A DNA stretch of 63,270 nucleotides, the filler included, from Octopus bimaculoides (taxonomy: Eukaryota): assembly GCF_001194135.2 (NCBI RefSeq). It is 5 parts of 5 records of this genome, joined end to end, with 100 filler letters (N's around TTAATTAATTAA, not from the genome) between each part and the next. Parts side by side here need not be neighbours in the genome. Positions count along the whole stretch, not along the records: positions 52,108 to 63,270 come from NC_068999.1; 4 more parts are not named here. One strand, 5' to 3'. The position numbers and the translations under genes were made by a program. The notes beneath the pieces are model-generated. The model did not search any database. It saw only the letters and a list, made by a program, of their open reading frames with translations, and was not told the origin of the DNA. This document shows positions 1 through 63,270 of this stretch, in pieces. Each line of letters begins with the position of its first letter. The stretch's first letter is position 1.

Positions 1-924
1 AACATACAGTTACACCCCCTTGATTCGAAAGGAAGAAAATCATAGGGAACAGGGAACACGTTTTTTTTTTGTTTTTTTTTTATATAATTTTACCTATGTC
101 TAATGAGTTCTCATTATTCTCAAGAATTTCATTTTCACCCCGATTCGCCAACCCCTGCTCTACATGTTTTCCTGACGTCCTAGAAATAACAGCCAAAACC
201 AGTCTTACCGTCTTCAGTGAAAAAAAAAAAAAAGAAAAGAAAAGAAAAAGAAAACACATAGAAGAGTGTCCGCTTTGCCACCATGTAATTTCGAGCTCAA
301 TCCTGCTGCGCAGCACTTTGAGCAAGTGTAATCAATTGTAACCCTGGGCCGATCAAAGCCTTGTGAGTGAATTCGGTTGATAGAAACTGTATGGAACTCT
401 GTCGCGCGTGTGTGTGTGTGTGTGTGCGCGCGCGCGCGCGAGTGTGTGTGTGCATGTGTTTGCATTTGTTCCCACCGGTTGAAAACCAGCATTAGTTTGT
501 TTACACCTCTGTGACTTAACGGTTCAACAACAATCCGCACATACAGACACGCACGCACGCACACACACACATACACACACCCATGTAATGGGTGTGTGTG
601 TGCGTGCGAGCGTGCATACCTATCTGCTGAATGTGAGAAGGATTGGCTGATAACTCCAAATGGAAGGAAATGTTTACAAGATTCACGATAAAGATGTTTC
701 GCTAGGAGTGGAACGGACAAATTTACGCAAAAATCTTTACAATAAGGCTAATTATTATTATTATTATTATTATTATTTCTTACATTTGGCACGACAACAG
801 ATTCTTAATAGAAGAGGTGTGAGGCGTAGTGGTGATGCTGTCCACTCATGGATATATTGTTGTTTACCGTGTCGGGTTTGAAAGCAAAGTCGACTTTGGC
901 GATATTCGAACACAAGATGCAAAG

Positions 925-1737
925 ACCTGAGACAAATACCTAGGTTTTCGATGACGAAGATTCCATATATGCAAAAAAAAAAAAGGGCTGTAAATACTTG
1001 AGTAGTATCATTACTTAGATACTCAGCAACTTTTGTAGATTGGACAAAAACTGAAGCAGCAAAACTAGACAGAAGAACTAGGAATGAATTCAATATGAAT
1101 GGAGGACTCCACCCAAGTGCAGGAGTAGCAAGATTATACCTATCTAGAAAGGAAGGTAGAAGAGGGTTAATATCAGCGGAAGACTGCGTGGAGTTAGCTG
1201 GAGTAGATATAGACTACTATGTAGGTGGTAATAGTAAAGAAAGTTTATTAAAAGCTGCTAGAGTCAGAGCAAGACATAGGTAAACCAAAACACCAAACGA
1301 ACTAAAAAACCAAAGATAGTTTCAGCAAATAGTAGTAGTGAGACATGGTTATGGCTGCAGAAAGGAAAGCTGAAGAGGGAGATAGAAAGTTTGTTACTAG
1401 CTGCACAAGATCAAGCATTAAGGACTAATTGGATAAAAGCCAAAATAGACAAAAACCAAATAGATTCCCACTGTAGATTATGCAAATCAAAAGAGGAAAA
1501 CGTTACTCATATAGTAAGTGAATGTATCATGCTTGCACAGAAAGAATACAAGAAAAGACACCACAATCTAGGGAGAGAAATCCATGGGGAGATTTGTAGA
1601 AAGCTAGGATTTGAACATGCTGATAAATGGTATGAACAGGAACCTAGTAAAGTACTACAAAGTAAGAAATACAAGATGTTGTAGGACTTTAACATTCAGA
1701 CTGACAGAGTAATAGAAGCTAGAAAACTTGATTTGGC

Positions 1738-1769
<32 letters not shown>

Positions 1770-2050
1770 ATAAAGAGAATAGAAAGTGCCAGATAATTGA
1801 CTTTACAGTCCCAAATAATGAAAAAATTAATATGAGAAGTACAGAAAAAATAGCAAAGTACCAGGACCTAGCTATTGAATTACAGAGACTATGAAAAATG
1901 CGGGTAAAATGTATCCCAGTAGTTATAGGTGCAGTGGGAACTATCCCAGAAGAGATGGATAGAGGAAATAGGTATAAAACCCAGTTTAGTGCTGCTTCAG
2001 ATAACAGTGTTATTAGGGACAGCTAGGATACTTAGGAGATACTTTTGTAG
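925..2050 (+). mobile_element. R4/Dong-clade non-LTR retrotransposon 3' fragment (RT end, CCHC finger, RLE endonuclease), degenerate
   Basis: Frames read LDRRTR..., RLYLSRKEGRRGL, AAQDQALRTN...CRLCKSKEENVTHIVSEC...KKRHHNLG, DFNIQTDRVIEARK, KYQDLAIELQRL, IPVVIGAVGT, VLLGTARILRR, with stops and frameshifts. Confidence 0.85.
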
Positions 2051-2959
2051 CCCGATGTTAGGATTCTTTTCCAACAGTTTAATCCATACCTTCCTAAAGT
2101 GGGAGATATCGCCCACCGGTGGACGATTTCATATTACAGGTAGACGATGGGCGAATTTCTAGAAAATGGTGGGCGATTTGGGATTTTGGTGGACGATATG
2201 AACATTTTGCGGGTGACAATGAATTTTTAGAAATCAAGTCTCCATTTACTTATATCTGGGCATGCCTAGAATAAGGATGCACTTTTATAGATTTGACTAT
2301 TCGCATGTATAAAAAAGCGGACTTGCTTATCGATCGAATATTTTTGTCGCAGTCATTGAGATAGTTGTCGTGCGTGATAAAATTAGCAGCCAAATGTTTG
2401 TTTTTTTCACATAACCGTACGAAGTCCCGCGTATAGAATTCAAATTCGCGAAAATTTTCTGAAAACTCCGAAAAATATAAAAAATTATGAAGAGTTATAT
2501 GTTGTACGTAATTCTGTGGTTTCATATCAAAACACAAGTGCTATTTTCAGGTTGTTGACAATATGTGCAGTCACGCACAAAATGACAGCTTTGAAATCGT
2601 GTTTCTTGATTAGGTGAAAATGATCAAACTTTAAACCTCGATAACTTTAAAAAAAATTTTTTCTGGAAAAAGTTGAATAACTCCAGCAATTTAACTTGGA
2701 AAGGTATAGTAATGTGCCAAATTCTAAAATTTTCGATAAACTTTAATTTTTGAAATGCTGGCAGCCAAACGAACTAGATCCGTATTTGCTCCAGTAAAGG
2801 CGCGTCATCTGACTCTGCTCTGTTGACTTCTATTTGGGAATATCATACTGCCTTTCTGACGACGTCTGCAGAAATTCGTTTTCACATTTTCACTTTACAC
2901 CAGTCAAGCAAATTTGTCTACAGTACAGTAGTGATTATTTATCGCTTGGATTTATTCCT

Positions 2960-3400
2960 TCTCCTCAGAATTGTCAGTTGCCATATGCCTTCTTTGCCAT
3001 CAAACATTGACCAACGAAACAATAAAACCTTCACGCTTGAAATATCACTTTGATGCAAAGCATTCTGACAAGAAGGACAAGCTGTTGTCATACTTTTTGC
3101 AGCTGAGCTCCTCTTTCAAAAAGCAAATGCAAACATTCAACAGGTTACTCCAGGAAACTAGTAAACAGGAGAATGACGGGTTGATTGCATCGTACAACAC
3201 TGCATTGCTTGTTACTAAGTCTGGGAAGTCTCACACAATTGGAGAAACATTACTTTGTCCAGTTATCGAAGAGGTTTTGTCAACCGTTATGCACGAAAAA
3301 CCCGATAACATTATGAAGATCCCACTTAATAATAACACGATTTCTCAATGCATCGATGATATGGCCAACGATATCAAACATCGGCTTATCTATTCTCCAG
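2960..3400 (+). mobile_element. hAT (Buster/Charlie, ZBED5/SCAND3-like) transposase fragment
   Basis: CLLCHQTLTNETIKPSRLKYHFDAKH; SYNTALLVTKSGKSHTIGETLL; PLNNNTISQCIDDMANDI are typical of this family. Confidence 0.85.
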
Positions 3401-3449
3401 CGTTCTGAATTTTCACTTTGCTCTGTGAAAACTTTGTACGTAACTAAAA

Positions 3450-3895
3450 TAAGTACAGGAATGCCTCGATATACAAGTTAATTTGTTCTTGAAGATCGCT
3501 CGTAAAGTGAAAAGTCTTAAAGTAGAGCAATAATTTCCCATAGTAGCAATGTTATAAATCGTAATTCGTTCTCAGAAAAATATTTTATCAATAAAATTTA
3601 TAATACTCGTAAATAAATGGTAATAAAACTACGGTAGAATGTAAAGAATATTTTATGTAAAGTAAAAAGTATGTCAAGATCATTTATAACGAACAAATAT
3701 ATCACTTTCACCCGCACTTGACTCGCACACACCATCCTTTGTAGATGCGATCGACGATTCACAAGCACTCGTAGACGGACTTGTAGATTTCTTTTTGAAA
3801 AACTCGTATGGAATCGTTTGCTTAGAAGAAGCTTCTTTTCGCTCTCTATAAATTTCTCGGTAACACTCAGAAGCATTTGTTATGGTAGTAGAAAG
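3450..3895 (-). mobile_element. Probable Tigger/pogo 3'-end remnant
   Basis: Minus strand reads NASECYREIYRERKEASSKQTIPYEFFKKKSTSPSTS, resembling Tigger transposase C-termini. A TA-flanked cagg..cctcga end lies near 3453. Confidence 0.5.
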
Positions 3896-4225
3896 TTTTG
3901 CACTTCGTTCAAAATTTGGATCTTGTGCTTGAAAAATAAAACTTGGAAACTCGGAGCCTCGTAAAGTGAGTTATTACTGTATATCCAAATTGTGTGTTAA
4001 GATTCTTCGAAGTAATTGTAATCCAAATACTAACAGCAATGATGATGATGATGATGGTAGCGATGGTGCTGGTGATGATGATGATGATGATTTCTTGATT
4101 TCCTTTAAAAATATTTCTAATGTGCCGGATATCCTTTATTTGAACAACATTAATAGAAGCGTATTTAAGGAGAGGTTGGTACACAATTTTCACAGTTGTG
4201 CGCTTCATTTCATTTAACAGCGAGA

Positions 4226-4379
4226 ATGGATATGCTTCAAAGTGCCTACGGCGTGCAGGTCTTCGGGTTTGTGGCTGATGTTGTTGCCATTGCTACAGTT
4301 GGCTGGTTGCGGACATATAGCAGTAGAATAGGATTATTTAAGATTTGCTCCGCCTTCTCATGTTACCAAGTTGAATTTT
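4226..4379 (+). CDS. Claudin/PMP22/EMP-superfamily tetraspan protein, coding exon 1 of 3 (MDMLQSAYGVQVFGFVADVVAIATVGWLRTYSSRIGLFKICSAFSCYQVEF)
   Basis: ATG at 4226, 5 nt after an acceptor-like catttaacag (4211-4220), implying an upstream 5'UTR exon. TM1 ends in AT.GW, followed by the claudin-type W...GL(W/F)xxC...C signature. Donor GTAAGT at 4380; phase 1 matches the next exon. Confidence 0.85.
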
Positions 4380-4476
4380 GTAAGTTTTGCATTTTCTTTT
4401 ATTCATTAAAAAAAAAAAAAAAATTTTAATGAGATATATTATTTCTAACTCGATAATATAACTGCTTGCCGCAAAT

Positions 4477-4851
4477 TGTTGTTGGCACTCCGTCGCTTAC
4501 GGCGACGAGGGTTCCAGTTGATCCGATCAATGAAACAGCCTTCTCGTGAAATTAACGTGCAAGTGGCTGAGCACTCCACAGACACGTGTACCCTTAACGT
4601 AGTTCTCGTGGGGTATTCAGCGTGACACAGATGACCCTTTGAATTACAGGCACAACAGAAACAGGAAGCAAGAGTGAGAGAAAGTTGTGGTGAAAGAGTA
4701 CAGCAGGGTTCGCCACCAACCCCTGCCGGAGCCTCGTGGAGCTTTAGGTGTTTTCGCTCAATAAACACTCACAACGCCCGGTCTGGGAATCGAAACTGCG
4801 ATCCTATGACCGCGAGTCCAGTGCCCTAACCACTGGGCCATTGCGCCTCCC
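4477..4851 (-). mobile_element. tRNA-derived SINE (family B), full length, in claudin intron 1
   Basis: A-box TGGCCCAGTGG and B-box GGTTTCGATTCC on the minus strand; (CAA)n tail; 12-bp TSD cttgccgcaaat at 4465-4476 and 4852-4863. Confidence 0.92.
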
Positions 4852-5992
4852 CTTGCCGCAAATAATCGAGTTACAAATAATATACACACACACATACACG
4901 CACAAAGCTTTAGAACTGTCGTCATCAAAGAGGTCCTTGCATCGTAAAGGACATCCGTATACACCGCGGATATTTTAAAATATAATTTAAGACTTGAAAA
5001 TCCCTACTAATGCCAGTGCATCTAGAAAATCGAGTCGTTCATAATTTTGTTATACACAAAATGATTTATAAAATCAAGTATGCAATAGCTCCCCCAAATT
5101 TTTTTCTAAATTACTTTAAAACAGTAATCTTTAGGAATAATTATCAGCGACAGAAGCAGTGTTAATACCAAAAGACAATATCTATTCCCACTTAAAAGTG
5201 GACGTTGTATTATAGAACACAGTGTGGCGGGATGTGTAGCAAAAGATGTTGAAGTAGCAGATAAAATAGGCATGTAGACGACATCAAAGTAAAGCAATGG
5301 GAAAGCATCGAATTGTGGTTTAAATGATTTAATCGACACTTTCATTTACGTGTTGTATACACAAAGAAATCCGCTACATGACATTACCAACTTGCTTCGA
5401 GTTGGCGAAGTAAAAAATGAACAGGAGAAATACTGTGAGAACCGGGCATATTTTGCGTATGTGTGTGCGTTGGTCATTCGGTCGAGTCTGTGTATGTTCT
5501 ACGACTGCTACTGTGCTGGGTCGTTCATGCTGAATATGTGGTTATGTGGTGGCTGCTTGGCTGGCGCAAGTTAACTGCTGTCTGTCGACTATTTGCCTTT
5601 GCTGGCTGTCTGATTATCTGTCGTGTGTCTGACTGTATTTATAATGGTCATCCTAGCTAGAAGGACAGACATACCACAGGAGTAATTTCTACCTACGTAA
5701 GTCGCCTCCGGACCACTTGAACCTTAAATGACACGGCTCAGGTCGGAGATCGAAGTGAAATCCATCCATCACTTTTTGATAGGACAAAGAAATTTCTTTT
5801 GCGCCCGTTTGGCCAATGGTGGATCAGACGAGTAAGAATCCTTAGATTCGGTTTCGAATCTCAGCTCGGAAAAAGGAAGTGTTAGTTTTTACAATAGTAC
5901 ACTGCGAAAGTTATGCGCGACTCTCCCGTAATAACTATTGCAGTACTGTGCGTTCTAACACAGTAATCTCAAGCTTTCTACGCAATGTGAGA

Positions 5993-6195
5993 AGGTAGCG
6001 AGCTGGCAGAATAGTTAGCACGTCGGACAAAATGCTTAGCGATATTTCTTTCGGCTGTTTGTGTTACGAGTTCATATCCCGCCCAAGTCAACTTTGTCTT
6101 TCATCCCTTGGGGATCGATAAAATGAAACATCAATCAAGAACAGAGGGTGATGTAATCGACTTGTCCTCTCCATTCAATAATCGCTGGCCTTGAA
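5993..6195 (+). mobile_element. tRNA-derived SINE (family A; Meta/MESC-like core), diverged copy
   Basis: gcgagctggcagaa head and ctttcatcc...gatcgataaa core are shared with more than 10 copies in the window. The core name is from recall. Confidence 0.75.
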
Positions 6196-6697
6196 CCCCC
6201 ACAACTGACCAGCGTTCAGTGGTACCTTGTGATCTCAGACTCTTATATGGCCCGGAGACCTGGTAATCGGTCGTGCATCTATGTATATGGGGATTATTCT
6301 GCCCGTGGCAAACGGTGTATTGATAAAACGCTCTCTTCTTTATTTACATAATTTCTTCTCAAGCAAAGCATTTCAAGGGAACAGTCTTTCGAAATTGTAA
6401 CGAATGTACCTGTAGGGTTTCCGCCCGGAGATTCTTTGCTTATAAAATTAACAAACCATGAGGTTTCTCCACCTCTCTCTCTCTCTCTCTCCAGTTGTAG
6501 AGAACTTATATTCTTTTGATTATTTGAGTCTAAGCACGTTATAGGTGCGAAATCAATGGTCACTCTCTGGCCGGCCATAACAATCACACCTCTAAATTTA
6601 CTACTTCTCTAATGTTTTTGAGTGTCCTTTTTTTTCGGATATATGAACTAATCACACACACACACACTGCTATTTAATGCGGAATTTATATTTTCAG

Positions 6698-6850
6698 CTG
6701 GCAAATTGTCGACCATGAGGGGTGCGGTCTGTCTTGGTTTCATACTACTATTAATCTCTGTCATTATGGCAAGTGTGTACATATTCAAACAAAATGTGAG
6801 AGGTTATAAAAAGTACCGATGGGCAGTGGCAATAATGGTGCTTTTAGGAG
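6698..6850 (+). CDS. Claudin/PMP22-like tetraspan protein, coding exon 2 (TM2-TM3)
   Basis: Acceptor ttttcag ends at 6697; donor GTAAGC at 6851. 153 nt, phase 1-1. Encodes two hydrophobic segments separated by a basic loop (KQNVRGYKKYR). Confidence 0.88.
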
Positions 6851-6909
6851 GTAAGCGTCCAAATTTTAAGTTGATTTTGAGTAAGACAATATTATTATTG
6901 TTATCATTA

Positions 6910-6952
<43 letters not shown>

Positions 6953-6953
<1 letters not shown>

Positions 6954-7512
6954 GAGTGAGAGAGCAGTGTATGCAATCAAAGTGACACTGGGGTAAAATA
7001 TACGAAGCCCATTATACCCATCATGACCGCCAGTCTGATAAGGGGACACCAGGCACATGCATCACAACCATATGTGCGCGACATTGTGGTCTTATATTAA
7101 GATAAACAGCGCATGACCTTGCAGGTGGGGCCCAGTTAGAATTTTCTTCAGGTCGAGTAGCCCATCCCGCTCAAAAGGTTCCTGAATAAGGTTTGTTTAA
7201 GGATGTTAAAAGAAACACCCATGTTTCCAAAAGTGAATTATCCAAACACCAAACAATTCCTCTCAACACATGGCTGTGATGCTCCCCCACTACTTCTGCT
7301 TATGATCAGAGATGCACATATCGTCAGCCACCAAGGGACATGCTCAACTGGTTAAGGTCAAGCAAATGACAAGCAAAGCTGTGGCATTGAGCAGAATATT
7401 AGCTGTAGCTAATCTTTTTATACCAAGACAAAACAATGTATATGATAACACTTCCAATCAGTTAAGATCAGAAGCCATGGTGGCCAGTACCTGATACTGC
7501 ACCAGGGCATTT
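6953..7512 (-). mobile_element. About 560-bp non-coding interspersed element embedded in (AAT)n microsatellite
   Basis: Flanked by (TAT)n tracts at 6887-6952 and 7526-7594. The 7360-7470 segment is homologous (reverse complement) to about 29000-29110. Confidence 0.65.
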
Positions 7513-7549
7513 AAAAAAATTTTTTTTTTATTATTATTATTATTATTAC

Positions 7550-7596
<47 letters not shown>

Positions 7597-7622
7597 AATA
7601 ATAATAATAATAATAATAATAG

Positions 7623-7656
<34 letters not shown>

Positions 7657-7657
<1 letters not shown>

Positions 7658-7865
7658 CGAGCTGGTAGAAACGTTAGCACGCCGGGCGAAATGCTCAGCG
7701 GTATTTCGTCTGTCTTTTCGTTCTGAGTTCAAATTCCGCCGAGATCGACTTTGCCTTTCGTCCTTTCGGGGTCGATGAATTAAGTAGCAGTTGCATAGTG
7801 AGGTCGATCTAATCGACTGGTCTCCTCCCCAAAAAATTCGGGCCTTGTGCCCAGAGTAGAAAAGA
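7657..7865 (+). mobile_element. SINE family A copy
   Basis: Head gcgagctggtagaaacgttagcacg, B-box-like gagttcaaattcc, core, and 3' gtagaaaag-(ATT)n tail. Confidence 0.85.
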
Positions 7866-7986
7866 TTATTATTATTATTATTATGAAGCAAAAATGCTTG
7901 GCGGTATTTCATCTGCCGTCACGTCCTGAGTTTAAATTCCGTCATGTTCAAATCTACTGCCCCTATGGCAAAATTTGAAACTAAAA

Positions 7987-8190
7987 GCGGCGAGCTGGCA
8001 GAATCGTTAGCACGTTTAATGAAATGCTTAGCTGTATTTCGCCGTCTGAGTTCAAATTCCGCCGAGGTCGACTTTGCTTTCATCCTTTCGGGTCAATAAA
8101 TTAAGTACCAGTTACACACTGGTGTCAATGGAATCGACTCATCCCTTCCCCACAAATTTCAGGCCTTTTTCTTTTAGTAGTAAGGATTAT
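7987..8190 (+). mobile_element. SINE family A copy
   Basis: Same head and core as 7657-7865. Confidence 0.85.
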
Positions 8191-8339
8191 TTTTATTAAC
8201 TTAAAATTTGAAATCAATATTATATTTAAGGAGCAATTAGTACATTTCAGTCGAGTATCAAATTTGTGTGATTTATAAAAAAAAGGCTGATAGTGACTTC
8301 GTAGTTTTTGAACAAATAAGCGCGTGTGTAGTATGGGCC

Positions 8340-8704
8340 GTGGAGACGCAATGGCTCAGTGGTTAGGATCGCAGTTTCGATTCCCAGACCGGGCGTTGTG
8401 AGTGTTTATTGAGCGAAAACACCTAAAGCTCCACGAGGCTCCGGCAGGGGATGGTGGCGAACCCTGCTGTACTCTCTCACCACAACTTTCCCTCAATTTT
8501 TCTTCCTGTTTCTGTTGTGCCTGTATTTCAAAGGGCCAGCCTTGTCACACTGTGTCACGCTGAATATCCCCGAGAACTACGTTAAGGGTACATGTGTCTG
8601 TGGAGTGCTCAGCCACTTGCACGTTAATTTCACGAGCAGGCTGTTCCGTTGATCGGATCAACTGGAACCCTCGACGTCGTAAGCGACGGAGTGCCAACAA
8701 CAAC
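8340..8704 (+). mobile_element. tRNA-derived SINE (family B), in claudin intron 2
   Basis: High-identity inverted homolog of 4477-4851; 12-bp TSD gtagtatgggcc at 8328-8339 and 8705-8716. Confidence 0.92.
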
Positions 8705-9749
8705 GTAGTATGGGCCAACAATTAAGAATTTTGCTTTGCAGTTATGAAGTCTCTGGCTCGAACCAGTACTTGGGCAAGTGCCTTTAACTATTATAGCCTC
8801 AGTTTGACCCAGATCTAAGTGAACTTTGATTGGGTAGACAGAAACTTTGTACAAGCTTATTAAATGGAATGTCTATGCGTTTCTAAGGTTCAGTCTTGTC
8901 GCACCACTCTGTGTCACGCTGATTCTGTACAAAAACCGCATTAAGGTCGCCCAAACAACTGAATAATTGTCTTAGATCCATCTTAGTTTGCGCGCGCGAT
9001 GGTGTAATACACACACACACACACGCACACACAAACTCCCATGACGAGTGAAAAATGGAGTCGTTGATTTCATGCTTCTACTCCGCGACTGAAGGTAGCA
9101 TTCTGGATTTTCAGTTTGTGTGAAACTTCCGACTTTTCAGAAGAAAATTTCCTTCTTATACATTCTGATAGCTTGTTCCCCAGTTCGAATGTGCATCAAA
9201 TATATTCGGATTGATAATAACCTTGCAATTTCACTTATCACTGCTTAGCGCTCCCTCTCCGTAATTTACTTGCGGTGAGTCGCCGTTTAGCATAAGAGAA
9301 AGCATAAGAGAGGTAATCTCTTAATTCAGCTTGCAGTGTCGTCTGCTTAGTGTCTGTGACCGATGAGGAGATAACTACACTAGTTACATCCAGGGTCGAC
9401 TTATGGTCATTATGAGCCCTTGGGCAAATAAATGCACCGGGCCCGATAATATTTATTTATTGACAGAATACATTGATTATAAGTGGACCCCTTAGACTCG
9501 TGAGGCTCCCGGGGCAACTGCCTTAAGATGGCACTGCTTGCAGCCCATTGCGCTAATGCTACCTTGCCTTTTGTTCTTTATCAAGTTGGTAAAATAATAA
9601 ATAAATAAAATACTGGGGTGGATGTAAAATGGGGCTTGGAGTAAGGGTTAGTGTCTCTGACTGTTGTCAGGAGTACTGTAACATCTTGAATACAACATGA
9701 CCTCCGTGTTGTGTACCAAAATAATCATTAAGATATTTTATTCTCTTAA

Positions 9750-9960
9750 AAGCGGCGAGCTGGCAGAATTGTTAGCACACACCGGGCAAAATGCTTAGCG
9801 GTATTTCGTCTGTCTTTACGTTCTAAGTTCAAATTCCCCCGTGGTCAACTTTGCCTTTCATCCTTTCGGGGTCGATAAATTAAGTACCAGTTGTGTACTG
9901 GAGTCGAGCTAATCGACTGCCTCCCCCAAAATTTCGGGCCTTGAGCCTAGAGTAGAAAAG
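9750..9960 (+). mobile_element. SINE family A copy
   Basis: Full head, core and tail as in other copies. Confidence 0.85.
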
Positions 9961-10208
9961 TAGGTACATATCCATTCTGCAGTTCTTTTTTTTAACGGTC
10001 ACATCTTTGGTATTCTGCTGTATCCAGTGTGGGAGTTTCCAAGAGGCTTTGGTTGCCTACTTGTGACTACACAGACACTTAAAATACTTAGTGAACGTAT
10101 GGTACATGGTAGTATGCTCTTGTAGCATGCACTATGTTTGTTTGGTTTCACATATCCGTTCGGCGATGCTGTTTTACCTGTTCAACAGAACGATTTATGA
10201 AAAGTCAA

Positions 10209-10400
10209 AGGCGGCGAGCTGGACGAGATGTTTAGCATTATTTCGCCGTCGCTACGTTCTGAGTTCAAATTCCATCGAGGTTTATTTTGGTTTTCATCCT
10301 TTCGAGGTCGATAAATTAAATACCAGTGAAACACTGGGTCGATGTTATCGAATAGTTCCCTCCCCACAAATTTCAGGCCTTGTGCCTATTGTAGAAAGGA
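10209..10400 (+). mobile_element. SINE family A copy, about 100 nt upstream of claudin exon 3
   Basis: ggcggcgagctgg head, core and gtagaaagg end. Confidence 0.8.
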
Positions 10401-10498
10401 TTTATGAAAAGTCAATTATCATGTAGTTATCTTCTTATTGTTCTTTGTCACCCTAATCTCAAATTACATAACAAAATGTGTATTCTTCTTGCTTTCAG

Positions 10499-10650
10499 GT
10501 ATATTTGGATTTGTCGGTCCACTTTTTGGCATCGGGAATTACGGCTTTACTCCAAGCTATTCATTATACATAGCTTTATTGGCGGGAATCCTGTCTATAG
10601 TTGCTGGTAGTTTGCACATAGTTGCGGTTAAAAGAACTGTCTTCGAATGA
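10499..10650 (+). CDS. Claudin/PMP22-like tetraspan protein, coding exon 3 (ECL2, TM4, stop)
   Basis: Acceptor ttcttcttgctttcag ends at 10498. Phase 1 gives GGT then IFGFVGPLFG...PSYSLYIALLAGILSIVAG, resembling the claudin G(Y/W)S(F/L)xLA TM4 entry. TGA at 10648-10650. Spliced CDS is 154+153+152=459 nt = 152 aa + stop. Confidence 0.88.
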
Positions 10651-11719
10651 GGAAATTTCCAATTCCAAGGTGCCAAACCATGTACAACGATTTTTCCCGT
10701 TTAATTTGCACTATTAAAAAAAAATTGTAAAGAAAATTAATTTTTTTCAAATTTTATTTTGTTTGAAAATAAACGATTTCATGTTTATTATTTGTGTCAT
10801 GGATCTTTTAATATTTCTATCTATGAAAAACGTTAGCTCCCCGGGCGAAATGCTTAGCGGTATTTCGTCTGTCTGTTATTGAACATTTATTGTTGGAGTG
10901 TGTTCGTAAAGTAAGTTTCTGTTAATTGTTATATCGTTATACCTCTTGTGCCTATTGTTAGACCTATTGTTTAAAAATTGTACTATAGTNNNNNNNNNNN
11001 NNNNNNNNNNNNNNNNNNNNNNNNNNNNNNNNNNNNNNNNNNNNNNNNNNNNNNNNNNNNNNNNNNNNNNNNNNNNNNNNNNNNNNNNNNNNNNNNNNNN
11101 NNNNNNNNNNNNNNNNNNNNNNNNNNNNNNNNNNNNNNNNNNNNNNNNNNNNNNNNNNNNNNNNNNNNNNNNNNNNNNNNNNNNNNNNNNNNNNNNNNNN
11201 NNNNNNNNNNNNNNNNNNNNNNNNNNNNNNNNNNNNNNNNNNNNNNNNNNNNNNNNNNNNNNNNNNNNNNNNNNNNNNNNNNNNNNNNNNNNNNNNNNNN
11301 NNNNNNNNNNNNNNNNNNNNNNNNNNNNNNNNNNNNNNNNNNNNNNNNNNNNNNNNNNNNNNNNNNNNNNNNNNNNNNNNNNNNNNNNNNNNNNNNNNNN
11401 NNNNNNNNNNNNNNNNNNNNNNNNNNNNNNNNNNNNNNNNNNNNNNNNNNNNNNNNNNNNNNNNNNNNNNNNNNNNNNNNNNNNNNNNNNNNNNNNNNNN
11501 NNNNNNNNNNNNNNNNNNNNNNNNNNNNNNNNNNNNNNNNNNNNNNNNNNNNNNNNNNNNNNNNNGGGGTGCCTAAACCCCTAATCCGTCCAATCGCACA
11601 CACTTCCTTTGAACTGATACAAAACTCTATTGTAATTACGGTTAACTGCTAATTTTTACCAGCTGTTTATCACGTGAGCGCTCCTTACTGTATCTTAGCG
11701 AGGATGTTACGGAATACCT

Positions 11720-12046
11720 GTGGAGGCGCAATGGCCCAGTGGTTAGGGCAGCGGACTCGCGGTCATAGAATCGCGGTTTCGATTCCCAGACCAGGCGTTG
11801 TGAGTGTTTATTGAGCGAAAACACCTAAAAGCGCCACGAGGCTCCGGCAGGGGGTGGTAGCGAACCCTGCTGTACTTTTCACCACAACTTTCTCTCACTC
11901 TTACTTGTTGTGTCTGTAATTCAAATAGTCACACTGTGTCACGCTGAATATTCCCGAGAACTACGTTAGGGGTATACGTGTCTGTGGAGTGCTCAGCCAC
12001 TTGTACGTTAATTTCACGAAGCGACGGAGTGCCAACAACAACAACA
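11720..12046 (+). mobile_element. SINE family B copy with an internal 3' deletion
   Basis: tRNA head and (CAA)n tail; 11-bp TSD acggaatacct at 11709-11719 and 12047-12057. Confidence 0.9.
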
Positions 12047-37609: not shown

Positions 37610-40600
37610 TATATATAGAAGACAAGGAATGAAAAATCCAGGCAGATATTGGTAAAGCACTCAGCTTTAAGCGAATTTGGTTAATTATTTCGAACAATTA
37701 GGTACCAATAAATGCAAGAAGAATACACATCCAAGATAATTCCTCATCTATGATGAGTAGGTTCAAATATCATTTAGAAGAATTTCAAGTAATTCGTAGT
37801 ATTAGACAACAAAAATACGTATACAGAAAAATCACATCTTTAATTGTAGAATTCACGTTATGAAGCCGACGATTGTTTTTGTTGTATCAACATCTTTAGA
37901 TGTAGAAAATATCATTGAAATTAATATTTCCGAAAATACATGTTAATACGTTTTCAAGGCGATCCAAAAATTAGCTTAAATTCAAAGTGAATTAAGGAAA
38001 TACTGTATTTCCGGTACAGTATGTGTATGTGTGTGTGTGTGTGTNNNNNNNNNNNNNNNNNNNNNNNNNNNNNNNNNNNNNNNNNNNNNNNNNNNNNNNN
38101 NNNNNNNNNNNNNNNNNNNNNNNNNNNNNNNNNNNNNNNNNNNNNNNNNNNNNNNNNNNNNNNNNNNNNNNNNNNNNNNNNNNNNNNNNNNNNNNNNNNN
38201 NNNNNNNNNNNNNNNNNNNNNNNNNNNNNNNNNNNNNNNNNNNNNNNNNNNNNNNNNNNNNNNNNNNNNNNNNNNNNNNNNNNNNNNNNNNNNNNNNNNN
38301 NNNNNNNNNNNNNNNNNNNNNNNNNNNNNNNNNNNNNNNNNNNNNNNNNNNNNNNNNNNNNNNNNNNNNNNNNNNNNNNNNNNNNNNNNNNNNNNNNNNN
38401 NNNNNNNNNNNNNNNNNNNNNNNNNNNNNNNNNNNNNNNNNNNNNNNNNNNNNNNNNNNNNNNNNNNNNNNNNNNNNNNNNNNNNNNNNNNNNNNNNNNN
38501 NNNNNNNNNGTTTGCCGAACCGCTTAGTTACGGAGGCGTTAACATACCAGCATCTGTTGTCAAGCAATGATGGTGGGGGGAGACAAACACACAAATATAT
38601 ATATATACGACGGGTTTCTTTCAGTTTCCGTCTACCGAATCCACTCACAAGGCTTTGGTCGGCTCGAGGCTATAGCAGAAGACACTTGCCCAAGGTGCCA
38701 CGTAGTGGAACTGAACCCGTAAACATGTGGTTGGGAAGCAAGCTTGGCAAAGTCGACCTCGACAGAATTTGAACTTAGAACGTAAAGACGGACGAAATGC
38801 CGCTAAGCATTTTTTCTGGCATGGTAACGAGTCTGCCGGTTCGCCGCCTTCGGTTGATTCCTAATATTGGCTGAAAACTTTGGATTAGCAAACACAGCAG
38901 AGTGCCGAAAAATACCTCTTGGTATTTCATTACATCTTTTAACGTTGTGCGCTGAACTTTCGGTGTGTGTGTGTTTCGAATTTACATTTCATCCTTTCAG
39001 GGGTCGATAGAATATTGTCAAATATTGGGGTCGATGAAATTGACTGTGCTGTTCCTCCAAAAACTGAGGCCATGCTCTTATTTTAGAATTCAATATCGAC
39101 GCAAAGTCATACTTTGAAATGGAGAATCTTATAGTTGACAGAATTAGCTTCCAGCTTATTTCATTTTCTTTTAGACGCTGTTAATCCGTTGCTGGATGAA
39201 GCTTTAATATGAAGTTGATTGCATATCTAGGAAGACAATGGTCCTACTTGTATACATGGGCTAACTGTTGATTAGACGGAGCACTACTTTGGTCGGGTAA
39301 TTAGCCCTGACCATCAGCGACCAAGACGGGATTTGAATTCGAAATGTAATGTATCAGAACAGATAGCAGAAAACATCGTTCGACGCTGTAACAATCCTGC
39401 CAATCAAACCACGTGGGCTGGCACTTTATTTATCGACCTCCATGATATGAAAGACAAAAGCGATCGCGGTGGATTTTGAGGTCAGGAACCGGAACATATA
39501 TTGCAGGATATTGTATCCAATGTTCTAATACCTGCCAATTCAAAGCTTCTGTATAACTGGTTCGTATTATCTCGATGATGTAATTATCAGATTCGAGCTT
39601 CGGGTATGGAAGAGCATGACTAAATACTTTAAGCTAGATCCGGTTGGAATGTAACTGTTGTTCTTCTACATTTAATTATAATTATTGGCGTCCTAATGAT
39701 TTTGTCATCTATTGACATTGATATTTTTATGTTTTCTTACACTGACAATAAATAAATAAATAATACAAAAAAACTAAGGCAAGAAAATCCGTTTATTTTT
39801 GTATCGAAGGGTATAATCGAAAAAAACTGACATCAGCACTTTACTGATACTTTTTATCAAAAAGGCGGCGAGCTGGCAGAAACGTTAGTCTTGGTGTTAA
39901 TGTACATAATTCGAGGCTTTGCTCTTAGTCTTCACCTGTTTTCGTTGTCAAAACAAAAACAGAATACCCTGAGCATATTCAAAAAAAAAACAAAAAAACA
40001 ATGCCGTCGACCCTAGTTGTGGACTAATACTTTACTTTATCAGTCCCGCAGGGGGTGAAAGAAAGGTTGACATCGACGGTTTTTCAAATCAGAATATTAG
40101 GAGCCGGAAGAAATACCATAAGATATTTTCCGACGCTCTGACGATTTTGTTAGTCGGTCACCTTATTTCATTACCATATAATATTATCTGGTCTATCGCA
40201 CATCTTTTGTAAGAAGGTTATCGCATTCAAAAGTTAAATAAGCTGCCCTACCATTTTGAAAACGGAGGCACACATTAAATAATGAAGCCTTAGACATGCA
40301 ATATTCGAGAGAAGAATGGAATGGTCGCAAATGAAATTGTGTTTTTAGACAGGGATAACCTGAGTGGGAAGGAGTTTCATGGATATGATCAACTCTCCTA
40401 AATGAATGGTATTTATATTTAGCCCCTGGAAGGGTAAAAGGCAAAAGTCGATACTAGCGTGATTTGATCACAGAACATACGGGAACAGAACTAAATACTG
40501 CCTGATATTTAATACGGCGCTCTATGTTTCTGGCACACCACTGCTTATTATTGTAGCGTATAATAATATCTGTTCCAAATAGTTCTTTTTTAGGAACCGC

Positions 40601-41968
40601 ACCCATTAAAAGAGAGAAAGAGCAAGAATGCAAAAGCTACTTGAGTCAAGGACTACGGTCTTTGGGTTCTATATGGAATGACGTAACCAGACTGAGATGA
40701 TTAAGGAACGCTCAAACACTAAGAAGTGGCGTGGTTGAAATCGCCTCTTGACATAAGTTGACACTCACCCCATGCGATAGATAAACTGACTGTGGCCCTT
40801 ATTATTTAAGTTTGCATTTTAAATGTTCTCAGCTTTTTCACAGACGCTGTTTTGCTCCCCCACCACCCGGCCTCCACTCATATATACATTAAACTCCGTA
40901 GTGCAGTTGAAGTTTGTACCAGTAAAGTTTATTGTTTTGTACTGTCTGTCTACCGGTGGGAATTTATAGGAGAAAGAGAGAGAGAAAGAGAAAGAGAGAG
41001 AGAAACACACTACTGTCTGCCACTATCTGACAGTAGCGCCACCTGTTGTTCAAACTGAAGAAAGTTGGAGTGGTAATAACTGTTTTCCTTATCATTTATG
41101 TTTATCAACGTGTAAGATGAAGAAGTGGAATAAAGCGTCCAGAAAATAAATAAATAAAAATAGATTAATGACGTGAATGTTATTCAAAATATGGAAGTCA
41201 CTAACTGATATATATTTAACTCTTTGCCTGTCGAAAGCGTTTTCTTAAATGTCCTAAAATGTCCATGTTTGTTTTCAGGCTTTTAGCTAGCTCCTGTTTC
41301 ATAAATACTGAATGATATGAAGGTTTCCTTTCAATAACTTTCAAGTTACTCAACGGGTTGTAATAAAAAGGAATGTGTATCATATACAATGAATGAGTGG
41401 AGGCGTACTGGGGTCGATGTAATCCACTTAATCCCTTTGTCTGTCCTTGTTTGTCCCCTCTATGTTTAGCCCCATGTGGGCAATAAAGAAATAAGAAACT
41501 GTGAGGAAATCTGTCAGGGTTGACCGTTTTTATTCTTGGGTGCTGCTCATAATCAACCCAGTACTCGGTTTAACACTACCACTTGGGCCTTGAGTATGTT
41601 TCTTCCAGTCTTCACTCTATGCAGGCATTCATTCAAGTCAGGTCACCGGGTTTCCCTTGCTATTCACCTCATGTTCCCTGTATGATGTACATGTTTCTTC
41701 CTTTGGCTAAGGCATTAAAAAGAACAAAAAATCCGTAAGAAATGCAACTCTGTGATTTTACTGTGTTGTTGTGCTTTCGTAGTCAAAATTCCACACGTTA
41801 GGTGTGGCTCAAGTTGGTCGGTTACCTCATGAGAGCAACTTGATTGAATACTGTTGCGAAATGAAAGGAATAGGCAAAGATGGAAAACAGTGATAAACAT
41901 ACATAAATATATACGCACACACCCTACACTTCACTCTCTCGCAAACACGTCAACACGAAACACACACG

Positions 41969-42025
<57 letters not shown>

Positions 42026-42744
42026 NNNNNNNNNNNNNNNNNNNNNNNNNNNNNNNNNNNNNNNNNNNNNNNNNNNNNNNNNNNNNNNNNNNNNNNNNNN
42101 NNNNNNNNNNNNNNNNNNNNNNNNNNNNNNNNNNNNNNNNNNNNNNNNNNNNNNNNNNNNNNNNNNNNNNNNNNNNNNNNNNNNNNNNNNNNNNNNNNNN
42201 NNNNNNNNNNNNNNNNNNNNNNNNNNNNNNNNNNNNNNNNNNNNNNNNNNNNNNNNNNNNNNNNNNNNNNNNNNNNNNNNNNNNNNNNNNNNNNNNNNNN
42301 NNNNNNNNNNNNNNNNNNNNNNNNNNNNNNNNNNNNNNNNNNNNNNNNNNNNNNNNNNNNNNNNNNNNNNNNNNNNNNNNNNNNNNNNNNNNNNNNNNNN
42401 NNNNNNNNNNNNNNNNNNNNNNNNNNNNNNNNNNNNNNNNNNNNNNNNNNNNNNNNNNNNNNNNNNNNNNNNNNNNNNNNNNNNNNNNNNNNNNNNNNNN
42501 NNNNNNNNNNNNNNNNNNNNNNNNNNNNNNNNNNNNNNNNNNNNNNNNNNNNNNNNNNNNNNNNNNNNNNNNNNNNNNNNNNNNNNNNNNNNNNNNNNNN
42601 NNNNNNNNNNNNNNNNNNNNNNNNNNNNNNNNNNNNNNNNNNNNNNNNNNNNNNNNNNNNNNNNNNNNNNNNNNNNNNNNNNNNNNNNNNNNNNNNNNNN
42701 NNNNNNNNTACATACTCACAAGCACATATGTACCTGCGCACCCA

Positions 42745-42775
<31 letters not shown>

Positions 42776-43259
42776 GCGCACGCACATACTGAGAGCGGCT
42801 TTTTCTGTAGACGCGTTACAATTAATCATTTTTGTGAACCGTTTTTTTTTTGTTTCTTTTCATACACACTTGCACACGAGTTCCTTGCTATGTGTTTGGA
42901 ATAGGAACGTTCCAAGCTCCATCATCAGTTTTCCTAGACCTCCTTAGTGTCATCACTTCAATGAAATGATAACTTGTTGCTATTTCATAAGTAGGCAAGG
43001 CCAATGTGATTGCTACAGACATTTCATCGGAGTCTGAATTTTCAACTGTAAGATCCGTACATCATTAGTCAGATCTTTATTTCTGTTCGCGATTTGTATA
43101 CATTGCTTGTGTTTATGTTAGCCTTGAGTTGTGTTATATGAGTAATGCTTTCATTGTTAATGGCTTGTTTTTGTGAGAAATTCTGTGGTGTATACATGTG
43201 TTGTTTGCTAATGTTTTCCTGTCTGCTTTGTTTTGTTGGGTGTGATGCAGTGTATCAAC

Positions 43260-43554
43260 ACACTATAGACGTTGCCATTCCTCCGGACGTAAAACATTAC
43301 AAAGGTGTAGAAAAGATCTTGATGTATGTTGAATTAAGAATAGAGATATCAAAAATGTGGAGATGTCCGGCATTAAAAGTGTAAGTCATCAGAAGGACAT
43401 TAAACATAATTAAACAACAACAACAACGACGATGACAACAACAACAACAACAACAGCACTGTCATGCCAACGATATGTGAAGGCTCCAAAAGTCTACCTC
43501 CTTGGAACAGCTCATATTCTTAAAAAAAGTATTTTCTGTCAAAAGCTTATTGTA

Positions 43555-43555
<1 letters not shown>
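43260..43555 (+). mobile_element. R4/Dong-clade LINE extreme 3' end followed by an (AAT)n tract
   Basis: IDVAIPPD..KGVEKILMYVELRIEISKMW and LLGTAHILKK; (AAT)n at 43555-43607; internal (CAA)n expansion. Confidence 0.8.
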
Positions 43556-43608
<53 letters not shown>

Positions 43609-45119
43609 CATTCTAGGGGACCTTACAGCACGATTCAGCGAGAAGTTCTTCCAATTATTTTTTCGGAGGCACAAGGAAAACTCACCTGGCTTTGAAAATG
43701 CACAGGCAGGCCATNNNNNNNNNNNNNNNNNNNNNNNNNNNNNNNNNNNNNNNNNNNNNNNNNNNNNNNNNNNNNNNNNNNNNNNNNNNNNNNNNNNNNN
43801 NNNNNNNNNNNNNNNNNNNNNNNNNNNNNNNNNNNNNNNNNNNNNNNNNNNNNNNNNNNNNNNNNNNNNNNNNNNNNNNNNNNNNNNNNNNNNNNNNNNN
43901 NNNNNNNNNNNNNNNNNNNNNNNNNNNNNNNNNNNNNNNNNNNNNNNNNNNNNNNNNNNNNNNNNNNNNNNNNNNNNNNNNNNNNNNNNNNNNNNNNNNN
44001 NNNNNNNNNNNNNNNNNNNNNNNNNNNNNNNNNNNNNNNNNNNNNNNNNNNNNNNNNNNNNNNNNNNNNNNNNNNNNNNNNNNNNNNNNNNNNNNNNNNN
44101 NNNNNNNNNNNNNNNNNNNNNNNNNNNNNNNNNNNNNNNNNNNNNNNNNNNNNNNNNNNNNNNNNNNNNNNNNNNNNNNNNNNNNNNNNNNNNNNNNNNN
44201 NNNNNNNNNNNNNNNNNNNNNNNNNNNNNNNNNNNNNNNNNNNNNNNNNNNNNNNNNNNNNNNNNNNNNNNNNNNNNNNNNNNNNNNNNNNNNNNNNNNN
44301 NNNNNNNNNNNNNNNNNNNNNNNNNNNNNNNNNNNNNNNNNNNNNNNGTGTAATAAAACACTACAACATGAACAATATTTCTTTTCGTAACTTAGTCCAT
44401 CAGAATTCTGTGCAAAATATCAAGAACTGACTTTAATATTTTGGTTCCCTCACTTCAAAGAAGCATTATGAGTTAAGTGGATATTTAACAAATAATTAAA
44501 TATTATATTTCATTTAACAAAATTAACGAGATTTAAAGTACAACAGTTGATTTTTTAAAATAACTATCATATTATGCTTTTCTTCTGTGAGACATGAGCG
44601 GATGTAGAACATTTTTAATTCGAAATAATCACCGAATGGTACCTCGATATCTTGTGTGTGACAGGTGGAGATATTTAATACCATTTCATAGCACCTTTCA
44701 CCTTTTACTTGTTTCAATCACTGGACTGCGGCCATGCTGGAGCACCGCCTTGAAAAGTTCAGTTGAACAAATAGTATTTTTCATTTCTTTGATTTTAAAG
44801 TCTCATTCTTATTCTAACGATCACTTTTGACGAACTGCTAATTCAGGGGAATGAAAACGAACCAACAGTGGCTGTCGAGCGGCAGTGCGGAACAAATACA
44901 GCAAACACGTAGATACATACATACATGCATGCATACATACATACATAAATACATTCATACACACACATACATAAATACATTCATACACACACGTACAAAA
45001 AGCTTCAAAATCCAGTCGCAAGACATTTTACGGCCCAGGGTTATAAATGAAGACACTTGCATACGGTGTCACGCAGTGGGACAGAACCCAAAACTACATG
45101 GTTGGAAAACAAGCTTGGT

Positions 45120-45410
45120 GAAAGAGAATAGGCGAGGACGAGAGTAGGAGAGAGAGAGAGAGAGAGAGAGAGTAGGAGAGGGTGAGAGAGAGTAGGCGAA
45201 GACGAGAGAGAGTAGGAGAGGGTGAGAGAGAGTATGAGAGGGCGAAAGAGTGTTGGAGAGAGAGAGTATGAGAGGGCGAGAGAGTGTTGGAGAGAGAGAG
45301 TAGGAGAGGGTGAGAGAGAGTAGGCGAAGACGAGAGAGAGTAGGAGAGGGTGAGAGAGAGTATGAGAGGGCGAGAGAGTGTAGGAGAGAGAGAGAGAGAG
45401 AGAGAGAGAT
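45120..45410. repeat. GA-rich minisatellite (units such as gagagagagtaggagagggt / gagagagtaggcgaagac)
   Basis: Direct reading of repeated 18-40 bp purine-rich units. Confidence 0.85.
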
Positions 45411-45584
45411 AGAAACTGACAGAGGTACATATTAAGGCACACACTCACTCACATACACTCGNNNNNNNNNNNNNNNNNNNNNNNNNNNNNNNNNNNNNNN
45501 NNNNNNNNNNNNNNNNNNNNNNNNNNNNNNNNNNNNNNNNNNNNNNNNNNNNNNNCAACAACAACAACAACAACAACAACAATA

Positions 45585-45619
<35 letters not shown>

Positions 45620-45629
45620 AATAATAATA

Positions 45630-45678
<49 letters not shown>

Positions 45679-45701
45679 TAATAATAATAATAATAATGAT
45701 A

Positions 45702-46100
45702 ATCAAACATTCAATGATGAAGGAAAGGATCAGAAGAGAATGTTATCTTAGGGTAAGGACAATACTCAAGACAGAGCTGAATGCAAGAAACAGGATCGAA
45801 GACATCAATACTTTAGCCATACCAGTCCTCACTTACAGTTTCAATATCATTAACTGGTCAATTACTGAAAAATGTAAGCTTGACAGAAAAATACAAAAAC
45901 TGTTGACAATGCATAGAATGCACCACTCTAAGGCAGATATAGAACGACTTTATTTGCCAAGAAAAGAGGGAGGCCGTGGACTTTTACAACTGGTATTAAG
46001 ATTGCCACAATTGGCCTAGACACCTATCTGAAAAACTCTGATGACTGGATGTTAAAACTTGTCTCAAAGCATGAAAACAAGAAAGCATCATCAGTAACAA
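45702..46100 (+). mobile_element. R4/Dong-clade LINE RT-end fragment abutting a (CAA)(GAT)(AAT)n tract
   Basis: KERIRRECYLRVRTILKTELNARNRIEDINTLAIPVLTYSFNIINW..LDRKIQKLLTMHRMHHSKADIERLYLPRKEGGRGL. Confidence 0.88.
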
Positions 46101-46670
46101 AAGTATACATATTGTAAACTGCTGTCTGAGATTATCTACGAGACACTCGTATGTCTTGATCACGACAGATTCAGAGCGCGTCTAGTTTTTTTCTTTTCAT
46201 TCGCAAAATTATGTATTTTTTAAAAGACAGTAGAAAATCTGAAAATCGGCTATACTAGAAAAGTTTTCCAGTTTAATTGTTATGAAGGTATGATGTTGTG
46301 GAGAAAAAGATTGGAGGAAAAAGTTACAGAGTTCTAAAAATCGAAGAAAACTGTGTATTTATAGCCAAAAGCGAGACAGAAATTTTCTGCGTTTCAACTT
46401 TAAGGTTGTACCCTGTGAAATTTATAGTTTAACGTCTGTGAAATGACCTGTTCATTGTAGGTTTCTAAATAAACTAACATACCTAATAAAATCAACAGCT
46501 TTTGCTATATGAAAAATATGTAAAATATTAAGAGAATTGACGAAAAATGTCTATAATAAAATTCTAATTGATAAATATAAATTTTTATTAAAACAAAACA
46601 CACGGGTGAAGTAAATCTCGTGGTGTGAAGAATCAACACAACATGCGGGTGAAACACAACACAACGTGCG

Positions 46671-46716
46671 GTTGTCATGGTAACAAGCTGTTAATGCCTC
46701 GCTGTCTGTTGATTGG
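46671..46716. promoter_or_regulatory. RFX X-box (GTTGTCATGGTAAC) plus inverted CCAAT box
   Basis: Exact match to the GTHNYY-AT-RRNAAC X-box consensus at 46671-46684; gATTGGct at 46711-46718. No transcript evidence available. Confidence 0.45.
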
Positions 46717-49700
46717 CTAAAATTACCTAAATTTCTCAACGTTAATTCCAAATAACATCAGATTCTTTAATTTACGAGACAAAGTAATTGGTTGATCNNN
46801 NNNNNNNNNNNNNNNNNNNNNNNNNNNNNNNNNNNNNNNNNNNNNNNNNNNNNNNNNNNNNNNNNNNNNNNNNNNNNNNNNNNNNNNNNNNNNNNNNNNN
46901 NNNNNNNNNNNNNNNNNNNNNNNNNNNNNNNNNNNNNNNNNNNNNNNNNNNNNNNNNNNNNNNNNNNNNNNNNNNNNNNNNNNNNNNNNNNNNNNNNNNN
47001 NNNNNNNNNNNNNNNNNNNNNNNNNNNNNNNNNNNNNNNNNNNNNNNNNNNNNNNNNNNNNNNNNNNNNNNNNNNNNNNNNNNNNNNNNNNNNNNNNNNN
47101 NNNNNNNNNNNNNNNNNNNNNNNNNNNNNNNNNNNNNNNNNNNNNNNNNNNNNNNNNNNNNNNNNNNNNNNNNNNNNNNNNNNNNNNNNNNNNNNNNNNN
47201 NNNNNNNNNNNNNNNNNNNNNNNNNNNNNNNNNNNNNNNNNNNNNNNNNNNNNNNNNNNNNNNNNNNNNNNNNNNNNNNNNNNNNNNNNNNNNNNNNNNN
47301 NNNNNNNNNNNNNNNNNNNNNNNNNNNNNNNNNNNNNNNNNNNNNNNNNNNNNNNNNNNNNNNNNNNNNNNNNNNNNNNNNNNNNNNNNNNNNNNNNNNN
47401 NNNNNNNNNNNNNNNNNNNNNNNNNNNNNNNNNNNNNNNNNNNNNNNNNNNNNNNNNNNNNNNNNNNNNNNNNNNNNNNNNNNNNNNNNNNNNNNNNNNN
47501 NNNNNNNNNNNNNNNNNNNNNNNNNNNNNNNNNNNNNNNNNNNNNNNNNNNNNNNNNNNNNNNNNNNNNNNNNNNNNTCTTATGTGTGTGTTTGTGTGTC
47601 TGTGTACATTCATGTGCGTGTGCGTGTGTATGTGTAAATATCTACTCAGTTTCTCTTTAAAGGCTGTTCCCATTATTATGCAAGGAAAAAAATAAAAGGG
47701 GCAAAGAGACGGCGAAAAAGAAGAAAAAAAGGGAAAGTATTACAACAATAAACTATCAATACGGACCCAAACACATGTACCTTCATATACACACACACAC
47801 ATTAAAAACACATGCGTACATATAAGAGACGGGTCATCTGTGTAAGCAAGGTAAGCAGACCCTACCTAGACTAGAACTATAAATTTTGGTTACAAATTTT
47901 CGCACAAGTCCAGCAATTCCAGGAAAGGGGTTAAGTTGACTACAGCGACCCCAGTGTTCAATTGGTACTTAATTAATCGAGCCTGAAAGGATGAAAGGCA
48001 GAGTCGACCTCGGCAGAATTTGAACGCAGAACGTGATGGCTGACGAAATGCTGCTAAGTATTTCGCCCGGCGCGCTAACGATTCTGCTAGACTGTTGATT
48101 AACAGCCCAGTCAAGATGGTATTTTCTTCTTCTCCTACTCTTGTTTTTGCACACATCTACAAAATGACTTTCTAAAATGAACTTCCATTATGCAGCTGAG
48201 GAGTACATTTTCATTGCACATCTTAGGTGGTGTTCTCACTACATAAATAAATGAAGTTTGTACGAAACGTACGTACTGCTNNNNNNNNNNNNNNNNNNNN
48301 NNNNNNNNNNNNNNNNNNNNNNNNNNNNNNNNNNNNNNNNNNNNNNNNNNNNNNNNNNNNNNNNNNNNNNNNNNNNNNNNNNNNNNNNNNNNNNNNNNNN
48401 NNNNNNNNNNNNNNNNNNNNNNNNNNNNNNNNNNNNNNNNNNNNNNNNNNNNNNNNNNNNNNNNNNNNNNNNNNNNNNNNNNNNNNNNNNNNNNNNNNNN
48501 NNNNNNNNNNNNNNNNNNNNNNNNNNNNNNNNNNNNNNNNNNNNNNNNNNNNNNNNNNNNNNNNNNACACACACACACACACATATACACGCACATACAC
48601 TACAAAACAGGTGCGCAATTTCAGGTGCATTCTTCCGTATACTGTAGGCTTTTCTTTCTCACCTTCCCACACCACCTGCTTACCTTCACCTATATTCCGA
48701 AGCTGAAACGTTCTAATCCGAAACGTCACAATAAACTCTCTCTACTCGCTTTTTTTTTATATTTCACAGCGTATATTTTTTTTATGTTTAAATAAAAGAT
48801 ACCGTAACACTGCAAATAAAAAATAAATATGACAGATTTCTTTTCTTGTGAAATATCTCGATCTTAAACGAGCTTTGTCACGATGAACCAGATAACTAAA
48901 TCAGTTGAAATTTGCATTCGATTTTATTCGGTCAGTTTGAACCGTATGTAACAGAAATTGTCACGTAATATTCCGTACCTCATTAATGCAGTCAGTCTAT
49001 GAAGATGCGATGATAGATACTAAATTTATGAATACTATTCTCACCCGACCATATGGACTCGAATCATATCCTCAAGTCTGATCTCATTCTCAAGTCTGGT
49101 CTTATTATGACTAATATATTGTAAGAACGTAATCATGATTAATAAAAATATACATTTTATTTATTAACAGAAAGTGCATTGTCACTGTTTCTTTTATTCA
49201 TACGCAAATTCACAATGTTTCAAACGTCGATGAGGTGTCCCCAATAAATATAAAGACACATACAAACGCACGCACACACACAATTTTTAAATGTTTTTAT
49301 ATTATATCTTGTGTATATGAGTGCACTTATGTATGGTGTGGAGTATTCCGATGCCTTGAAATATATTGAGTGAATATGAACGCTGACCTTCGAAATCTGT
49401 TCTCTCTTCCTTGGTTTTATATTCCTGATGCTCTATTAGAGCGCTAATTAGTTGTGCTGTATAAGGGGATAATTATCCCCGAAATTGCAAAGATAATCTG
49501 AAGGGTCGTTTTGTACGTTACTTGTCTTATTTTTCCATTTGTTTCTTTCGTTGTTCGCATAAAAATGTTCGTATTCCACGTTTTCATATTTCATATTTCA
49601 TGCTGTTTACGTTTTGATTTTTATTCTTTAATGCTTAATTGTATTGCTTATTTTTTAAAGGGATGTAAAATTAGATATATGATATTTTGAAAAAGAACCT

Positions 49701-49834
49701 GAAGATGTGTTGAAATAATTATATAATAAATATAGATATATATGTATGTATATTATAGCCTCAGGCTGACCAGTGCCTTGTGAGTGGACTTCGTATGCAG
49801 AAACTGAAAGAAGACTGTCGTATATATGTGTATA

Positions 49835-49893
<59 letters not shown>

Positions 49894-50539
49894 NNNNNNN
49901 NNNNNNNNNNNNNNNNNNNNNNNNNNNNNNNNNNNNNNNNNNNNNNNNNNNNNNNNNNNNNNNNNNNNNNNNNNNNNNNNNNNNNNNNNNNNNNNNNNNN
50001 NNNNNNNNNNNNNNNNNNNNNNNNNNNNNNNNNNNNNNNNNNNNNNNNNNNNNNNNNNNNNNNNNNNNNNNNNNNNNNNNNNNNNNNNNNNNNNNNNNNN
50101 NNNNNNNNNNNNNNNNNNNNNNNNNNNNNNNNNNNNNNNNNNNNNNNNNNNNNNNNNNNNNNNNNNNNNNNNNNNNNNNNNNNNNNATATATGCGGCTCT
50201 ATTCTATACCCATCATTTTCTCTCTCATCCTTTCTCTAATTCCCTTTTTTCTCCCCTTCACCGTTTTCTGTCTGTCTCTCCTTCTTTCTTTTCTTCTCCC
50301 TCTCGTTGCTCACATGTGACCATCGTCCATTTTTCTTTTCCTCACGTGATCGTCTATCTTGTTTTTCGGGACTGTCCTAAGGACTGGACGTATCCTATCT
50401 CTCCCTTCTATTTTTTCTCTTGTCAAAGAAAATATTTTTTCCAGCGTTCACTTTTTTCCTCTCGTTCTGGTCTAACGACCCTCCATATTTGTTTTTGTTC
50501 GGTTTCCTTGTATGTCTCCACAGATTGGTCCAGGCCATA

Positions 50540-50790
50540 TCTAACTCAATAGCACCTGATAGGATTATCTAAACCCTTTTTAAGTCAAGTTTTGTCTATG
50601 GCCCATTCAAGTAGTGAGTTCTTACTGAGTGAGTTGTATCCAGGTATGGGTGGCTTGTCTGGTATTCCTTGATTCCGTTTAAAGCTGATAGGATCCTTTT
50701 CCTCTTTTATATGTTTCGGGACAATGTTAAACAGGGCAGGAAATGCATTTGATCAAATCTAGACTACATATGTTTTTTAGCTAGCAGAAC
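50540..50790 (-). mobile_element. CR1/L2-group LINE 3'-end fragment
   Basis: Minus strand reads FPALFNIVPKHIK...IPDKPPIPGYNSLSKNSLLEW, like CR1-group ORF2 termini. Confidence 0.55.
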
Positions 50791-51444
50791 CTCAGAGGAG
50801 TAATTAATTCTTTCTACAACTTTCTACGGACTGCTCGAAGCTTATTAATTTCCTACACTTAGAATCTTGGATTTTACCTTCACTTCTATATCTATATACT
50901 TTTAAATACATACATACATACATACATACATACATACATACATGCATACATAAATATGTATATATACATATATACGTGTGTATGTGTGTGTGTGTGTGAG
51001 TGTGTAGCAGCAATCTTTCCGTACAGTCAATGTTTTCTCTTTTCATATGTCTGCCTGTCTTAGTAATTCATGTTTTACTAATCTGACCTGAGCCTTAGAC
51101 CGCCCAAGAGAGCTGTCAGGTAGTTGTTTTACAGGTAAAGCAACTTCTCATTGACAAAATTTTGACTTTTTCACTCTATTTACTGACCAGATCAAACAAC
51201 ATAGTTGCAACGGACTAGAGAAGAAGAAAATGTATCTGGTTTGTTGAAAAACATGTTATCTGTTTGGTTAAAGAGGAGCCATTTTGTCTTTTCATTTCGT
51301 CATCGACTCGGACAATGATAATAGCATGATAATAGCATAGTTTTAGATGTGCAGTTGAACTGACGGAAAAAAGAACTATTTATTTGAAAACAAAGCTGCA
51401 CAACATACACACATACATTCATGCATGCATACATACATACATAC

Positions 51445-52001
51445 ATGGTTGTTGGCACTTCGTAGCTTACGACGTCGAGGGTTCCAGTTGATCCGATCAA
51501 CTGAACAGCCTGCTCGTGAAATTAACGTGCACGTGGCTGAGCACTCCACAGACACGTGTACCCTTAACGTAGTTCTCGGGGATATTCAGCGTGTATCTCT
51601 TTTACATATTAATTGTTTCAGTCATTTGACTGCGGCCATGCTGGAGCACAGCCTTTAGTCGAGCAAATCGACCCCAGGACTTATTCTTTGTAAGCCTAGT
51701 ACTTATTCTATCGGTCTCTTTTGCCGAACCGCTAAGTTACGGGGACGTAAACACACCATCATCGGTTGTCAAACGATGTTGGGGAGACAAACACAGACAC
51801 ACAAACATATACACACACATACACACATATATATACACATATATACGACGGGCTTCTTTCAGTTTCCGTCTACCAAATTCACTCACAAGGCTTTGGTCGG
51901 CCCGAGGCTATAGTAGAAGACACTTGCCCAAGGTGCCACGCAGTGGGACTGAACCCGGAACCATGTGGCTAGTAAGCAAGCTACTTACCACACAGCCACT
52001 G
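51445..52001 (-). mobile_element. Nested SINEs: family C copy (51598-52001) truncating a family B copy (51445-51595)
   Basis: The family B 3' half is interrupted at cagcgtg by the family C 3' tail. Confidence 0.85.
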
Positions 52002-52109
52002 TGAATANNNNNNNNNNNNNNNNNNNNNNNNNNNNNNNNNNNNNNNNNNNNTTAATTAATTAANNNNNNNNNNNNNNNNNNNNNNNNNNNNNNNNNNNNN
52101 NNNNNNNAC

Positions 52110-52830
52110 GGTTTAAAGAAAATTTCGGCATAAAATCAAGGACAATTTCCGGAGAAGAACTAATAAATCCCGTTGTAATAAAGAACTCATTCTCTGATTT
52201 TTTTTTAAAATCCCCAAAATACTCTCCTCAAGATATTTTTAATTGCGATGAAACAGTCTTATATAAATGTCCTCCCAAAAGTACACTGGTTCTCAACACA
52301 GAAGAACAAGCCTCGGGAATATTTTCAAAAGATCGCATTTCAATACTTTCTGTGTGAATAGAACTGGTGGGAAAACAATGCCTCTTATAATCGGTAAATT
52401 CAAATCTCCGCAGGGTTTTAAGGATATTTACATGGAAGCTTTGGGACTAGAATATACTCATAGTGGAAAATCTTGGATGACTGGTTTTATAATTAGCGAT
52501 TGGTTGAAAAGGCTTAATGAAACATGGTTACATATAATAGGAAAATACTTCTTTTGCTCGACAATACTCGACATTGCATCGATATCAATTTGAGCAATAT
52601 AGAACTACATTATTTGCCGGCGAATTGCACATCAAAAATACAGCCTATTAATGAAGGTGTTATACATTCTTTTAAACCCTCTTACAGAAAATTTTCTTAA
52701 GGAATTTAAGTATGATAAACGAGGAAGATATTAATTTCATTGATCAGATTAAGAAAATCAAGTTATTCAATGCTCTTATAATTGTGCCATGGGATTCCGT
52801 TCCGGTCGATACAATAAAAAATTCAGTGTT
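52110..52830 (+). mobile_element. Tigger/pogo (CENP-B-like DDE_1) transposase fragment
   Basis: DIFNCDETV.., FCVNRTGG..PLIIGKFKSPQGFK, YTHSGKSWMT..IISDWL, LDN..H.., YLPANCTSKIQP..EGVIHSFK. Confidence 0.85.
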
Positions 52831-53177
52831 ACTGTGATAAAGTTTGGCAGATAAGGAAACCACAGAGTGTTTTATGCTCTGAGGTTTTGGCGTCTACTTC
52901 ACAAAAGCCCAGCAAGTTAAAGAGGTATTTACAAACGAAGCATCCCAGTTCAATAAATAGAGATGTCGACTTCTTCAGACGCGAAGCCTACAGATTGACG
53001 AAATCCAGACTTGATGACACGGAACATTTACGGTTGGTTTGAAAGCGTCCTACGAGGTTTCAGGGATAAAAGCTGTTGTGAAAAAGCCTCACAAAATCGG
53101 CTAAGAGTTTATATTGCCTTGCTGCAAAGATATCATATTGAATGTACTAGGAAGTTCTGAACTTCAGAAGCTGAAGC

Positions 53178-53735
53178 GTGTCTCTCTCCCTAATAGTAAA
53201 CAGGCAAATAAATGACCTGTCTGATAACATTCTATCGCAGTTGATCTCTAGGCGTCACAATTCACTTTTGAATTTTTTCGCGATCCAGCTTGATAAAACG
53301 ACAGATGTTTCCAACATAGCCCAACTTTGCGCCTATGTACGTTATGCACATAACAATCACCTGGAGGACGAATTCCTGTTTTGCGAAACCCTCAGCACCA
53401 AAACAACCGCAAGAGAAACATTTAACAAAGTGGACAAATTTTTTGAGGCACATGGTATCAACTGGGATCATGTCATTGACGTGTGCACCGATGGCGCTCC
53501 GGAGATACTCGGCTGCCGTTCCAGTTTTCAGACTTTGGTGAAAGAAAATTCCCCAACTGCTTTTGGTATACACTGCACGATTTATCGACAAGCACTCATA
53601 GTGAAAACCATGCCTGATGAGTGATTACAACAGTGAACTTCATCAAACCGAATGCACTCATCTCCTATCTGTTTGCCGAGTTGTGCAAAGAAAGTGATTC
53701 TGAATTCGAAACACTCGAAAGTCATCCCACAAGTG
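53178..53735 (+). mobile_element. hAT (Buster/ZBED5-like) transposase catalytic-region fragment
   Basis: FAIQLDKTTDVSNIAQLCAYVRY..DEFLFCETL..VCTDGA..G..SSFQTLVK..HCTIYRQAL. Confidence 0.9.
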
Positions 53736-54189
53736 AGATGGGTTTGGAGATGGGTTCGTAGTACCTTGGGCAGGTGTATAAGTGTATTCTGCTAATGCCT
53801 CGGGTCGACCAAAGCCATGTGAGAGGATTTGGTAACCGGAAACTGAAAGAGGACCGTTATATATATATATATATATACATACATATATAAATGTATGTGT
53901 TTTTTCCAGTGTTTACAAATAACGCGAAAAAATACAGTCACCAGGGTAGCAAAAATTCACACAAGTAACAAGGATGTAACAATCTTTCTTTAAAAAGGTA
54001 GAGACTCCAGGTTTAGGTGAAATGTTTTGTATAATATAGATAAATAAATAGATGGAGTTAAACGCAGGTGTTATTCAAATTCATTTACTTCCGACATATG
54101 TTTCGAAGACAACATTGGTATTATTCCAGAAGGAATAAAATGGTGACAGACGGACAGACACATAGATAGATAGAAAGATAGATAGATAG

Positions 54190-54466
54190 ATAACTTTCTT
54201 TATTGGCCACACAGAGGGGACAAATACAAATGTAGAGCTTTTCTTTGTGAAAATGAAAAACAAAAAGGTAAAAATTGAGAAAAAAATAGTAAAATTCCGA
54301 TCAAAAGGGATCGGAAAAAGAAAAGACGATCAAAAGGGATCGTGTGTCACTGAAGAATTTTAAAAATGTAAAGAGCAAGATTAGGTTTATCCGTGGAAAG
54401 AAAAGCCTACGGAAAAGACCACGGTAACCTCAGGCAAGGAAGGATGAAACACATGAGAGCAAAGTG

Positions 54467-54498
<32 letters not shown>

Positions 54499-55030
54499 TC
54501 GATTTACAGGTTCATGCTCAAAATGGTTTCGTCATTCGCACGCACCATCTTTGCTACATTCACCCACCTTTTTTTGAAACTTTCACGAGACAAAAACTGT
54601 CTCTCCATTCTCACCTTCCTTTTCAAGTGGTACTTGAAAAAGTTGATGAGAGATTGGCCAGAGAGGTAAGTGTTTGTCTCTAATCCTTTCGCTAGAGTCC
54701 ACCACACACATTCTTTCACCATGGCCACCAGTACGATGAAGACTGCTTTGCCTTCCCGGTTGAGGGAAGTGGCGGAGCAATTGTCACGATAGACTAGGCC
54801 GACAGGCTAACACGTCCCACACGTGACAGCAGCCTTTGGGCATAAGCCCACAGGTCCGAAATGGTTGGACACTGCACGAGTGCGTGCAGAACGGTTTCGT
54901 CGCTCTGACCGCATCTTGGGCAAGTCGGTCCGGTGTGTCTCGAACCGTGCTTGTAGAGCTTATCCCGAGTAGGTAATGATTCTCGAGAGCACTGCCAGGC
55001 CAGGGATCTCTGGTGATTGTCCATAGGTCC
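54190..55030 (-). mobile_element. L1/Tx1-clade LINE 3' end (zf-RVT C-terminus plus 3'UTR)
   Basis: LAWQCSRESLPTRDKLYKHG..CPRCGQSDETVLHALVQC..LW; KECVWW..FFKYHLKRKVRMER..FKKRW; stop at 54504. The 3'UTR ends in AATAAAGAAA at about 54195, next to a (TATC)n tract. Confidence 0.85.
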
Positions 55031-57290
55031 CGGCCCGAATTAATTAACAAAGGTAACATTTTCATTAACGATTTAACTTTTAAGTTAACTTTGAAAATCA
55101 TTATCGGGCTAATTAACTACCGTTACATTTAGCTTCCATTTACTCAAATCCGTAAATCCAAAAATTTTATAAAAACCGGTGAACATTTAAAAGTTTCTAT
55201 TGTTTTCAGATTGTCTTAGCATATTCAATATTGTACGCATCGTTCTTTCAGCAACAATATAACGCTACTTATTATCATAAAAAAACTTGTAGGACCTCGT
55301 TTGGCCCTGCCTGGATTTGAAACCAAATCCACCCGCGTGCTGCTTGCAAATACAGCGAGAAATTTCTTTGTCTTGTCAAGAGGGAACAATGATTGATGGG
55401 TTTCCACTTGATCCGTGACCTCGCTGAGGTGGATGTCAACAGAGAATTCTATAAAGTGGAAGAAATTAATGGAAGGAAAAAAGTTGGTAAATATTTCGGT
55501 GTGAACGCAAATAGCAGTTACTTGGTAGCAGGGCATGCTAGAAACAGCAGCCAAATCTTTCCTTTTCTGGAAAAAGGAGCCGTTTACCTGTGATTTCGAT
55601 GTCACATTCGTTGAACGCATGCAAAATAACCTGGAAAAGAAAAAAAGGCCTGCGAAACAAAACTCTCTTGGTGGGAAACGTCGAGGTCCCCACCACCCCT
55701 CCCGCCTTTCTTTTCCAGAAAAATTAGCCTTGCGGCGGTTTTGGATGTCAGATACTTTGAATGCCTCCGAAAAAAACTGTGGAAAAAAATTATTCCACAC
55801 CGAGGTACGAAATATTTACCAAAAGAATAAAATCTTGAGCCTAATATACCTGTATTTTTATTAATTCAAATTAATGTACCTCATCTTGAAAAGTGGCAAA
55901 ATTTTTGTTGGTTGCCACCTGGGATAATTTTTGTAACAAATAAAGCAGGTAAGATGCATTAAGAATTTCAATTTTATTGTTTATCCATAATGTTGTTGCT
56001 TTTACACCTGTTAGTTAAATTTACCTGCCCATAAAAGTTAAATTTACTCAGCAAGATCAGCTAAAGTTACATAACTAAAAACCAGAGGTATATAAAGCAC
56101 CCACTGATAAAATGTCAAATCTGTATGTAAAAAAATTTGCTAAGTTGCAAGCAAATATTTTGGACACCCCTCTTGAACCTGAATAATTCAAAATAACGTG
56201 AACAAATAAGCATTACATTTGACAGATTAATATGAACACTAAAGATGTTTTTAGGTGGGTTTTTTTTCTTACACACACACATAACACGGCTTCGATCGGT
56301 TAGGACTATACGTATGTTACTTTGACATCATCATTCCATAAAATTTGTTTATGGGGAGAAAAATATTGAAAAATATCAATAGATGTGTGAGTGGGAAAGA
56401 AATATGGAGGGGGTTTTGGGATGTGCTAGAAACAACAACCATATCTTCCTTAAATCACACATTTTCCTCTGGAATTATTAACATTTTTTTTTTAAACGTG
56501 AGTTTTAAGTGCGTAGTGATAAAAAAAAGTGGCTGAAATCGTTTTGGACTGGGATTGTTGGGGTGAGGAGTGAAACAAAATAAATTTTCAAAATTCTTTT
56601 CTTTTTTTCGTCAAAAGGTGCCTCTCATTATTCTGAAGNNNNNNNNNNNNNNNNNNNNNNNNNNNNNNNNNNNNNNNNNNNNNNNNNNNNNNNNNNNNNN
56701 NNNNNNNNNNNNNNNNNNNNNNNNNNNNNNNNNNNNNNNNNNNNNNNNNNNNNNNNNNNNNNNNNNNAATTTCATTAGAAAATACCTATTTTCCAGAATG
56801 TTATGAGGGGGGAAATGTCGGGCCCTGTGAATTTTGCAAAATCCCTCTCTTCAACCCATCGAAAAGTTTTTCCAACAAATCTTCACAGGATATAAGCGAT
56901 TATTTGGTGTAAGTTTCCTTAAGAAGTTTCCAAAATTCTGGAAGTTATGAGGCAACAAAGTTTGTGGGGGTATTAAACGCTAGTTGTGCCTTTTTTCAAT
57001 AAAAATTAACTTTAACTTCCGTTACATTTTCAAAGAATTAACGGATTAACGATTAACGAAGTTAACTTTTCGATTAACGGTACCCAGCTCTGGATATATA
57101 TATATCATGATAGATCGCTGACCACTACATTTATATTTTTTTCTCCTTGTTTCTTTCCGTGTTACTTTCAGTTGAAGAGCGTAGGCTCGAAACGTCAAAG
57201 ACTTTCTCTATTCCCGAGCATTAAACTAATACATCCATTTGTTGTTTACACCACCTGTCTTCGTCTGTTGTTTTTTTCGTAAATTCTCCC

Positions 57291-57324
<34 letters not shown>

Positions 57325-59913
57325 ATGCATGACGAGCTTCTTTCAATCAACCAAATCCACTCACGAGGAAGCACGTGGTTGGGGGGGAAAAAAAGACTTA
57401 TCACACAAACACGTCTGCGCCTATAAGAACTACCCAAAAACCTGATTTCCATCCCTTACCCGAAACATTTTTCGCAATAAATTCCGATATCTCGTGAAAA
57501 TTTCATTAAAAACTATATATTTTAAAGAAAATCATTAAAAAAACTTTTTTTATCAAGGTACGGAACACATATCTGCAGTTATGTCCCAAGAAAACTATTT
57601 TAAATAAATTATACATCTTGATTTCTATGCTATATATACAAGATCTCGGTGGTATATTCAAGGGAGTTATGAAAGGTGAAGTCAACCTCGATGGAATTGG
57701 AACTTGATATTTAATTAAATAAACACAACAATGGCATTACTTCTTTGATTGTAAACCTAAAATTACTTAAAACTCAAAATAGAAAACACAAGAAAATTTT
57801 TTGGGGATCTACAGCCACAACCAAAAGAAATCGCTGTATTGGTATTGAATCAAAATGTGGCTGCTACGAACTGTATATGGCTGCTAATCTTGGGATTAGG
57901 TCAACAGCTGTACATAGAAGAAAATGACGAAATCTGTTGAGATTTTTACGAATAAACTTTATTTCTGATTGAGAGCGTTTGAATGTTTATTGTGCTTTGT
58001 GTAACTGAAATAGAGTTACAAATGTTGAGTCTTTAAATGTTATTGAAATAGCATTACGATGTATAATGAGAGAGTTTGGATGTTATTGTTATTAAACTAG
58101 TATTAGAAAAGTTACTGGTAGTCATTGTGTTACTGTGGATCGAAAAATTTATCCACATCCATACAACCATTCTCTCCCCCTTACATTAATAAATGCAAAA
58201 GAATTAAAGATAAGACCTTGAATGTAACTATGATTCTTACTGGAGAAAATCAAAAACAACACCTGGTTTTCCAATTAAAAACTTTGAACGTTTGAATACA
58301 AAAATTCCTTTTCTTTCCCACCCAAAAAGTCACTAAGTGGGAAAAAACAAAACAAAGACCAAACAAGTCAGGTCACACTGATACAAAAGTCACGCCTTCC
58401 CTCTCAAACGTTTTTCTTCTTCCCTTTCCTTTCCTTCACCCNNNNNNNNNNNNNNNNNNNNNNNNNNNNNNNNNNNNNNNNNNNNNNNNNNNNNNNNNNN
58501 NNNNNNNNNNNNNNNNNNNNNNNNNNNNNNNNNNNNNNNNNNNNNNNNNNNNNNNNNNNNNNNNNNNNNNNNNNNNNNNNNNNNNNNNNNNNNNNNNNNN
58601 NNNNNNNNNNNNNNNNNNNNNNNNNNNNNNNNNNNNNNNNNNNNNNNNNNNNNNNNNNNNNNNNNNNNNNNNNNNNNNNNNNNNNNNNNNNNNNNNNNNN
58701 NNNNNNNNNNNNNNNNNNNNNNNNNNNNNNNNNNNNNNNNNNNNNNNNNNNNNNNNNNNNNNNNNNNNNNNNNNNNNNNNNNNNNNNNNNNNNNNNNNNN
58801 NNNNNNNNNNNNNNNNNNNNNNNNNNNNNNNNNNNNNNNNNNNNNNNNNNNNNNNNNNNNNNNNNNNNNNNNNNNNNNNNNNNNNNNNNNNNNNNNNNNN
58901 NNNNNNNNNNNNNNNNNNNNNNNNNNNNNNNNNNNNNNNNNNNNNNNNNNNNNNNNNNNNNNNNNNNNNNNNNNNNNNNNNNNNNNNNNNNNNNNNNNNN
59001 NNNNNNNNNNNNNNNNNNNNNNNNNNNNNNNNNNNNNNNNNNNNNNNNNNNNNNNNNNNNNNNNNNNNNNNNNNNNNNNNNNNNNNNNNNNNNNNNNNNN
59101 NNNNNNNNNNNNNNNNNNNNNNNNNNNNNNNNNNNNNNNNNNNNNNNNNNNNNNNNNNNNNNNNNNNNNNNNNNNNNNNNNNNNNNNNNNNNNNNNNNNN
59201 NNNNNNNNNNNNNNNNNNNNNNNNNNNNNNNNNNNNNNNNNNNNNNNNNNNNNNNNGAATATATCGCTCGTTGTAATTGCTTAGTGCCAGGTTAATTGTA
59301 ATTCCCTTGGCCGATGATGAAACGCATTTTATTTTTATCTTCTTTAATTTTTCCAAGTACCTCGAACTACATTATCAAGTGTTTTCTTTAATAAAAGAAG
59401 AATGGCAGAGTGTTCTACGAGTGATCTTTTAGCTTCAAAAACTATAGTGATGGTTATAAATAGAAAGCGTGGGAAAAACGGGATAGCCACAATTAGAACA
59501 TTTTTTTTTAATAAGGGATGGTCATGATTTGAACGCTTTAAAAAAAAAGGATGGTTTCGGTTGGAATGACTCTAAAGAAAGAGCGACTGTTAGAAAGTCG
59601 CTTGTTTCGTGTATCTGCACATTTTTGCATACTGAGTGAATAAATCGGATTTCGAGAATTTCCAAAAACTTATTTAAAACGTAACAGTCATCTCCCTTGA
59701 TGTGGGAAATGCATAGATACACTGAGTTATCGTGTTGATTCGTCGTTTGATTATTTCTTAGCAATACAGACACTAACCACTTTCCAAGGGTTTTCGAATC
59801 TACCCCATTAACAAATAAGAGGTAATTGTTCCAAGTGATTCTGTAATACAAAAGTATAACTTTACTCTTTGATATATCATACCAGGAAACTGATTCAGGT
59901 CATCTTTGATATA

Positions 59914-60759
59914 ATGACTACTACGGATGCTCAATGTGTAAGTGAATACACAACAGATGATCGTTTTCATCAATCAACTGGGGAGGATTTAATGAAATGT
60001 TTCAATAAATATGACATGACGCATAAAAAGCGAGGTGTCGCTTACATCTTCAACAATGAAAATTTCCAACACTCGGAACTTAAAACTCGACTCGGCTCAT
60101 CAAAAGATGCAGAAGATTTTAAAAAGGCATTAATTAAACTTGGATTCCATAAAGATGATATCAATCTTTATACAGATGCAACAGCTGAAGAAATGTGTGG
60201 CGCTTTGAAACAGTTTGGAAAAAAAAATTCTCATCCTGATCTTGATTGCTTTATTTGTGCAATACTAAGTCACGGTGACTCAGACGATCTTATCTATGGA
60301 TACGACGATGTTGTTAAACTAGACAAATTGCTTTCTTATTTGAGACCCGGTTGTTGTCCATCTTTAACAGGAGTACCTAAATTATTCTTTGTTCAAGCAT
60401 CTCGTGGAAGTAAGATTGATTTTGGGATCGAAAAAACTGATGCTGATTTATTAAGGAATCGAGAAAGGGCACCCAAAATTCCAGTTATGGCAGATATGTT
60501 GGTTGTTTATTCATCGTGTAATGAATATCCTTCTTTCGGAAATAAAGAAGGAGGCTCGTGGTTTATGCAAGCTCTAAGTAAAATTTTAATGAAATATGGC
60601 AACGAGTATGAAATCATGAAACTTTTAACCGCTGTCTCTAACTATGTTGCCTCTTTAGGCTTCCAAAGTTCGGATAATTCGGAATACAATGGCAATAAAC
60701 AAATGCCTCAAATTATGTCGACATTGATTAAAGAACTAAAGTTTCAGTCCAAGAACTAA
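59914..60759 (+). CDS. Caspase-3/7-like (peptidase C14A) protein with catalytic Cys replaced by Ser; predicted inactive pseudo-caspase, 281 aa, intronless CDS
   Basis: Uninterrupted ORF with effector-caspase motifs: RGVAYIFNN, R59-LGS, ILSHG (His120), PKLFFVQASRG (Ser163 at the Cys position), KIPVMADML, GSWFMQAL, KQMPQIMSTLIKEL. First in-frame ATG at 59914; TAA at 60757-60759. Confidence 0.92.
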   Translation: MTTTDAQCVSEYTTDDRFHQSTGEDLMKCFNKYDMTHKKRGVAYIFNNENFQHSELKTRLGSSKDAEDFKKALIKLGFHKDDINLYTDATAEEMCGALKQFGKKNSHPDLDCFICAILSHGDSDDLIYGYDDVVKLDKLLSYLRPGCCPSLTGVPKLFFVQASRGSKIDFGIEKTDADLLRNRERAPKIPVMADMLVVYSSCNEYPSFGNKEGGSWFMQALSKILMKYGNEYEIMKLLTAVSNYVASLGFQSSDNSEYNGNKQMPQIMSTLIKELKFQSKN

Positions 60760-61028
60760 ATGTACCGTTTACTTTAATATACACACTAAAGTTTTATGTA
60801 AATATATGTATACAAATACAAAATGCATGTGCTTTTATATATAATTCCTAGACCTAAAATGTTTAGATAAATGTAACATTTTAAACTAATTATTTTTTAT
60901 AACTGTTAATATGATTCCAATCTTGATTTGGTTTCTTTTTAAGGTGTTTAACTAAACCTATTCCTACTATTTCGTTTTGGGATTTGGTTTTCAAGATTCT
61001 TTAAGTGAGTTCGTGTGTTGAAGCATAC

Positions 61029-61253
61029 ACTGTTGTGTCTGGGGAGAGTCATTCTCTTTTAGTGCCTTATTTCCTTTATTTTTCTAAAATTCTCGTTGCG
61101 TCTTGCAAACTTTTAATAGTTAAAACTATTGAAAAGGTTGCAAGACGCAACGAAACTTTTAGAAAAATAAAGAAGGGAATAAGTGGAAATTTTACAGGTT
61201 AGTGTTAAATTATAAGGCACTAAAAGAGAATGATTCTCCCCAGACACAACAGT
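61029..61253. repeat. Inverted repeat: 42-bp arms (1 mismatch, G.U-compatible), 141-nt spacer, 270 nt after the caspase-like stop
   Basis: 61029-61070 versus the reverse complement of 61212-61253. Confidence 0.9.
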
Positions 61254-61841
61254 ATTCCCTACTATTCTTTATCAAAAGGAATACAAGTGCCCTATTTATT
61301 CACGCACAAACATGCATATACGAAATATACAAACAGAAAATGACTATTTGTGTATGTGTCTGTGTGTGTAAAATGAATATGAATTAGCAAACGAATTACC
61401 ATCCCCAAGTATAACGATCTATATTTCAAACTAATCTTTCTCCCTGAAAATTCAACTGACATTGTCTTATATACAACTAAATATGAACACTATTAAGATA
61501 TAAACAAACGATTGATTACTTATTTGTTTTGATATTTAACCGATTCGCTAACAATAACGAAGTGATATTGAACCAGTGTTTGCGTTGTTATTATTATTAT
61601 TAGCATAATGATCATTGTAAGACAAAAAGTAAAGCTAATTAGCGCTAAAAGAAATATATGACAGGAATATTCATCAAGAAATAAAATACGATGAATTGAA
61701 ATAATTTTAGATTTAGTAAAAGAATTTAAATTCTAGGTGAAAATATATAAGACTAATAAGATACTAAAATTATGATACTGTCTAGAAAAAGAATAATAGC
61801 TATACCATCACATAAATTAAAATTTTAAAACGGTGTGTGTG

Positions 61842-61892
<51 letters not shown>

Positions 61893-62048
61893 AGCCTATG
61901 TAACCTAATGTTACCACGTACGTCTGATGTATTTTAAAGTTATTTAAAGCATAGTATCACTGAATTATTTTCTTTCTATCTTTTAATTGTTCTAATAGTT
62001 TCTTCGTTTGTGCCAAAGTGTTACTCAATTTTACTCGAACCCTTTTCA

Positions 62049-62479
62049 GTACTTTTTGGTTATCTCACTCCCATTAAAACATAGGGTTTTATGAGAAATA
62101 TCGGTACTTTTGGTTATTTCTCTCAACTAAAAAAATTGTTTAACCCTCAAAAAAAAAAATGGAAAAAATTAATAAACATGAAAAGTGAAAAGATAAAACA
62201 TCGTATTGAATCTCATAATATCACACGAAGCTGAAAAAATTAATAAACTTAAAAACTGAAAAAATTAAACATCTTAATGAATCTGATAACATTTTTATAA
62301 CAAATTATACCATGCCTTTTGTGAAGGCCAAACGTCAACATGTTGAAGTACTGAATCAAAAGGATCTAACCCTTTTAATCCAGTCTTTTGTCGCCACATA
62401 AACTCAATTTTTTAGTGGGGTGATAACCCAATTTTTAATGGCAATTTTTTAAAATGGGGATGAGATAACCAAAAAATAC
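62049..62479. mobile_element. Possible MITE bounded by imperfect ~30-bp inverted repeats
   Basis: gtactttttggttatctcactcccattaaaa versus ttttaaaatggggatgagataaccaaaaaatac; internal AT-rich tandem duplication at about 62160-62290. Confidence 0.45.
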
Positions 62480-62831
62480 CCCCTTTTCATTTCGAAATGA
62501 TTAGATACATTAATATATTATTTCCAGAGAAATCAACTCTTGATATTCGAGGCTCTTATCATTCAACTTCGTAAGGACAGGGTGTCCATGACTTACCTTT
62601 ACTATTTGAAAATTTCAGAAAGAAAAAGAGTAACACAAGCAAATTATCTTTTATTAGGACCATCAGAACACTTTCGTGTGGGTTCCATTGGTTGCACACA
62701 ATTTTTTGTTTCTTGTTTTTCTCAAATAGTAAAGATAATTTTATGGACATTCTGTATTTTATGCAGTGAAAAACACAACTCTAGCTGAAGCATGGGAGAC
62801 AACTTATGAAAATACTTGGAGTTTTACGAAT

Positions 62832-62905
62832 GGAATTCCCCTTGTACCACTTAAAGCACAAATGGAATTCCCCTTGTGCTTTCAGTTTTACAAATGGAAT
62901 TCCCC
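62832..62905. promoter_or_regulatory. Three perfect NF-kB consensus sites (GGAATTCCCC = rc GGGGAATTCC) at 32-bp periodicity
   Basis: Sites at 62832-62841, 62864-62873 and 62896-62905 all fit GGGRNNYYCC. Function untested. Confidence 0.45.
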
Positions 62906-63193
62906 TTACAAAAAAATAGCACCAAAATCGGATCTTTATGGTTTGACGGGCAACACTTGTTTTCTTAACGAAACACTTTCAAACTTGGGATACTGGTAGA
63001 ATGTGTCATATAAAACATCTTTTTCTCTTAGCCTTCTTAACAAAAATTACTTCTTAATAAGTTATTTCATGTTAAAGTTGTCGTATTTCTGTAATTTCAA
63101 CCAATCACTGACGTCTATTCAGTTGAATACAGTTAGTGCTGTTCGGTGTCAAGTGTGTTATTCCCTGTTTAATTATATCATTATTCCCTAGTA

Positions 63194-63270
63194 AGGGTTT
63201 AGGGTTCGGGTTTTAGAGTTAGGTTGGGGTTAGGGTTAGGGTTATGAGTTATAGGGTTAGGGTTAAGGTT
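63194..63270 (+). repeat. Degenerate (TTAGGG)n telomere-like tract at the window edge
   Basis: Perfect TTAGGG at 63199, 63230, 63236 and 63257, among variant units. Confidence 0.7.

What the first reader, a model, noticed from the sequence alone, without database searches (positions are those of the whole stretch)
59914..60759. Intact-ORF effector caspase that has lost both its catalytic Cys and a substrate-binding Arg: candidate decoy pseudo-caspase
Seen: a 281-aa stop-free ORF with the caspase-3/7 fold motifs. The nucleophile codon (60400-60402) is TCT (QASRG instead of QACRG). The small-subunit S1 Arg of the S-W-R motif (caspase-3 R207) reads S-F-G, with GGA at 60538-60540. His120 (SHG), R59, Q161 and a linker Asp motif (EKTDAD) are retained, and there is no DED/CARD prodomain. 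Known: Cys, His and the two Args are needed for Asp-specific proteolysis; inactive homologues such as cFLIP and C. elegans CSP-2/CSP-3 regulate active caspases by heterodimerising. Inference: two function-killing changes with no frameshift or stop fit a selected non-catalytic regulator (a dominant-negative partner or IAP sponge) of effector type, although a young pseudogene is possible since each change is one nucleotide.
Basis: partly seen in the sequence, partly recalled or inferred. Interest (0 to 1): 0.82.

Follow-up and report, generated by a model that had tools for sequence, protein, structure and literature searches.

The report
Conserved dead effector caspase in octopus
This octopus gene encodes a full-length caspase-3/7-like protein whose catalytic cysteine has been a serine for at least about 34 million years, so it is an old catalytically dead caspase copy and not a fresh pseudogene, one more example of a known kind of protein.

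Summary
Window 59914-60759 (+) is an intact 281-aa caspase ORF (Pfam Peptidase_C14, E 7.6e-52) that reads QASRG (TCT at 60400-60402) and S-F-G (GGA at 60538-60540). His120, Arg59, Gln161 and the linker IEKTD|A are kept. The window is Octopus bimaculoides chromosome CM046619.1.

The gene ("ps1") sits in a syntenic tandem cluster of caspase genes, each with a single coding exon. The O. vulgaris and O. sinensis orthologues carry the same TCT serine codon, so the loss predates a split of about 34 My. The S1 arginine was lost separately in each lineage (AGA to GGA, and AGA to ATA). A second cluster member lost its Cys independently (AGT), and a third lost its His.

Whole-gene dN/dS is 0.47-0.73. 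That figure is confounded by gene conversion with the neighbouring active copy, and it is about 0.8-0.9 (not significant) in the unconverted C-terminal half. Three other results support continued selection on the protein:
- The ORF is still intact.
- The protein does not evolve faster than a Cys-bearing counterpart.
- Substitutions strongly avoid scaffold positions (4/62 against 18/61, p = 9e-4).

The best reading is a retained non-catalytic pseudo-caspase. Its regulatory mechanism is untested. It is a new member of a known kind and of moderate interest.

The parts
59914..60759 (+). Complete single-exon CDS, stop codon included, of the 281-aa pseudo-caspase ('ps1'). It lies at O. bimaculoides CM046619.1:21,783,651-21,784,496.
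   Evidence: AF2 model pLDDT 83.9. Foldseek best matches are caspase-7 and caspase-3, TM 0.94, rmsd 1.4 A.
60400..60402 (+). TCT, Ser163, in place of the catalytic Cys (QASRG).
   Evidence: The same TCT is present in the O. vulgaris and O. sinensis orthologues, and the Cys-bearing paralogues have TGT.
60538..60540 (+). GGA, Gly209, in place of the small-subunit S1 Arg (caspase-3 R207).
   Evidence: The active paralogues have AGA and the O. vulgaris/sinensis orthologues have ATA (Ile), so the two losses are independent one-step changes.
60271..60273 (+). CAC, His120 (SHG), the retained catalytic-dyad His.
60088..60090 (+). CGA, Arg59, the retained large-subunit S1 Arg (caspase-3 R64).
60394..60396 (+). 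CAA, Gln161. It is retained here but is Glu in the O. vulgaris/sinensis orthologues and in ps2.
60427..60441 (+). I-E-K-T-D176, the putative inter-subunit linker cleavage site (cut before Ala177). It lies at the start of the disordered linker 174-189.
   Evidence: The motif is conserved in all three ps1 orthologues and in the active paralogues. The linker has low pLDDT in the model. Cleavage itself is inferred and was not tested.
60709..60744 (+). QIMSTLIKELKF (aa 266-277), the C-terminal beta-strand that forms the dimer interface in effector caspases. It is nearly identical to the active neighbours.
   Evidence: Alignments; strand E266-269 in the model. The interface role is inferred from caspase-3/7 structures.
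59860..59913 (+). Conserved 5' leader with a possible 3' splice site (..ataccAG|g at 59884-59885). The coding part is a single exon.
   Evidence: The sequence is. The upstream 650 nt aligns with O. vulgaris at 87.7% identity. The splice site is an inference; no RNA data were available.

Best explanation
Window 59914-60759 is an old, retained, catalytically dead paralogue of an effector (caspase-3/7-like) caspase, that is, a pseudo-caspase.

Shown here:
- It is one of five caspase genes, each with a single coding exon, in a tandem cluster. The gene order is the same for the four members placed in O. bimaculoides and O. vulgaris, and for the part of the cluster fetched in O. sinensis.
- The nucleophile Cys became Ser (TGT to TCT) before these species split about 34 Mya.
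- After that, the S1 pocket decayed independently in each lineage (Arg209 to Gly or Ile, Gln161 to Glu).
- The rest of the caspase scaffold, the linker Asp site and the dimer-interface strand stayed under purifying selection.

Inferred mechanism:
- The protein folds like a procaspase-3/7 protomer and cannot cleave after Asp.
- It acts through protein-protein contacts. It may pair through the conserved interface strand with the neighbouring Cys-bearing paralogues (about 70% identical). It may also compete with them for the upstream caspase that cuts the IEKTD|A linker.
- Either route would set the threshold of caspase activity.
- Whether it damps activity (as cFLIP at high dose does) or enhances it (as Aedes CASPS18 does) is unknown.
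For: Identity and dead active site.

Age and orthology:
- The TCT codon is the same in three species.
- Gene order is conserved: ps1, actA, actB, ps2 at CM046619.1 21.78-21.84 Mb and at OX597832.1 7.04-7.11 Mb.
- ps1 is monophyletic in the unconverted C-terminal half (100%; 81% with L010 added).
- The split is dated at about 34 Mya.

Not neutral decay:
- Alignable non-coding flanks carry 25 indels in 2,980 nt, 72% of them not multiples of three. The CDS has only two 3-nt indels, giving P(no frameshift) = 0.006.
- P(no stop codon | 90 random substitutions) = 0.023.
- Whole-gene dN/dS is 0.47-0.73.
- Since the split, amino-acid differences hit 4 of 62 columns invariant among the six Cys-bearing copies against 18 of 61 variable columns in the unconverted half (p = 9e-4). 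For the whole gene the counts are 10/136 against 41/138 (p = 2e-6). Two of the four hits at invariant columns are the pocket residues Gln161 and Arg209.
- There is no rate acceleration relative to the Cys-bearing probable orthologue L010: 24 against 27 unique changes.
- ps1 departs from 9-12% of the positions invariant in active copies. The active copies depart from each other at 11.5-15.7%.

The pattern recurs:
- ps2 made an independent Cys to Ser change with a different codon (AGT), and it groups with actB.
- Ser is the commonest replacement at this site among relatives, 19 of 27 non-Cys domains.

Possible expression: the O. sinensis orthologue A0A7E6FHF5 is listed among proteins identified in O. 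vulgaris skin mucus (PMC11431876, Suppl. S6).

Precedents for regulatory dead caspases: PMC7586951 for cFLIP; PMC4840389 and PMC3141678 for CASPS18.
Against: - In the only region free of gene conversion (alignment columns 171 to the end), dN/dS is 0.78-0.90 and not significantly below 1.
- The overall CDS divergence (p = 0.107) is no lower than that of the alignable flanks (0.094).
- Gene conversion with the active neighbour actA has overwritten much of the large subunit. The O. vulgaris/sinensis ps1 and actA copies group together at 95-98%, and O. vulgaris ps1 and actA are identical over columns 122-166. This could both repair the ORF and mimic constraint.
- No transcript contig encoding ps1 exists in the collection searched.
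- The proteome listing cannot be tied to unique peptides, and ps1 shares long identical stretches with actA.
- As I recall, engineered caspase-7 dimers with one dead protomer keep the other site active, so simple dominant-negative heterodimerisation is not guaranteed for an effector caspase. No source for this was read here.
- No interaction, cleavage or activity data exist.
Confidence: 0.55

Rival explanations
1. A slowly dying duplicate. The gene has no function of its own. Its ORF stays open because the adjacent active paralogue repeatedly overwrites parts of it by gene conversion, and because 34 My is not long enough to break the rest.
For: - dN/dS is about 0.8-0.9 in the unconverted half.
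- CDS divergence equals flank divergence.
- Conversion tracts are clear.
- For the unconverted 369 nt alone, an intact ORF is not very improbable: P(no stop) = 0.22 and P(no frameshift) is about 0.11 at the flank indel rate.
- No transcript contig was found.
Against: - Substitutions in the unconverted half avoid scaffold-invariant columns (4/62 against 18/61, p = 9e-4). Neutral decay does not predict this.
- The catalytic Ser codon itself has escaped conversion in all three species, although in O. vulgaris a tract ends about 10 codons before it.
- Two further dead paralogues in the cluster, ps2 and the His-lost copy, are also intact in all species.
- There is no rate acceleration relative to L010.
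Confidence: 0.22
2. A functional non-catalytic protein whose role is unrelated to regulating caspases. It could, for example, be a secreted or released binding or scaffold protein in immunity or skin mucus, evolving fast at its surface.
For: - Several caspase-family proteins, including the orthologue's accession, are listed in the O. vulgaris skin-mucus proteome.
- Replacement is very high at variable columns: 18 amino-acid differences against 3 synonymous-only differences in 61 codons. This is typical of conflict or immune genes.
- The trypanosome Cys to Ser pseudopeptidase MCA4 is released extracellularly (PMC3220528).
Against: - The ORF has no obvious signal peptide. This was judged by eye from the N-terminus MTTTDAQCVSEY.. 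and was not tested with a predictor.
- Mucus contains many cytosolic proteins from shed cells.
- The linker Asp site and the dimer strand, which are the caspase-specific contact features, are the parts that are kept.
Confidence: 0.15
3. Ser163 and His120 form a working serine-type dyad, making the protein an active protease with a new, non-Asp specificity.
For: - His120, Gly121 and Arg59 are retained.
- Ser is the favoured replacement in two independent octopus lineages and in many invertebrate homologues.
Against: - From established knowledge, Cys to Ser caspase mutants are standard catalytically inactive controls.
- The pocket residues are not conserved between orthologues (Gly against Ile at 209, Gln against Glu at 161). 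This argues against a conserved new specificity.
Confidence: 0.03
4. The TCT and GGA codons are assembly errors or rare polymorphisms of an ordinary active caspase.
For: Each is a single-nucleotide change from the active codon. GCA_001194135.2 is a re-scaffolding of the original assembly, so it is not an independent sequence of O. bimaculoides.
Against: TCT is present in the independently sequenced O. vulgaris and O. sinensis orthologues. Arg209 is also absent there, replaced by a different codon.
Confidence: 0.01

Closest known systems
cFLIP(L) / CFLAR, the vertebrate pseudo-caspase (PMC7586951)
   Same: It is a caspase-fold paralogue that lacks the catalytic Cys. It arose by duplication of active caspases and is retained long-term. 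It acts by pairing with the active paralogue.
   Different: cFLIP is of initiator type, with tandem DEDs. From my own knowledge, its Cys is replaced by Tyr and its His is also lost. It works in a system where dimerisation itself activates the partner. The octopus protein has a short prodomain and is caspase-3/7-like (best PDB matches). It has Ser for Cys and keeps its His.
Aedes aegypti CASPS18, a 'caspase-like decoy' of the Decay-type effector CASPS19 (Bryant et al. 2010, as cited in PMC3141678 and PMC4840389)
   Same: It is an effector-type, short-prodomain caspase paralogue made by recent gene duplication. It lacks catalytic capacity and is co-retained with an active paralogue.
   Different: Its origin in Diptera is independent. 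CASPS18 has been shown experimentally to enhance its partner, whereas nothing has been tested for the octopus gene. The octopus cluster holds three different dead copies and shows ongoing gene conversion with an active one.
Trypanosoma brucei metacaspase 4 (PMC3220528)
   Same: It belongs to the caspase superfamily (family C14, clan CD by my own knowledge) and is a catalytically inactive homologue. From my own knowledge the nucleophile Cys is replaced by Ser specifically. It interacts with an active paralogue, and it is found outside the cell.
   Different: It is a metacaspase (C14B, Arg/Lys-specific) of a protist. Its homology to ps1 is only distant and its biology is different (a virulence factor).
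C. elegans CSP-2 and CSP-3
   Same: They are caspase homologues without activity that restrain an active caspase by binding it.
   Different: From my own knowledge, CSP-3 is only a small-subunit-like fragment. The octopus protein keeps both subunits and the linker.
'Unusual' bivalve caspases with His or Cys substitutions (PMC7836458), and the unnamed Ser-for-Cys caspase domains of Mytilus edulis, Glandiceps talaboti and several insects
   Same: They are caspase-3/7-like domains from invertebrates, often from lineage-specific expansions, with the catalytic residues replaced. Ser is the commonest replacement. The Mytilus domain even shares the QSRG-plus-Gly combination.
   Different: These are uncharacterised predictions, and many are parts of two- or three-domain proteins. 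There is no evidence that they are orthologous to the octopus gene.

Membership tests
Caspase family (Peptidase C14A) as a homologue | Significant match to the caspase domain over both the p20 and p10 parts. | tested here: met
   Pfam PF00656, E 7.6e-52, profile positions 1-232 of 233. PDB caspase-7, E 4.7e-45. The AF2 model matches caspase-7 at TM 0.94-0.95.
Caspase family (Peptidase C14A) as an active peptidase | A catalytic Cys-His dyad (QACxG Cys and SHG His). | tested here: not met
   His120 is present, but the Cys position is Ser163 (TCT). The protein is therefore a non-peptidase homologue by sequence. Activity was not assayed.
Caspase family (Peptidase C14A) as an active peptidase | An Asp-binding S1 pocket (caspase-3 R64, Q161 and R207). 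| tested here: not met
   Arg59 and Gln161 are present, but the R207 equivalent is Gly209.
Effector (caspase-3/6/7-like) subtype | A short prodomain without CARD, DED or other recruitment domains. | tested here: met
   Only Peptidase_C14 was found. The 39 N-terminal residues have no Pfam match and residues 1-16 are predicted disordered.
Effector (caspase-3/6/7-like) subtype | Closest solved relatives are effector caspases, and an inter-subunit linker with an xExD site is present. | tested here: met
   The top sequence and structure hits are caspase-7, caspase-3, Spodoptera caspase-1 and caspase-6. IEKTD176|A lies in the disordered linker. Cleavage was not tested.
Pseudo-caspase / caspase-like decoy (a functional class) | The loss of a catalytic residue is conserved in orthologues and is not a private lesion. 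| tested here: met
   The TCT Ser codon is present in O. bimaculoides, O. vulgaris and O. sinensis, in syntenic genes.
Pseudo-caspase / caspase-like decoy (a functional class) | The protein remains under selection after the loss. | tested here: inconclusive
   For: the ORF is intact (P about 0.006 x 0.023 under neutrality); substitutions are site-heterogeneous (p = 9e-4 to 2e-6); the rate is not accelerated. Against: omega is 0.8-0.9 (not significant) in the unconverted half, and gene conversion is a confounder.
Pseudo-caspase / caspase-like decoy (a functional class) | The gene is expressed as RNA and protein. | tested here: inconclusive
   The orthologue's accession A0A7E6FHF5 is in the list of identified skin-mucus proteins, but unique peptides could not be found in the part of the supplement that is held. 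There is no transcript contig in the collection.
Pseudo-caspase / caspase-like decoy (a functional class) | It binds an active caspase, or its activator or inhibitor, and changes that protein's activity. | not testable with these tools
   Only indirect evidence exists: the interface strand QIMSTLIKELKF is nearly identical to the active neighbours.
Processed (retro)pseudogene | An intronless copy with disabling lesions, a poly(A) remnant, and no conserved synteny. | tested here: not met
   The CDS is a single exon, but so is the CDS of every cluster member fetched. The ORF is intact and the locus is syntenic in three species. The flanks are conserved. A poly(A) tract or target-site duplication was not searched for specifically.

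The most novel reading that the evidence does not exclude
Octopuses may have evolved a small module in which dead effector-caspase paralogues outnumber the live ones. There are two independent Cys to Ser copies plus one His-lost copy beside two Cys-bearing copies. The copies exchange sequence by gene conversion but never restore the nucleophile. Ser-for-Cys caspases would then be a recurrent class of non-catalytic regulators across invertebrates, or a class of released immune or mucus proteins. The preference for Ser would reflect selection to keep the active-site geometry without chemistry.
Probability: 0.15. Interest if true: 0.7.

Novelty: new member of a known kind. Interest (0 to 1): 0.42.

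Why it matters
Pseudo-caspases are few and are mostly known from vertebrates (cFLIP), nematodes and one mosquito case. A conserved effector-type example in a cephalopod would extend regulation by dead paralogues to lophotrochozoan cell-death or immune pathways. That it has two further dead neighbours makes the case stronger.

It also offers a clean natural experiment. The nucleophile was lost, the S1 pocket then decayed, the scaffold was kept, and gene conversion with an active neighbour continued. This could show how pseudoenzymes are stabilised.

In practice, genome annotations that call this gene and its orthologues 'caspase-3/-7/-1-like' should not be read as counts of active caspases. Caspase hits in octopus proteomic 'biomarker' lists may include dead paralogues.

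Tried and rejected
1. Sequencing error or young pseudogene: rejected, because the TCT codon is shared by three species.
2. Whole-gene dN/dS as proof of selection: rejected as insufficient once gene conversion with actA was found. It was replaced by analysis of the unconverted half, ORF-survival estimates and a site-heterogeneity test.
3. The first AF2 run, with an 18-sequence alignment, gave pLDDT 53.5 and was discarded. The 125-sequence alignment was used instead.
4. Exact-protein look-ups of isoform X2 entries P0002 and P0005 found nothing. The cluster members P0024 and P0025 were used instead.
5. A search for ps1-unique tryptic peptides in the mucus-proteome supplements found none, but the peptide tables are truncated in the held copy.
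6. A literature search for QASRG, EASRG or the UniProt accessions found no paper. The Bryant 2010 paper itself is not held.
7. tblastn for the His-lost copy in the fetched loci found nothing. Its position next to ps1 therefore rests only on the gene table of L003 and the consecutive O. vulgaris accessions.
8. The species of SRR11869386 (L010) could not be identified.
9. The IAP-sponge idea has only weak support. The neo-N-termini after the putative cuts would start with Ala (TTTD|AQCV and EKTD|ADLL). No test was possible, and Asp at position 2 does not match the IAP-binding motifs I recall. The idea is neither adopted nor excluded.
Full report
**1. The observation**

The piece 52108-63270 carries an open reading frame on the + strand from ATG 59914 to TAA 60757-60759, 281 codons. 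It is a caspase beyond doubt:
- Pfam Peptidase_C14 matches residues 40-275 end to end, E 7.6e-52, with no other domain.
- phmmer against all PDB chains gives human caspase-7 and caspase-3 at E about 5e-45 over residues 32-278.
- An AlphaFold2 model built on a 125-sequence alignment has mean pLDDT 83.9. Only the first 16 residues and the inter-subunit linker 174-189 are disordered.
- The model superposes on caspase-7, caspase-3 and caspase-6 and on Spodoptera caspase-1 with TM 0.94-0.95 and rmsd down to 1.4 A.

The printed alignment places Ser163 (TCT, 60400-60402) under the nucleophile Cys of QACRG, and Gly209 (GGA, 60538-60540) under the Arg of the small-subunit SWR motif. His120 (SHG), Arg59, Gln161 and the linker IEKTD176|A are present.

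There is one correction. The Phe in 'S-F-G' is not a change of this gene. All cluster members, the Cys-bearing ones included, have Phe or Tyr at that position.

**2. Where the gene sits**

The exact protein is encoded at Octopus bimaculoides chromosome CM046619.1:21,783,651-21,784,496. The collection lists NCBI, UniRef and EukProt among the sources of this exact protein.

Its closest relatives are all Octopus proteins. I call the window's gene ps1. Look-ups of the neighbours show a tandem cluster of caspase genes, each with a single coding exon.

| Gene | O. bimaculoides CM046619.1 (Mb) | O. vulgaris OX597832.1 (Mb) | Active-site motif |
|---|---|---|---|
| ps1 | 21.784 | 7.111 | QASRG / EASRG |
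| actA | about 21.80 | 7.089 | QACRG |
| actB | 21.822 | 7.062 | QACRG |
| ps2 | 21.837 | 7.040 | EASRG |

In O. sinensis (CM016877.1), ps1 is followed by actA 21 kb downstream.

A fifth member (P0010, P0007, P0030) keeps QACRG but has Cys or Tyr for the catalytic His and has lost both S1 arginines. In O. sinensis a 283-aa caspase gene, the length of P0030, lies just upstream of ps1. Its coding exon was not within the fetched loci.

**3. Is the loss old?**

All three ps1 orthologues have TCT at the nucleophile position, and the Cys-bearing copies have TGT. In the C-terminal half of the gene, which holds the active-site motif, the linker and the small subunit, ps1 of the three species forms a clade. 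Support is 100% bootstrap without L010 and 81% with it. actA, actB and ps2 each form clades too.

[quoted passage not shown] The Cys to Ser change is therefore at least that old. It cannot be an assembly error or a private young lesion.

A short genomic contig from an unidentified, more distant octopod (L010, run SRR11869386) encodes a QACRG, S-F-R protein. Two results tie it to ps1:
- Its 3' flank aligns only with the ps1 loci.
- Its C-terminal half groups with ps1, at 67% bootstrap.

It is probably the still Cys-bearing orthologue, which would bracket the loss. The support is only moderate.

**4. What happened after the loss**

The S1 arginine codon is AGA in all the actA and actB copies (AGG in ps2). 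It is GGA in O. bimaculoides ps1 and ATA (Ile) in O. vulgaris and O. sinensis ps1. These are two different one-step changes, so the arginine was lost independently in each lineage after the split. Gln161 is kept in O. bimaculoides but is Glu in the other two species.

Only four columns are invariant in all six Cys-bearing copies yet carry one and the same different residue in all three ps1 orthologues: IQACRGT became VxASRGS (I>V, C>S, T>S), plus a Lys to Glu change in the L3 loop. Arg209, five residues after that Lys, is also replaced in all three, by Gly or Ile. The picture is a catalytic pocket that was released from constraint and is decaying.

ps2 lost its Cys independently. Its serine codon is AGT, which cannot be reached from TCT in one step without passing through Cys (TGT) or Thr (ACT). 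ps2 also groups with actB and not with ps1.

The non-Cys counts are 19 Ser against 2 Asn, 2 Arg, 2 Thr, 1 Pro and 1 gap. Nine of the 19 are Octopus proteins. The others include predicted proteins of Mytilus edulis, the acorn worm Glandiceps talaboti and several insects.

**5. Is the gene still under selection?**

Whole-gene dN/dS between O. bimaculoides ps1 and its orthologues is 0.47-0.73, depending on the method, and is significantly below 1 by a Fisher test on the NG86 counts (p = 0.001-0.02). This figure cannot be taken at face value, because ps1 and the adjacent active copy actA exchange sequence:
- In alignment columns 76-170 the O. vulgaris/sinensis ps1 and actA copies group together at 95-98% bootstrap.
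- O. vulgaris ps1 and actA are nucleotide-identical over columns 122-166.
- That tract ends about 10 codons before the serine codon.

In the unconverted C-terminal half, dN/dS is 0.78-0.90 and not significant. The whole cluster evolves fast in that region:

| Gene | dN/dS, unconverted C-terminal half |
|---|---|
| ps1 | 0.78-0.90 |
| actA | about 1.0-1.3 |
| ps2 | about 0.9-1.1 |
| actB | 0.2-0.4 |

Only actB is clearly constrained.

Three other lines do point to selection on the protein.

(a) ORF integrity:
- Alignable non-coding flanks between O. bimaculoides and O. vulgaris carry 25 indels in 2,980 nt, 72% of them not multiples of three.
- The 843-nt CDS has two indels, both of exactly 3 nt.
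- At the flank rate, 5.1 frameshifts are expected, so P(0) = 0.006.
- Ninety random substitutions leave the frame free of stops in only 2.3% of simulations.

(b) Rate:
- ps1 has accumulated no more unique amino-acid changes than the Cys-bearing L010 lineage. The counts are 24 against 27 for the whole protein and 10 against 10 for the C-terminal half.
- ps1 departs from positions invariant in active copies (9-12%) no more than active copies depart from each other (11.5-15.7%). ps2 is more divergent, at 16-26%.

(c) Site heterogeneity:
- In the unconverted half, amino-acid differences between the ps1 orthologues fall on 4 of 62 columns invariant among the six Cys-bearing copies, and on 18 of 61 variable columns (p = 9e-4).
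- With a reference set that excludes actA the p-value is 6e-6.
- For the whole gene the counts are 10/136 against 41/138, p = 2e-6.
- Two of the four hits at invariant columns are the pocket residues Gln161 and Arg209.

A neutrally decaying sequence would not spare the scaffold in this way. I conclude that the fold is still maintained while the pocket is not, which is the signature of a pseudoenzyme and not of a pseudogene. Gene conversion and the family's generally high rate keep this short of proof.

**6. Expression**

No transcript-derived contig for ps1 exists in the collection.

The UniProt accession of the O. sinensis orthologue (A0A7E6FHF5) appears, with that of actB, in the InterPro enrichment table of proteins identified in O. 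vulgaris skin mucus (PMC11431876, Supplementary Data S6). I could not find ps1-unique peptides, because the peptide tables are truncated in the held copy. ps1 also shares long identical stretches with actA. I treat this as a hint only.

**7. Mechanism**

Shown:
- The protein has the procaspase-3/7 fold.
- It lacks the nucleophile and one S1 arginine.
- It keeps the linker IEKTD|A motif in all orthologues.
- It keeps the C-terminal strand QIMSTLIKELKF almost identical to actA and actB.

Inferred:
- It cannot cleave after Asp.
- It can probably be cut in its linker by an upstream or neighbouring caspase.
- It can probably pair with the active paralogues, and so tune their activation or activity.

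The decay of the S1 pocket, with different residues in different species, argues against substrate trapping and against a new conserved protease specificity. The direction of regulation is open. cFLIP can inhibit or activate depending on its expression level (10.1101/723718, abstract listed), and Aedes CASPS18 enhances its partner (PMC4840389, PMC3141678). As far as I know, hybrid caspase-7 dimers with one dead protomer remain half-active, so a simple dominant-negative effect is not assured.

**8. Comparison and novelty**

The closest known cases are:
- cFLIP, which is of initiator type with DEDs.
- Aedes CASPS18, an effector-type decoy and the nearest functional analogue.
- C. elegans CSP-2 and CSP-3.
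- At superfamily level, the Cys to Ser pseudopeptidase TbMCA4 (PMC3220528).
- Bivalve caspases with His or Cys substitutions, which have been noted but not studied (PMC7836458).

No paper in the library mentions QASRG or EASRG or the accessions of these octopus proteins.

The finding is a new member of a known kind. The less ordinary aspects are three dead paralogues beside two live ones, two independent Cys to Ser events, and gene conversion that spares the dead codon.

**9. Verdict**

| Reading | Probability |
|---|---|
| Retained non-catalytic caspase partner | about 0.55 |
| Relic kept open by gene conversion | about 0.22 |
| Functional, but not as a caspase regulator | about 0.15 |
| Ser-type active protease | about 0.03 |
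| Assembly error or polymorphism | about 0.01 |

Interest is moderate (0.42).

Noticed in passing
L007 3001-3888 (O. bimaculoides ps2) and L008 3001-3849 (O. vulgaris ps2): A second cluster member, about 53 kb downstream of the window's gene, lost the catalytic Cys independently. It reads EASRG with codon AGT, against TCT in ps1, and keeps the S1 Arg. It groups with the active copy actB. Its dN/dS is about 1, yet its ORF is intact in all three species (the O. sinensis copy P0014 was seen as protein only).
   Followed up: partly
Proteins P0010 (O. bimaculoides), P0007 (O. vulgaris), P0030 (O. sinensis); the locus is upstream of ps1 and was not fetched: A third dead paralogue keeps QACRG but has Cys, Cys and Tyr respectively in place of the catalytic His. 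It has also lost both S1 arginines. Dead copies therefore outnumber Cys-bearing copies in the cluster, three to two.
   Followed up: partly
L003 10001-10840 against 31275-32102; L004 against L006; window CDS against L005 11020-11850: There is gene conversion between ps1 and the adjacent active copy actA. In O. vulgaris the two are 100% identical over alignment columns 122-166, and the tract stops about 10 codons before the Ser/Cys codon. O. bimaculoides has a different, older tract covering alignment columns 31-90. Some exchange seems to run from the dead copy into the active one.
   Followed up: yes
L003 (O. sinensis), proteins P0002 and P0024: RefSeq 'isoform X2' of the O. sinensis orthologue is the ps1 protein with its last four residues (QSKN) replaced by those of actA (EPKK), which lies 21 kb downstream. 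There is no canonical GT at the implied junction, so this is probably a gene-model artefact.
   Followed up: partly
L005 3001-3078: A duplicated fragment of the N-terminal coding sequence (26 aa, 73% identical to the ps1 N-terminus) lies 8 kb upstream of O. bimaculoides actA. It appears to serve as the alternative first coding exon of isoform X1.
   Followed up: no
L010 (Logan contig SRR11869386_924746), CDS 607-1443: This is a genomic contig from an unidentified, more distant octopod. It encodes a Cys-bearing (QACRG, S-F-R) protein. Its 3' flank matches only the ps1 loci, while its 5' flank aligns furthest with actA. It is probably the active orthologue or a pre-loss state of ps1.
   Followed up: partly
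Proteins P0046 (Mytilus edulis), P0070 (Glandiceps talaboti), P0045, P0103, P0032, P0048 (insects), and P0019 and P0021 (O. bimaculoides, another chromosome): Ser in place of the catalytic Cys recurs in caspase domains of many invertebrates, often as one domain of a two- or three-domain protein. The Mytilus domain has the same QSRG-plus-Gly combination as the window's gene.
   Followed up: partly
window 52267-52593 (+) and 54794-55024 (-): These are fragments of transposable elements: a DDE_1 (pogo/Tigger-type) transposase piece (E 7e-10) and a reverse-transcriptase zinc-binding (zf-RVT) piece (E 2e-9).
   Followed up: partly
window 56639-56767 and 58442-59256: Two assembly gaps (runs of N). 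The second ends only about 660 bp upstream of the start codon, so part of the promoter or 5' region of the gene is unresolved in this assembly.
   Followed up: no
window 63194-63270: A degenerate array of about 12 copies of AGGGTT, a permutation of the telomere-type TTAGGG hexamer, lies at the edge of the piece (71% matches).
   Followed up: no
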